From Octopus sinensis (taxonomy: Eukaryota): a DNA stretch of 64,000 bases. Positions 1-64,000 of the stretch are shown piece after piece. A program made the translations under genes and the position numbers. Numbering within the stretch: the stretch's first letter is position 1; every line of letters starts with the position of its first letter. The notes beneath the pieces are model-generated. The model was not told the origin of the DNA. It saw nothing but the letters and a program-made list of their open reading frames with translations, and made no database searches. The stretch covers positions 170,314,001 through 170,378,000 of the forward strand of contig NC_042997.1 in NCBI RefSeq assembly GCF_006345805.1, read 5' to 3'.

Positions 1-698
1 ACCATAAGCATTGCTACTACCACTGAATTCACTAACATCACCACCTCCAATACCACCACTTCTGGAATCACTAACCTCACCATCATTTCCTACTCTACAA
101 CTGTCACTTCTATCACTGCAAACCATACAATTACTATTGAAGGGACCCTGTTACACGGTTACTTGATCTGCTAGAAATAGCAGTCAAATTTTCCTTAGAT
201 CATATCTTTCCATTAAATACATTGCATAATGTGATCCTGGTTTTTACTTTGCCTAAGAAAATAAAAGGATGGTCATAGTTAGAATGCTTTTAATCATGGA
301 TTTTCTTAATTAGGTTGACCTAGCACTAAGCAACAACACTATCATCATCATCATCATCATGACCACCTCCACTGTGTTTTCACACTGGTTGTTCTATGCT
401 ACCATTAGTTGAAGGAATCTACAAAAATGTTGTTTACAATCTGTCCTATGTGTAATCCAGTTCCTAATTGTAACTCTAAATTCTTGTCAATTCAGATTAC
501 TTTATTCCAATTTTTTTTTTCCTTAAATTCTTTTTAGCTTACAATCTATTACAATTTCTTGATATTATTTCATCCAGCTCTCCTCGTCCATTCCCATCCA
601 TTATTACATGTCAATACCATCCATGCCAGCTTTCCTATAAGCAACATTTGATATCTTTAGTTCCTAGCTTTGGATTGTTTAAAAACAAAACATTTCTT

Positions 699-730
<32 letters not shown>

Positions 731-1489
731 AAAAGACTCCCACTTTTTTTTCTGTTTTGGCATGCAACCCCATCCCCAATTTCTCATGTCAAAAGGTTTT
801 AGGGGATGGTGACCTTTATAGGAGAACCAGCTGACATAACTAAGTTAATTTGTTCTGTTTTTATCTGTGGAATAGCTTTCATCTGACAAAGCCAGGCTAT
901 ATTTCCCAAAGCAGTTTAGATAATACTTTATTTTTATTCTACCTTCTAAGTTAATGGTAGTAATTTTTCATTTCAACTTGACTTTTGTTTTATAAATAAG
1001 TTTTGATGCGATTTCCTTAGAAATGGTTTATTTAGTGTATTTTATGCTCTCTTGTTCTCTCTCTCTGTCTCCTTGTTTTGAGTCATGTTTGCCAAATTGA
1101 ATGCAATGGAATTCACATAAATGCTTTCTTGGTAGACTTCCTAAACTTATTATGATGGAATGTTTCCAACAATGCCACAATGCCCTTTGTTTAAAAATCA
1201 CTGAATCGTGTGTATACTTGTGTATTTGTATTTTATGTGAATAAATCACTGATTACCTTCTATCTGTAAATGTGCAAAGCTGAAAATTTGCTAAACTTTT
1301 AAACTCACCAGGTTGTACTGCCAACAAAAGCCTAAAGCCTGAGTCATCAGCTTTCCCATGGATTTTATTTGTTATATGCAGTTCTTCATTTTATCCAGTA
1401 TTGTTCAATAAGGGGAAGGTTTTTCTATAACTTCTTTCACTATTCTTTGTAAAACACCAGAAGTAAGATTTAATTTTTATGTAGTTGTG

Positions 1490-1671
1490 CAAGTATGGTT
1501 GTGTGGTTAAGAAATTTGCTTTCCAACCGCCATGATTTTGAGTTCAGTCCCACTGTGTGGCATTTGGGCAAGTGTCTTGTGAGTGGATTTAGTAGATGGA
1601 AACTGAAAAAATCCCTGTGTGTGTGTGTGTGTGTTTGTGTCTCCCTGACCTGATATCATGTGACAGCTGTA
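1490..1671 (+). mobile_element. tRNA-derived CORE-type SINE, 5' part (abuts a MITE insertion)
   Basis: Degenerate A box (GTGTGGTTAAG), B-box-like GAGTTCAGTCCC, then GGCATTTGGGCAAGTGTC and a (TG)n run. The same family recurs about 12 times in the window. Confidence 0.75.
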
Positions 1672-1679
1672 AACAAGTG

Positions 1680-2098
1680 GGATCTTTTCGGTTTGACCAG
1701 CAGTTTTTTAAAATAATTTCCACGTAACTAAACACTTTTAAACTTCGTATACTGGTAGAATGTGTTTATAAAACATCTTTTTCTCTTGGCTTTATTGAGA
1801 AAATTCTATAGTTTGTAAGATATTTGTTGTTTTTTTCTTCAATTTCTGTAATTTCAACCAATCAATGATGTCTGTTGAGGTGAAGACATTCTGTGCCGTA
1901 TGAATATGTCCCTCGTTTAAGAAACAGATTGGGTTTATTTACATTTCTGAAGAAAAAAAGATATCCTTCCCCCTAACCCTAACCCTAACTAACCCTAACA
2001 CAGATTGAAATGCAATAGATCGATACTAGGGTCATAATTATGGGTGACAATTTCACATGACACTGCTAGAAAAACTGCCGTTCAAACTGAAAAGATCC
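1680..2098. mobile_element. Non-autonomous DNA transposon (MITE), Merlin-like
   Basis: TIR GGATCTTTTCGGTTTGA...CAGTTTTT / AAAAACTGCCGTTCAAACTGAAAAGATCC, flanked by an 8-bp TSD AACAAGTG (1672-1679 and 2099-2106). Second copy at 37882-38297. Confidence 0.85.
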
Positions 2099-2099
2099 A

Positions 2100-2290
2100 A
2101 CAAGTGTCGTCACCATATAAGTGGAGACATTAGTTTCCAGTCTTTCATGAAAACATGTCTGGCCATGGGAAAATATTATCTTGTTTAGAAACAAGTCCAG
2201 GTTGCCGACAGGAAGGGCATCTACCACAATAAACTTTGTCTGACCCATGCAAGCATAGCAAAATGGAAATTAAAATAACGATGATGATGA
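2100..2290 (+). mobile_element. Decayed RTE-tail retroposon fragment
   Basis: GACAGGAAGGGCATCTA...GACCCATGCAAGCATAGCAAAATGG...ATGATGATG matches the 3' end of the RTE LINE at 62390-62575. Confidence 0.6.
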
Positions 2291-2600
2291 ATTTTAACTT
2301 GGCTGATCTGTCATTCAAATATAATTTTGAGTTTGAGACTTTTTGCACGTGGTTTAATGTCACTACAGCCTGCCTATGTGGTTAAGACATTATCTTCGTA
2401 ATGTTTTCTGGGTTTGATCTCCCAGCTTGACACTTTGGGTGTGAGTCTTCTGTCATATTCTTGCGTTGGTTAATACCTCATGAGTGATATTTTGTAGACA
2501 AGACCCGTATGAAAGGTTATCATGTGAGTTTGTTTTTGAGTGTAAGTGTGAATTTCCAAGTGTGCATGTGAACCATTATGTTTGAGCAAAATCGCCTCGC

Positions 2601-2832
2601 GGCGAGCTGGCAGAATCATTAGCATGCTGGGCAAAATGCTTAGCAGTATTTCATCTGCTGCTACGTTCTGAGTTCAAATTCCGCCGAGGTCGACTTTGCC
2701 TTTCATTTTTTCGGGGACATAAATTTAGTACCAGTTACGCACTGGGGTTGATGTAATCGACTTAATCCATTTGTCTGTCCTTGTTTGTCCCCTCTGTGTT
2801 TAGCCCCTTGTGGGTAGTAAAGAAATAGGTAT
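2601..2832 (+). mobile_element. tRNA-derived SINE with GTCGACTTTGCCTTTCATCC central domain
   Basis: GGCGAGCTGGCAGAATC...GAGTTCAAATTCC (B box)...GTCGACTTTGCCTTTCA...AAAGAAATAG. About 13 copies in the window. Confidence 0.85.
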
Positions 2833-3399
2833 TTATTCCGATTCAGTTGCACAGACACTCTTATCATTCTTGCCATTCAGTAAACAAGTGATTGGCCCAT
2901 TTGATACATATAACCAGTGACAATATTAAAAAAAAAGATATAAAATAGATAAATTAAGAAATAATAAGACTATTTATTATTTACCATGTTTTTCCGTTTT
3001 CTTTTGAGAGAGAGAGAGAGGGGGGTCTTTGTGTGTGTATTTCTATTTAAAACAATTCTTTGATTCAAATTGCTGTCATCCTGCTAATGAATAAACTTTG
3101 GAGATGTAAGAAACAATGAAACCCACTTCTGAAGTATAATAATTTCTATATTCTGTTGATTAGAGGTGCAAAGCTTGTCAAGTCCAGTTTGAGAATTTTT
3201 CTGGCTTGAATGAAACGAGAGCCTTCATACCAGCGGTGGCAAACCACTTCGTCCATTGACAAAATTTTACTGATATTCTAATTTCAAACTGCTTACTGAA
3301 GCCGATAAAAACCCATTAAAAAAAAAAAATTACAAGCAAAAATGTTTAACCTAAGACCATAACAGTAATTTAATACATGTTGTATATCAATGTATAAGC

Positions 3400-3575
3400 A
3401 CAGACATGGTTGTGTGGTCAAGAAGCTTGCGTTACAACCATGTGGTTTCAGGTTCAGTCCTACCACATGGTACCTTGTGTATTCTGTTATAGACCCAGAC
3501 TGACCAATGTCTTCTGAGTGAATTTGGTAGATGGAAACTGTGGAAGCCCATCTTGCATGCATGCGTGTGTGTTCA
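3400..3575 (+). mobile_element. CORE-type SINE, 5' part
   Basis: GTGTGGTCAAGAAGCTTGC...GGTTCAGTCC...GATTTGGTAGATGGAAACTG, followed by (TG)n. Confidence 0.75.
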
Positions 3576-3582
3576 ACAAATA

Positions 3583-5640
3583 TCCTTGTGGGTCAAGCAA
3601 TCTGACCCCAAGGGCTCCTTCGATCTGGCTATGGGAGCCTATGACAGTGCCGATGTCTGCTATCTTATTGGACTGTACATCCTGGACATCTTAGGAAAGA
3701 GGCTTCCTTTGGTCCTCTTCGGTTTCTACAGAGATGGCACCTTAGCCATCTCTAGAGGAGCCAACAGACACACACTAGATAGACTTAGAAAGGACCTAAT
3801 TAGTGCCCTAATTGGACCTAATTGGACTCAAGATCACCATTGAGACTGGTCTTACCACAGTAGATTGCCTGGATGTTACTTTAGATCTGGGCTCTGGTAC
3901 ATACAGGCTCTATCACAAGCCAAACGAGATGTTCTGTATTAGCACAGCCTTCTGCCACCCACCTATGGTTTTTAAGAACCTAGTGAAGGGTGTAAGCAAG
4001 AAGATATTGAATCTATCCTCTAGCCAAGATATTTTCAATGCCACTACCCCCTTCTACAATGAGGCACTGGCATCGAGTGGGTTTAAAGACTGCATCTCCT
4101 ACATGCTAGGCTCTAGCACCTGGAAAATGAAGTAACGCAGAAACATCATTTGGTTTGCTCCACCCTTCTCTCGCAACATCAAGACTTGTGAGGGAAGGAT
4201 TTTCCTTAGATTAATAGATAAACATTTCCCATGCACACATAGATACAGGCAAATATTTAAGTCACAGCCTAAGAGTCTCCTTTAGTTGTGCACCTAACAT
4301 AAAAAGCATTTTAACAAGCACCCACAATACAAGGGAGGAGGCAGGTTACCCTTTCAGGGTATACAATAACTGTCCAGCAGGAGGCTAACGTGAGGCCAAT
4401 GGAGTCATCTATGAAACTACAGTGACACCTAGACCTGCTATCTGCATTGCTAGCAATGTACCATCCAACAGCAGTAATAGCTGATTAACCAGGTCTCACA
4501 CCAGTACAATTTCCACAACCAGAGATGATGACCAGTTCAGGACCAGCAATACAGAGGAGGTAACCGATGACTCTAATACCACCACCACAGATGATGAACA
4601 AGTTATTATTGACACCGATGGAGAGACCAGGCCCACACCATATGTTACCACCAGTGCAATCACCACACCTAGAGATGATGACCAATCCAGGACCAGCAAC
4701 ACAGAGGAGGTATCCAGTGTCCCCAGTACCACCACCACAGTTGATGACCAAACAACTGTCATTGGCCCTAATGGGATGGTCTGTCTTGCACCATATGTTA
4801 CCACCAGTTGCACCCAAACTAACGATGGCAGCTACATTGCCAACCATATGACCAGAAATGATAACCATGGCAATAACACCACTGGATCATTGTGCCATAT
4901 TGATAATATCAACAGCAGTGTTAACAACAACATCCCCAGGCCCTGAGCCTACCAGAGATATACCAGGTGTGCGAATATAGCCACATCCCAAGTTTGTAAA
5001 TATATCTGATTGGCCAGTACATCTTTCAAATGTTGCTTCTGCAACCACCATTCATCCTTCAGAGTCTCAGAAAGACGTTTTGCCATGTCCCTGGCCAGCC
5101 ATGTGTGGCACCTCAAAGATCAAGGGACCCCATGTGATACCAGGTAGAAAATAATAGATCATTCAGGCCCATATATTAATGGGTGTGGCTGTTGCAAAAT
5201 CTGTATCAATGAAAGAACCAAAATTTTTAAGGACTATGCTAAACCTGGCGCATTGAACAGTTGTATAGAATCTTTCTCTAAATGTGTCCATTTCAAGCGC
5301 TACCTTCTGGAAAATTGGATCTCCCCATTTGCTGGTTAGGCTATTTTGGGTCTGTAAGGGTTTTTTTATCCTCTGGTCCAGGGAATATATCCCGTACTCT
5401 TTAACGTTTTTATACGTTAGCCATTAAATCTCTATATCTGAGCATTTCCTCATGTCCGCATGGTAGAAACTTTAATCCTTTTGTCTCTGTATAGAGTCTG
5501 ACGAGCTGTCCACAAGACTGTGGCCTTGGTGCATACGAAATCTTTGGTAATTCTATGACCAGAGTTTAACTTTTTGTTTTAATAATTACTGCTCTATTCA
5601 TTAAAGTGAGCTTCTTTTCTGATATATGTTTTATTGACAT
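3583..5640 (+). mobile_element. Decayed 5'-truncated Penelope-like retroelement (RT + C-terminal GIY-YIG + 3' terminal repeat with hammerhead)
   Basis: RT remnants MGAYDSADVC, YRDG at 3727-3738 (from YRDD), LDVTLDL, YHKPN and HPP. GIY-YIG remnants VIYETTV (4404), YI*LASTSFK..NHHSSFR (5001), HVWHLK, CKICINE and LNSCIESFSKCVH. Frameshifts and stops are present. Confidence 0.85.
5485..5564 (+). ncRNA. Type I hammerhead ribozyme (slightly degenerate) in the Penelope 3' terminus
   Basis: Stem I CTCTG-TATAGAGT pairs with ATTCTATG-(AC)-CAGAG. Core CTGACGA at 5498-5504, GAAA at 5537-5540, short stem III ATC/GGT with TTT loop, cleavage triplet GTA at 5547-5549. Confidence 0.7.
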
Positions 5641-5659
5641 ATATATATATATAATATGT

Positions 5660-5870
5660 GTGTGTCTTTGGGACTGTATTTGTCCCCAACCCATTGCTTG
5701 ACAACTGGTGTTTGGCAATAGGGAATAGCAGTTTGGCAATAGGGAATGATAAAATAAGTACCAGACTTTAAAAAAATTAGTAGCAAGGTCAATTTGTTCT
5801 AAAATCCTTCGAAGTGTTGCTCCAGCATGGTCACAGTCAATGACTGAAACAAGTAAACAATAAAAAGATA
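5660..5870 (+). mobile_element. CORE-type SINE, 3' part
   Basis: TTTGTCCCC...GCTTGACAAC...GCTCCAGCATGGTCACAGTCAATGACTGAAACAAGTAAA tail typical of the family. Confidence 0.65.
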
Positions 5871-5984
5871 AAACATAAGATTTGTAAAATTAAAGTTTTG
5901 TTATTTCTTTGACAGATGCCTTCTCTGCCACCAGTTTCTTATGCACTTGCAATTTGTCCCCGATACTAAAAATCATCGGTACTA

Positions 5985-6207
5985 GCATCCGCGCTAGCTA
6001 GTCGTGACTAGTTGATCCTTACTTTGTGCTTTTGTATTTTATTTACTTTGTTTAGGAAACTTATTTACATTGTGTTTTTGTGTTTTATTTACTTTGTTTA
6101 AAAAAAGTTATTTACTTTGTGTAAAAAAATTATTTATTTTGTGATTTATTTACTTTGCTAGGTAGTCGTTGTAGGATCAACTAGTCACGACTAGCTAGCC
6201 CGGATGC
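5985..6207. mobile_element. Foldback/MITE-like element with 35-bp inverted arms
   Basis: 5985-6019 GCATCCGCGCTAGCTAGTCGTGACTAGTTGATCCT is the reverse complement of 6173-6207 (34/35 match). The AT-rich interior repeats TTTACTTTG. Confidence 0.65.
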
Positions 6208-7034
6208 GCGACTACGTGAGTGCATGCATCGGGACCACTCTTCTTAAATAGTACCAAAATCATTTCCCCACTGTTGCTCTACATGGTTGTCTGACATGTT
6301 AGTAATAGCAAAGAAATTTTTATTGAGCCACATTAAGATAATGAAAGGACTGCATTAGATAATGCAATCCTACATGTTCTTCTGTCACCACGTATGTTAA
6401 GAAAAGACGAAACAATTATTGTTGTAATGCCTTTGATTATCGGTCTGTTAACTTAGGTCTATACAAGCCGTCTGCATAAGCATATCCACTGCCCTATTAT
6501 GCACCATATTATTAAGAAATCTATCAATTTTCATGACTCAGAATGTGCAACATGCATGTTAGGATTCTATCATTAGTGCAACATACACCCATCTGTACAT
6601 ACTCACATTCAAATATATAAACGGCTACACTTATGAACATACACACTATTTATAAACGGCTACACTTATGAACATACACACAATTTCTATACATACAAAC
6701 CCATACATGTACATAATACAAAACACACCCAAAAAAACAAACAAAAGGACCAGACAAAGATATTTTTCTCTCTCTTTAATATTATTTGTATTTATTTGAG
6801 TATGAATAATCTTATATTTTCAATAAAGAAAATAAAATGTATATCATATGTGTGGGTGTAGCTGTGTATATAAGTCTATTTATATATATGTACGTACACA
6901 CATGTAATGAAGTAATATAAGATATCAATTCAGTGAATCATGTGGTTATCACAGTAAGCTCCTTGTACAGACTTGGTTATCAGTCCATCCACATAGTAAT
7001 TAACTGCAAAGTAGTGTAATGTAAACTGAATCTG

Positions 7035-7210
7035 TCATCATCATCATCGTTTAACGTCTGTTTTCCATGCTGGCATGGGTTGGACGGTTTGACTGAGGTC
7101 TGGAAAGCCAGTGGCTGCACCAGGCTGTGATCTGATCTGGCAATGTTTCTACAGCTGGATGCCTTTCCTAACACCAACCACTCTGAGAGTGTAGTGCGTG
7201 CTTTTTACGT
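7035..7210 (-). mobile_element. RTE-tail retroposon (SINE or truncated LINE 3' end)
   Basis: (TCA)n tail, then CGTTTAACGTC...CCATGCTGGCATGGGTTGGACGG...CAGCTGGATGCCTTTCCTAAC. Confidence 0.85.
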
Positions 7211-7254
7211 GATATGTTATATATAAAATCGTGGCAGATACTGGTGTCATGCAA

Positions 7255-7452
7255 GTGGCACCTGTGCTGGTGGCACGTAAAAGCACCCATTACTTTCTCA
7301 GAGTGGTTGGCATTAGGAAGGGCAACCAGGTGTAGAAACCATGCCAAATCAGACTGGAGTCTGGTGCAGCCTTCCAGTTTGCCAGCCCTGGTCAAACCGT
7401 ACCAACCCATACCAGCATGGACAATGGGCATTAAATGATGATGATGATGATA
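7255..7452 (+). mobile_element. RTE-tail retroposon (SINE or truncated LINE 3' end)
   Basis: GGTGGCACGTAAAAGCACCC...GGCATTAGGAAGGGC...AACCCATACCAGCATGGAC...(GAT)n. Inverted relative to the 7035 copy. Confidence 0.85.
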
Positions 7453-7463
7453 CATGTATACAA

Positions 7464-7695
7464 GGCGGCGAGCTGACAGAAACGTTAGCACGCCGGGCGA
7501 AATGCGTAGCCATATTTTGTCTGCCGTTACGTTCTGAGTTCAAATTCCGCCGAGGTCGACTTTGCCTTTCATCCTTTCGGGGTCGATAAATTAAGTACAA
7601 GTTACGCACTGGGGTCGATGTAATCGACTTAATCCATTTGTCTGTCCTTGTTTGTCCCCTCTGTGTTTAGCCCCTTGTTGGTAGTAAAGAAATAG
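7464..7695 (+). mobile_element. tRNA-derived SINE (GTCGACTTTGCC family), full-length young copy
   Basis: Complete head, B box GAGTTCAAATTCC, central domain and AAAGAAATAG end; CpGs retained. Confidence 0.9.
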
Positions 7696-8282
7696 ATGAT
7701 ACATGTACACACACACACACACACTCACTCACAAAATCAACTGGTGTGTGTGTGTGTGTAAAACAACCTCTGTGTGTTTGTGTGCATATGTATACACATG
7801 CATACATTAACTTCAGTTTTATATATATGTACACACACACACACACATCCGAAAGACATATCGTGTTGAGCCTTAGTTTTGATTGCATTTGACTGTCTTA
7901 TCAGTCATTCTCTTCCAGTAGTTTTTACTGGGAGTTTGGGGGCATGGGTAGTGTAAGTACTGCAGTAGCTGCTCTTAGCACTTGTAGGATTGGCATTCAC
8001 TGCAAAATGCATTAAATCAATGCTTGATATAAAGATGAACAATGCAGTTATGTTGGTGTAATGTGCAGTTAGCTGACTCACACTAGCATGAAACAACCTT
8101 TTGATATTGTACCCAGTGCATCAACCCTGAATAGCACTGCACAGCACTTAGTCTCTTTATAATTGATGTGTTCCCATGTTAATTCTCTTTTGTTTTTCCA
8201 CCTCCTCTTTTTGTTGGGTTAATAAATTTAATTTTTTGTCTTGTAACTAAATCTTTCTGTCTGTTTATCGCCGTCACTTTCT

Positions 8283-8880
8283 TAACCCGTCTCCTCCTCA
8301 CTCTCTCAACCCGTCTCCTCCTCACTCTCTCAACCCCTCTCTCACTCACTCTCTCAACTCCTCTCTCCCTCACTCTCTCAACCCGTCTCCTCCTCACTCT
8401 CTCAACCCCTCTCTCACTCACTCTCTCAATCCCTCTCTCCCCTCACTCTCTCAACCCCTCTCTCACTCACTCTCTCAACTCCTCTCTCCCTCACTCTCTC
8501 AACTCCTCTCTCCCTCACTCTCTCAACTCCTCTCTCACTCACTCTCTCAACTCCTCTCTCACTCACTCTCTCAACCGTCTCCCCCTCACTCTCTCACTCC
8601 TCTCTCACTCACTCTCTGAACACCTCTCTCCCTCACTTTCTCAACCCATCTCTCCCTCACTTTCTCAACCCGTCTCTCCCTCACTCTCTCAACCCCTCTC
8701 TCACTCACTCTCTCAACCCCTCTCTCACTCACTCTCTCAACCCCTCTCTCCCTCACTCTCTCAGCTCCTCTCCCCCTCACTCTCTCCTTCACACTCTCAA
8801 CCCCTCTCTCCCTCACAATCTCAACCCCTCTCTCCCTCACACTCTCAACCTGTCTCTCCCTCACTCTCTCTCCTCTCTGC
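8283..8880. repeat. CT-rich minisatellite (~24-27-bp unit CTCTCTCAACCCCTCTCTCACTCA)
   Basis: More than 20 imperfect tandem units, with a near-pure pyrimidine + strand. Confidence 0.95.
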
Positions 8881-9515
8881 TTGTCTTTCACTTTTGAATT
8901 TTTTAATTGCAAAGGATCATCAATGTAGTCTTAATTATCATTAATGTTGCTAATTTGAATGATTATGTTTTCCAGCAAACAAAATATGTTATAATAAAAA
9001 CAAAATGTCATGAATAAATATTGGTATTGATTAATTGATTGGTTTAATCAGTTAGGAAAATTCATTCTCATTCTTGACTTTCAGTTATTACCTAATGTTT
9101 CACTTTCCCTAATCACACATAATTAGCATTGAAAGTCATTAAAACTCATTGTCAATTATAAAACATCCTTGCTGCTTCTAGTAGTAAACTGTACTCTCCA
9201 TGATTCTATTTAGGTGTGTGTAATTAATCAGTGAGATAAGATTATAATTTTTCAAATAATTAACCTCTCCCTTAACCCTCTCAGAACTGGGCCCCTCTGT
9301 GTAACTTTACCGTCCACTTGGACTCCTGAGCAAAAAAATAGTTTCATATACAGCTCAAGAGTAACAATTAGTTTAATGAACAGAATCAACTGCATGTTCT
9401 TTTTCTACCTGTTGTTTATTTGTATTATATAAATAAATGACAGTCATTGTCTTGCACTTCTTAAGTAAAGCTGTCCTTAACTTAGCTTTCGTGAAAGAAA
9501 TTAGGGAGAATTAGT

Positions 9516-10017
9516 ACGTATAATCCGCATTTTCCCCCAAAAATTTAAAGGTCAAAATCCCTAGTGCATACTATATATGAGGTTAAAAATGAAAATATTT
9601 TCTAACCAATGTCCGAGTCTCTATTTGCTATCTGGCAGTGTTTATTCAGATGCATTTTGTAATGTCGGGCACGAAAATACCTTAAGCTAAGCTTGAAAGC
9701 AATGAAGTCATAAACGAATCATCCATAACTTGCATTAAGCATCATTTATTAAAATAAAAGTATTCAGAATACAGAATAACATGTAACAAAAACAATTTGC
9801 AAACATATTTACATTCCCATATAGCAGTTAAGAACATCACCATTATTGTATTACGTATGCGCAGAAGTGTTTGTTTGACTAGGCTTAATTTCACATGACT
9901 CAAGTTAGAAAAGGAGTGCATATTATACACAAGGTTTAGGTTTTTCAGAAGTACAGCCCCCTAAAAATCCCCTGTGTATTATACTCAAGGGCGGACTATA
10001 CTCGAGGATTTACGGTA
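9516..10017. mobile_element. Non-autonomous Tc1/mariner-superfamily (pogo/Tc2-like) element, left end truncated
   Basis: Ends in TATACTCGAGGATTTACGG-TA. Near-identical sequence is found split at 42384-45344. Confidence 0.7.
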
Positions 10018-11870
10018 CTCAAAGTAACTTAAGTCTACCAGAATCTTTCAAACTGGTCTCAAATTTCTCATCAAACTTAGGAATCCACAATTGTAATGTA
10101 TTATAGTTTTTTTTTTATAGTAAAACAAATAGTATTGTTAATGCCTGGGTGACCATGAAGATACTCTTATGTCATATCTTGACCATTACTTGATACTCTC
10201 TTAGCCTAAACCTATATAAAAATGCCAACAACCAATTTGTTTAACTAATTCAGTGGTATTCTTTTTTTCTAACCTCTGTGTTTTCTGAAAAACTAAAATG
10301 CTGTCAAATATAACAGATTTCGAAATGGCAAACAAATAGCACTGTACTTTGAATTACTCTGTTGAATGTCAACAGTGATGGAAAAAATCTTGAGTAGGCC
10401 ACACTAGATTTTAAGTAGATTAAATTTTTGGGCTGGCCTGCTTGCTCTCTTTTGTTTTTGCATAGATTTAATTTTTTTCTTTCCTTTTTAGTTTTGGTGT
10501 AACTGCTGTGAAATGTCATTGCTCTATTTAAAGTCTGACATCAACTATTGGAATAATTATTCTTACCATTTCTTGCTTTTTATCTTTTAGTTCAAACTTA
10601 TTATTTTTCTGTGGATTTCTCCAAATCTAAGTTTTTTGGTCTTATGAGATTTTTATATAACTGATTTAAATTTGAAAATATTCGTTGCAAGATTTAGTAA
10701 TTTTTCTTGTGATTGAAACATATCTAAAAATGAAATCTTCTCTACCTTCAAAATAAGTCATCAGAGAAATGAAGAGATCACACGAATCACTGCTTAGCTC
10801 CAATGTTGTTGTCTTGAGGGAGCCCCCCCCCCTCAAAAAAAAACCTCATTTTATTGTAAATATTTCCAGAAATTCTGCAACTTATTCCTATTGAACTGAG
10901 TTGTTTAAAATAAAGTGTTGTATCCCAAGAGAGGAAAGGTAATACATACAGAAGATTAGAACTTGAGACTATATCTTACTGTCTAGTACCTCATCTGTTT
11001 AACCTTGGTTCTTTAGCCCTCCTATCCTTTTACCATACAACATTTAGTTGAAATATTTTTCTGATTATTTCTTAACTTTAAAAGTGGTTTCACTATTTCT
11101 TCAAAGTGATCTTGCCAATGCCAACTTTACCTTCCATCCTTCCATGGATTCTAGTTTATTGCAGTTGAAGCTTGATATTTATTCTTCAGGTAGGCAATTT
11201 GAAATAAGAATTGTTTTGTATGGCAATTAAACTTCAAGGAATTTGTTAGATACTTAACATTTCTATGAAAGATGTTGTAATGGGATAGTTATATGAAAAA
11301 AAATCTATTTTTAATCGTTAGTCTTTTTTTATGGTTTTAAATTAATAATTTATTTGTATTATTTAAAGAATGCCCTGTTGCTCTTGCTCTGTCATGTTCT
11401 ACTTCTTTTCTCAACTCTTGCTCTCTTTCAATCTGCCTTAATTCAGTCGGGTTGTTTATTTTAATGTGTTAGTCTTTTAGTAACTTTTATCCAGCAGTAA
11501 AACACATAATTTGAAAATAAATTGACAAGTTCTTGTGTTACCAATTTTACAAAATTAATATTTCAGTTAAATCCTGTCAGTTATTGCTCTTACAGAAACT
11601 TATTGTCCTTAAGTGTTTAATAAACTGAAGATTTTAAACTCATTTCGTGTAGTTTTTCATCAAGACACAAACTCTTAAAATATATATGCATTCATTCTGA
11701 AATACATTTTTAAATAACTTATTTACATAATAATTTACATCACTTTATGATTACAAAACAAATCCTACATCAAAAATATAAAAGTAAAGAATAAAGACTT
11801 ATTTATGCATCATTTCAATAACATCAAGAACAATAATTCTTTATCTAATTTTGTTATTCTTTCTTTCCAG

Positions 11871-12064
11871 GCAAAGAAATATTTGTTGGTGTTGGGCAGA
11901 ACACAAATGAAGCTGGAGCAATAGCAGTGGCTCGCCTTTATGAAGATTATTCTGTTATCTCAATAACTCTAACTAGTAAACTGCATCTAAAGAATATGAT
12001 TTCAATGGCTGGGACAGGAGTTATTGTCATTGGTAACAGTACTGAATCAAAACACCTGTATCAG
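11871..12064 (+). CDS. DDAH: DDAH-family (dimethylargininase) internal exon
   Basis: TTCTTTCCAG acceptor and GTAGGA donor, 194 nt, phase 1 to 0. (G)KEIFVGVGQNTNEAGAIAVARLYEDYSVISITLTSKLHLKNMISMAGTGVIVIGNSTESKHLYQ aligns with DDAH1 GREFFVGLSKRTNQRGA...LHLKSFCSMAGP. Catalytic His retained. Confidence 0.92.
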
Positions 12065-12392
12065 GTAGGAGGATATAATATCAGAATTTTTGTTCAATTT
12101 TAGAAGTGATTTAGTAGATATGATTTTAATATATTTTAATATAAATTACCTTCAAGGAAATGTAACTGCTCTCCTGAAGATTTATGGCCTTGTGCTAATG
12201 TTGGAAACCATTGGGTGCAAGCATGGCTATGCAGTTTAAAAGTTTGCTCTACAACTATGTTGTTCTACATTGAATTCCATTGCATGACATCTTGAGCAAG
12301 AGTCTTCTACTATGGAACTTAGGCTAATCATTGAGTGAAATTTGGGAGACAGAAACTGTGCAGAAGCTTGTCATGCATGTGTGTATTTTCCT

Positions 12393-12745
12393 TTTACTTG
12401 TTTCAGTCATTTGACTAGTGCCATGCTGGAGCACCACCTTAAAGGGTTTTAGTGAAAGAAATTGACTCCAGGACTTATTCTTTGTAAGCCTAGTACTTAT
12501 TCTATCAGTCTCTTTTGCTGAACTGCTAGGTTACAGGGATGCAAACACACCAACATCGGTTGTTGGACAAACACAGATACAAACACACACACACACACAG
12601 ACACACTACAGTCTTCTTTCAGCTTCTGTCTACCAAATCCTCTCACAAGTCTTTGGTTGGCCTGAGGCTATAGTAGAAGACACTTGCCCAAGGTGCCATG
12701 TAGTGAGACTGAACCCAGAGCTATGTGACTGCCAAGAAATTGGTG
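12393..12745 (-). mobile_element. CORE-type SINE
   Basis: TTTTACTTGTTTCAGTCATTTGAC...GACACTTGCCCAAGGTGCC...GAGACTGAACCC, the reverse complement of the family consensus seen in other copies. Confidence 0.85.
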
Positions 12746-13894
12746 CAGTCAACAAAATACTTTGTGATATATATTCTTTGTGACTTGCATCCTTTGGTAC
12801 CAAAAAGAACTTAGGCATTCAACAAATAGAGATTGATAAAGTATGTACAAAGTGCCGAGGAGGGGTAGGGGGAATATATAATAGATTAACACTCCTGAAT
12901 ATGGCACTTGTAATATGCTCATAGTCCAGAAGACAAACCAATAAAAAAATTTACACATTGAAGGCAACCAGTCTTGGGAGATGTAGCACTGAATAAAAAC
13001 TGGGCTGGCAGCCCTGCTAATGTTTGTGGTATGAGAAAGTGCTCTACACCATAAATTTGATTCTACACTCAATATTGAATCCACCCAATCAGTAAATGTT
13101 CTGTTGCTTTAAAATCATAATCTCAATTTAACATTTATGAAAATCTCCATGTATAAATTTATACACCGAAATAGAAATAATAAATTTATGAAAGTGGAAT
13201 TTTCATAGGTCTTGCTAGTTATTATAATAAAATAAATGAATTTGCTTATCGTAAAAGTTGAAAATGATTTTAATTTTAATTTCTTTTTTGGACATGTGTG
13301 TGTGTATATCCATCTGCTAAATATTGTTTTGCTCAGTGCTTCCAGATACAAGCTATCCTTCTCTTCAATATTTATTTATAGACAAGCTGCCTGGGTTATT
13401 CATTGTGAGTAATGTCCTGTGTCAATAACATAACACACAATGATGTGGTGACAAGACCTGGATTATTAATCATTTAGTGATAGAAAATGAACTGTAAATA
13501 CCTTCTTATAATAAACAGTGCGAAAATATTTTTAAGGAACTGTGCTGAGCTCCTAGACACAGGTTTACAGCAGTTACCATTCTTAGAAGTTCTGGAACTT
13601 ATTTCCAGTAGCTTGGTAAACTAAAGATGCATAAATTTACAATACTGATCAAATATGCCTCAAAATACCTATAATGGAATTGAATTCACAATCTGAAAGC
13701 CAGCAATCCCATACCGTATCAATTTCCATTCTACTTGGGTGTTTTGCTTCTATTTTAGCTTCTAGTAAAACACCCTGTTGATGACTCAATGAAAGAAATC
13801 CTCTTTGCTAATATAGCAGCCCAAATCTCCCACAAATCATGTACTATAATCTTAAAAATGAGGGTTACACTGCATAATTGGGTGAAATTTGATG

Positions 13895-13996
13895 AAGTCG
13901 ATCTCGGCGGAATTTGAACTCAGAACGTAATGGCAGACGAAATACGGCTACATATTTCGCCCGGTGTGCTAACGGTTCTGCCAACTCACTGCCTTA
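13895..13996 (-). mobile_element. tRNA-derived SINE (GTCGACTTTGCC family), 5' fragment
   Basis: GGCGGAATTTGAACTCAGAACGTAA...CGAAATACGGCTAC...TTCTGCCAACTC. Confidence 0.8.
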
Positions 13997-14642
13997 CAGC
14001 TCCATCATTATCATCAGCTTATATTACATTGATGCTGTGACCAAGGAATTGTTGAGTTGGCAACAGAGATGTCATCTTTTGTGTGGTAGCCAAATGCATT
14101 TCATTCCAAATGAGTTCGTTTCTCTCCAACCTATTGGCTTATTAAATACATTGAACTGACTTAGCTGGAAATTGAACCTGCATTCCAAGTCTTGCTCTAC
14201 ATGAACTTTACACTGCCCTATGACTCTCAAACAAGCTTATCATAACAGTAAGTTACTTGTGAAAACTTTGTTTTATTAGGTGATGACAGTTGCAGCATTC
14301 ATTACTTTCCAATGTTATTAACCTGTGCCAGTTTGCTTTCCTGACATAGTTTTTCAAAATCGTTCTCAATTATGTTGGTTAAATATTCTAGTTTATTTTT
14401 ATTATGAAACATAAGCAGCAGGTAACATGTCAGTTGAGACTGTACTACACTTTCACCCATATACCCAGAAACATGACAACTAATGTTGTGATAACAATTA
14501 ATCACAATAGCCTTTTTATAGTTATATGTAGTTTAAATACCTCTTGATACAATGTGACTTTGATTTGCTTATTGCTTGTTGCTGTATTTGTTACTTCCCC
14601 TCCCATGGTGTTTTAATCATTTGAAAATCAAACTTGTTTTAA

Positions 14643-14863
14643 CCCTTTCGTTACCATATTTCTTTTGAGATGCTCTGTGTTTCTTTTAATTAATTTTAAA
14701 TATAACAAAGAATTTAGTAAAATAACTTCATTATCATTCAGCTAGTGTTAGGAACATAAATTGTGACTAAGGTTTGGTGGAAGATTTTAATTCAAAACTT
14801 ATGAAAACAAGACATTTGTACTCAGAGCCAGAGGCAGTTTCAGCCTGGTTGGTAACAAAAGGG
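14643..14863. mobile_element. piggyBac-like MITE
   Basis: TTAA-CCCTTTCGTTACCA ... TGGTAACAAAAGGG-TTAA; TTAA TSD at 14639-14642 and 14864-14867. Confidence 0.85.
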
Positions 14864-15369
14864 TTAAACGTTGGTTCAGAATCTTGTCATTTTGTTGTGT
14901 AAAATATTCTATGAAAACAACCATGCTTTAATCACAATTTTTACACTTGGTTAACCAACTGATAAAGTGTTCAAATATGTCACACCTGTTTGATTGGGTT
15001 CAATAACCCATAACTAAAAGAATGAGATTCTCAAGGACTCTTGATTTAGTAACAGAAAGTTGGTGGGAAGAAGATTGGCTTAAATCATCTACAGATTTTC
15101 GTTGCAGATTGTTCTCTAATAACAAGCAAGAGACATCTGCTGTTACTATTTCACTCTGTCTCTTTCTTTCTCTATGTATGTATGTATGTGTGTGCGTGTG
15201 TATGGATGGATGCATGCATGCATGATGACAAATTTTTCTGCTCTTAAAAGGATTATATCCTCTATATATACTGTTCAGTATTTACGTGTTGGAAAAATGT
15301 TTCTACTTGTTCTACTATATATGTATGTATATGTTTATATATATGTGTATGTCTACATATATATATATG

Positions 15370-15665
15370 TGGAGGCACATGGCCTAGTGGTTAGAGCAGC
15401 AAACTCGCGGTTGAGGGATCATGGGTTCGAATCTCAGACCGAGTGATGTGTGTGTTTATGAGTGAAACACCTAAGCTCCACGCGGCTCTGGCAGAAGGAA
15501 GGTAATGGTGAACTTCTGTTGACTCTTTCACCACAACTTCCTCTTACACTTTCTTCCTGCATCTTGCAGCTCACCTGCGATGGACCAGCATCCCATCCAG
15601 GTGGGGAATCCTATACGCCAAGGAAACCGGAAACAGGCGTGGCTCAAGAAGGAACAAACAAACAT
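15370..15665 (+). mobile_element. tRNA-derived SINE (V-domain-like)
   Basis: A box TGGCCTAGTGG, B box GGTTCGAATC, CCTGCGATGGACCAGCATCCCATCCAGG motif and (AAAC)n tail. Confidence 0.75.
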
Positions 15666-15782
15666 ATATGTGTATATGTATGTATGCGTGTATATATATA
15701 TATATATGTATGTGTGTATGTATGTGTATATATATGTATGTATGTGTATATGTATGTGTGTATGTATATATATATATATATA

Positions 15783-15940
15783 TATATAATATAATTCGAG
15801 ACAAAACCGCTATTTTAAAACCAAACAAGGAAAGACTTAATCAATACATAAAATTTTAATATATTAAAATTTTATGTATTGATTAAGTCTTTCCTTGTTT
15901 GGTTTTAAAATAGTGGTTTTGTCTCGAATTATATTATATA
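15783..15940. repeat. 158-bp spacerless palindrome
   Basis: 79-bp arms centred at 15861/15862 with one mismatch (G15809 vs T15914), flanked by (TA)n runs. Confidence 0.95.
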
Positions 15941-16733
15941 ATATTTTACTATAAAATTGGATTTAACCCTAAATCTGATTTTTCCCTGTAATTTTGGATT
16001 CATTCCCTAATATTTATTATTATATATATATATATATATATATATATCACAATCAAGGAACGGCCATAATAGGCCATTCACCCACTAGAAATAACAGCCA
16101 AAGCTTCAACCGCAAAATAGCATCAATTCCGTAAACCAGGAGAAAATTAAAAAACATTTACCCTGTAATTTCTTATACGATGCACCGTTTCATCTACTGT
16201 TTAATGGTAAACTAGCCTGATTAAATTAAATCAAGCCAATCTTCCATAGGCCCTTAGAATCGTCAGTAAGAAATAGCCAAGTCGAACAGATATTTTCACG
16301 AGGCATTTCTGTCCCTGCCTCAGCAATATCTGACCTAAAATTTTCAAATCATCGCACTCGCGATGATTAACCTATATTGATTAATTATATATATATATAT
16401 ATATATATATTAGGTAGATAGATATAACATGTCATATAATAGATAGATTCCTTTTTCAAATTCAGAGGTATAAAAACCTGTTGCTTCAGTAATGTTGATG
16501 ACAGTCACCAACTGCTAAAATTTCTCAACATTAAGTACATTCTGAATTTTTCTTTTTCATATCTACATTCCATTTCACATTGATTTCATGTTGTACATTT
16601 TTTAAAATGCAACCGGATAAAACCTACAAAAAAAAGTTACATTTTTATTACTTAGTGTTTGTTTATTTTTCTATCGTAATCATATATGTCATACCCTATA
16701 AGTAAAATGTTCTTCTTCTACTTGGACTTGTAG

Positions 16734-16865
16734 CAAATTAAAGATCTCACCTCTAACACATACTACAAATTAGACTTGGACAGTGATATACCGGCCAATG
16801 TGTTGTTTGCAAATGGTGCAATGATCCATCGTAGCCGAGACGAAATGGGAACCACCAACTGCAGT
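16734..16865 (+). CDS. DDAH: DDAH-family internal exon
   Basis: CTTGTAG acceptor and GTAAAT donor, 132 nt, phase 0 to 0. QIKDLTSNTYYKLDLDSDIPANVLFANGAMIHRSRDEMGTTNCS aligns with DDAH1 [26 protein letters not shown]...LLHRTPEEY. Confidence 0.88.
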
Positions 16866-17123
16866 GTAAATATCACTTTTATTTTCACATTTATAGTTCT
16901 CCATAATTTTGTGCATAAATAAATATATGTCCGTCAATTGCAAGTGGAAAGGGATGAGTTAGATGTTTTTCACTAAAATGGATGAAAGCGCTAATATATG
17001 ATATATGATGTATAAAAACATGTAATATACAAATAAATATCTGTAAATATAAAACCATCCGAATTTCTGAGTACCTCATTTCTTCTAATATAAAATACCT
17101 GTACATCATCTCCAAACCTTCTA

Positions 17124-17133
17124 ATACACACAC

Positions 17134-17171
<38 letters not shown>

Positions 17172-17198
17172 ACACACACACACACCACACACACAACA

Positions 17199-17235
<37 letters not shown>

Positions 17236-17242
17236 TATGTGT
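17124..17242. repeat. (CA)n microsatellite
   Basis: About 110 bp of interrupted CA repeat. Confidence 0.95.
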
Positions 17243-17423
17243 GAATGTTTGGTTGTAAAAATTGGAGAAAAGTATTAATTCAAAGCTGATGATAGAATCA
17301 ATTACTTGAACATTTGGTCCAAATGATGTTCCTTGATCAGATTCACAAAAGCAGGGAATTTGAATTAGTGGTGGAGTGAATCTCCAACTTCAAATGATTT
17401 GTGTGTGTGTGTGTGCATGCATC

Positions 17424-17812
17424 ATTTATATTTTAGTTGCTTCAGTCATTAGACCACAGCCATGGAGCAATTCTTGAGGAATTTTAATTGAATGAATCAA
17501 CTTCAGTACTAATTTTTTTTTAAGCCTGGTACGTAATCTTTTGGTCTCTTTTGCCAAACCACTAAATAATGGGGACATAAGCACACCAACACCAGTTGTC
17601 AAGTGGTGGTAGGGAACAAAAACAGACAACAACACATGTACACACACATAGATGACAGGCTTCTTTCAGTTTCCATCTGCCAAATCTACTCACAAGGCTT
17701 TGGTCAGCTTGAAACTGTAGTAGAAGATGCTTGTTCAAGGTGCCATGCAGTGGGACTGAGCCCAGAACCTTGTGGTTGGGAAGCAGCCTTCTTACCACAT
17801 AACCACACCTGC
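17424..17812 (-). mobile_element. CORE-type SINE
   Basis: Reverse-complement family sequence including GGTGCCATGCAGTGGGACTGAGCCC. Confidence 0.85.
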
Positions 17813-17843
17813 ATGTGCAAAATTTAAAACTAGTATGAATATA

Positions 17844-18076
17844 TATTTCTTTATTGCCAACAAGGGGTTAAACATAGAGGGGACAAACAAAGACAGATAA
17901 AGGGATTAAGTCAATTACGTCGACCCCAGTGTGTAACAGGTACTTTATTTATTGACCCCGAAAGGATGAAAGGCAAAGTCGACCTCGGTGGAATTTGAAC
18001 TCAGAATGTAACGGCAGGCGAAATACAGCTATGCATTTCGTCCGGCATGCTAATGATTCTGCCAGCTCGCCGCCTT
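17844..18076 (-). mobile_element. tRNA-derived SINE (GTCGACTTTGCC family)
   Basis: TATTTCTTTA...GAAAGGATGAAAGGCAAAGTCGACC...GCCAGCTCGCCGCC. Confidence 0.9.
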
Positions 18077-18082
18077 AACTAG

Positions 18083-18087
<5 letters not shown>

Positions 18088-18116
<29 letters not shown>

Positions 18117-18545
18117 AATTATTGTATACAGTGCTCAGGTGCACCACAACTTGTCAGAGTATATGCAGTAATGTACAAATGTCTGGAAAGCGAACAATGC
18201 ATGAGTCAGATACATGCTTGAGTGTGTATGGAGGGGAGAAAATCAGGTGTAGTGTTGGCGAATCTCAGAAAGCATGGAAGTTTTGAAGGATGCAGTGCTC
18301 CGACAACTAACAACTGATGCCGGCAGTTTGTTCCATGCTTCAGCAACTCTCAGCGTGGAAAAATGTTTTCTAAAGTGCTGTTTTCTGACTTTGTAAATAT
18401 GTCCACGGGTGTTAGATGGGTGGAGTTTGAAAAGGTGCTCAGAGTTATTGTTTGTATGATGGTTGATAATTTTATGGGTGTCTGCCAAGTCAGCTGCCAG
18501 ACATCGGAGTTTCAATGTGTCCATGCCCAGTGACTGCATTGTAGA
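18088..18545 (-). mobile_element. CR1/L2-clade LINE 3' fragment
   Basis: ORF end LKLRCL..DL..THKII...NTRGH..KV...LRVAEAWNKLP, followed by a 3' UTR and an (AAT)n tail. Confidence 0.85.
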
Positions 18546-19264
18546 CCTGCATGCAAGTGGATAATTATATTTGTAAGTATTCTATGATCTGAATAGGTAT
18601 AATGAGGTTGTGTAGCAAATAAAATCAAAATGACATACAACTGAAAAACAGAAAAAATCATTTTTGAGAATGTTTTACCCTGATCAACATCAATGAAAGA
18701 AATAATGTTGGAGAAATTACAATTACAGATCTTGGCTTTTGGTTAGATACAAGAGCAGATGTTCTATTTTTTTTTAAGGAAAATTGGATTTAGAGAAATG
18801 AGTTTATTACTAGTATTTTATTTTTTTTAACTTGTTAGAAATAAATGAATTTGGGATGTTTGTACATATTTTCTCTCATGGAGCACATCAGTGGTCTGAG
18901 AAGGGAGACAACCACCAGTTACAATGTTAGACCCCACCCATTTTGATTGTATTTTAGTCAAACACTCCTGATGTATTTAAAATTGTTTAACACCAAGAAA
19001 GATCTTATCGTGAAGTTGCTGTACTCGATGTGCTATTGACATTTAAGGAATTTGGATCCTTCATATGCAAAAGATTCAAGTTGGTAGGAGCTGTATATAT
19101 TGTATATATTGACTTAAAAGCCATTTTTTGATATTTTATATATATTTATATAAAGTTGAATAAATAATATTATTTTATAAGTAAATGTTTTGGTCAGTGT
19201 AGTGGTTATTATTTATATGCATTCTTAGAAACTTGAATAATTTTCATTAATTTTTTTATTTCAG

Positions 19265-19462
19265 ATCTTAGATGAGAAGATTGGGTATGAGCGGGACGAG
19301 GTAGAACTGCGAGAATTTGACAAGCTAAACCGTACCTTAAGTAGCCTGTGCCTGTTTATCAACAGGACCAAGACTACCCGACAGATCATGTCGGATATCA
19401 ATGATGAAGATATCAACAGCTATTCTACGTTGACCAGAAAAGGCAAGGATTATTACAAATAG
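19265..19462 (+). CDS. DDAH: DDAH-family terminal coding exon (catalytic Cys position is Ser)
   Basis: TTTCAG acceptor, 66 codons ending TAG at 19460-19462. ILDEKIGYERDEVELREFDKLNRTLSSLCLFINRTKTTRQ...KDYYK aligns with DDAH1 [21 protein letters not shown] and DDAH2 ELEKAGAGLSSLCLVL. Confidence 0.88.
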   Translation: MLDEKIGYERDEVELREFDKLNRTLSSLCLFINRTKTTRQIMSDINDEDINSYSTLTRKGKDYYK

Positions 19463-20747
19463 TCTGCCATTAAGCTGTCTCTTTCTTATTGTTTTGTCAA
19501 TTTTCCTTTTTAAACTCCGAGTAAAAATTTTTTGGTTGAGTGGAGACTATATTTTTTTTAATTTTCCTTTTTTTAACTCCCCATTTTGCTGCTCTAGCTT
19601 AATTATCATCCATAAATTTAAGCTAATTTGGAGACTTCAGTGACAAATGCAAACACTTAAACACACTAATGATCATAGTTACAAGACAATAAGTTCCAAG
19701 AAGAGATAACAGTTTCGTTGTAAGTTGTTAGCATTAATACATCAGTATGATTTTAAAGAAACCATGAGGAAATGAAATGCTAACGAAAATATACCCATTA
19801 ATATAGGATTTTGGTGAAACTTCATTCCAGCTTCTTTATTTCGGTTCATTTCATATTTTATGTACTCTAAAAGTTGAGTATGTGATGAAATAAAATTTTT
19901 TTTTTTTTTTTTTTGCCCACTCTTCTTTCCATACCGATTCCATACTGCTGTTGTAGTTTTTATAACAAAGCCAGCATTTATTTTAACCTTCAACGATGTT
20001 TTAAAATATTATTAATCGAGTTTTTCAATATATGCCAACTGGTTTTTTTAATAATATTTTATTTATCTTCTAATATGATTTTGTTAAAACTGCTTTGATG
20101 TAGATGTAAATAAAAGATTTCTATCCTTCATCAGATTTGTTTTAAAGATGAGATAATAAAAAGATATATTTCAAATGTTTGTTTTTCTGAATTATTTCTT
20201 TTTAACTTATCCTATCTTCATCTGTAAATTGTATATGAAAAATGAACTCTGGGTGGAAAAATACAGGGTGTTTTGGCTAAATTTGACAGTTTGCATAAAA
20301 GGAAACAAAAACACAATATTCCATCCAAAAGTAATAATATATTTTTTAAAAATCAAAAAATATCAACTAGATTATGGCTGGGAGATAAGTTTACTTGAAG
20401 TAGCCATCCTCCTAGCAGCTCCAGAATCTGGCACATGCATTCTTCAGTGTCCCTGGGAAGATCTTTGAACACTTCTGATCTTGTTCACCAGCTCAGCCTT
20501 AGTGTTTTAGGCAGAGTGGTTGGTATCTTTCTCAACAACGCCCCATGCATAATAATTTATGAGATTACAATTGGGGGAAATTAGGAGGCCAGAAATTGGG
20601 GCTGGTGAAGTTGTAGAAATTCTCTGACAACCACTTCTCTTTCTGGAGTTGTAGCAAGGAGCCAGAATCTGCTGTTACACAAATGGTCTTCCAGCAACAA
20701 CCTTCTATACAGTCTCTTGCAGCTTCACATGGCTGTCTGAATTGAAT

Positions 20748-21047
20748 AAAATAATAATAATGAAATTATTGTATACAGTGCTTAGGTGCACCACAACTTG
20801 TCAAAAGTGCGTATAAAGCATATGCAGTAATGTAGAAATGTCTGGAAAGTGAACAGTGTATGAGTCAGATACATGCTTGCGTGTGTATGGAGGGGAGAAA
20901 ATCAGGTGTAGTGTTGGCGTATCTCAGGAAGCATGGAAGTTTTGAAAGATGCAGTGCTCTGACAACTAACAACTGATGCCGGCAGTTTGTTCCATGCTTC
21001 AGCAACTCTTAGTGTGAAAAAATGTTTCCTAAAGTCATGGGAGCTGT
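20748..21047 (-). mobile_element. CR1/L2-clade LINE 3' fragment
   Basis: HDFRKHFFTLRVAEAWNKLPASVV, followed by a 3' UTR and an AAT tail. Confidence 0.85.
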
Positions 21048-21374
21048 ACAGGTTCCCACATTGTCTGTTCAAAGATGTGAGGTGGCACGACATCACTCTC
21101 ACTGAAAACACACCCAAGGACCATCACTGTTTGGGGGAACTTGGTTTTCATGACTTCCATTTCACGTCATACAGCCTTAACAGTGTTCTCAGCATTGAGC
21201 AGCATTCATGATGTTGCCATTTTGACAACCAGTGCAAATCATCATGATACAGGTAACTCTTATCCAATATTCAGATCACTTCTAGTCCTCTGTGTGAGCT
21301 AACATTTTCTCAACTACAACTTTAATCTTTATTTGACACCATTGACTGCTCACCAATACATTGAAATACATTGG

Positions 21375-21818
21375 ATACATTGAAACTCTGACGTCTGGCA
21401 GCTGACTTGGCAGACACCCATAAAATTATTAACCATCTTACTAACAATAGCTAGGAGCACCTTCTCAAACTCTACCTGTCTAACACCCATGGACATATTT
21501 ACAAAGTCAGAAAACAGCACAGCTCCCATGACTTTCAGAAACATTTTTTCACTCAAAGAGTTGCTGAAGTATGGAACAAACTGCCGGCATCAGTTGTTAG
21601 TTGTCGGAGCACTGCATCCTTCAAAACTTCCATGTTTCCTGAGATTTGCCAACACTACACCAGATTTTCTCCCCTCCATGCACACGCAAGTATGTATTTG
21701 ACTCATACACTGTTCACTTTCCAGACATTTGTACATTACTGCATATGCTTTATATGCACTTTTGACAAGTTGTGGTGCACCTGAGCACTGTATCCAGTAA
21801 TTTCATTATTATTATTAT
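21375..21818 (+). mobile_element. CR1/L2-clade LINE 3' fragment
   Basis: Same family in the opposite orientation to the 20748 copy; ends TTTCATTATTATTATT. Confidence 0.85.
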
Positions 21819-22044
21819 CAAACTACTCTTGAAAAAAGGAAACATAAAAAATTGTCAAATTTAATGTGAACACCCTGTTTGATGTGATGACTTTTTATGT
21901 CATAACTACCACATAAAGGTGGTGCTCCAGCATGGCCACAGTCAAATGACTGAAACAAGTAAAAGAGTATATATATATATTTGTCTGTGTTGGTGCCTAC
22001 ATAACTAACATATCTATAGCCAATACAAATGATTTCAAATTTTG

Positions 22045-22243
22045 GCACAAGGCCAGCAGTTTAGGGGGAAGGGGTAAGTTGATTACATCATCCCCAGTGC
22101 TCAACTGGTACTTATTTTTACTGACCCTGAAAAGATGAAAGGCAAAGTTGACCTTGGCAGAATTTGAGCTCAGAACATGAAGACAGATGATATGCTGCTG
22201 AGCATTTTTCCCAGCATGCTAACAATTCTGCTGACTTGTGACC
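22045..22243 (-). mobile_element. Decayed tRNA-derived SINE (GTCGACTTTGCC family)
   Basis: GAAAAGATGAAAGGCAAAGTTGACC...GAATTTGAGCTCAGAAC. Confidence 0.75.
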
Positions 22244-22309
22244 TTATAGCCATTACAAATGATAAGTCAATGTGGGAACCTGTACAGAGTCACTCAACCT
22301 GCTTAGATA

Positions 22310-22590
22310 TAGCAACCATCTGATTATCATTTATTTTGCAGTCTTCAAAATCATTTGGACAGAAAAAAATATGAAGTGTGTAGATGAGGTCAGAAGAGTA
22401 CTGGAGGAGTATTTTTCGTCACAGACAAGTGAATTTTGGAAGAGAGGCCTTGCAAGTCAACCAGATAGACAGAAGAGCATTGTAGAAAATGAAGGAGAGT
22501 ATATCTTAGATTAAAAAATTAGATTATTTTAATTTTGAAAAATAAAAGAAGTATAAAAAAAACCCACATTATTTATAGGATGACCCAATA
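22310..22590 (+). mobile_element. Mariner transposase C-terminal remnant with right TIR
   Basis: DYHL motif, then MKCVDEVRRVLEEYFSSQTSEFWKRGLAS..DR..SIVENEGEYILD*, the typical mariner C-terminus; ends TTTATAGGATGACCCAATA. Confidence 0.8.
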
Positions 22591-22594
22591 TATA

Positions 22595-22745
22595 TGATGG
22601 GCTTCTTTTAGTTTCTGTCTACCAAATCCAATCAGAAGGTTTTGGTCAGCTCAAGGCTATAGTAGAAGACACTTGCCCAAGGTGCCATGCAGTGGGACTG
22701 AACTCAGGTTGGGAAGCAAACTTTTTACCACATAGCCTTGCCTGT
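22595..22745 (-). mobile_element. CORE-type SINE, 5' part
   Basis: GAAGACACTTGCCCAAGGTGCCATGCAGTGGGACTGAAC. Confidence 0.75.
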
Positions 22746-23689
22746 GCATACTTTTTTTTTTTTTCACTTCAGAAGGAGGAAAAGCAAAGTTGATCTCATT
22801 GAGATTTGAACACAGTATGTAAAGAACCAGAACAAATACTGCAAGGTATTTTCTCTGATGCTCTAATAACTTTTACCAATCCAATACTCTTCTTGGACTA
22901 TAAACAAGGGAACAATTAACTTTATCTAAAATTATCTCAATACTGACATCATAAATCATGGAAGAGTCATCACCTGTATACTTCATGTTTTGTCACACCC
23001 ATCTTGGATAGTAGATTCTTATTCAAAATACATATCTGTGCTCTTTCTGAAGATGCTGTCTGTTGCATATCACTGATAGTGTCATTGATGTCAGCCCACT
23101 GCCAGTGAAACTTCTGTCTTACTAACCAGATGGTTTTTCTAACCATCTGAGGCTGTGTTGCTAAGGATTCTGCGTGTATGTTAGATTAATGAATCAATAA
23201 CAGTTGTTAGTCATAGAGAAGTGCTATCACTGCATTTAGTTTCTATTCAATCATTTTAGAGTCTTTGAAATAAATGCATTACAAAGAATCTTAGTGATCA
23301 AATAACAAGATTTTGTGAAAACTTAAATGGTTTGAAACATAACAAAAGTTCTACATATAGGTAAAGAAACTAGCAGAAGTGGAGGACTTGGGCCTACTCT
23401 GTTGAATACAACACAGGAGAAAGAGATTCTGGTTGGATAGGGGCTGAAAGAGACACACTAGACAAGGCCTTGTCTAGCACAGACTAGACAAGGCTGATGA
23501 GATTATAATGGTGGCTCCTGGTGTAGTAATTTTATATCACCATTGAGGAAAAAGTAAAAAAGATGGTGAAGATTGAAAGGGTTCTGTTGGTCACCTGATT
23601 TACCAAGTTGCATGAATGGTTTATAAAGATCCTACTTTCTAATCCAATATCAATTTAAAATTTTGGTGCAATGCCAGTAATTTCGAGGG

Positions 23690-23838
23690 AGGTATCAAAT
23701 CAATTACATTGACAGTACTTATTTTATTGACCCCCAAAAGGATGAAATGCAAAGTTGACATTAGCGGAATTAAGGATGGACGAAATGCTACTAAGCATTT
23801 TATTCAGCATGCTTACAGTTCTACCAGCTTGCCACCTT
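23690..23838 (-). mobile_element. Decayed tRNA-derived SINE (GTCGACTTTGCC family)
   Basis: GGATGAAATGCAAAGTTGAC...GACGAAATGCTACTAAGCATTT...CCAGCTTGCCACC. Confidence 0.7.
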
Positions 23839-23884
23839 AAAGAAATGTCACTAAACATTTTGTCATGTGCGCTAACAATTCCGC

Positions 23885-24270
23885 CAGCTTGCTAACCAGC
23901 CACATGGTTCTGGGTTCAGTCCCACTGCGTGGCATCTTGGGCAAATGTCTTCTACTATAGCCCCGGGCCGACCAATGCCTTGTGAGTGGATTTGGTAGAC
24001 GGAAACTGAAAGAAGCCTGTCGTATATATGTATATATATATATATATATGTATGTGTATGTATATGTTTGTGTGTCTGTGTTTGTCCCTCTAGCATTGCT
24101 TGACAACCGATGCTGGTGTGTTTACGTCCCCGTCACTTAGCGGTTCGGCAAAAGAGACCGATAGAATAAGTACTGGGCTTACAAAGAATAAGTCCCGGGG
24201 TTGATTTGCTCGACTAAAGGCGGTGCTCCAGCATGGCCGCAGTCAAATGACTGAAACAAGTAAAAGAGAG
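23885..24270 (+). mobile_element. CORE-type SINE, near full-length young copy
   Basis: GGGTTCAGTCCCACTGCGTGGCATCTTGGGCAA...(TA/TG)n...GGTGCTCCAGCATGGCCGCAGTCAAATGACTGAAACAAGTAAAAGAG; CpGs intact. Confidence 0.9.
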
Positions 24271-25487
24271 AGAACAATTTACCTTCTTGATCTCCTTGAT
24301 ATAATGGCTAAATCTCCAAACCAACTTGTAAAGAGAGTGAAATAATGGATTATGTAATTCTAGATACACTATGTCCAAGTGAATGTTGGAATGATTTTGG
24401 CTTGGAAAGCCTTTGATCATAAGTCTGCACAATTAGCCATCCAAAGCTAAACAACACCAACATATTTGTTACTTCTTACATTTACAGAAGAGCAAAGACT
24501 ATAAAGATTTATATAAGAAAGATATGTAAAGTATCAACGCTCTCACTCTTGAGATGAAAATCAAAATTAATCCCAGTGGAGTTTGAAACCAGAATGCAAA
24601 GAACTGTATCTAGAATATCATAGAATATTTTGCCCAGTGCTCTGCTGATTCTGTTATTCACTGTTTCCTCAACATCGTATTTTAGAGCTAAATGCTGAGA
24701 ATGTTGCAGTTTTAACTACCAATGGAAATGATATGTAGTCAGACAGCCTATTAGAAACAACAACCAAAGTTTCTTCAAATCACACCCTACCATAGTTAAA
24801 AATAACAGATCATTGGATAAGATGGTTCTTGAAACAGTCAGTGGTTAAAAAAACAACAACAAAAAAAAACAGAAAGTCAGTCACAGCTGGAATGACGTCG
24901 ATGATGGACGAAGACACACGGCTGTGCAATTAAGCATGCTCTACAACCAAGCAGTACTAGGTTTAATTCCAGTGCTTGTCTTCTACTGACCTTGGGTTGA
25001 CCAATATTTTGTGAGCGAAGTTCGATGGATGGAAATTGCAAAAGCCTTGTGTATCTTCTTCAATGAAGAGCCTTGCAACGTTTGTTCTCCACCGAGCTGC
25101 TGTTACTCCCTTGTCACCCTTGCTGTCAGAAATGCAGCAAAGTCGTTGGCTGGTTGGAAACCTGTAACCAAAGACGCTTTGTTCACCAATTGCGATATAA
25201 AATAGATAAATAGGTTTTCTTGACCGAGGCTGAGCTGGGGTTAAAGAGCAACTACTAAGCTGTTACTTTAACAACTCGATTTTATTCGGGATTTGGTCAT
25301 CTTCACATTTGCTCAACAAATGACATTCGATTTTTTGATTAAAAAAGAAAATAAATTATACTAAGGGACATAATTACGAAGTGAAGATTACATTGATCAA
25401 AGGGAGACAACTTTGGATTCTTTATTTTCGACGTAAACAATTTTTGAGATGTAGTTAAAATCTTAATTCAACTCGGATCGAGAGAAG

Positions 25488-25489
25488 TC

Positions 25490-25525
<36 letters not shown>

Positions 25526-26128
25526 TGTGTACAGTGCTCAGGTGCACTACAACTCATCTAAAGTGTATATATAATCAGGTGTAGTTTCGACGGATTTCGG
25601 GAAGCATGAGGGCCTTAAAGGATGCAGTCAACAACTGACGCAGGCAGTTTGTTCCATGCTTCAGCAACTCTGAGCGTGAAAAAATGTTTCCGAAAGTCAT
25701 GGGAGCTGTACTGTTTTCTGACTTTGTAGGCATGTCCACGTGTGTTAGACACATGGAGATCGAAAAGGTGTTCAGTGTTGTTGTTGGTGAGGTGGTTGAT
25801 AACCTTGTGGGTGTTTACCAAGTCCGTCGCCAGACGCCGGAGCTTCAGTGAATCCATGCCCAGGGAAACAAGGCGCTCAGAATATGGTAGGTGTCTGATG
25901 GAGGGTATGCGTTTGGTTGCACGTCTCTGGACAGATTCCAGGAGGTCAATGTTCTGAGCAAGATAGGGATTCCAAACTGATGATGCGAATTCCAAGTGTG
26001 GTCGTACCATAGCTGTATACAGTTTTAAATAGATGGCTGGAGAGCGGCTAACAAAAGTCTTGCTGAGTGATGCCAAGACACCCTCGGCCTTCTTGACAAT
26101 TTTAGAGATATGCTTTGTCCAAAGCAAT
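25488..26128 (-). mobile_element. CR1/L2-clade LINE 3' fragment (longest copy, 170-aa open frame)
   Basis: WTKHISKIVKKA...LYTAMVRPHLEFASSVWNPY...LESVQRRATK...YSERL..L...LRR..DL, characteristic of the CR1/L2 C-terminal region; (AAT)n tail. Confidence 0.9.
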
Positions 26129-26664
26129 TTAAAGGCATTCCAGCAATGAGCATCTTGTCATTTTTTTTTATTATCATTTTTCGAGAACTGTGTACCACAA
26201 GTCACATTATTCAATGCGTCAATTTTTAAAACTGTAGGGTGTAGTTTGAAGGAGATTTGGCTACTGCCTCTAGCTTAGTGATCTTTTCGTGAAAATTTTC
26301 GTTGAGGAGAAAGGAAAAGTGATTTTAATGGTTTTTGTAGAGGCATTAGCCATGTAAATGAAATGAGAGTTTTACAGTATTTGGTAGCATATAAGACGCA
26401 CTTTTGCATAAGACATGCCCCTACTTTTGTGGAAAATCATTATTTTTGTGGGATGAGTTGGGAGACAAATTAAATCCGTAATACAGTTGCATTTGGCGCA
26501 TAGCAATTCTTTGTTACATTTAAGAATAAAAGAAAAAAAGCATGTCTCATACACCGACTTATACAGTAACTGAGAATCGAAAGAGGGTAGTGGATTTGGT
26601 TCAGTGAGAACTTACCAAAAATTAATTATACACAACGTGTAATTGGCGACATATCGATTTAGGC

Positions 26665-26723
26665 GTACACAGTAGGAGTGGCGGTGTGGTAAGTAGCTTG
26701 CTCACCAACCACATGGATTCCAC

Positions 26724-26790
<67 letters not shown>

Positions 26791-27004
26791 ATATGCATGT
26801 GTGTATATGTTTGTGTGTCTGTGTTTGTCCTCCCAACATCGCTTGACAACCGATGCTGGTGTGTTTAGGTCCCTGTAACTTAGCGGTTCGGCAAAAGTCA
26901 CCAATAGAATAAGTACTAGGCTTATAAGTCCTGGGGTCGATTTGCTCGACTAAAGGCGGTGCTCCAGCATGGCCACAGTCAAATGACTGAAACAAGTAAA
27001 AGAG
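26665..27004 (+). mobile_element. CORE-type SINE with internal deletion replaced by (TA)n
   Basis: Head GTAGGAGTGGCGGTGTGGTAAG joins (TA)n directly, then the family 3' part. Confidence 0.8.
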
Positions 27005-27354
27005 TATACATTATCAAAAAATCGCAGCTTCACATCCTGCAACGCTGTAAATCCAGTCGAACCAATAAATGCAGGATTTAGCTCCCTGCTAACGATATAA
27101 GCATGACTGCATTTCGCATCAAAAACCAATGAGTTTCTCTTATATCTACTGCAGTATTTGTTCTAACAAAAAATCCACATTTTCGTGGGGATGAACATTG
27201 CCTCTCGGTATTAATAGTCTCTGTCGCTAATATATACTTTTAACAAGCACAATGTGAAATGTTTATCGAAACATGAGCCAAGGAGAGTTCTTCTATGTGG
27301 CTTCTTGATCAGTTAGAAATAGCAGTCAAATCTCCCTCAAATTACAACCTACCT

Positions 27355-27453
27355 ATTTCTTTACTACCCACAAGGGGCTAAATACAGAGTGGACAAACAA
27401 ACGGATTAAGTCGATTATATCGACCCCGAAAGGATGAAAGGAAAAGTCGACCT
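27355..27453 (-). mobile_element. tRNA-derived SINE (GTCGACTTTGCC family), 3' fragment
   Basis: TATTTCTTTACTACCCACAAGGGGCTAAA...GAAAGGATGAAAGG. Confidence 0.75.
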
Positions 27454-27699
27454 CAAATTACAACCTACCGCCATAAATGTAGAAGTGCGAAGGTTAGAAA
27501 ACATCTTTGTCAGTCAAAATTGACCATGCATCTGAAGGTCTGGGTAAGACTTTTTTTCAACAACAACAACAACAACAACCTTCCCTGAAAGTTGTTAGTG
27601 CTTGAACTTAGAGGAAGAGAACAGATACCGCAAAGTAGTCATCCGATTCCCTACTTTAACCTTGTTGGAGTTATTAGTTATGCGTACAAGCTTGTGTCT

Positions 27700-28240
27700 A
27701 CTCACTCGAGATAATAAGTGAATAGCTTAAAGTGCTGCGCAGTCAATCAAATCCGGTGTATATGGTTGTCAAAGAGTTTCCTAACTATGCTTTCATTCCT
27801 GGAGAATATAAAGTTTGAGGTACAAACAGACTGATGGTTAACGTTTAAATCCTTTTGATCAATGAAGGCCTAGCTGGAGCTACACAACAGCGGCCGGGAG
27901 ATAATTCTGCAGCTTTGCAATACATTGTTTAAATCAATATATTCTGAGGATACGATCCACCAAAACGGATTGACGGATTTTCGGAATATCTGTCACATAC
28001 ACATAAGTCAGAATTTCTTCTGTTTTTTCCAAACACCGGGTAAAGAGCTTTAAAAAAGAAAACTCCGAACAGCAGCCGCCACCGAGATTTTTTTTCATCA
28101 TGTTATATCGTATTCCATATTCTGAAACACTTGCAATCAGTATTTTCAGAGAAAAAAAAAAAAAATCGTAAACCTTCTCCTCGCCCTTCGTCGCACTTTT
28201 CTCAGGTCAGGCGCTGTTGCAGCAGCCGGTATCTGCTCGG
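27700..28240. promoter_or_regulatory. Possible promoter/first-exon region upstream of WDR19
   Basis: Non-repetitive, locally CpG-enriched stretch (CAGCGGCCGGG, CAGCAGCCGCCACCG, CGCCCTTCGTCGC) about 2 kb upstream of the first WDR19 coding exon, which itself has a splice acceptor. Inference only. Confidence 0.3.
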
Positions 28241-28335
28241 TATCTGCACCACAACTTGTCAGAAAGTGCGTATAAAGTATATGCAGTAATGTACAAATGT
28301 CTGGAAAGCGAACAATGTATGAGTCAGATACATGC
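28241..28335 (-). mobile_element. CR1/L2-clade LINE 3' UTR fragment
   Basis: GCACCACAACTTGTCAGAAAGTGCG...GAGTCAGATACATGC, as in other copies. Confidence 0.75.
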
Positions 28336-29164
28336 TCTTCTGAGAGAAGGACCGTTGAAGTTTCTTCATCTGAAAACAGCTCCCACTTATTTACTTTAAC
28401 CATAGAAGAGCAATTTAGGGCGAAATTCTGTTTTAAGCACCACATATAACCCCTCATAACTTTATTTTTTGTAATTTTTCAGAAATTGTTTTGCAAATTT
28501 GTGTTCTACACGCGAGAGTTCATACGATTAAGCCAAAAAAAAAAAAAAAAAAAGAAATAGCTTACAAACTACAGAATGTTCTCAAGAAAGCCAAGAGAAA
28601 AAGATGTTTTATTTTACACATTTTACCAGGATACGAAGAGTTTAAAAGTGTTTAGTTACAAAGAAATTATTTTAGAAATCTGCCGGTCAAAGTGAAAAGA
28701 TCCAAAAAAAGTGTGATTTAGGGGTGATTTAGCTGTTTTAGCATATCTCACAACCACCTTATACCTTCTTCGTTTCTGTGTCACTGTGACATGTATTGAT
28801 ATCTTTCAATATTTTTCTTCCCGTAAACGCATTTAATGGAATGATGATGTACCCAAGGACAGTCCATTGCTAGGATTTAAGCAAAAAATTCGGACCGTCC
28901 ATATTTTAAACTCTGATTAAAAGAAAAAAATTGAAAAGGAGTGAAACTTTTAGGATTTAAGGATGGGAGGGATTAACAATGAATTCTTTTCATCATCGTA
29001 TGAATTCTCGTGCATAGAACACAAATTCGCAAAATTTTTCTGAAAATTCCTCAAAATAAAACAGTAGGAGGGGTTGTGGAGTGATTAAACCAGATTTCTG
29101 TCCAAATTAGATATGTTAACACCAGTCCTGCAAATTTTATTGAAAGTATAACGATTATTTTAAA

Positions 29165-29575
29165 GGACATGACATGGCAGACACCCATAAAATTATCAAC
29201 CATCGTACAAACAGTGGCTTTGGGCGCCTTTTCAGGCTCCACCCATCAAACACCCGTGGACATATTTACAAAGTAAGAAAACAGCACAGATCCCATGACT
29301 TCAGGAAACATTTTTTCACGCTGAGAGTTGCTGGGGCGTGGAGCAAATTGCCGGCGTCAGTTGTTAGTTGTCAGAGCACTGCATCCTTCAAAACTTCCGT
29401 GCTTCCTGGGATTCGCCAACGCTGCACTTGATTTTCTCCCCTCCGTGCACACGCGGGCATGTGTCTGACTCGTGCATTGTTCGCTTTCCAGACATTTCTA
29501 CATTGCTGCATGTACTTTGTATGCACTTTCTGATGAGTTGTGGTGCACCTGAGCACTGTATACAATTAATTTCAT
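29165..29575 (+). mobile_element. CR1/L2-clade LINE 3' fragment
   Basis: ADTHKIINH...NTRGHIYKVRK...FFTLRVAGAWSKLP, plus 3' UTR. Confidence 0.85.
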
Positions 29576-30055
29576 TATATCATTATTATATCATATCTAG
29601 AGAAAGAAAAAAGAAAAAAATGTTTGCCGCCTTTATGTGTACTTCAGCCATTGTAATATATATATATATATATGGAAATGTTCAACATGTAGGATAACGA
29701 ACTCAGTAACATTTACGCTTATAGCAAAATCGAAGTTACCATTAACTGCAATTTTAAATATTGCATTTCACTTTGGCTCTGAGATGTCAGTCACATCTTA
29801 TATTGGAAGGACTGTCAGGCGTTAGACAAATTACAAGTCTATCAGAAGAGACTCAGAATATGGAAAATGACGGACTTATATGTGACACCAGTTCCGAAAA
29901 TCTACCATCGGACTTGCTCTACGTTTCTCGAAAAAAAAACGTATCTTAAATGGCACCTATAATGCTATAATAGTTTAAAAAGGATATTGTAATTATGTTT
30001 TAAACGTATATTTTCAAACGTTTGTATCTTCTTGCAGTTTCATGTGCACACGGAT

Positions 30056-30064
30056 ATGGAAAAG
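30056..30064 (+). CDS. WDR19: WDR19/IFT144 putative first coding exon (MEK) within a 27-nt exon 30038-30064
   Basis: CTTCTTGCAG acceptor, ATG GAA AAG, GTTAGT donor. Phase 0 joins the next exon to give MEK-DLFSIP, mirroring vertebrate MK-RIFSLL. Confidence 0.55.
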
Positions 30065-30129
30065 GTTAGTATTTATCATATATTATTTGAACTTCTAATA
30101 TAATTTCCAAGCTTCAGTCATGTTTGGCC

Positions 30130-30652
30130 AATATGAACAGTGCAGAGTCTAGAGCAATGGTTCCCAACTAGGCACCTGCCATATTCTGAACGCCTTACTT
30201 CCCTGGGCATGGACACATTGAAACCCCGACGTCTGGCAGCTGACTTGGCAGACACCCATAAAATTATTAACCATCTTACAAACAATAACTCTGAGCACCT
30301 TTTCAAACTTCACCTGTCTAACACCCGTGGACATGTTTACAAAGTCAGAAAACAGCACAGCTCCCATGACTTTCGGAAACATTTTTTCACGCTAAGAGTT
30401 GCTGAAACATGGAACAAACTGCCGGCATCAGTTGTTAGTTGTCGGAGCACTGCATCCTTCAAAACTTCCATGCTACCTGAGATTCGCCAACACTACACCT
30501 GATTTTCTCCCCTCCATACACATGCAAGCATGTATCTGACTCATACACTGTTCACTTCCGAGACATTTGTACATTACTTCATATGTTTTATACGCACTTT
30601 TGACAAGTTGTGGTGCACCTGAGCACTGTATACAATAATTTCATTATTATTA
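30130..30652 (+). mobile_element. CR1/L2-clade LINE 3' fragment
   Basis: ORF 30140-30502 RHLPYSERLTSLGMDTL...AETWNKLPASVV, 3' UTR and ATT tail. Confidence 0.88.
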
Positions 30653-30825
30653 TAGGTCTATATAATCCCTGGGGATCCATATAAGACGCAATAAAAATGG
30701 TAAAATGGGAATCCACAGTAATATTTTAAGGGTCAGTGAAAAAGTTTTGCTTTAGATGTATTTATTGCAAGAAATAACCAGGTTTTTTTCTCTAACATTT
30801 TACGTAGTTCAATTAACACAAGATT

Positions 30826-31012
30826 CCTGAGATTCGCCAACACTACACCTGATTTTCTCCCCTCCATACACACACAAGCATGTATCTGACTCATACACTG
30901 TTCACTTTCCAGACATTTCTACATTACTGCATGTACTTTATATGCACTTTCTGACAAGTTGTGGTGCACCTGAGCACTGTATACAATAATTTCATTATTA
31001 TTATTATTTATC
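30826..31012 (+). mobile_element. CR1/L2-clade LINE 3' UTR copy
   Basis: Repeats about 30475-30652 (CCTGAGATTCGCCAACACTAC...TTTCATTATTATT). Confidence 0.85.
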
Positions 31013-31627
31013 ATAATGTGTGAAACAAAAACAAAAACACCTAGGAATTCTGGAAGAAGCGTCAATAAAACTTGTCTTTAAACATCGAATAGCTATGGGG
31101 ATCCACCAGAGTAAAAGAGTAGTTAAAAAGAGGTCCATCGGCAAAAATGGTTGAGAATCATTGGTCTACAGTGGTTTGCGAGCTGGCGAACGGGGGGGGG
31201 GGCAGAGGACTCGGAAAATTCACACAATCAATCTCACAGGATCCGAAAACTCAACGTTAACACCAGTTCACAAAAACGAAAAAAAAAAAAAAATAGTGTA
31301 ATAGGTGTAAAACAACAAGTAGTAAACGAATATGAAAATATAAATGCGCGCTGGCGAACTAGAGTGGGGGGGGGGGAGGAAGGAGGACCAGGACAATTCA
31401 CACGATCCGATTTTTTTCCCCAAAGAAAATGGATATTCTTCCCAACAACACGGTTCCGGGTTCAGTCCCACAGCGTGGCACTTTGGGCAAGTGAATTTTC
31501 CGAGTCCCCCCGCCCGTTTGCTCGGGTCAAACACTGGAGTTTGACGTAAAGTTGATCTGAACAGGATTTGAGTCAGAACGTAAAAAAAAAAAACCCGAAA
31601 AAAAACATACTTTAATACTACAAATAC

Positions 31628-31815
31628 TTATTTCTTTACTGCCCACAAGGGGCTAAACAAGGACAGACAAACGGATTAAGTCGATTATATCGACCCCAGT
31701 GCGTAACTGGTACTTAATTTATCGACCCCGAAAGGATGAAAGGCAAAGTCGACCTCGGCGGAATTTGAACTCCGAACGTAGCGGAGCGCTAACGTTTCTG
31801 CCAGTTCGCCGCCTT
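31628..31815 (-). mobile_element. tRNA-derived SINE (GTCGACTTTGCC family)
   Basis: Reverse-complement family sequence with a shortened head. Confidence 0.85.
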
Positions 31816-33062
31816 TTACTACAAATACTGCAAACCGCTAAACATAGTGAGAAGGAAACTCAGTTTGAAGTAAATCCATAGAGCAAGTTCTTGCCGTGGC
31901 CGAGAGATATACATAACAGTTCAGAGAAATACCATTCTAAGATTCAGAGTTCAATCCCTACAAAAGGTGGCATTTCAAAACAGCTGAAGGATACCTAGGA
32001 GTCATGATGTAGGTAGGCCTCAGCTTCTTAGAGCGTAAAGAACTAACGGACTGAAGCATTTGCTTGACGGGTAGTTCTTCCTCTGAAGATTTTTCCTGTT
32101 GTCTGCTCGACTTATACAGTGAGTTTTCATCTATTATGAGCTATTTTGTTTATCATTCGATGCAGTAAGATGTGAGGGAGATAACTTCGCACTTAGCTTT
32201 ACAGCGCATGTGCTGTTTATGTTAGTTTGCCATAGTAGTGTGTGTCTGTTGTCAAGGAAGCCAACGATGAAGGTTCGTTGCTGAGTTTGAAACTTTTATA
32301 TTTTGATTCACTTTAAAATATTACTTTTCGATTCCTTGTCTCATCCCAATTTTTTTCTGGCATCAATTTAGAGAATACAGTTATTTCATTATTTCAGTAG
32401 ACTTTGTTTTGGTTTGGTTATTGATATATATATATAATATTTTAAATCGTGATGATAATAATAAATAGTAATTTACCTGTTGCTCTTTCAAAACAGACGC
32501 AATGAAACTGAACTGCTACAAATGTCTTTTATAATCTTTTGTGCATACTTATTGTAGTCTAATTTCTTAAACTCTCTCGTTTCTTCCCTCTCTTTATACA
32601 AAATGAAAATGTAATTAAACACGAGGATCGTATGTATGTATGTGTGCGTGTGTAAAAGGGATTAATAAATCCAGTCAGATATCTAGAAAGCACTCAGTGT
32701 TAAACGAACTTGGTTAACTATATCAAATAATCGGACACCAAAAAATTCAAATAGAATTAATATCCAAAGTAATTCCTCGTGTATGACAAATAAACCCAAA
32801 TAACGTTCTGAAGAATTTGAAGACATCTAGAGTAATTTGACAACAAGAATAGAGAAAATCACATCATTAATTGATGATTATTCCATATATTACCGACGAT
32901 CATTTCTACTGCGCCAGCATATTTAGAAGTAGAAAATACCAGTCAAATCAATATATCTGAAGATTTATGCTAACACAATGTTATCAAAGTAACCCCACAC
33001 GAGTAAAATTCAAAGTGAACTGAGATAATATGTCCAATACGTGAAGGCATACAAAAATAACG

Positions 33063-33139
<77 letters not shown>

Positions 33140-33659
33140 TTTTATTATATAGAAGGAGCTTCTATATATATATAAAGAAATACTGAAAAACCACACTGAA
33201 ACCTAGATATACACAAGCACGCTAATAGAATGAAAGAATTAAGATGAAAAAACTACTGCAATTAAAAAAGTTGGTCTCACTATCACCTGTATTTAATACT
33301 CAATGTAGGTAATAGTCAACTTATGAACGTACACTTAAATGCATACACTCACTCAATGCACACATACACAAGCTGTATTATGCTCATACATATTTCCAAT
33401 ATATTCCGTATTTGCCCTCCTATACTACTGGACATAACTCTTTCTCCCTTTCTTGAAATCCATTATTCTCTTAACATTTCTATCTTGACTATTCATCACT
33501 CATGATCTCTCTTAGAAATTATCCTTCTGTATTACTAACCACCACTTCTGTTCCCTCAGGTCACCGATTATTGACATCTATCATGCTATCTAGCTGTCAA
33601 CTATTTCTACAACAATTCTATTATTCTCTCTCTCTTTCTCCAGCAAACATGTTGACCAT

Positions 33660-33915
33660 AGGCTATTACTGCCTTTTTGCCGGTGGCATGTAAAAAGCAC
33701 CAACCGATCGTGGCCGTTGCCAGCCTCGCTTGGCACGTAAAAAGCATCCACTACACTCACAGAGTGGTTGGCGTTAGGAAGGACATCCAGCTGTAGAAAC
33801 ACTGCCAGATCAGACTGGAGCCTAGTGCAGCCTCCTGGCTTCCCGGACCCCAGTCAAACCGTCCAACCCAAGCTAGCATGGAAAACGGACGTTAAACAAT
33901 GATGATGATGATGAT
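33660..33915 (+). mobile_element. RTE-tail retroposon
   Basis: GGTTGGCGTTAGGAAGGACATCCAGCTGTAGAAAC...GGACGTTAAAC(GAT)n. Confidence 0.88.
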
Positions 33916-35914
33916 CTTGCTATAACTGTGCCTCTTTATCATTTCTAGTCCTCTCACCACCGCCATTTAGCCTTCTTCCATACAAGCATCCCAACTCTTT
34001 CTGTTTCCTTACTCTTTACTTTCTTTCTTCTTCTGCTATCATCTTCTCTTCTGTCCACTCTATTAGTTATGATGCTCTGAATAGACAGAGATAATGTTAT
34101 GTAGAGAGGATTCTATTGTTATACTGGTTGAAATGCAAATTCAGTAGTGCTGGTGCCATGAATGAATGCACCCAGAGCATTCTGTTAAATAGTTGGCGAA
34201 CAAGTAGAAACATTGTCTTGTCAAAGACATAACAATCTCTTATGTGTCAGTGCCACGATAAAATGCTTTCAATATTCTCTGTAAAGTGATTGGTGTTTGA
34301 AAGACTATAGAAACCTTGCTGCCAGAAATAAAGCACCAACAAGACTTAGTTCTTCAAATTGTCTAAGAACACAGTGACTCTGAATAAAAATAGACTTAAA
34401 CAGAAGACTGAGTAGTTTTCCTTGGTCAAGGTGAGTGTGTGTTAAGAGTTGTTTTCAGGGTATTGAACCTTGCAAAGGAGATGACGAATGCAACAAATGT
34501 GGAGTTGTGTTGGAAAGGACATATCCAACCCTTTCGAGCATGGAAAAGTGGATGGGGAAATGATGATATAGTTAAATACGCGATGATTCTATTTTTACTA
34601 CATAAGTTTACATATATTATATTATACCTTGATACAGTGTGAACTGAGATCTCTGCTGATATTAAAATAAAGTGTTAAGCAATTGTGGTATGCAAACTAG
34701 AAGCTCCAGTTCTTTGTAGCTTCTGTATTTGTTGAGTATATAAACAGACTGGATGCTTATTTCTCTGGGATTGGTCAAATGATACAGACACCTGATGAGA
34801 ACTTAATAAGGTTTGAAAATTGACTAAGGTTGTTCATAATTTTTTCAATCTATGGAGAAATAGTTAAATTTTCCATGTTTGTAGTTTTACTACATAGGTT
34901 TACACAACACACAACTATATATATATATATTATATATATATATATATGTGACTGATAGCCAGGTCTAATATAATGTAATAGGACTTGCAACTGAAAATTC
35001 AAGATATACAAACAGTAATATTTCTATTGTAGAGTATATAGTAAGCAAAAAACAAGGATATGTGGGAGGGAAAGTGTTTCGATATTTTCTGAGAGGTTAC
35101 AGCTGTTTCATAATCTACTCACATCCTTAACCTTGATGCAGAGAAATATTTCTATACATACATGTGTATATATACATATAAGCAATACATTCATACAATG
35201 ATGTACAGAAGAGAGAAGATGATTCTTTAAGCTGCATTATGGAGTAATCCATCTAGACTCATTCATTTATACATAATATAGCACGGATAAAATTGGCAAA
35301 AATTAGTAACCCAGATTATAATCAAAACAAGCCAAACAACTATTAACGTCAAGAGGAGACCTGCGTGGAGTAGGTAATGATGGCAGTGATAAACAAAATC
35401 AAGTGAATTTTAAAGGGAATGTATATGTCAACAGTCGGGGTAGGAGTAGTCCTGACAGATACTCAGATTACAAAAACTATAAGCACTAAAACATACATGC
35501 TTGAAAACCTACAAAATGCTCAGCTTACCAATGTGTACTGGCACTGACTGACAGGAGAACTATTACCTTGTTTGGAAACTGGTGAGTGTTGGCTACAGAA
35601 AGGGTATCTGGTTGTAGAAAATGTGCTTCATTGATTTACATCTGACCCATGACAACATGGTAAGTTGATGTTGAACCAATGATCATGCATTTTGAGGACA
35701 TTAGCATCAATGGTTAAAGGTTTTCAACAGGCCAATCATAGATGTGATATGAAGACTTGTTCGCTGAATTTCTAGTGATAAGGAATGTTTACAATTTGAG
35801 TGCTATAAATGCCACAAGTCATTTTTATTCTACTCACTGGTTTATATGCCTTCTTGCTGATGTGAATATTTTTCTCAATTACATATATACATATGATGGG
35901 TTTACACATAATTT

Positions 35915-36045
35915 CTCTCTACCAAATTTTGTTCATCGGTTAACCTAAGGCTGTGGTAGATGACACTTGCACAAAGTGCTATAGAATGACTGAACCCCAA
36001 ACTGCCTGTTTGTGAAGCAAACTTTTCAACCTCACAGCCATACCT
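35915..36045 (-). mobile_element. Decayed CORE-type SINE fragment
   Basis: GATGACACTTGCACAAAGTGC...GACTGAACCC...CACAGCCATACCTGCAC. Confidence 0.6.
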
Positions 36046-36605
36046 GCACAATCTATTACATGAAGATGACATTTTCAAGGTACCTATAGTCATCTTGATG
36101 TAGTCCATCCCTTCAATATGTACTTATTGAGGGATTTCAACTCAGTCTACACATTAATGAATTGCTAATAGTACAGTGTTCAAGGGTACTGGATTGGCAA
36201 AATGCCGTTCAATATTTAGTTAGGACTCTTTATATTCCATGTTCAAATCTCAAGGAAGTTAACTTTACCTTTCATTCCCCCAGGATTGATTAAATAAAGA
36301 TATCATCAGTTAGACACTGGGGTTATTGTTAACAATTAACAAGACCCCCCACTCCTCACAAAATTTCAGGCCTTGTTCCCTTATTAGCAACATTTACACA
36401 GTGCTCAGTACATACTTATGATACGTATGAAGAAGATCATGGAATGAGTAATTGATAAAGAGAGAAATGCCAGTAACAAGATACTACAAGACATATCGAC
36501 TCTGGATTTGGTATTGTATTATATTTTTTTTTATTGTTAGATATACTTTGTAATATTACATTATTTTCAATTTAATCATGTGTTTCTGTTGGTTTTTTTT
36601 TGCAG

Positions 36606-36697
36606 GATTTATTTTCTATACCAAAAGAACAAACTGGAAATGGACCCATCCAATTTTGCTGGCAGAGAGTTAATGGAAACTACCTAGTTATTGCTGG
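36606..36697 (+). CDS. WDR19: WDR19/IFT144 exon
   Basis: TTTTTGCAG acceptor and GTATAT donor, 92 nt. DLFSIPKEQTGNGPIQFCWQRVNGNYLVIAG matches WDR19 PIQFAWQKTSGNYLAVTG. Confidence 0.92.
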
Positions 36698-36902
36698 GTA
36701 TATGTTCAAATTTTCCTTCTTTATAAATTTTAGTTACAATTTTTACAAAAGCACATTGAAAACAATAATAAATAAATCATTATTTGCATGGTGAATAAAT
36801 AATGATCTATTATCAGTTGACGGATTTCAGTATGGCACAGGAAACAGTTTGTTTGCTTGAATTATAAACAAAGCCATTGGTGATTGTCAGATGCATTTAT
36901 TT

Positions 36903-36949
36903 GGGCACTTCTGGCTGATGAGACACAACATGTTGAAATACCAGTGTCC
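36903..36949 (+). ncRNA. Candidate minimal/degenerate hammerhead ribozyme
   Basis: CTGG-CTGATGA-GACA(CAACA)TGTT-GAAA-TA-CCAG, with stem I extended by GGGCA/TGTCC. Stem III is essentially absent. Confidence 0.4.
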
Positions 36950-37344
36950 TGGAATCTCTTGCGCTGATGAATGAAAGGTTTTATGAACACATAGTCATCG
37001 TAAAGGAAGAGCAATTCTGTGACAAACAGAACAGCTGTTAGCATGTTTGCCTTTGAATCTGCTGGAATGTATCAAAAGAATAAATATGCAAGTTATCAAA
37101 TAATATAAATGTTGGCTGTAAAATAGTTTCTTAAAAAAGTTGTTTAATGACATTGTGATCAAGCACCCTAATAGCAACATTATTAACTTTAAAATATATG
37201 TTAAATTTTCTGTTGGTTAGACTTTAAGCTTAGCTTATGAATACTTTTAGAGGTCTTTGATGAGTTAATGCTAATAAGAATATAACTTTTTAGACTCTTA
37301 ATTCTAATCTTTAAAAATAAATCATTTTTCAGTATTTACATCTA

Positions 37345-37505
37345 CATTCTGTTAAGTGGTTGTCATTAGGAAGGCCATCCAACTGTAGAAACTGTGCCAA
37401 AGCAGGCACAGAACTTAACAGAGCCCTCTGGCTTGTCTGATCTTTCAAGTATCCAATCCATGTCAGCATGGTTAAAAAAAAGGGTGTTAAATGATGATGG
37501 TGATG
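37345..37505 (+). mobile_element. Decayed RTE-tail retroposon
   Basis: GGTTGTCATTAGGAAGGCCATCCAACTGTAGAAAC...GTTAAATGATGATG. Confidence 0.7.
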
Positions 37506-37881
37506 ACATTTTGATTGGTTTGATCTCTGACTGTCATTGAGTGTCTTATTCCTGGATATATATGTTGTGCTGGACTGGATTTAAATTAGCAACATTTCAT
37601 TTTGAAACTAATGACTATAATGCTTTTATCCACTGTGTTACTGGCACACTGACTAAAGATGAGGGTAACTGTCCTTGAATAACTTGTTTTGACAAGAGTA
37701 TTGGTGACTTGCATTAAAAAAATGTAAACAAATAGTACTCATTAGGCATTCATTGGAGAGTAACATATCCAGGCTGTCACACTGCACTCATTAACCAATC
37801 TGTTCCTGTCAAGCCTTCTCCAAACTCGTCTTCCTCCACTCTTCTCACTGCAGTACTACCTATGCAGCTGCTGTAGAAATG

Positions 37882-38297
37882 GGATCTTTTTGGTTTGAAC
37901 GGCAGTTTTTAACATAATTTCTAGGTAACTAAAAAATTTTAAACTTCGTATACTGGCAGAATGTGTTTATAAAACATCTTTTTCTCTTGGCTTTATTGAG
38001 AAAGTTCTATAGCTTGTAAGATATTTGTTGTTTTTTTTCTTCAATTTCTGCAATTTCAACCAATGAAATATGTCTATTGAGGTAAAAAACATTCTATGCC
38101 GTATGAATATGTCCCTTGTTTAAGAAACAGATTGGGTTTACTTACATTTGTGAAGAAAAAAAGATACCCTTCCCCCACCCCTAACCCTAATCCTAAAACA
38201 GATTGAAATGCAATAGATCGATACTAGGGTCATAATTATGGGCGACAATTTCATATGACACCACTAGAAAAAACTGCCGTTCAAACCGAAAAGATCC
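37882..38297. mobile_element. Merlin-like MITE, second copy
   Basis: TIRs GGATCTTTTTGGTTTGAACGGCAG / CTGCCGTTCAAACCGAAAAGATCC; 8-bp TSD TAGAAATG (37874-37881 and 38298-38305). Confidence 0.88.
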
Positions 38298-38935
38298 TAG
38301 AAATGTACATATTTCATCCCCCTTTTGTGCTACCAGTTATCCTTCTTCTTGGAATCATTTCCTTTGTCACCTATCCCCTATTCTGAAAATCATCCCTTAC
38401 TACTGTATTTTCCACTGAACACCCTCTCATATCTGCCATTATGGTCCATCGCTCACCTTCACTTGTCACTCACTACATTCACCCCTCCAAACCTCTGATC
38501 TTAGTCTTTGTCACTATGCACCTCTATCTCACTCCTCCACTCTTCCTATCATCACTCTATTTTCTTTCATCTTCCTTCCAAGCTGAGAGTGCTATTGACT
38601 ATGCTTCCACTCATGTTCACCATTCACTGCATTTACCTGTATCCCTATCTCTATCTCTCACTCTTCTTTTATATTTTTGTGAACTTAACCCTCCACCTTG
38701 CCTGATCTTCTGTTCCTGTTCTCTCTTATATTCAAGTTGATGGATGATGAATCCATGTAGAATTATGTATCTTACTTATTGCTATGTAATCTAGGATAAG
38801 TCTCTCAGTAAATTTTGGCTTATGTAAGAAAAAAACATATCTGTGTATGAGTATTACTTTCTTACATGTATAAAATTTGAGTTTACCAAGATTCTCTGAA
38901 TTATTTCTACAAAATCTGATGTTTTTGTTTTTCAG

Positions 38936-39001
38936 TGTAGATCAAGTTGTACGGATATATGATCGACATGGCGTGCTAAAGAATTCCATAAATCTACAAG
39001 G
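38936..39001 (+). CDS. WDR19: WDR19/IFT144 exon
   Basis: TTTTTCAG acceptor and GTAAGA donor, 66 nt, phase 2 to 2. VDQVVRIYDRHGVLKNSINLQG matches [22 protein letters not shown]. Confidence 0.93.
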
Positions 39002-39207
39002 GTAAGAATTACTTTTCTTTATGTTGTTTTCCTTTTTCTTTTTCTTTCTCCCCTTCTCTCAATCTGAGTTACTCTATTTGATATAAAAAACAGTTCTTAA
39101 AATTTAAGTTTGTGTGCCTTTAAGAGTGGCAACTTCTGGTTTTGGACAGAACCAAACAAGATCCTTACTGAAAGAAATGACAAGTGTGTTGGAAGGTTAT
39201 GAAAGAA

Positions 39208-39430
39208 AGGCGGCGAGCTGGCTGAAACGTTAGCACGCTGGTGAAATGCGTAGCTGTATTTCGTCTGCTGTTACGTTCTGAGTTCAAATTCCGCCAAAGT
39301 CGACTTTGCCTTTCATCCTTTCAGGGTTAATAAATTAAGTACCAGTTACGCATTGGGGTCGATATAATTGACTTAATCCGTTGGTCTGTCCTTGTTTGTC
39401 CTCTCTGTGTTTAGCCCCTTAAAGAAATAG
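39208..39430 (+). mobile_element. tRNA-derived SINE (GTCGACTTTGCC family)
   Basis: GGCGGCGAGCTGGC...GTCGACTTTGCCTTTCATCC...AAAGAAATAG. Confidence 0.9.
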
Positions 39431-39752
39431 GTTATGAAAGAAAGAAATCAAATTCCAACACAGTTCTGTCTTAAAAATATCTTGCCTGGAACATTAGTTA
39501 AAACTCACTTGCATGCAAACTTATTTTACCAATTTTATTTGACCTAATACTTATGGATTGTGGAAAATAATTATTTCTTGAAGAGAAGGATTAGATTAAT
39601 GGAATTGTCATGGAAATTAATCAAGAGATTAGTACAACAAATGCAATGTAGTTAAAATTGCAAGCTTGTAGCTAATTTTCCCCTCAGTATGTGGGATCAC
39701 AATAGCTACAAAACATCTGTTGATTTTGAAATAGGGTTTTGAAAGAATCCTT

Positions 39753-39980
39753 ATCATCATCATCATTGTTTAACATCCGCTTTCCATGCTAGCATGGGTT
39801 AGACGATTTGACTGAGGGCTGGCAAACCAGATGGCTGCACCAGGCTCCAATCTTGATTTGGCAGAGTTTCTACAGCTGGATGCCCTTCCTAACACCAATC
39901 ACTCCGAGAGTGTAGTGGGTGCTTTTACATGCCACTGGCATGAGGGCCAGTCAGGTGGTACTGGCAACGGTCACGGAAAA
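39753..39980 (-). mobile_element. RTE-tail retroposon
   Basis: (TCA)n tail, then CCATGCTAGCATGGG...CAGCTGGATGCCCTTCCTAAC. Confidence 0.85.
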
Positions 39981-40194
39981 TTGTGTTTTTTATTTATTTA
40001 TTTATTTTTTATTTTATTTTTTTTTAATAATTATTATTATGATGTATTTTCAGTAATTTCATGCCAGTTTTTCAATGTACAACCAGGTACCTCTGTGTTT
40101 TTGAGGTATTTTTTCAGTATTATTTTTTGGAGTATTATACACTATACTGTGAGGGTTTCTCTTGTAATGTGAATGTACATGTTTGGCAGAGTGC

Positions 40195-40775
40195 CAGTGT
40201 TCTGAGAGAGAAGTTAGGCGAAAGAAGAATTGGTTGCTGTGTGCAAGAGAGGAGACTGTGCTAGTTTGGTCAAGTGCTGCAGATGGATGCTGACAGCTCC
40301 ATAAAGAAGTGTTGATCTCTCAATGTGGATGGAACACGTGGAAGTGGGAGACTCAGGAAGACATGGGATGAAGTACTGAAGAATGACCTCAGGTAGCTGA
40401 ACCTTTCAGGTGAGATGACAAAGGACCGAGATATCTGGCACCTGACCATACTCAAGAAGACCCATACCCTGCAGCAGAATAGTGAAGACTTTTCCTTCTG
40501 GTTGTGTAAACCACTTGTGGTGGTGCCATTTAAAAGTGGCTGTGAAGTGACACGTAGAAGCACCTGTGCGGCAACACATAAAAGCACCTGTGTGGTGTCA
40601 CGTAAAAGCATTCAGCACACTCTGTAAAGTGGTTGGTGTTAGGAAGGGCATCCAGCTGTAGAAACCATGCCAAACCAGACTGGAGTCTGATGCAGCCCCC
40701 ACCCCAGCTTTCCAGCTCTGGTCACACCATCCAACCCATGCTAGCATGGACAACGGACGTTAAATAATGATGATA
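40195..40775 (+). mobile_element. Decayed RTE LINE 3' fragment (ORF end + 3' UTR)
   Basis: Translates to VLREKLG.RRIGCCVQERRL...KTWDEVLKNDLR...KDRDIW with stops, homologous to 61940-62200; ends with an RTE tail and GAT repeat. Confidence 0.85.
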
Positions 40776-40819
40776 ATCTTTTCTACTCTAGGCTCAAGGC
40801 CCGAAATTTTGGGGGAGGG

Positions 40820-40990
40820 GGCCAGTCGATTCGATCGACCCCAGTATGCAACTGGTACTTAATTTATTGACCCCGAAAGGATGAAAGTCAAAGTCGACCT
40901 CAGCGGAATTTGAACTCAGAACGTAATAACAGACGAAATACTGCTATGCATTTTGCCCGGCATGCTAATGTTTCTGCCAGCTCGCCGCCT
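40820..40990 (-). mobile_element. tRNA-derived SINE (GTCGACTTTGCC family)
   Basis: GAAAGGATGAAAGTCAAAGTCGACC...GCCAGCTCGCCGCC. Confidence 0.85.
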
Positions 40991-41734
40991 TGATGTTCCC
41001 TGTGTTGCTCAGTTTTTATGAACAATGTTTCAGTATTGTTATTTGTGTACAATATGTACTGTCAGCTTTTGAACCGAGTCATGTTTAGGAATATTTTTTT
41101 GGGATTGTGTGCCAAATTATAATATATGAAGCTGTACTGATACTTTTTCCATGATTTTTTTACATCATACACATTGCATCAGTTATTATCTGTATCATTT
41201 TTACTCTTACACTCCAGATATGGCTTACTTCTGTTTTGAGGTCCTTGTATTTTGTAGCTTTCCAACTTAATTCCATTGGCTGAATAACCGTCTCCTTCCA
41301 GAAATACCCTAAGATTTAATGACTCATTTGTTTTTTTTTCTACTACCAAAACTTCCAGTCTTGTCACCATTTATTTATCATCTCTCTTTCAAACTGTATA
41401 CATACTCTACTACACAAATTCATGAAAGATCTGATTGTGATGCATCATATAATTTTTCTGTTAGCCCTAAAAAACTGCACTCAGATTTCTTGTTGGTTTC
41501 TGACTCTGTCTGTGATTCATTAGTGTATTAAGTTTGTCTATTGTACCAGTTCTTGCCTGATGCTTGTTTATCCAATTCTTATGAGAGTGTGTTGTTTGAG
41601 TCATACTATTAAAATGAAAACTCCTTTCTTAATATGAAGACTGTACCTAGGATTGCTATTTTTTGGGCTTTGCTGAGTTTGCACTCTGATACAGTTTTTA
41701 TGTTTTTGTTCATATATTTTTTTCAACATACTCT

Positions 41735-41924
41735 TTACTTGTTGTGACTGTGGCCATGCTGGAGCACCACCTTTAGTCAAGCAAATCGACCCCAGAACTT
41801 ATTCTTTGTAAGCCTAGTACTTATTCTATTGGTCTCTTTTGCTGAACTGCTAAGTTATGGTGATGTAAACACACCACCATTGGTTGTCAAGTGATGTTGG
41901 GGGAACAAACACAGACACGCAAAC

Positions 41925-41957
<33 letters not shown>

Positions 41958-42122
41958 TATATACGATGGGCTTCTTTCAGTTTCCGTCTACCAAATCCAC
42001 TCACAAGACTTTGGTCGGCCTGAGGTTATAGTAGAAGACTTTTGCCCAAGGTGCCATGCAGTGGGACTGAACCCAGAATCATGTGTTTGGTAAGCAAGCT
42101 ACTTACTACACAGCCACTCCTG
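41735..42122 (-). mobile_element. CORE-type SINE
   Basis: Near-complete reverse-complement family copy with internal (CA)n. Confidence 0.88.
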
Positions 42123-42451
42123 TGCCAATGATACACAGGGATCCAATTATTATTGGTACTATTTTTCCCTTTCATAACCCATATCCTGCTTATTTCAATT
42201 TCAAGATCCTTATATTTTTGCACATAATGACCTCCTTCCAAGCAATATTTTGTTCAAGAAAATCAGATGTTTATCAAGAATTCAAATAATTTTGTTCCAA
42301 ACTTTAATAATTATATCTGTATAGTTTGTCTTCATCTCCTTGTCAATCTGGACAGACATGTTCCACATAACATATTAATGTGATATAATCCTTGAGTATA
42401 ATCCGCATTTTTTCCAAAATTTAAAGGTCAAAATCCCTAGTGCGTACTATA

Positions 42452-43823
42452 TCATCATCATCATCATCATCATTTAGCGTCCGTTTTCCATGCTAGCATG
42501 GGTTGGACGGTTCAACTGGGGTCTGGGGAGCCCGAAGGCTGCACCAGGCCAGTCAGATCTGGCAGTGTTTCTACAGCTGGATGCCCTTCCTAACGCCAAC
42601 CACTCCGAGAGTGTAGTGGGTGATTTTATGTGCCACCGACACAGGTGCCAGACGAGGCTGGCGAACGGCCACGCTCGGATGGTGTTTTTATGTGCCACCG
42701 ACACAGGTGCCAGACGAGGCTGGCAGACGGCCACGCTCGGATGGTGTTTTTATGTGCCACCGACACAGGTGCCAGATGAGGCTGGCAGGTGCCAGACGAG
42801 GCTGGCAGACGGCCACGCTCGGATGGTGTTTTTATGTGCCACCGACACAGGTGCCAGATGAGGCTGGCGGACGGCCACGATCGGATGGTGTTTGTTACGT
42901 CCCCAAAGCACGGAGGCCAGTCTATGCGGTACTGGCTACGGCCACGTTCGGATGATTTTCTTGTGTGCCACCGGCACTGGTACCACAAAGATACAAATTC
43001 CATTTATGCTCATCTATTTTGATTTGTTTTGATTTGATTTGATTTTCACTTGCCTCAACAGGTCTTCACAAGTGTCACTTGCCTCAACAGGTCTTCACAA
43101 GTGTCACAAGAAGGAAGGTATGCACAGGTGGACTGTCTACGTCGCCGGGTCTTCGGATGGTGTCTTTTATGTGCCACCGACACAGGTGCCAGATGTGGCT
43201 GGCGAACGGCCACGATCGGATGGTTTTCTTGTGTGCCACCGGTACTGGAACCACAAAGATACAAATTCCATTGATGTTCATCTATTTTGATTTGGTTTGA
43301 TTTTGATTTTCACTTGCCTCAACAGGTCTTCACAAGTGTCACGCGTGTCCTTGTGTGCCACCGGTACTGGAACCACAAAGATACAAATTCCATTGATGTT
43401 CATCTATTTTGATTTGGTTTGATTTTCACTTGCCTCAACAGGTCTTCACAAGTGTCACGCGTGTCACACACTTGCCTCAACAGGTCTCCACAAGTGTCAC
43501 ACACTTGCCTCTGCCTCAACAGGTCTTCACAAAGTGTGTCACACACTTGCCTCTGCCTCAACAGGTCTTCACAAGTGTCATAAGAGGGAAGGTATGCACA
43601 GGTGGACTGACTACGTCGCCGGGTCTTGGATGGTGTTTTTATGTGCCACCGACACAGGTGCCAGGTGAGGCTGGCGAACGGCCACGATCAGATGGTGTTT
43701 GTTGTGCCCACAGCACGGAGGCCAGTCGATGCGGTACCAGCTACGGCCACTTCGGATGGTTTTCTTGTGTGCCACCGGTACTGGAACCACAAAGATACAA
43801 ATTCCATTGATATTCATCTATTT
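42452..43823 (-). mobile_element. RTE 3'-UTR-derived insertion expanded into a modular tandem array
   Basis: (TCA)n tail at 42452 and RTE terminus to about 42620, then repeated modules A (62 bp), B (~60 bp) and C (~30 bp). Confidence 0.85.
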
Positions 43824-43915
43824 TGAGAGGTTAAAACTGAAAAATATTTTCTAAGCAATGTCTGGGTCTTTATTTGCTGTCCGGCAATGTTTATTCGGGC
43901 ACAAAAATACCTTAA

Positions 43916-44999
43916 CCCTTTTGTTACTATATTTCTGACCAAAATACACCCCTCATGAGGTTCAATTAAATTCTAAAATAATCATGAATCTAGGCTTGTT
44001 TCATTAAATAACTGTAACTTTTTTACTTATCAACATATTAATGTGATATTTGGAACATAATTAAAGAAAGGGTTCTTAATCAATTCTATTGCATAACTTT
44101 TGTCTCAAAGTGACTTTAATTACAGGTAAATCCAGGTAAATTGAGCAAAAGGTAAAAATATTAAAATTTTGTTTAAACATCACCATAGAAAATGAATCAT
44201 CAGCTAATATTCAAATGGGTATGCAACAAAATTTTGATAAAGAAGAATTGTGCACATCACTATATCATCAGTTGAATTTAATGCACAACAGGTGTACCAT
44301 AAAGGTGGAATAAAGTGAAATACTGGAATCCACTGTAAGTTTGACCGAAGTAAAGAAATCGGTCAAAAAATAATATACGGCCCTGGTTATGGTATGGAAG
44401 TGATAAATTCCAGACCACATCGTTCCCTAGGCCATGCTGACTAACATTATTTTCCCTGTATAAAAACTAAATTCACACAGTACCCAGTATTTGCTTCACA
44501 AATTTTCCGAAATTTGAACCCCCATTTTGTGTTTGTTTACAATCTGCGTAAGTTTGTTTCCGCATTGATCGCTTCAAACAATAACTTCCAGACCACATCA
44601 TACCCTAAGCCATGCTGACTAACATAAGTTTCCCTGTATAAAAACTAAATCCACAACAGTACCCAGTATTTGTTTCACAAATTTTCCAGTTCGGAATCAA
44701 TGTTTGATAACATTAAACTCCTATCCATTTTCAAAGTTGAAGAAAAATCGATGCCAAAAAAAATGTGGAAAAAAATCTCCCAAAATTCAGGGAATTAAAA
44801 TTACACGTCGATCGTTGTACAAAACTGTAGATGAATTGTTTACGAAGCATAATCACGTGTTTTCACGAATGTACTAAAGAGATTTGCTCTGATATTCTCA
44901 TTTAAATATGAATAGGTAAATTCGGGCGGGTTTGGGCGGTTTGGTCACATTAACCAAAATTTTTTTCGGGCGGCTTTGGGCGGTTTGGTAACGAAAAGG
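43916..44999. mobile_element. piggyBac-like non-autonomous element
   Basis: TTAA(43912-43915)-CCCTTTTGTTACTA ... TGGTAACGAAAAGG-TTAA(45000-45003). Same TIR family as 14643-14863. Confidence 0.85.
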
Positions 45000-45856
45000 T
45001 TAAGCTAAGTCTGAAAGCAATGAAGTCATAAAAGAATCATCCATAACTTGCAGTAAACAACATTTATTAAAATAAAAGTATTCAGAACACAGAATAACAT
45101 GTAACAAAAACAATTTACAAACATATTTACATTCCCATATAACAGTTAAGAACATCACCATTATTGTATTACACATGCGCAGAAGTATTTGTTCGACTAG
45201 GTGCTGCTGGCTTAATTACGCATGACTCAAGTTAGAGAAGAGGTGTGTATTATACACAAGGTTTAAGTTTTTCAGAGGTACAGCCCCCTAAAAATCCCCT
45301 GTGTATTATACTCAAGGGTGGACTATACTCGAGGATTTACGGTAATTATCCAAATAACTATACAACAAATCAATCTAATTAACATACCACTGACAAATCC
45401 TTAACAGTGATGTTGGATAGTGAATATAACTGCTGATTCAACATGTCAGAGCAGATAGAAATGTTTCAGTTAATTGTCTCATTGTACTGATTACATTAGC
45501 CTGCACTTAATGTTAGCTTCTTGTTTCACTAGTTTCTTCTTATTGTTATTTGTGGTTAGACATTTCATCCTGTACATCTAAAATCGTACTTTCTGATTCC
45601 GATTTTAGCTCAGAGCTTTTGAGCTGTTCTTAGCTTTTACTCTGGCTTACTTCTTCCTTTCTGTTGGGTCTTTCAGTGTATCAGCTATGGAGTGATTTTT
45701 CTCTCCAATTTATATTTTTAGCATATTTTGGAATTCTGTTTTGATTTTGTGTTTTGTTATTTTTAGTAATTTTTGTTGTTTTATCCTTATCTGAATCTAT
45801 TTTTTTGTTCAGTTAGCTCTCAGCTTATACTTCATTTGATATATATATATATATAT

Positions 45857-46451
45857 ATAAAAATTTTGCAATTAAGGACAACTACTTAATAAGGAAAACT
45901 TAACAAGAAATTGTCAGGTAGATAGCGTAAAAACCTCATAAGAGAAAAAATTTCGAAAATAATTATTTCTTATTGAACATATTAATTTATATATAGAGGG
46001 CATAATTATACATACATGCCAGGAGGCATTATATATACATGCCGAACGCTAAGAGGGACAATCAGTCATTTCTACCAAAAATATTACTAATCCCACCGAA
46101 TGCAATTTTTCAAAGTAAGACATTTAAAAATATAGGCCTGTATCACAGTGATTTCATACTTACGTAATCATCAGCAGGCCTGAATGTATTATAAATAAAC
46201 AACGACCCTGCCTCGCTTAAGCCGAACAGCTAACTGATCAACATCAACGAAGCACATGGGTGAGTTTATATATATTACATCCGGGTGAATGGCAACTTTT
46301 ACAAAATTGCATTTCGGGAGAGGAAAAGTTTTTTCGGAATAAAAATTTTGCAATTAAGGACAACTACTTAATAAGGAAAACTTAACAAGAAATTGTCAGG
46401 TAGATAGCGTAAAAACCTCATAAGAGAAAAAATTTCGAAAATAATTATGCC

Positions 46452-46462
<11 letters not shown>
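45857..46462 (-). mobile_element. ORF-less 482-bp hammerhead-bearing unit with terminal redundancy (retrozyme or solo Penelope pseudo-LTR)
   Basis: 45857-45966 is repeated at 46339-46448 (period 482). A 22-bp inverted tail at 46441-46462 mirrors 45988-46009. Flanked by (TA)n; contains a hammerhead at 46134-46181. Confidence 0.75.
46134..46181 (-). ncRNA. Type I hammerhead ribozyme (minimal, palindromic stem III)
   Basis: Minus strand reads AGGCCUG-CUGAUGA-U-UAC-GUAA-GUA-U-GAAA-UCAC-U-GUGA-UA-CAGGCCU: perfect 7-bp stem I, intact core, GNRA-capped stem II, AUA cleavage triplet. Confidence 0.8.
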
Positions 46463-46486
<24 letters not shown>

Positions 46487-47232
46487 ATGCCAGCATGGAA
46501 GGCAGACGTTAGCACATATAAAAAAAAGGCACTGTGACACATACCAAGCAATTGGTATAAAAAATTTGTTTGTGAGGAGTGGTAGCTCCCCTTGTTCCCT
46601 TATTAGCTACACCACTGTCTAGGACCACATCATTCAGTGCATTGTACCTTTATAAAAATTTTGTTGTGGGATCTAAGGGTGATTCAGCTATCATTTTCAA
46701 CAGGCTGAATGGTCACATAGAATCTTTGCTATTGGTTTGTTAGAATTTTGTTCTTGTAGGCAATAAAAAAAGGTAAAACTGTTCATTTAAATATAATAAG
46801 CCTAAATGTAGAATTTGGACTAACAGTACAAAATATACTGGAGTCTGAGAACTGTAACTTGCTATGTGGCTTGGATGTTGTTTAATCCCAAGTCATTTGT
46901 GGTTGAGTAAACCTGTGATCAAAAAAATTCTGTGGCCATACCATCTTTTGTTGAGACATGGTGTATTTAAGCTTGTAGGGTGTGATTTGAAGAAGCTTTG
47001 ATTTCTATTTACAGTAGGTTAAACAATCATATAGAGTCTTTCTCATTGGTTCCTGTTGGGATGTTTTTCTAACATCTGAAAGCCTTACACTATCTGTTCA
47101 CTGTGCTTTTTTTGCAAAAGTACTCAACTCTCAATGGCTCACTCCACTGGAAATACAAAATGTATCTGTGAATTGAAGATAGTTTGCTCACAGCACACCT
47201 GACACAGCATTTGGCAGAAGGTTACACATGTT

Positions 47233-47468
47233 AAGGCGGCAAGCTGTTAGAAACATTAGCATGCCGGGTGAAATGCTTAGTGGTATTTTGTCTGCTGGTA
47301 CGATCTGAGTTCAAATTCCACCAAGGTCGACTTTGCCTTTCATCTTTTCGGGGTCAATTAAATAAGTACCAGTTATGCACTAGGGTCGAAATAATTGACT
47401 TAATCTGTTTGTCTGTCCTTGTTTGTCCCCTCTGTGTTTAGCCCCTTGTGGGCACTAAAGACATAAGA
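47233..47468 (+). mobile_element. tRNA-derived SINE (GTCGACTTTGCC family)
   Basis: AAGGCGGCAAGCTG...GAGTTCAAATTCC...GTCGACTTTGCCTTTCATC. Confidence 0.85.
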
Positions 47469-47573
47469 AGGTTACACATATATTTCTTGTTACATTTATC
47501 TTATTCCTTACTTTGCTTTGATAAAGGATCTGCCTGAAATGTCAATCTGCTGACTGACATTTATAGCATACAT

Positions 47574-47775
47574 TTAACCCTTTAGCATTTAAACCGGCCA
47601 TATCCAGCCCAAATATTCTACCCATTTTATGGTCAAACTGGTCAGATCCAGCTTCTCACACCTGTCTGACCATGTCATTCTTAAAATAAAACAATCACAT
47701 CATCAAAACCCCGAAGCTATGAAGTAATGCATGACGAACTCAGAAGAATGTGAACAAATATGTGAACATTTGACA
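47574..47775. mobile_element. piggyBac-like MITE fragment (CCCTTTAGCATT TIR)
   Basis: TTAA-CCCTTTAGCATTTAAACCGGCC. A related end, AATGCTAAGGGG-TTAA, occurs at about 54000-54290. Confidence 0.55.
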
Positions 47776-47777
<2 letters not shown>

Positions 47778-47820
<43 letters not shown>

Positions 47821-48020
47821 TAATAATAATGATAATAATTAATAATAATAATTAATAATAATAATAATAATAATAAATAATAATAATAATAATAATAATG
47901 ATAATAATTAATAATAATAATAATAATAAAATAATAATAATAATAATAATAATAATTAATAATAATTAATAATAATAATAATAATAACAATTAATAATAA
48001 TTAATAATAATAATAATAAT
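47778..48020. repeat. (AAT)n microsatellite, about 240 bp
   Basis: Interrupted AAT/ATT/GAT triplets. Confidence 0.95.
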
Positions 48021-48064
48021 AGTCATTGTCGTCGCTGCCGCTGCCACCACCACCACCACCACCA

Positions 48065-48300
48065 CATCATCATCATCATTATTATTTAATGTCTGTTGTC
48101 CATGCCGGCATGGGTTGAATGGTTTGACCAGAGCTGACAAGATAGAATGCTGCACCAGATTCCAGTCTAATTTGGTATGGTTTCTATGGCTGGATGCCCT
48201 TCCTAATGCCAATCACTCTGAGAGTGTTATGGGTGTTCTTATGTGCCACTGGCATGGGTGCCATTTGCATGACACCAGTATCTGCCACAGCTGCAATTTT
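48065..48300 (-). mobile_element. RTE-tail retroposon
   Basis: (CAT)n tail, CCATGCCGGCATGGG, GGCTGGATGCCCTTCCTAATGCC. Confidence 0.8.
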
Positions 48301-48739
48301 ACTTGGCTTGATGGGTCTTCTTAAGCACTAGGTAATGCCTCTGTAAGATCCAACACTTGCTGAATGATAAAGGATTATGGCCTAGTGAATAGTGTACTAT
48401 TGACTGGGTACGTTTTTTTTGTGATTTTTTGTGTTTTTTTTTGAATTTTTGTCTACCTGTTGTAACCTTTCACTTTATCTGTCTCTTATTTTCCCTCATT
48501 CTATTTGTGCTATTTCACCTATCAAATAAGCATCACAACCTGGACTCAATCAAACCAGCAAGGAAGAACCTCGTGGTTGCTTGACCTACTAGAGATAGCA
48601 GCCATCAAATTTCTATAAAATCATGCCTTGCTATCTTTTAAAAAGAATAAGGAAGAACATATTTGATAACGTAGTCACCGTCATGATGATAAAGATGATG
48701 ATGACCATCATCACACCACCACCACCACCACCACCACCA

Positions 48740-49030
48740 CCATCATCATTATCATTTAATGTCCTTTTTCCCTGCTTGCATGGGTTGAACAGTTTGACAG
48801 GAGCTGGCAAGCTGGAGGGCAGCACCGGGCTCCATTTGTCTGTTTTGGCATGATTTCAATGGTTGGATGCCCTTCATAATGTCAACCACTTTACAGGGTG
48901 TACTGGGTGCTATTTAAGTGGTGCCAGCATGGGTGCTAGTTACGTGACACTGGCACGGATACCTTTTACATGGCGCCAACAGAGGTGCTTTTTTACGTAG
49001 CACTGACACGAGTGCTGTTTTTGTGGTACT
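48740..49030 (-). mobile_element. RTE-tail retroposon (decayed)
   Basis: CATCATTATCATTTAATGTCC...GGTTGGATGCCCTTC. Confidence 0.7.
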
Positions 49031-49157
49031 GGCATCGGTGCTGATGATCACAACATGAATGTCTTTCAATATAGGTCTGCTCAATCAGGGCTGAGTTAGA
49101 GGCGAAACAACAACAACCTGGTTTGAATTCTCTCTTGATGCAAATTCATTTTGCTTA

Positions 49158-49538
49158 TACTCTTTCTCTTTTACTCTTTACTCTTTTACTTGTTTCAGTC
49201 ATTTGACTGCGGCCATGCTGGAGCACTGCCTTTAGTCGAGCAAATCGACCCCGGGACTTATTCTTTGTAAGCCCAGTACTTATTCTATCGGTCTCTTTTG
49301 CAGAACCGCTAAGTGACGGGGATCTAAACACACCAGCATTGGTTGTCAAGCAATGCTAGGGGGGACAAACACAGACACACAAACACACACATACACACAC
49401 ATATATATATATACATATATACGACAGGCTTCTTTCAGTTTCCGTCTACCAAATCCACTCACAAGGCATTGGTCGGCCTGGGGCTATAGCAGAAGACACT
49501 TGCCCAAGATGCCATGCAGTGGGACTGAACCTGGAACC
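49158..49538 (-). mobile_element. CORE-type SINE
   Basis: CTCTTTTACTTGTTTCAGTCATTTGACTGCGGCC...GACACTTGCCCAAG...GGGACTGAACC. Confidence 0.9.
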
Positions 49539-49719
49539 TTATACTTATGCTGCAGATGACTTTGAAAGAAGCATGAGAATGTTACAACTTCCCAGTTTTC
49601 CTCTTCTTCATAAAATATATAAATAAATAAATAAATAAATAAACAGACCCTAAAAACAAAATGCAATCGTTTTATTTTATTGTCTATTAAACTGTTATAT
49701 TTTTTAATTTGATTTTCAG

Positions 49720-49845
49720 CCAGTGTACTGGAATGGATTGGGATCATGATGGAGATGTTCTTGCCATGGTATGTGATAAAGTCAGTACGGTATATCTGTG
49801 GATGTCTCACTCCAATGAGACTAGGAATATTGACAGTGGCATGAA
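49720..49845 (+). CDS. WDR19: WDR19/IFT144 exon
   Basis: ATTTTCAG acceptor and GTAAGT donor, 126 nt, phase 2 to 2. QCTGMDWDHDGDVLAMVCDKVSTVYLW...IDSGMK matches [20 protein letters not shown]...LDNGMR. Confidence 0.94.
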
Positions 49846-50339
49846 GTAAGTATTCATATTAGTGTAGTGCATCATCATTATCATCATCATTATTGTAACA
49901 TCCACTTTTCCATGCTTGCATGAGTCAAATGGAATTTGTTGAGGCAGATTTTGTATGGTTGGATGCCCTTCAACTGTTTCTTAGCAAGGAAATTTTTTCC
50001 CATAACCAGATATGTTTTTCATGGAAGACTGGAAATGAATGACCTTGCTTGTATGAGAAGGATGCTCATCAATTATTATTGTGATGTTTAGAGAAAGGTA
50101 TACAGAAACACATATACACACACATACATACAGACATATATATATGTAAAATATTGGGTTACAAAACCCTTGGTTGGGAAAAAAGTATAAGGCTACCCTA
50201 CCCATGCCATTCAATCCCACATTCCTGAACATAAGAAATATGGTCACTTTTGAAGAAGTTCATGACTGAGTTTATCAACCATTTCCTTAGTTGGAGCCAG
50301 TATAGCTCTTTCACATAGCCAGTTTACATCAGTGTAATT

Positions 50340-51660
50340 GACAATCATATATACACTGACACACACACATACACTCATAGACACATACATGCTCATATAC
50401 AAAATGTGTCGTTGTTGTGGTATAAAATGTCATTTACTATCTCATATGTAAGGAAAGGCGCATGGCTCAGTGGTTAGAGCGTCGAGCTTACGATCGTGAG
50501 GTTGTGAGTTCGAATCCCGGACCGGGCTGCGTGTGTGTTCTTGAGCAAGACACTTTATTTCACGTTGCTCCAGTTCACTCAGCTGTAGAAATGAGTTGCG
50601 ACGTCACAGGTGCCAAGCTGTATCAGCCTTTGCCTTTCCCTTGGATAACACTGGTGCCGTGGAGAGGGGAGGCCGGTATGCATGGGCGACTGCTGGCCTT
50701 CCATAAACAACCTTGCCCAGACTTGTACCTTGGAGGGTAACTTTCTAGGTGCAAACCCATGGTCAGTGTCATGACCAAAGTGGGTCACAACACAACAACA
50801 ACATAAGGAAAATGGAAACACACACACTCTCACTGATACATACCCACTCATATACAAAATGTGTCGTCATCACGGTATAAAATATCTTTTACTATCTCAT
50901 ATGTAAGGAAAGTACAAACATACACACACTCACAAATGCATACACACTCATATACAAAATGTGTTGTGATGGTGGTAGTATAAAATTTCTTTTACTATGC
51001 TGTATATATCAAGCACACAAACGCACACACACGCAGACACATACACACTCATATATAAATGTATTGTGGTGGTGGTATAAAATGTCCTTTACTATGTCAT
51101 ATGTAAGGAAGGTGCAAATACACACACACTCACAGACACATACTCATATATAAAATGTGTCGTTGTTGTCAAGGTATAAAATGTCCTTTACTATCTCATA
51201 CATAACGAAGTGCAAACACACACATACTCACAGACACATACAAACTCATATACAAAATGTGTCACCATTGTTGTGGTGCTGGTATAAAATGTCCTTTACT
51301 ATGTCATACATATTGAGCATGCAAACATACACACGCTCATACAAAATGTGTCATTGTCATTGTTGTATAAAATGTCCTTTACTATTTCGTACATAAGGAA
51401 AGCGCGAACACACACACACTCACAGGCACATATACACTCGTATACAAAATGTGTTGTCGTTGTTGTGGTGGTGGTTAAAAATGTCCTTTACTATGTTGCA
51501 CGTAACGAAGGTGCAAACACACACACTCATATACAAAATGTGTCGTCGTCATGGTATCTTTACTATCTTGTACATAACGAACGTGCAAACACACAGATAC
51601 ATACACACTCATATACAAAACGTGTTGTGTTGGTTGTGGTATAAAATCTCCTTTACTATA
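50340..51660. repeat. Minisatellite with ~90-105-bp unit (CACACTCATATACAAAATGTGT...GGTATAAAATGTCCTTTACTAT...)
   Basis: About 10 diverged tandem units, interrupted by a SINE at 50457-50803. Confidence 0.9.
50457..50803 (+). mobile_element. Young full-length tRNA-derived SINE
   Basis: A box TGGCTCAGTGG, B box GTTCGAATCC, CAGCTGTAGAAATGAGT core, (CAA)n tail; 8-bp TSD TAAGGAAA (50449-50456 and 50804-50811). Confidence 0.9.
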
Positions 51661-53288
51661 GTTGACTTTTAAATAAAATGTTATGTTGTTTTAATCCAAA
51701 TGAAAATAAAAATTACATGTTGACACTCACAAGGTCTAATACTATTACCTTGTAAAATTTGCTTTGATTTGGTGGAGCTGTTTGAGAATGCATAGGGAAC
51801 AGAGCAAAAATTTTATATATGCGTATACTAGCTGACATACTTGGTAATTCGTCGGAAAGCAGGGCTTATCCCTTGGTTCTGTCTGCATAATTGTTTCACT
51901 AATCCAGTAATGACAATACAAAGTATGTAGCCCTTAAAATGGTTTTTGTGTATTTATTGAGAATACGAAACTGTCTTACAAAGGATCTTGTTTTCAGGAA
52001 TTCCCAATAAGTTATGAATAGCTAAATTGTGAAGTCAGTTATGTAATAACATGAAATTAGTTACCTGGTAGTAAGAATTCAAATAAAGTAGCCCTGAAAA
52101 GGGTTTTAAAGCATTCCCAGAGTATATAGAACATAGGAGGAAATACTAATAAAGTATGTATACTAAAATCATGAAGTATGTTACATAATAACAGGCTAAT
52201 CAGATATGAGACAATAACAGTTCAAAGTAAATAACTCTGAAAAAGGCCTTTTGTGCATTCCTAGAGAATTTTACCCTCAGTGGGAATAGTGTTGGTATAT
52301 TTGTGAATAAGTCACTAACGACATTGCGGAAAGAGGTGTATGACTAATGGAAGAATACAACAAACTGATAACCAATGACGAAGAGCAGAAACAATACCTT
52401 CTTAAAATTATTAAAAGCTACAGGTCGTCACTCTCAGACAAAAACAAGAAAACATTACTCTTTGCTTCACAAAAAACAAAAATAAACTTACATAAGTGGT
52501 TATGATATGCCTACTGGGGAAACTTCCACATAAAAACAGTTAACGCGATATACGCTGTACCTCACTATATGCTATGGTCTAGAATGTCATCGATTTTTTT
52601 CAAACTAGGTTAACTAGGTACATATGAAACCGGTTCCAGTGAAAATATCAGCAAAACTATTTTTGAGCACAAATTGATATAAATTTATTTTTAAAGCTTG
52701 GTAGCAACCTCTAATTTTCTCTTTTTCAACCCCAAATTTTGCATACAATGCTTTCTTAGGAATATGAATAAAATAGGAGGGTGTCTCCCTGAAAATTAAA
52801 AAAATAAATTTTTGATCCCTTTTTTTCATCACCATAGTATATATATGTATGTATGACTGATGTATATTGGTGCAAGATACAAGCATCATGGAGAAAATGG
52901 AAAAACTGGTACTTTATGAAGTCCTTGAGATAGTTTTTTGAACTGAGTTACAGATATTCCCTTGTTATACTTACCAACAGAAATGCTATGAACCAATGAT
53001 CATCCTCTTGGAAATCTGAAACTAGTGATGGCATTGTTAAATATTTCATCATGTCTAGTTATGATAAAGCATCACCTTACTTGAAAACAAGTAAGGGTTT
53101 GAAGCACAAAGGACAGCCAGCTGAGAAAAATGTACTCCAACAAATTGAACCTAAGCCATGCAAGCATGGAAAAGTGAAATTTAAATGATGATAATGAACA
53201 ATGATGATCAGCACCACAGTTTTTCATCTTTATACTTTCATTGTCTGTCTTGTATTTTTAATTAATATTTATGTTCTTTATTTTTCAG

Positions 53289-53387
53289 AGATCCACTAAC
53301 ATTCTTAGCCTGGTCAAAGAAAGGTCAACTACTAGCAATTGGCACCATGAAAGGCAACTTATTATTGTACAATCACCACACATCAAA
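53289..53387 (+). CDS. WDR19: WDR19/IFT144 exon
   Basis: TTTTTCAG acceptor and GTAATA donor, 99 nt, phase 2 to 2. [33 protein letters not shown] matches [33 protein letters not shown]. Confidence 0.94.
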
Positions 53388-53739
53388 GTAATACATCTTC
53401 TGTAATTTTGTCATACATTTGCAGGGTTGTTGTTAGCTGTGTTTTTAACTTGGCAACTGTCTGTAGGATTCGTGGGTTATGTCTAGAGATGATAGAGCTT
53501 CCACTCACACAATCATATGTACAGACATATTCAGACCCCCCCCCCTCACAAGCATTCATTTGTTTCTAGTTGACCATCATCTCCTTTTATGCGTATTTTG
53601 ACTATATCTAATCCTTGACAGTTGTTGATGAGACATATGAATATTTGCTTGAGAGGTATAATTAATATATTTCTTGTTATTTTGTGAAAAATTTGTAAGG
53701 TTGTGAAATCAAAATTAAGTATGGATTCTAAGAGTTTCT

Positions 53740-53971
53740 TATTTCTTTATTACTCACAAGGGGCTAAACATAGAGGGAGCAAACAAGGACAGACAAAGAG
53801 ATTAAGTCGATTACATTGACCCCAGTGTGTAACTGGTACTTAATTTATCGACACCGAAAGGATGAAAGGCAAAGTCAACCTCGGTGGAATTTGAACTCAG
53901 ACGTAACGGCAGACGAAATACCGTTAAGCATTTTGCCTGGCGTGCTAACGTTTCTGCCAGCTTGCCGCCTT
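53740..53971 (-). mobile_element. tRNA-derived SINE (GTCGACTTTGCC family)
   Basis: Full reverse-complement family copy. Confidence 0.88.
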
Positions 53972-54391
53972 TTTAAGAGTTTCTGTTAAGCAAAATTTCT
54001 GTTTGAAATTTCATATCTCTTTTAATACTTTAGCATTCAGATTACTTTGTCAAATGTAATGTTTATTTATTTACATTGTTTTGAATTAATTACATATTAC
54101 CTCATACCTTTGAAGTTTCAATTAATTACATATTACCTCATACCTTTGAAATTTCAATTTCCAAAAAAATTTATTTTTGGAATATAGTAGGGGAGGTGTG
54201 AGAAGCTAGATCTGGTCAGTTTGAACATAAAACAGATAGAGTATTTGGGCCTGAATAAAATTTGGGCTGGTTAAAATGCTAAGGGGTTAATGGATAAAAA
54301 GAGAAAAAAAATTGAACAAAATATTTTATCATTACATTTCATTTTATTTTCTTTGTTTATATTTTTATTTCCTTATGTTTTGTTATTTCAG

Positions 54392-54605
54392 AAAATTACC
54401 CATCTTAGGTAAACATTCTAAGAAAATAACAAGTGGGGCATGGAGTTCTGAGAATTTATTAGCTCTGGTTAGTGAGGACAAATATTTGACCATTAGCAAT
54501 TCTGAAGGAGATACATTGCGGCAGTCTCAACTTGGAGGTGACCCTACTGCTATACAGTTTTCAGAGATGAAAACTGATGAACGAAGTGCAATGACTGAAG
54601 ATACA
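54392..54605 (+). CDS. WDR19: WDR19/IFT144 exon
   Basis: TATTTCAG acceptor and GTAAGT donor, 214 nt, phase 2 to 0. [44 protein letters not shown]...[14 protein letters not shown]. Confidence 0.95.
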
Positions 54606-54651
54606 GTAAGTTTATAATGCTTATGAATATTGGTTATTGATTTTTGTATAG

Positions 54652-54800
54652 GCACAAGCATAGCTGTGAAGTTAAGAAGTTCACTTCCTAACCATTTAGT
54701 TTCAAGTTCGGTTCCTCTGTATGCATGACCCTTGGGTATCTCCAGGTCAATCAAAAGCTTGTTGAGTGATTTTGTAGATGGAAACTGGAAACAACCAACA
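54652..54800 (+). mobile_element. Decayed CORE-type SINE, 5' part
   Basis: GCTGTGAAGTTAAGAAGTT...GTTCGGTTCC...GTAGATGGAAACTG. Confidence 0.6.
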
Positions 54801-55021
54801 AGAAGGCTTTTGATGGTTATATGGCCTGCCACACTCTGCGGTCTTAAAAAGGAAAGGGCACAAGGAATAATTCAGTACTATATATATATATATATATTAT
54901 TAAAATTATAATTTGAGGGAATCTAAGAGATACCACCACGCTGGAAATAGCAGCCAAAACTTGACTCTAAAACCACATTAAATGTTTATCCAACAAGGAT
55001 ATCCTTGTTGCTTATTTTGAT

Positions 55022-55029
55022 TATATATA

Positions 55030-55089
<60 letters not shown>

Positions 55090-55091
55090 AT

Positions 55092-55153
<62 letters not shown>

Positions 55154-55178
55154 ATATATATATGTATGTATATATATA
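55022..55178. repeat. (TA)n microsatellite
   Basis: About 155 bp of TA repeat. Many shorter (TA)n runs occur across the window (e.g. 26724, 33066, 62766). Confidence 0.95.
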
Positions 55179-55466
55179 TCTGAAAATATAACATAGGAGG
55201 GTCATACCAGGAATAAATACCTTTGATCATAGCTCTGCTTAAACCATACATTTAACAGTAAAAATGTTCTTTTCAACCATAAACCATTTCAAATTTTGGC
55301 ACTAGTTACATCAAGGTGAACTAAAATCTTGAACTTTGAGTGCCTTAATGAACTGCTCTTAATAAAGGTCACAAGAAAAAGTGTTGTATTATTGTTGAGT
55401 CAATTTAGAGATAGCAATATTTTATTAATTACTGTATTAATAACTACTCTTTTAACCATGTTTCAG

Positions 55467-55579
55467 GTGAGCATTGTCATCTCTCAGCGTTATCTTCTTC
55501 TTTACAATATCAACAATCCAGACAACCCCATCGAATTGAGGTTCAACAAATCTTATGGATCCATTATGGCATATTGTTG
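55467..55579 (+). CDS. WDR19: WDR19/IFT144 exon
   Basis: GTTTCAG acceptor and GTAGGT donor, 113 nt, phase 0 to 2. VSIVISQRYLLLYNINNPDNPIELRFNKSYGSIMAYCW matches [38 protein letters not shown]. Confidence 0.94.
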
Positions 55580-55729
55580 GTAGGTGGGTTTTAATAATTA
55601 TTTAGTTATGAACTTTACTTGATCTTTTAAGTTCCCATTCTTGATGTACTTACTGTTTTGATATCTAGTGAAAGGTTAAGACTAAACAGTAGTGTATTTC
55701 AGAATTTGGAATCATAATTGTGGCCAGTG

Positions 55730-56020
55730 TCAGTGTCACGTAACAGGCACTTGCGACAATGACACATAAAAGCATCCATGCCAGTGGCATATAAAAACAC
55801 TCGCACTGGTGGCACATAAAAACACCTGTGCCGGTGGCACGTAAAAAGTACCCATTACACTTTTGGAGTGATTGGCATTAGGAAGGGTATTCAGCTGTAG
55901 AAACCATGCAAGATCAGACTGGAATTGGGTACAACGCTCTGGCTTACCAGTTCTAGTCAAACTGTCTAACCTATGCCAGCATGGAAAGCGGATGCTAAAC
56001 AATGATGATGATGATGACTG
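55730..56020 (+). mobile_element. RTE-tail retroposon with short GGTGGCAC..AAAA repeats
   Basis: Repeated GGTGGCACATAAAAACAC, then GGCATTAGGAAGGG... and a (GAT)n tail. Confidence 0.82.
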
Positions 56021-56042
56021 TATAAGTATATTATGGTATATA

Positions 56043-56272
56043 TTTCTTTATTGTCCACAAGGGGCTAAACATAGAGGGGACAAACAAGGACAGACAAAGG
56101 GATTAAGTCGATTACATTGACCCCAGTGCGAAACTGGTACTTAATTTAACGACCCCGAAAGGATGAAAGGCAAAGTCGACCTCGGTGGAATTTGAACTCA
56201 GAGTGTAATGACAGACGAAATACCGCTAAGCATTTCGCCTGGCACGCTAACATTTCTGCCAGCTTGCTGCCT
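56043..56272 (-). mobile_element. tRNA-derived SINE (GTCGACTTTGCC family)
   Basis: Full reverse-complement family copy. Confidence 0.9.
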
Positions 56273-57019
56273 TGTAAGTGTATTATGGTATACACACATG
56301 CACATGCATGTATGTATACACACAGATGTTTGCACAAAAGAGAAGAGTTCTTCATGTGTGTCTTGGAAGTTTAAACATATATATTAACAGTTGTGATCTG
56401 TGTCTGCATTATTCAAATTCAAAGTTTCAGATGGCACCTCTGATCCTTCAGATGTTGCTGATCTATGAGATGAGGCGGCCTAGGAAGATTAATTATCATT
56501 GGATGATGTGTAAAGTTAATTTCTTTCTGTGATTGAATACTGTTAGATGACTAATTTTTTTTTTGAAGTGGCTGCTGAATAAGGAACAACTCTGATATGA
56601 AAGTCTTTACTTTCATTAGCTATTTCAATAGAATTTCTGTGAAGTTTTAGTAAAACTTATAAAATATCAACTGATGAATTAAAATTGGCTTATAAGGAGT
56701 TCTACTCATGATAGCATTATTAAGTTTAGCCTTCTTATTGAGGAATATATTGTGGGTAAGTTCAATATAAGCATTTTCACAGAGAAACAGAGGCAACAGT
56801 GTGTGTTCCTGATGAATTAGGTGGAGCCTTGTCAAATATGCTTCAGGTTCTTTTAATCCCAATATCTCCAAATAAAAGAGAACTGGGAGGTGAAGTTTTT
56901 TTCTATTTCTCTCTATTACACAATATTTAAACACCTTAATGAAACTTCACTGAAATTTTGTTTCTTTGAGGATGCCCTTAGAATTTCTGAATAGATTACT
57001 CTTATCTATTTGGTGAAGC

Positions 57020-57632
57020 ACGACCTTCGAACTTTAGGCTTCACTGAGGAAATGACCAGTGACCGAGACCTTTGGAAATATGCTGTGCATGAGAAGACCA
57101 GGCAGGACAAGTGAGTCCAGCCTACTTATGCATGCCTTTCCTCCCTTGGACACACAAAGACCTGTTGAGGCAAGTGAAGTCGATATCGAACCTCATCCGA
57201 CGACAGGCACCCTTGCCAACCCCCCTTTGCTTGCGAAGACCTGTTGGGGCAAGTGAAATCGAAATTGAACCAATCCTATGACTGGCACCCGGCAGATGCC
57301 AGGACCCCTGGACTGTTGGTACGTAAAAAGCACTATCCTAATCGTGGCCGATGCCAGTGCCACCTCGACTGGCTTCCGTGCCGGTGGCACGTAAAATGCA
57401 CCAATCCGACCGTGGCCGCTGCCAACCTCACCTGGCACCTGTGCAGGTGACACGTAAAAAGCACCCCCTACACTCACGCAGTGGTTGGCGTTAGGAAGGG
57501 CATCCAGCTGTAGAAACATTGCCAGATAAGACTGGAGCCTGGTGCAGCCTTCTGGCTTCCCAGATCCCCGGTCGAACCGTCCAACCCATGCTAGCATGGA
57601 GAATGGACGTTAAACGATGATGATGATGATGA
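57020..57632 (+). mobile_element. 5'-truncated RTE LINE (ORF end + modular 3' UTR)
   Basis: LGFTEEMTSDRDLWKYAVHEKTRQDK*, then 3' UTR modules shared with the 42452-43823 array, and a (GAT)n tail. Confidence 0.88.
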
Positions 57633-57686
57633 TTGTGTCAGAGTTTTCCCCTCACCCAATTCAGCAGTCAATGAATTATAACATGT

Positions 57687-57717
<31 letters not shown>

Positions 57718-57894
57718 ATGATAGATCGGTAGCCACTACACACACTTTTTTTCTCTCCTTGTTTCTCTCGTTGTATTTTTCTGTGTCCCTTTCTGAAACG
57801 TAAAAGACTTTTTCTATTCCTGAGCGTTATACTAATACATCTGTTTGTTTTGTACACCACCTGTCTTCGTCTTTTGTTTTTTTTCATGAACTCT

Positions 57895-60800
57895 TCTTAC
57901 CCATCTCTCTCACTACGAAAATTTAACCTTTTAGGCTACTTTCAAGCCTTCGCCATAACTTGATTTATCTTTCCTATCTCTCTCTCTACGAAATTTAACC
58001 TTAGGCTACCTCAAGCCTTAATCCCATCTTTCCGCCATCGGCGGTCTTTCCTCCTCTTCTTCTTCTTATGCTAAAACTTGAAAATCGCCATTACCATTAC
58101 GATTCTACAATTTAAATTCCCAATTCAACTTACTTTCTTCTTCAATTTCAACTCCCGGTCGATGCCCACAGCAAGTTTTTAAAATTTATCTTACTATTTT
58201 TATTTTCCCATACATAGCGCGACATACATTCATTCGTTGTTACTACGTTTATTCATACATTGATAACTTGATTCGTCTTACCCATCTCTCTCACTACGAA
58301 AATTTAACCTTTTAAGCTACTTTCAAGCCTTCGCCATAACTTGATTATCTTTCCTATCTCTCTCTCTACGAAATTTAACCTTAGGCTACCTCAAGCCTTA
58401 ATCCCATCTTCCCCATCTTTCCGCCATCGGCGGTGCGCCCCCCCCCCCACCAATACCGATGAACACTGTTCTCACCCCCCCCCCAACACCAATACCGATG
58501 AACACTGTTCTCACCCCACCACCAATACCGGTGAACACTGTTCTCACCCCCACCACCAATACGGTGAACACTGTTCTCACCCCAACCACTACCAGTATAC
58601 CCTGTTCTCACCATCTACACCGGATACGCCCTTACTCCCTCCTCCTCCCCCCACTACCCCTTCTCCTCATATGCTTTCACTGTGAAAAGACAAGCTGCTA
58701 GCGCCATAGCTCATCAACTGCCCACCGATCTTACGCTTCCTCCTGACACTGCCTCAATCCGACCATCCCCTTTTAGTACCCTCCCGCCTCGTAATATCCT
58801 ACGTTTTTATTTCTTACGAACCTACACCAACCCTTCCTGCCATCGTTCCTCCTTACCCCAACCTTCCCCACTGGTTGCTCCCCTATATTACCCGCACCCT
58901 CTACTATCTCTCCCTCTCTTTCACTGGTGAAACCTTTCTCAACTGGACCCCCCCTCCCCAACTCAACTCTAGAATATCTGTATTTCTTTCCTCTACCTAA
59001 TTACGTTACTCAGTGACGATAACGAATGTCCACTGCTAACACCAGCTCCTGCCCACGGCGTGGTCAGGTTGGAAGAGAGATCAAAAGAAAAATACCACGA
59101 AAACTATCACCACCACAACAACCCTCCTCTTCTCAGGCGCCGAATCCCCCCCCGTCCCCCCCACATCTCCTTCCCAGTTTTCAGAGTTGGCACTATCAAT
59201 GTTGGTACATTGACAGGCAAGTCTAGTGAGATTGTAGAGATGCTAGAGAGAAGACAGGTTGATGTATGCTGCATACAAGAGGTAAGATGGAGAGATGCTT
59301 CGGCTAGGGTCCTCACGGGCAAGGCACTTAGGTACAAACTCTACTGGCAAGGTAACGCGGAAGGTGTAGGGGGTGTAGGCATTCTCCTTGCGGAGGAATG
59401 GGTGGATAAGGTCATAGTGGTTGTCAGGGTTTGTGATAGAGTGCTTAAGCTCAGGTTGGTCCTACAGAGTGGCACAGCTATGATTATCTCAGCCTATGCC
59501 CCACAAGCGGGACTACCAAATGATCAGAAGGACGACTTTTATGATACCCTTCTGCAGGCTACTTCAAAGACTAGTAACAAGGACCTCATCTTTGTAGGTG
59601 GAGATTTTAATGGGCATGTTGGGCGGGAATCGGGTATCTTCACTGGGGTACATGGTGGCTATGGTATTGGCACCAGAAATGATGAGGGAACTAGACTGCT
59701 GGAATTTCTGTGATGCATGTAACCTTTCAATCTGCAACACTAACTTCAAGAAGCCAGTCTGCCACCTTATAACTTATCAGTCAGGAGACTCCGCTAGCCA
59801 AATAGACTTCATCCTCACCAGACAACGGGATGCAGGGTTGCTCTTGAATACAAAGACCCTCCCGGGTGAAGAATGTATCCCTCAGCATAGACTAATCATC
59901 AGTGACTTTAAGCTCGAGGCCAGAAGGACTCCAAGAAACAAACCAATCCAGAAAAGAAGGATTTGGAGGCTAAAGAACCCTTCGCATGGTCAGAAATTTA
60001 GGGACATACTCGTCAAGAAATTTGATGAGAGGGAGGAGGAGCTTCAGACGTCAGACATAGAAGGTAGCTGGGAATTCCTACGGGACAGCTTGCTGAGTGC
60101 CACAGACCAAGTCTGTGGATGGTGCAAAGTCTCTTCCAGACCTAGAATTACGTGGTGGTGGAATAGAGCAGTAGATAAAGCCATCTGTGAAAAGAGACGG
60201 GCCTGGAAAGCCTGGAAGGATGGGGGCAGCAGGGAACTGTACCAGATAGCCAAAAGGGAGGCTGGGCGGCAGGTATACATTGCCAAAGATGTAGCAGAAA
60301 AGAAGAAGTTTGCCAATGTCCAGCGTCGCGAGGATCAAAGAGCTGAAGTATTTCGGATTGCCAGACAGTGTGTCAGAGAAAATAGCGATGTTATAGGAGA
60401 GAAATGTGTCCGCATGGATGATGGGGCACTTGCTTTTACTACTAGTGAAAAGAAAGAGGCTTGGAGAAGCCATTATGAAAGACTGCTGAATGAGGAGAAT
60501 GAATGGGAGGAGGAGAGCCTGCCAAATGTTGACCCAGTAGAGGGACCAGCTACCCGAATAGACAGCTCCCTTGTAGATAAGGCAATTAAGGATATGAAAC
60601 CAGGCAAAGCCCCTGGCCTATCAGGAATCACTGCTGAGATGCTTAAAACAGCTGGATATGTGGGCTATGCCATAGTCACCCGCATTGTAAACCAGGTAGT
60701 TCACAATGGAGTCATACCCAATGACTGGTGCAGCAGCACCATAGTCAACTGCTACAAGGGTAAAGGTGATGCTCTAGATAGAAATAACTACAGAGGTATC

Positions 60801-62575
60801 AAACTGTTGGACCAGGTGATGAAGGTCTTAGAGAAGGTCATAACCAATCTCATTAGGGAGAGAATTTGTTTAGATGAAATGCAGTTCGGTTTTGTACCAG
60901 GTAGAAGCACCACTGATGCTATATTCCTGGTCCGACAACTGCAGGAGAAGTACCTAGCTAAAGATAAACCCCTCTACATAGCTTTTGTAGACTTGGAGAA
61001 AGCCTTTGACAGGGTTCCCCGTTCCCTTATCTGGTGGTCGATGCGGAAACTGGAGATTGAAGAATGGCTAATAAGGGCTGTACAGGCTCTATACAGAGAG
61101 GCTGTCAGCAAGGTTAGGATTGGCAACGAATATAGTGAAGAATTCCGGGTAGAAGTAGGTGTGCACCAGGGCTCAGCCCTCAGTTCCCTTTTATTCATCA
61201 TAGTCCTTCAGGCAATAACAGAGGAATTCAAAACGGGATGCCCCTGGGAGCTCCTCTATGCCGATGACCTAGCTCTCATAGCAGAATCACTACCGGAACT
61301 AGAAGAGAAATTTTGGGTGTGGAAGCAAGGGTTGGAATCAAAGGGCCTTAGAATAAATGTAGCAAAGACCAAAGTATTAGTAAGCAGCAAGAGGTACTCA
61401 GCACACACCCCCTCGGGTAGGTGGCCCTGCTCAACCTGTAGGAAAGGTACAGGTAGAAACTCCATAAGATGCACCCAATGTAAGTTATGGACACATAAGA
61501 GGTGCAGCAACATTAAAGGGAAATTAACAGATAAGATAGCTTTCATGTGCGGCAGATGCACAGGGACAATAGACACAACAGACACTCAGAAAACAGATTC
61601 CATCACACTCCAGGGAGAGAAACTAGAAGTAGTTGATAGTTTCCGCTACCTGGGTGACCAAGTTAGTAGCGGAGGTGGATGCACAGAGAGTATCACCACT
61701 AGAATACGAATAGCCTGGGCAAAGTTCAGAAAGCTCCTACCCCTACTGGCAACAAAAGGTCTCTCCCTCAGAGCGAAAGGTAGATTGTATGATGCATGTG
61801 TGCGAACTGCCATGCTCCACGGTAATGAAACATGGGCTGTGACTGCAGAAGACATGCGTAGACTTGAAAGAAATGAAGCTAGCATGATCCGCTGGATGTG
61901 TAGTGTCAGTGTGCACGCAAGACAGAGTGTAAGCATCCTGAGAGAAATGCTGGATATAAGAAGCATCAGATGTGGTGTGCAAGAGCGACGCTTGCGATGG
62001 TATGGTCATGTGCTGCGGATGGATGAAGAGAGATGTGTGAAGAAGTGCCACTCCCAAACAGTTGAAGGTATCAGGGGGAGAGGTAGACCCAGGAAGACAT
62101 GGGATGAGGTAGTCAAGCATGACCTCAGAGCATTGGGCCTCACTGAGGCAATGGCGAAGGACCGAGATCTCTGGAGATATGCTGTGACTACAAAGACCCG
62201 GGCTGCTTTCTGCAGCAATTCCACTTACCCCCTACCCATTCTAAGTACCCCGGATCCCCAAAGTACCCTGGATCCCCAAAGTACCCGATCCCCAAAGTAC
62301 CCCGGACCTCGTTGCCCCCGTGCCGCTGACACGTTAAAAGCTCGAACCGATCGTGACCGATGCCGGACCCTCCGGCCCCTGTGCAGGTGGCACGTAAAAA
62401 GCACCCAATCCACTCACGGAGTGGTTGGCGTTAGGATGGGCATCCAGCCGTAGAAACTCTGCCAGATTCAGACTGGAGCCTGGAGCGGCCCCTGGCTTCC
62501 CAGACCCGGTCGAACCGTCCAACCCGTGCTAGCGCGGAAAGCGGACGTTAAACGATGATGATGATGATGATGATA
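57895..62575 (+). mobile_element. Near-full-length RTE-clade LINE in a WDR19 intron, sense orientation
   Basis: Repeat-structured 5' region, APE endonuclease, RT and a 3' UTR ending GGACGTTAAAC(GAT)n. The 5' boundary is uncertain and no TSD was identified. Confidence 0.9.
59026..62453 (+). pseudogene. RTE ORF: APE endonuclease + reverse transcriptase with inserted PHD finger; frameshifted
   Basis: APE motifs TINVGTL, CIQEVRW, SAYAPQ, GDFNGHVG, IDFIL. RT motifs NYRGIKL, QFGF, FVDLEKAFD, VHQGS, YADD (61257-61268). A +1 T at 59705-59707 breaks EF-CDAC, and the ATG at 59026 is out of frame with the APE domain. Confidence 0.9.
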
Positions 62576-62738
62576 TATATATATATTAATATATATTTTA
62601 TATCTTATATGTAAAGCATAATATGTTATACATATATGTATATCTTGTAATTGTCAGTTTAGTAAATAAATAATAAGTTTACATAATATAAATTTTAATG
62701 TTGATGAACCACCTATTGATCCCTTCCATTTTCTTATT

Positions 62739-62811
<73 letters not shown>

Positions 62812-63354
62812 GTGTGTGTATGCACATGTGCACATGCACACAAACATATAAATAAACATAAGATGTTCATTTGTTCTTAACCAGTCAGGATTTTATCAGT
62901 AAAACACATCTTTAGTTACTTTTTTATAATTTACGTAAATAATGATGTTTAAGTAAATCTGTCTATTTCCCAGGAGTTTGTTAAACCTGTTTAATTCTGA
63001 GAGACATAGTATTCTATACAAATGTTGCTAACAAGTTATTGGAGAAAAAGCTCAGGACAATAGCTAAATCTTGAATTACTTTATACATTTTATCTATTCA
63101 TTAACCGTCAATCCATCCTTCATCAATAAATCTACTTATCCATCCATCCATTTATTTGGTCAGTCATTCATCCATCAGTTCATTCACTCACTCATCATCC
63201 ATCCATTCATCTATTTATTGAGTCACTCATCCATTTATCCATCATCAATTCACTTTTGTGAACACATACAACTGCAGCCCATCAACCAACCAACCAATCC
63301 ATCCATCCATCCAGTGATGTCTGTCTGTCTTGATATATTTTCTGTTTTCTCTAG

Positions 63355-63436
63355 GCATGGAGATGGCTACATTGTAATTGGTTTTTCATCTGGGTACTTT
63401 GTTGGTATATCTACCCACATAAAAGAGATTGGACAG
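63355..63436 (+). CDS. WDR19: WDR19/IFT144 exon (gene continues beyond window)
   Basis: TTTTCTCTAG acceptor and GTATGT donor, 82 nt, phase 2 to 0. [27 protein letters not shown] matches [27 protein letters not shown]. Confidence 0.95.
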
Positions 63437-63712
63437 GTATGTTTCACTTTTTAAGATTTTTATATGTGCTGATATTCATAGTAGATATTAACTGCAACAC
63501 TTTCTCAGATATGGGAGCTTTTGACAAGATCATGGGCTCTGTCTCTACTTTCTGACTAATTTAATGAAAAAAAAAAAAAACGGAATTGTCTTGGTATTTC
63601 TAACTTTCTTATATAAGCGTTATATAAAATATTTTATATATAGATATTATCTAATATAAAAAGAACAGCAGTTAATATTTTCAAATTTCTATTATATTAG
63701 TAACGGCATTCA

Positions 63713-64000
63713 TCATCATCATCATCATCGTTTAGCGTCCGCTTTCCATGCTAGCATGGGTTGGACGGGTCAACTGGGGTCTGTGAAGCTGGAAGGCTTC
63801 GTCAGGCCCAGTCAGATCTGGCAGTGTTTCTACGGCTGGATGCCCTTCCTAACGCCAACCACTCCGCGAGTGTAGTGGGTGTTTTTTACGTGCCACCTGC
63901 ACAGGTGCCAGACAGAGCTGGCGAACGGCCATGAACGGATGGTGCTTTTACGTGTCACCGGCACGGGGCCAGGCGATGCTGGCAACGGACATGAATGGAT
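63713..64000 (-). mobile_element. RTE 3' end (runs off window)
   Basis: (TCA)n tail, RTE terminus, then modules similar to the 62-bp A unit. Confidence 0.88.

Follow-up and report, generated by a model that had tools for sequence, protein, structure and literature searches.

DDAH2, the vertebrate protein whose HGNC name is 'DDAH family member 2, ADMA-independent', has been a matter of dispute for two decades, and UniProt marks its Cys276 as the nucleophile 'by similarity'. In a multi-laboratory consortium study of 2023, human DDAH2 was found not to be an ADMA hydrolase; in the place of the nucleophile stand Ser274 and Leu275, Cys276 is out of position for catalysis, and simulations put this residue too far from the substrate (PMC10256801). 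The study thereby confirms the report of DDAH2 inactivity on which the original prediction for the present locus had drawn, and it also records that a Cys-to-Ser mutant of Pseudomonas DDAH fails to catabolise ADMA (PMC10256801). Engineered Cys-to-Ser DDAH variants have been deposited with bound ligand, the Pseudomonas one with citrulline (1h70) and the human one with an inhibitor (3p8p). Nitric-oxide signalling is prominent in the nervous system, ink and skin physiology of cephalopods.

DDAH normally breaks down an endogenous inhibitor of nitric-oxide synthesis. The octopus locus described here encodes a DDAH-fold protein in which Ser occupies the position of the catalytic Cys. We judge it fairly probable that its exon 5 closes the octopus representative of a lineage, found throughout molluscs and probably throughout lophotrochozoans, that lacks the Cys, is kept by selection and is non-hydrolytic.

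The gene and its active-site residues

The window, i.e., the whole 64,000-nucleotide stretch of Octopus sinensis DNA analysed, carries on its forward strand (11871-19462) the 3' part of the gene annotated in RefSeq as O. sinensis DDAH1 isoform X2. Three of its five coding exons lie in the window and match the annotation completely, together encoding residues 50-223 of the annotated protein P0001 at 100% identity; all their AG/GT splice sites are canonical and the phases are compatible. The features, with residues numbered as in DDAH1, are as follows:

11871..12064, + strand: coding exon 3 of 5, (G)KEIFVGVGQNTNEAGAIAVARLYEDYSVISITLTSKLHLKNMISMAGTGVIVIGNSTESKHLYQ, located by tblastn with DDAH1 and P0001/P0004 and by reading the splice sites
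11869-11870 and 12065, + strand: exon 3 splice sites, acceptor AG (phase 1) and donor GT
11900..11902, + strand: AAC, Asn at the position of Arg145 (alignment tables)
11984..11986, + strand: CAT, His corresponding to the catalytic His173 (LHLK), kept (sequence and HMMER alignments)
16734..16865, + strand: coding exon 4 of 5, QIKDLTSNTYYKLDLDSDIPANVLFANGAMIHRSRDEMGTTNCS (tblastn, sequence read)
16732-16733 and 16866, + strand: exon 4 splice sites, acceptor AG and donor GTAAAT (phase 0)
19265..19462, + strand: terminal coding exon 5 of 5, stop included, 100% identical to P0001 residues 159-223
19328..19333, + strand: AAC CGT, Asn-Arg at the positions of Asp269-Gly270, with Asp269 lost (alignments)
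19343..19345, + strand: AGC, Ser at the position of the nucleophile Cys274 (ungapped HMMER alignments)
19349..19351, + strand: TGC, Cys of LCL at the position of Ser276, two residues past the nucleophile position (HMMER)
19364..19459, + strand: C-terminal tail, RTKTTRQIMSDINDEDINSYSTLTRKGKDYYK (alignments)

Exon 5 follows an acceptor AG at 19263-19264, is read in frame from 19265 as ILDEKIGYERDEVELREFDKLNRTLSSLCLFINRTKTTRQIMSDINDEDINSYSTLTRKGKDYYK and closes with a stop codon at 19460-19462, exactly as originally read. The exon encoding Asp127 (LLDGGDVLFTG) had been placed outside the window, and tblastn of P0001/P0004 agrees; it lies upstream and is intact in P0001 as well as in the O. bimaculoides and Argonauta loci. 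The five-exon structure and the motif are common to O. sinensis, Argonauta and O. bimaculoides, and transcript-derived copies of the gene are represented by P0002 and P0003. The RefSeq models of the gene in O. bimaculoides are wrong, a fault for which a gap of 7,828 N in the assembly accounts.

A tblastn search of the window with seven canonical DDAHs recovered no alternative terminal exon with the canonical TCC motif. The stretch 'CCSVFMN' at 41003-41023, which is preceded within a few residues by a stop codon, matches by chance. A faint resemblance to an exon within intron 4 (19003-19104, E = 0.59) was also treated as chance; in O. bimaculoides it is conserved only within the intron as a whole, and Argonauta lacks it.

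Searched alone against PDB and Pfam, the exon 5 peptide (65 residues) is too short to give a meaningful match; the evidence thus rests on the three-exon product and the full-length orthologues. P0001 matches PDB DDAH1 by phmmer at E = 1e-27 and the orthologue profile does so at E = 8e-67, while the Pfam ADI match is marginal (P0004, 24.3 bits against a cut-off of 22.8; P0001, 21.4). The AlphaFold model of the Argonauta orthologue retains an intact DDAH fold (pLDDT 94), and Foldseek aligns it with human DDAH1 (2jaj) at a TM-score of 0.92 and an rmsd of 1.9 A. Sequence and model alike place the protein in the DDAH/pentein (amidinotransferase) superfamily of five-module beta/alpha propellers.

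The assignment of Ser to the nucleophile position, as originally proposed from an ungapped alignment, holds in phmmer alignments of the octopus protein and in the mollusc orthologue profile, both of which run without a gap against the human DDAH1 chains from SELEK to LIN; the second Ser of LSS falls on Cys274, Leu on Cys275 and Cys on Ser276. Among PDB chains, 3p8p, an engineered C274S variant, scores best, and Ser is invariant at 274 in nine aligned cephalopod and bivalve orthologues. In arthropod relatives, ELxK upstream and IL[IV]R[KR]xRH downstream fix the register on both sides. Spacing and secondary-structure register are equal in the AlphaFold models of the Cys-less Argonauta protein (helix S-S262-L, then C264, then strand) and of a canonical Haliotis DDAH (helix L-T-C271-C, with the strand starting at S273). 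A reading in which the Cys of LCL would be the genuine nucleophile, moved out of register by two residues inserted in a loop, was rejected on these grounds, i.e., the ungapped HMMER alignments, the arthropod anchors and the equal spacing in the models, and also because this Cys is unconserved among orthologues. The Ser codon AGC is one base from TGC, and A-to-I RNA editing would turn it into Gly, not Cys.

In DDAH1, Arg145 binds the substrate carboxylate and Asp269 is one of two guanidine clamps (PMC10958460). The substrate-binding set was taken as Asp73, Glu78/Asp79, Arg98, Arg145 and Asp269, with roles from that source; positions 73, 78, 79 and 98 were read in the full-length orthologues P0004 and P0007 since their exons fall outside the window. 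Of the residues that define dimethylargininase (EC 3.5.3.18), the octopus protein has the catalytic His173, whose retention had been predicted, and Asp127, and it lacks the nucleophilic Cys. Its substrate-binding set is incomplete: Arg145 and Asp269 are both Asn and Asp73 is replaced by Glu, while Glu78, Asp79 and Arg98 are kept. Judged from these residues, ADMA hydrolysis by a covalent thiol mechanism is probably absent in the octopus protein, which makes it a putative pseudo-enzyme of the kind originally proposed.

The tail comprises 32 residues in octopus and, at a length of about 30, is conserved across the Cys-less copies of molluscs. It follows L-[LF]-I-N with the motif K..R.I.S.I...D...Y, whose K, S, D and Y never vary, and has no counterpart in the DDAHs of vertebrates and cnidarians or in the canonical ones of gastropods. 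AlphaFold predicts, at lower confidence, a helix at residues 282-292 of this region.

Origin and maintenance of the Cys-less state

Trees were built by neighbour-joining from simple distances, with 200 bootstrap replicates, and are not likelihood-based. Vertebrate DDAH1 and DDAH2 group together at 100%, also when the catalytic columns are removed; the DDAH2 clade itself has 99%, and none of the 200 replicates joins DDAH2 to invertebrates. The octopus gene stands outside the DDAH2 clade and is no member of that orthologue group. It falls instead with bivalve and second-copy gastropod Cys-less sequences (93%), and by its Ser274, its conserved tail and this position it belongs to a mollusc/lophotrochozoan Cys-less DDAH-like lineage, a group defined in this analysis. 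Support is weak (34.5%) for including annelids, nemerteans and others in the clade. The original prediction had called for a metazoan phylogeny and had offered two readings, i.e., a DDAH2-type lineage older than vertebrates or convergence in a mollusc; the tree contradicts the first.

The Cys-less state is common to all recovered cephalopod, bivalve and second-copy gastropod sequences, and is also found in annelids, nemerteans, a flatworm and a bryozoan. A search with the canonical Haliotis DDAH, which covers proteins and retrieves those sharing exact words with the query, returned gastropod, arthropod, cnidarian and vertebrate proteins among the best 120 of 385 matches; these 120 included no cephalopod or bivalve protein, and so no Cys-bearing DDAH from either group. 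In gastropods, canonical Cys-bearing and Cys-less copies coexist. Nothing relevant to cephalopod or mollusc DDAH, to DDAH pseudoenzymes or to the fly gene CG1764 was found in the literature searched.

The change of Cys274 to Ser has occurred at least five times in animals, namely in DDAH2, insects, the shrimp Penaeus, a hemichordate, and molluscs or lophotrochozoans; arachnids (mites and ticks), a priapulid and a tardigrade probably represent further independent origins. Closely related animals differ in state (Penaeus from Scylla and Homarus; Glandiceps from Ptychodera), which indicates that the change happens readily. Ser is by far the commonest substitute in every one of these losses. Where Cys274 is lost, other catalytic and binding residues are lost with it: Arg145 is present in 24% of such sequences (99% of those that keep Cys274), His173 in 69% (100%) and Asp269-Gly270 in 4.5% (86%). 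A Cys at position 276 occurs in 59% of the sequences with Ser274 and in 3% of those with Cys274; the lineages that have it are as separate as mammalian and catfish DDAH2, insects, cephalopods, second-copy Haliotis, Sinanodonta, Sarcoptes, a tardigrade and a flatworm. Since the change to Ser274 recurs, often with Ser276 to Cys, the LSSLCL shared by octopus and human DDAH2 would be convergent on a small set of tolerated residues. The convergence originally considered is thus upheld, except that it is not limited to molluscs. Likewise, the identity of LCL to DDAH2 stands for human and other mammalian proteins and is no signature of DDAH2, in which shark and snake read LSSCSIL/LSSCSLL and catfish LSSFCLL.

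Purifying selection acts on the gene. The dN/dS ratio is 0.23 between O. sinensis and Argonauta (Fisher p = 5e-8) and 0.10 between O. bimaculoides and Argonauta, and that of the tail is 0.11. Between O. sinensis and O. bimaculoides the ratio is 0.59, indistinguishable from 1; lineage-specific substitutions number 16 in O. sinensis against 4 in O. bimaculoides (p = 0.012), so that the protein changes faster in O. sinensis.

Proposed function and competing explanations

The most likely function, on our analysis, is that of a non-hydrolytic, DDAH2-like binding protein. The Cys nucleophile would have been lost long ago in the mollusc lineage and the gene selected since; an arginine pocket that is half preserved, and in which Ser274 would form hydrogen bonds, may hold a guanidino ligand or the arginine side chain of a protein, and the C-terminal tail may supply an extra interaction surface. 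In favour of this reading stand the coupled loss of other active-site residues, the inactivity of human DDAH2 and of the Pseudomonas Cys-to-Ser mutant on ADMA (PMC10256801), the ligand-bound Cys-to-Ser structures and the existence of a DDAH-fold protein with a non-enzymatic role, T. brucei RESC5. Three observations count against it. Cephalopods keep His173, Asp127, Asp79, Glu78 and Arg98, which a pure scaffold would not need; the protein changes faster in O. sinensis, with a dN/dS between the two Octopus species that is indistinguishable from 1; and Cys276 recurs as though a thiol close to the pocket had been selected for.

The recurrence of Cys276 could mean a relocated nucleophile, in which Cys276 of LCL does the work of Cys274 and thiol amidinohydrolase activity persists, on ADMA or on a shifted or deeper guanidino substrate. 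The enrichment of Cys276 in separate Ser274 lineages, the retention of His173 and Asp127 in cephalopods and the purifying selection on the gene are all in keeping with it. However, most bivalve orthologues have Val at 276 and most second-copy gastropod proteins have Ala, Leu, His or Val there, while the tail and the remainder of the protein are conserved; this variability within the mollusc clade implies that the function of the clade is independent of that thiol. Arg145 and Asp269 are lost besides, and human DDAH2, with the same Ser274/Leu275/Cys276, has no ADMA hydrolase activity and a Cys276 that is too distant in simulations (PMC10256801). We therefore regard relocation as unlikely, albeit the strongest of the rivals.

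Much less probable is a serine hydrolase, in which a Ser274-His173-Asp127 triad would hydrolyse the guanidino group without a thiol. The invariance of Ser274 in the nine orthologues, its retention in most second-copy gastropods (Littorina has Arg and Physella Ala), its prevalence as the replacement in every independent loss and the cephalopod His and Asp would all suit such a triad, but the Pseudomonas Cys-to-Ser mutant is inactive on ADMA (PMC10256801) and 1h70 and 3p8p were deposited ligand-bound. Moreover, Pinctada and Mytilus (Gln or Arg at 173) and Hymenoptera (Arg at 173) keep Ser where the triad is impossible.

Descent of the octopus gene and vertebrate DDAH2 from one pre-bilaterian Cys-less paralogue is, if anything, a little harder to sustain. 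Both have Ser274, the hexamer LSSLCL occurs in human and octopus, and gastropods show that canonical and Cys-less copies can coexist; against this, DDAH1 and DDAH2 stay united without the catalytic columns, no replicate ties DDAH2 to protostomes, shark and snake DDAH2 read LSSCS rather than LSSLC, DDAH2 has Trp145 and no long tail where octopus has Asn145 and a tail, and the state differs within close pairs of species. Least credible is a decaying or mis-annotated gene, in which the Ser would reflect a pseudogene or an incorrectly assigned last exon, for although the O. sinensis product is annotated as a truncated 'isoform X2', its lineage is accelerated and the O. bimaculoides models are wrong, the frames are open, the splice sites canonical, the structure and motif repeated in Argonauta and O. 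bimaculoides, the dN/dS 0.10-0.23, the window free of a canonical alternative terminal exon and the O. bimaculoides errors explained by the gap.

Returning to the non-hydrolytic binding protein, a broader proposition may be put forward tentatively: the Ser274 state, often with Cys276, could be a recurrent second functional state of the DDAH fold, not decay, and cephalopods, bivalves and insects would be without a thiol-dependent DDAH. If so, the function of human DDAH2 has natural replicates across animals, and these three groups clear ADMA and tune nitric-oxide synthesis by another route. In many animal lineages the change of Cys274 to Ser has become fixed and has then been conserved; Arg145 and Asp269 are usually lost along with Cys274 and a Cys is often gained at 276, so that these lineages offer independent natural replicates for asking what such proteins do. 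The only cephalopod DDAH-family gene found (best 120 of 385 matches) probably cannot degrade ADMA, so that cephalopods may control methylarginines in a way that departs from the textbook account for vertebrates. RefSeq names such as 'DDAH1' and 'DDAH1-like' in insects and molluscs, given despite the missing nucleophile, call for caution in annotation.

Comparison with known members of the fold

With canonical DDAH (EC 3.5.3.18; PDB 2jai/2jaj, Pseudomonas 1h70) the octopus protein shares the fold, about 30% identity, the catalytic His and Asp, Glu78/Asp79 and Arg98; it differs by Cys274 to Ser, Arg145 to Asn, Asp269 to Asn, Ser276 to Cys and the addition of a tail of about 30 residues. A more distant parallel is Trypanosoma brucei RESC5 (PDB 8dpk), a DDAH-fold, non-enzymatic complex component of the RNA-editing machinery, which matches the Argonauta model at a TM-score of about 0.70 and 16-18% identity. 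It offers a possible precedent for a binding role, with no evolutionary link to the mollusc genes implied.

The insect and mite proteins named 'DDAH1' (e.g., those of Tribolium, Zootermopsis and Sarcoptes) resemble the octopus protein in Ser274 and Cys276, with the motifs GLSSCCLL, GLTSSCIL and, in Sarcoptes, TLSSLCIL. As in octopus, insects and Dermacentor have lost Arg145, which Sarcoptes and other mites retain; in insects the residue at 145 is Trp, Phe or Tyr where octopus has Asn, and Hymenoptera have Arg173. Their basic C-terminal extension is short (RSRHIRNL) in comparison with the long octopus tail, and their losses are separate ones within arthropods, as crustaceans and Limulus keep Cys274.

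The true orthologues of the octopus gene (93%) are the Cys-less copies of bivalves and gastropods (e.g., Mya arenaria, Pinctada, and the second copies of Haliotis and Babylonia), which share Ser274, the tail motif and the NG.LIHR block. Bivalve copies differ in having mostly Val276 and, in some, no His173, whereas gastropod copies keep Arg145 and exist beside a separate canonical Cys-bearing DDAH.

Vertebrate DDAH2 is similar to the octopus protein in its fold, its Ser274, its replaced Arg145 and its retained His173 and Asp127, and in mammals the local LSSLCL is identical. It differs in having Trp145 in place of Asn145 and no long tail; the human protein presumably has Leu73 and Gly78, where octopus has Glu at both. 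Its origin is independent, as sister to vertebrate DDAH1.

Structure and setting of the octopus DDAH-family gene

The + strand of the AT-rich window (G+C 37%) carries the 3' portion of a DDAH-family gene, whose two upstream exons were delimited by tblastn with human DDAH1 and splice-site inspection.

Coding exons of the DDAH-family gene
11871-12064, +: exon containing the LHLK motif
16734-16865, +: second further exon
19265-19462, +: terminal exon, in frame from 19265 to the stop at 19460-19462; acceptor AG at 19263-19264; translation ILDEKIGYERDEVELREFDKLNRTLSSLCLFINRTKTTRQIMSDINDEDINSYSTLTRKGKDYYK

Joined, the three exons encode residues 50-223 of P0001 at 100% identity, the O. sinensis entry 'N(G),N(G)-dimethylarginine dimethylaminohydrolase 1 isoform X2'; residues 1-49 of this protein, among them LLDGGDVLFTG with the catalytic Asp, match nothing anywhere in the window. 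The original prediction was thus correct in every particular of its sequence description, including the retention of the catalytic His and the placing of the catalytic Asp exon outside the window. The orthologues in O. bimaculoides (locus L001) and Argonauta hians (locus L002) have five coding exons within 80-86 kb, whose spacing would put exon 2 of the octopus gene a short way before the first base of the window.

P0001, the sole O. sinensis product among the matches, begins with an alternative first exon (MVQNEESKEEICSVM...) and is missing ~92 residues at the start of the fold, with Asp73, Glu78, Asp79, and Arg98 among them; no full-length isoform was among the matches. The His-containing exon 3 was not found in the O. 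bimaculoides assembly between exon 2 (L001 75282-75386) and exon 4 (92899-93030), and the locus contains 7,828 N, which is why the gene models P0007 (RefSeq) and P0008 (GenBank) carry junk in its place; exon 3 is intact in the transcript-derived P0002.

Other elements in the window
8183-8941, +: low-complexity tandem repeat, open in several frames (SLTLSTPLSLTLST... / HSLNPSLTHSLN...), in the intron preceding exon 3
18246-18581 (-), 21455-21781 (+), 29144-29428 (+), 30137-30499 (+): repeat copies, translation ...ADLADTHKIINH...NTRGHIYKVRKQH...RVAEAWNKLPASVV
58973-62450, +: LINE-type retrotransposon with long open frames
58973-59710, +: its Exo_endo_phos endonuclease domain (E = 1e-9)
after the endonuclease domain, +: open frame of 951 residues that encodes a reverse transcriptase (RVT_1, E = 1e-28)

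The multi-copy repeat, one copy of which lies inside DDAH intron 4, is taken by us to resemble a retrotransposon 3' end; no database match was obtained for it. In intron 4, the translation of 19003-19104 (+) weakly resembles the DVLFTGKEFFVG... block in DDAH exons 2-3 (E = 0.59-4.7), probably by chance; O. bimaculoides conserves this stretch only along with the whole intron, and Argonauta lacks it. The next downstream gene on the same strand in O. bimaculoides (L001 103170-105968) and Argonauta (L002 97516-99949) encodes a WD40/TPR protein of ~1,340 residues, of the WDR19/IFT type. Since blocks at ~32.0-35.3 kb (+) of the window are conserved with its start, this gene order appears to be conserved in octopods.

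The nucleophile position and the remaining active site

The catalytic triad of DDAH comprises Cys274, His173, and Asp127, with Asp73 binding the alpha-amino group, Asp79 and Asp269 clamping the guanidine, and Arg145 holding the carboxylate (PMC10958460). Alignment of P0001 with human DDAH1 chains by phmmer is free of gaps from SELEK to LIN, as is that of a profile built from nine orthologues of cephalopods and bivalves, and pairs octopus Leu with Leu272, Ser with Thr273, Ser with Cys274, Leu with Cys275, Cys with Ser276, and LFIN with VLIN; the top-scoring PDB match is 3p8p, an engineered C274S variant. The arthropod register is anchored on both sides, with crab ELEKANGSLTCCSILIRKTRHLKNIM and shrimp EMVKSGGNLSSCSILIRKSRHLKNIM equal in length and different in the nucleophile residue, and insect ELAKVSSGLSSCCLLVRRPRHIRSI preserves the ELxK-to-RH spacing. 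In AlphaFold models of the Argonauta orthologue P0004 (pLDDT 94) and the canonical Haliotis DDAH P0025 (95.4), compared as a register check rather than a superposition, the invariant Glu and the conserved Leu are eight residues apart; the short helical turn that follows reads T-C-C in Haliotis and S-S-L in Argonauta, and the final strand starts at Ser273 and just past the equivalent Cys264, respectively. These lines of evidence place Ser on the Cys274 position, as predicted, and lead us to reject the LCL Cys as a nucleophile shifted by a small loop insertion. Of the human sequences used as position rulers, DDAH1 is consistent with the PDB alignments, and DDAH2 matches PMC10256801 at residues 274-276 and clusters with database DDAH2 at 99%.

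Cephalopod proteins keep His173, Asp127, Glu78, Asp79, and Arg98 in the alignment, with Asp73 replaced by Glu, Arg145 by Asn, and Asp269-Gly270 by Asn-Arg. Across 366 collected DDAH-family sequences, tallied as sequences and not as independent events, residue states depend strongly on position 274: those with Cys274 (n = 214) have Arg145 in 99%, His173 in 100%, Asp269-Gly270 in 86%, and Ser (93%) or Cys (3%) at 276, versus 24%, 69%, 4.5%, and 59% Cys at 276 for those with Ser274 (n = 111). Judged from these frequencies, constraint on the remaining catalytic apparatus clearly relaxes once Cys274 is gone, as loss of the canonical reaction predicts.

Splice sites and all reading frames are intact, and structure and motif are common to three octopod genomes. 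By the Nei-Gojobori method over 173 codons, dN/dS is 0.23 for O. sinensis versus Argonauta (Fisher p = 5e-8) and 0.10 for O. bimaculoides versus Argonauta, with 0.11 for the C-terminal tail alone, and the P0004 model adopts a confident DDAH fold (TM-score 0.92, rmsd 1.9 A against 2jaj). The gene is thus alive, and selection has maintained it over hundreds of millions of years. The O. sinensis copy may be under somewhat relaxed constraint, since its lineage has acquired 16 amino-acid changes of its own and that of O. bimaculoides 4 (coding exons 11871-19459 versus L001, Argonauta as outgroup; p = 0.012), and dN/dS between the two is 0.59, from few substitutions.

Relatives and recurrent loss of Cys274

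For a broad sample of homologues, cluster representatives were searched exhaustively with HMMER, supplemented by two more homologue searches and cluster look-ups. The long tail is common to bivalve orthologues (Mya, Dreissena, Mercenaria, Pinctada, Mytilus, Sinanodonta) and to a second copy in gastropods (Haliotis, Babylonia, Littorina, Patella, Pomacea, Biomphalaria, Batillaria), nearly all of which have Ser274, the exceptions being Littorina (Arg) and Physella (Ala); most carry Val, Ala, Leu, or His at 276, not Cys. As Haliotis, Littorina, and Babylonia also possess a separate canonical short-tailed gene, the two kinds coexist within one species.

A neighbour-joining tree (200 bootstraps, 241 columns, catalytic columns excluded) unites cephalopods, bivalves, and second-copy gastropods at 93%; P0005 and P0006, transcript assemblies, are taken as cephalopod (probably decapodiform) solely from their 100% grouping with Argonauta. 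Nearest neighbours differ in state among decapods (Cys-less Penaeus versus Cys-bearing Scylla and Homarus, 100%) and hemichordates (Glandiceps versus Ptychodera, 100%), and insects (95%) are nested among Cys-bearing crustaceans, so that there is good support for at least five changes of Cys274 to Ser; arachnids versus Limulus, Priapulus, and a tardigrade probably represent further events.

The recovered insect sequences (e.g., P0314 Tribolium, P0305 Zootermopsis, P0355 Monomorium) all have Ser274 and an aromatic residue (Trp, Phe, or Tyr) at 145, His173 being replaced by Arg in Hymenoptera; mites and ticks (e.g., P0354 Sarcoptes, P0375 Dermacentor) also lack Cys274, and these proteins are annotated 'DDAH1' throughout. 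Canonical gastropod DDAHs (P0025, P0169, P0170, P0030, P0172, P0173, P0174) group together at 94% and sit close to cnidarian DDAH in the tree, apart from other lophotrochozoans, with low placement support (27-40%); the related proteins recovered included no counterpart from a bivalve or cephalopod. This clade could be an old paralogue that gastropods alone have retained, or an artefact of the tree.

No Cys-bearing DDAH from a cephalopod or bivalve was among the top protein matches listed, which were retrieved by exact words common with the query; this suggests that such a gene may be absent from both groups. The literature, covered in part, yielded no paper on Cys-less DDAH in invertebrates. 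Seen within its family, the single octopus gene is unremarkable. The repeated change of Cys274 to Ser and Ser276 to Cys and the possible lack of a working DDAH in cephalopods, bivalves, and insects merit follow-up.

Proposed function and comparison with DDAH2

The octopus-type protein retains an intact DDAH fold without the thiol nucleophile and two ligand-binding residues, leaving half an arginine pocket and a conserved extra tail. For human DDAH2, which has Ser274/Leu275/Cys276 and does not hydrolyse ADMA, modelling puts Ser274 (AlphaFold model) or Leu275 (SWISS-MODEL) in the nucleophile's place, with Cys276 out of position for attack; a Pseudomonas Cys-to-Ser mutant likewise does not catabolise ADMA (PMC10256801). 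Engineered Cys-to-Ser DDAHs have been deposited with ligand bound (1h70, 3p8p). Because of these precedents, and since Ser274 is retained where His173 is lost (Pinctada and Mytilus orthologues), we infer that the octopus protein does not perform covalent thiol hydrolysis of ADMA; a binding role, in ligand sensing or protein interaction, is therefore favoured, in which Ser274 would form hydrogen bonds within the pocket and the tail could provide an added interface. The main rival, a nucleophile relocated to Cys276, draws on the striking repeated gain of Cys there, but variation at this position inside the gene's own clade argues against an essential Cys276. The same retention of Ser274 without His173 argues against a Ser-His-Asp hydrolase. 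For the favoured binding role, T. brucei RESC5, which has the DDAH fold and acts non-enzymatically, offers a precedent.

The suggestion of a DDAH2-type lineage older than vertebrates is not borne out: vertebrate DDAH1 and DDAH2 group together at 100% (DDAH2 alone 99%), DDAH2 joined an invertebrate sequence in 0 of 200 replicates, and the octopus gene falls in the mollusc clade. Its alternative, convergence in a mollusc, holds and proves broader than supposed. The octopus gene is, by its placement, an independently derived, DDAH2-like, nucleophile-less family member called 'DDAH1' by RefSeq. The proposed identity of the LCL stretch to DDAH2 applies to the human protein, which matches the octopus at 274-276, but not to shark and snake (LSSCS) or catfish (LSSFC); Sarcoptes has LSSLCI and second-copy Haliotis ISSLCI. 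Read across these sequences, the hexamer LSSLCL is not a DDAH2 hallmark, and octopus and human have converged here on one of the few residue combinations that are tolerated.
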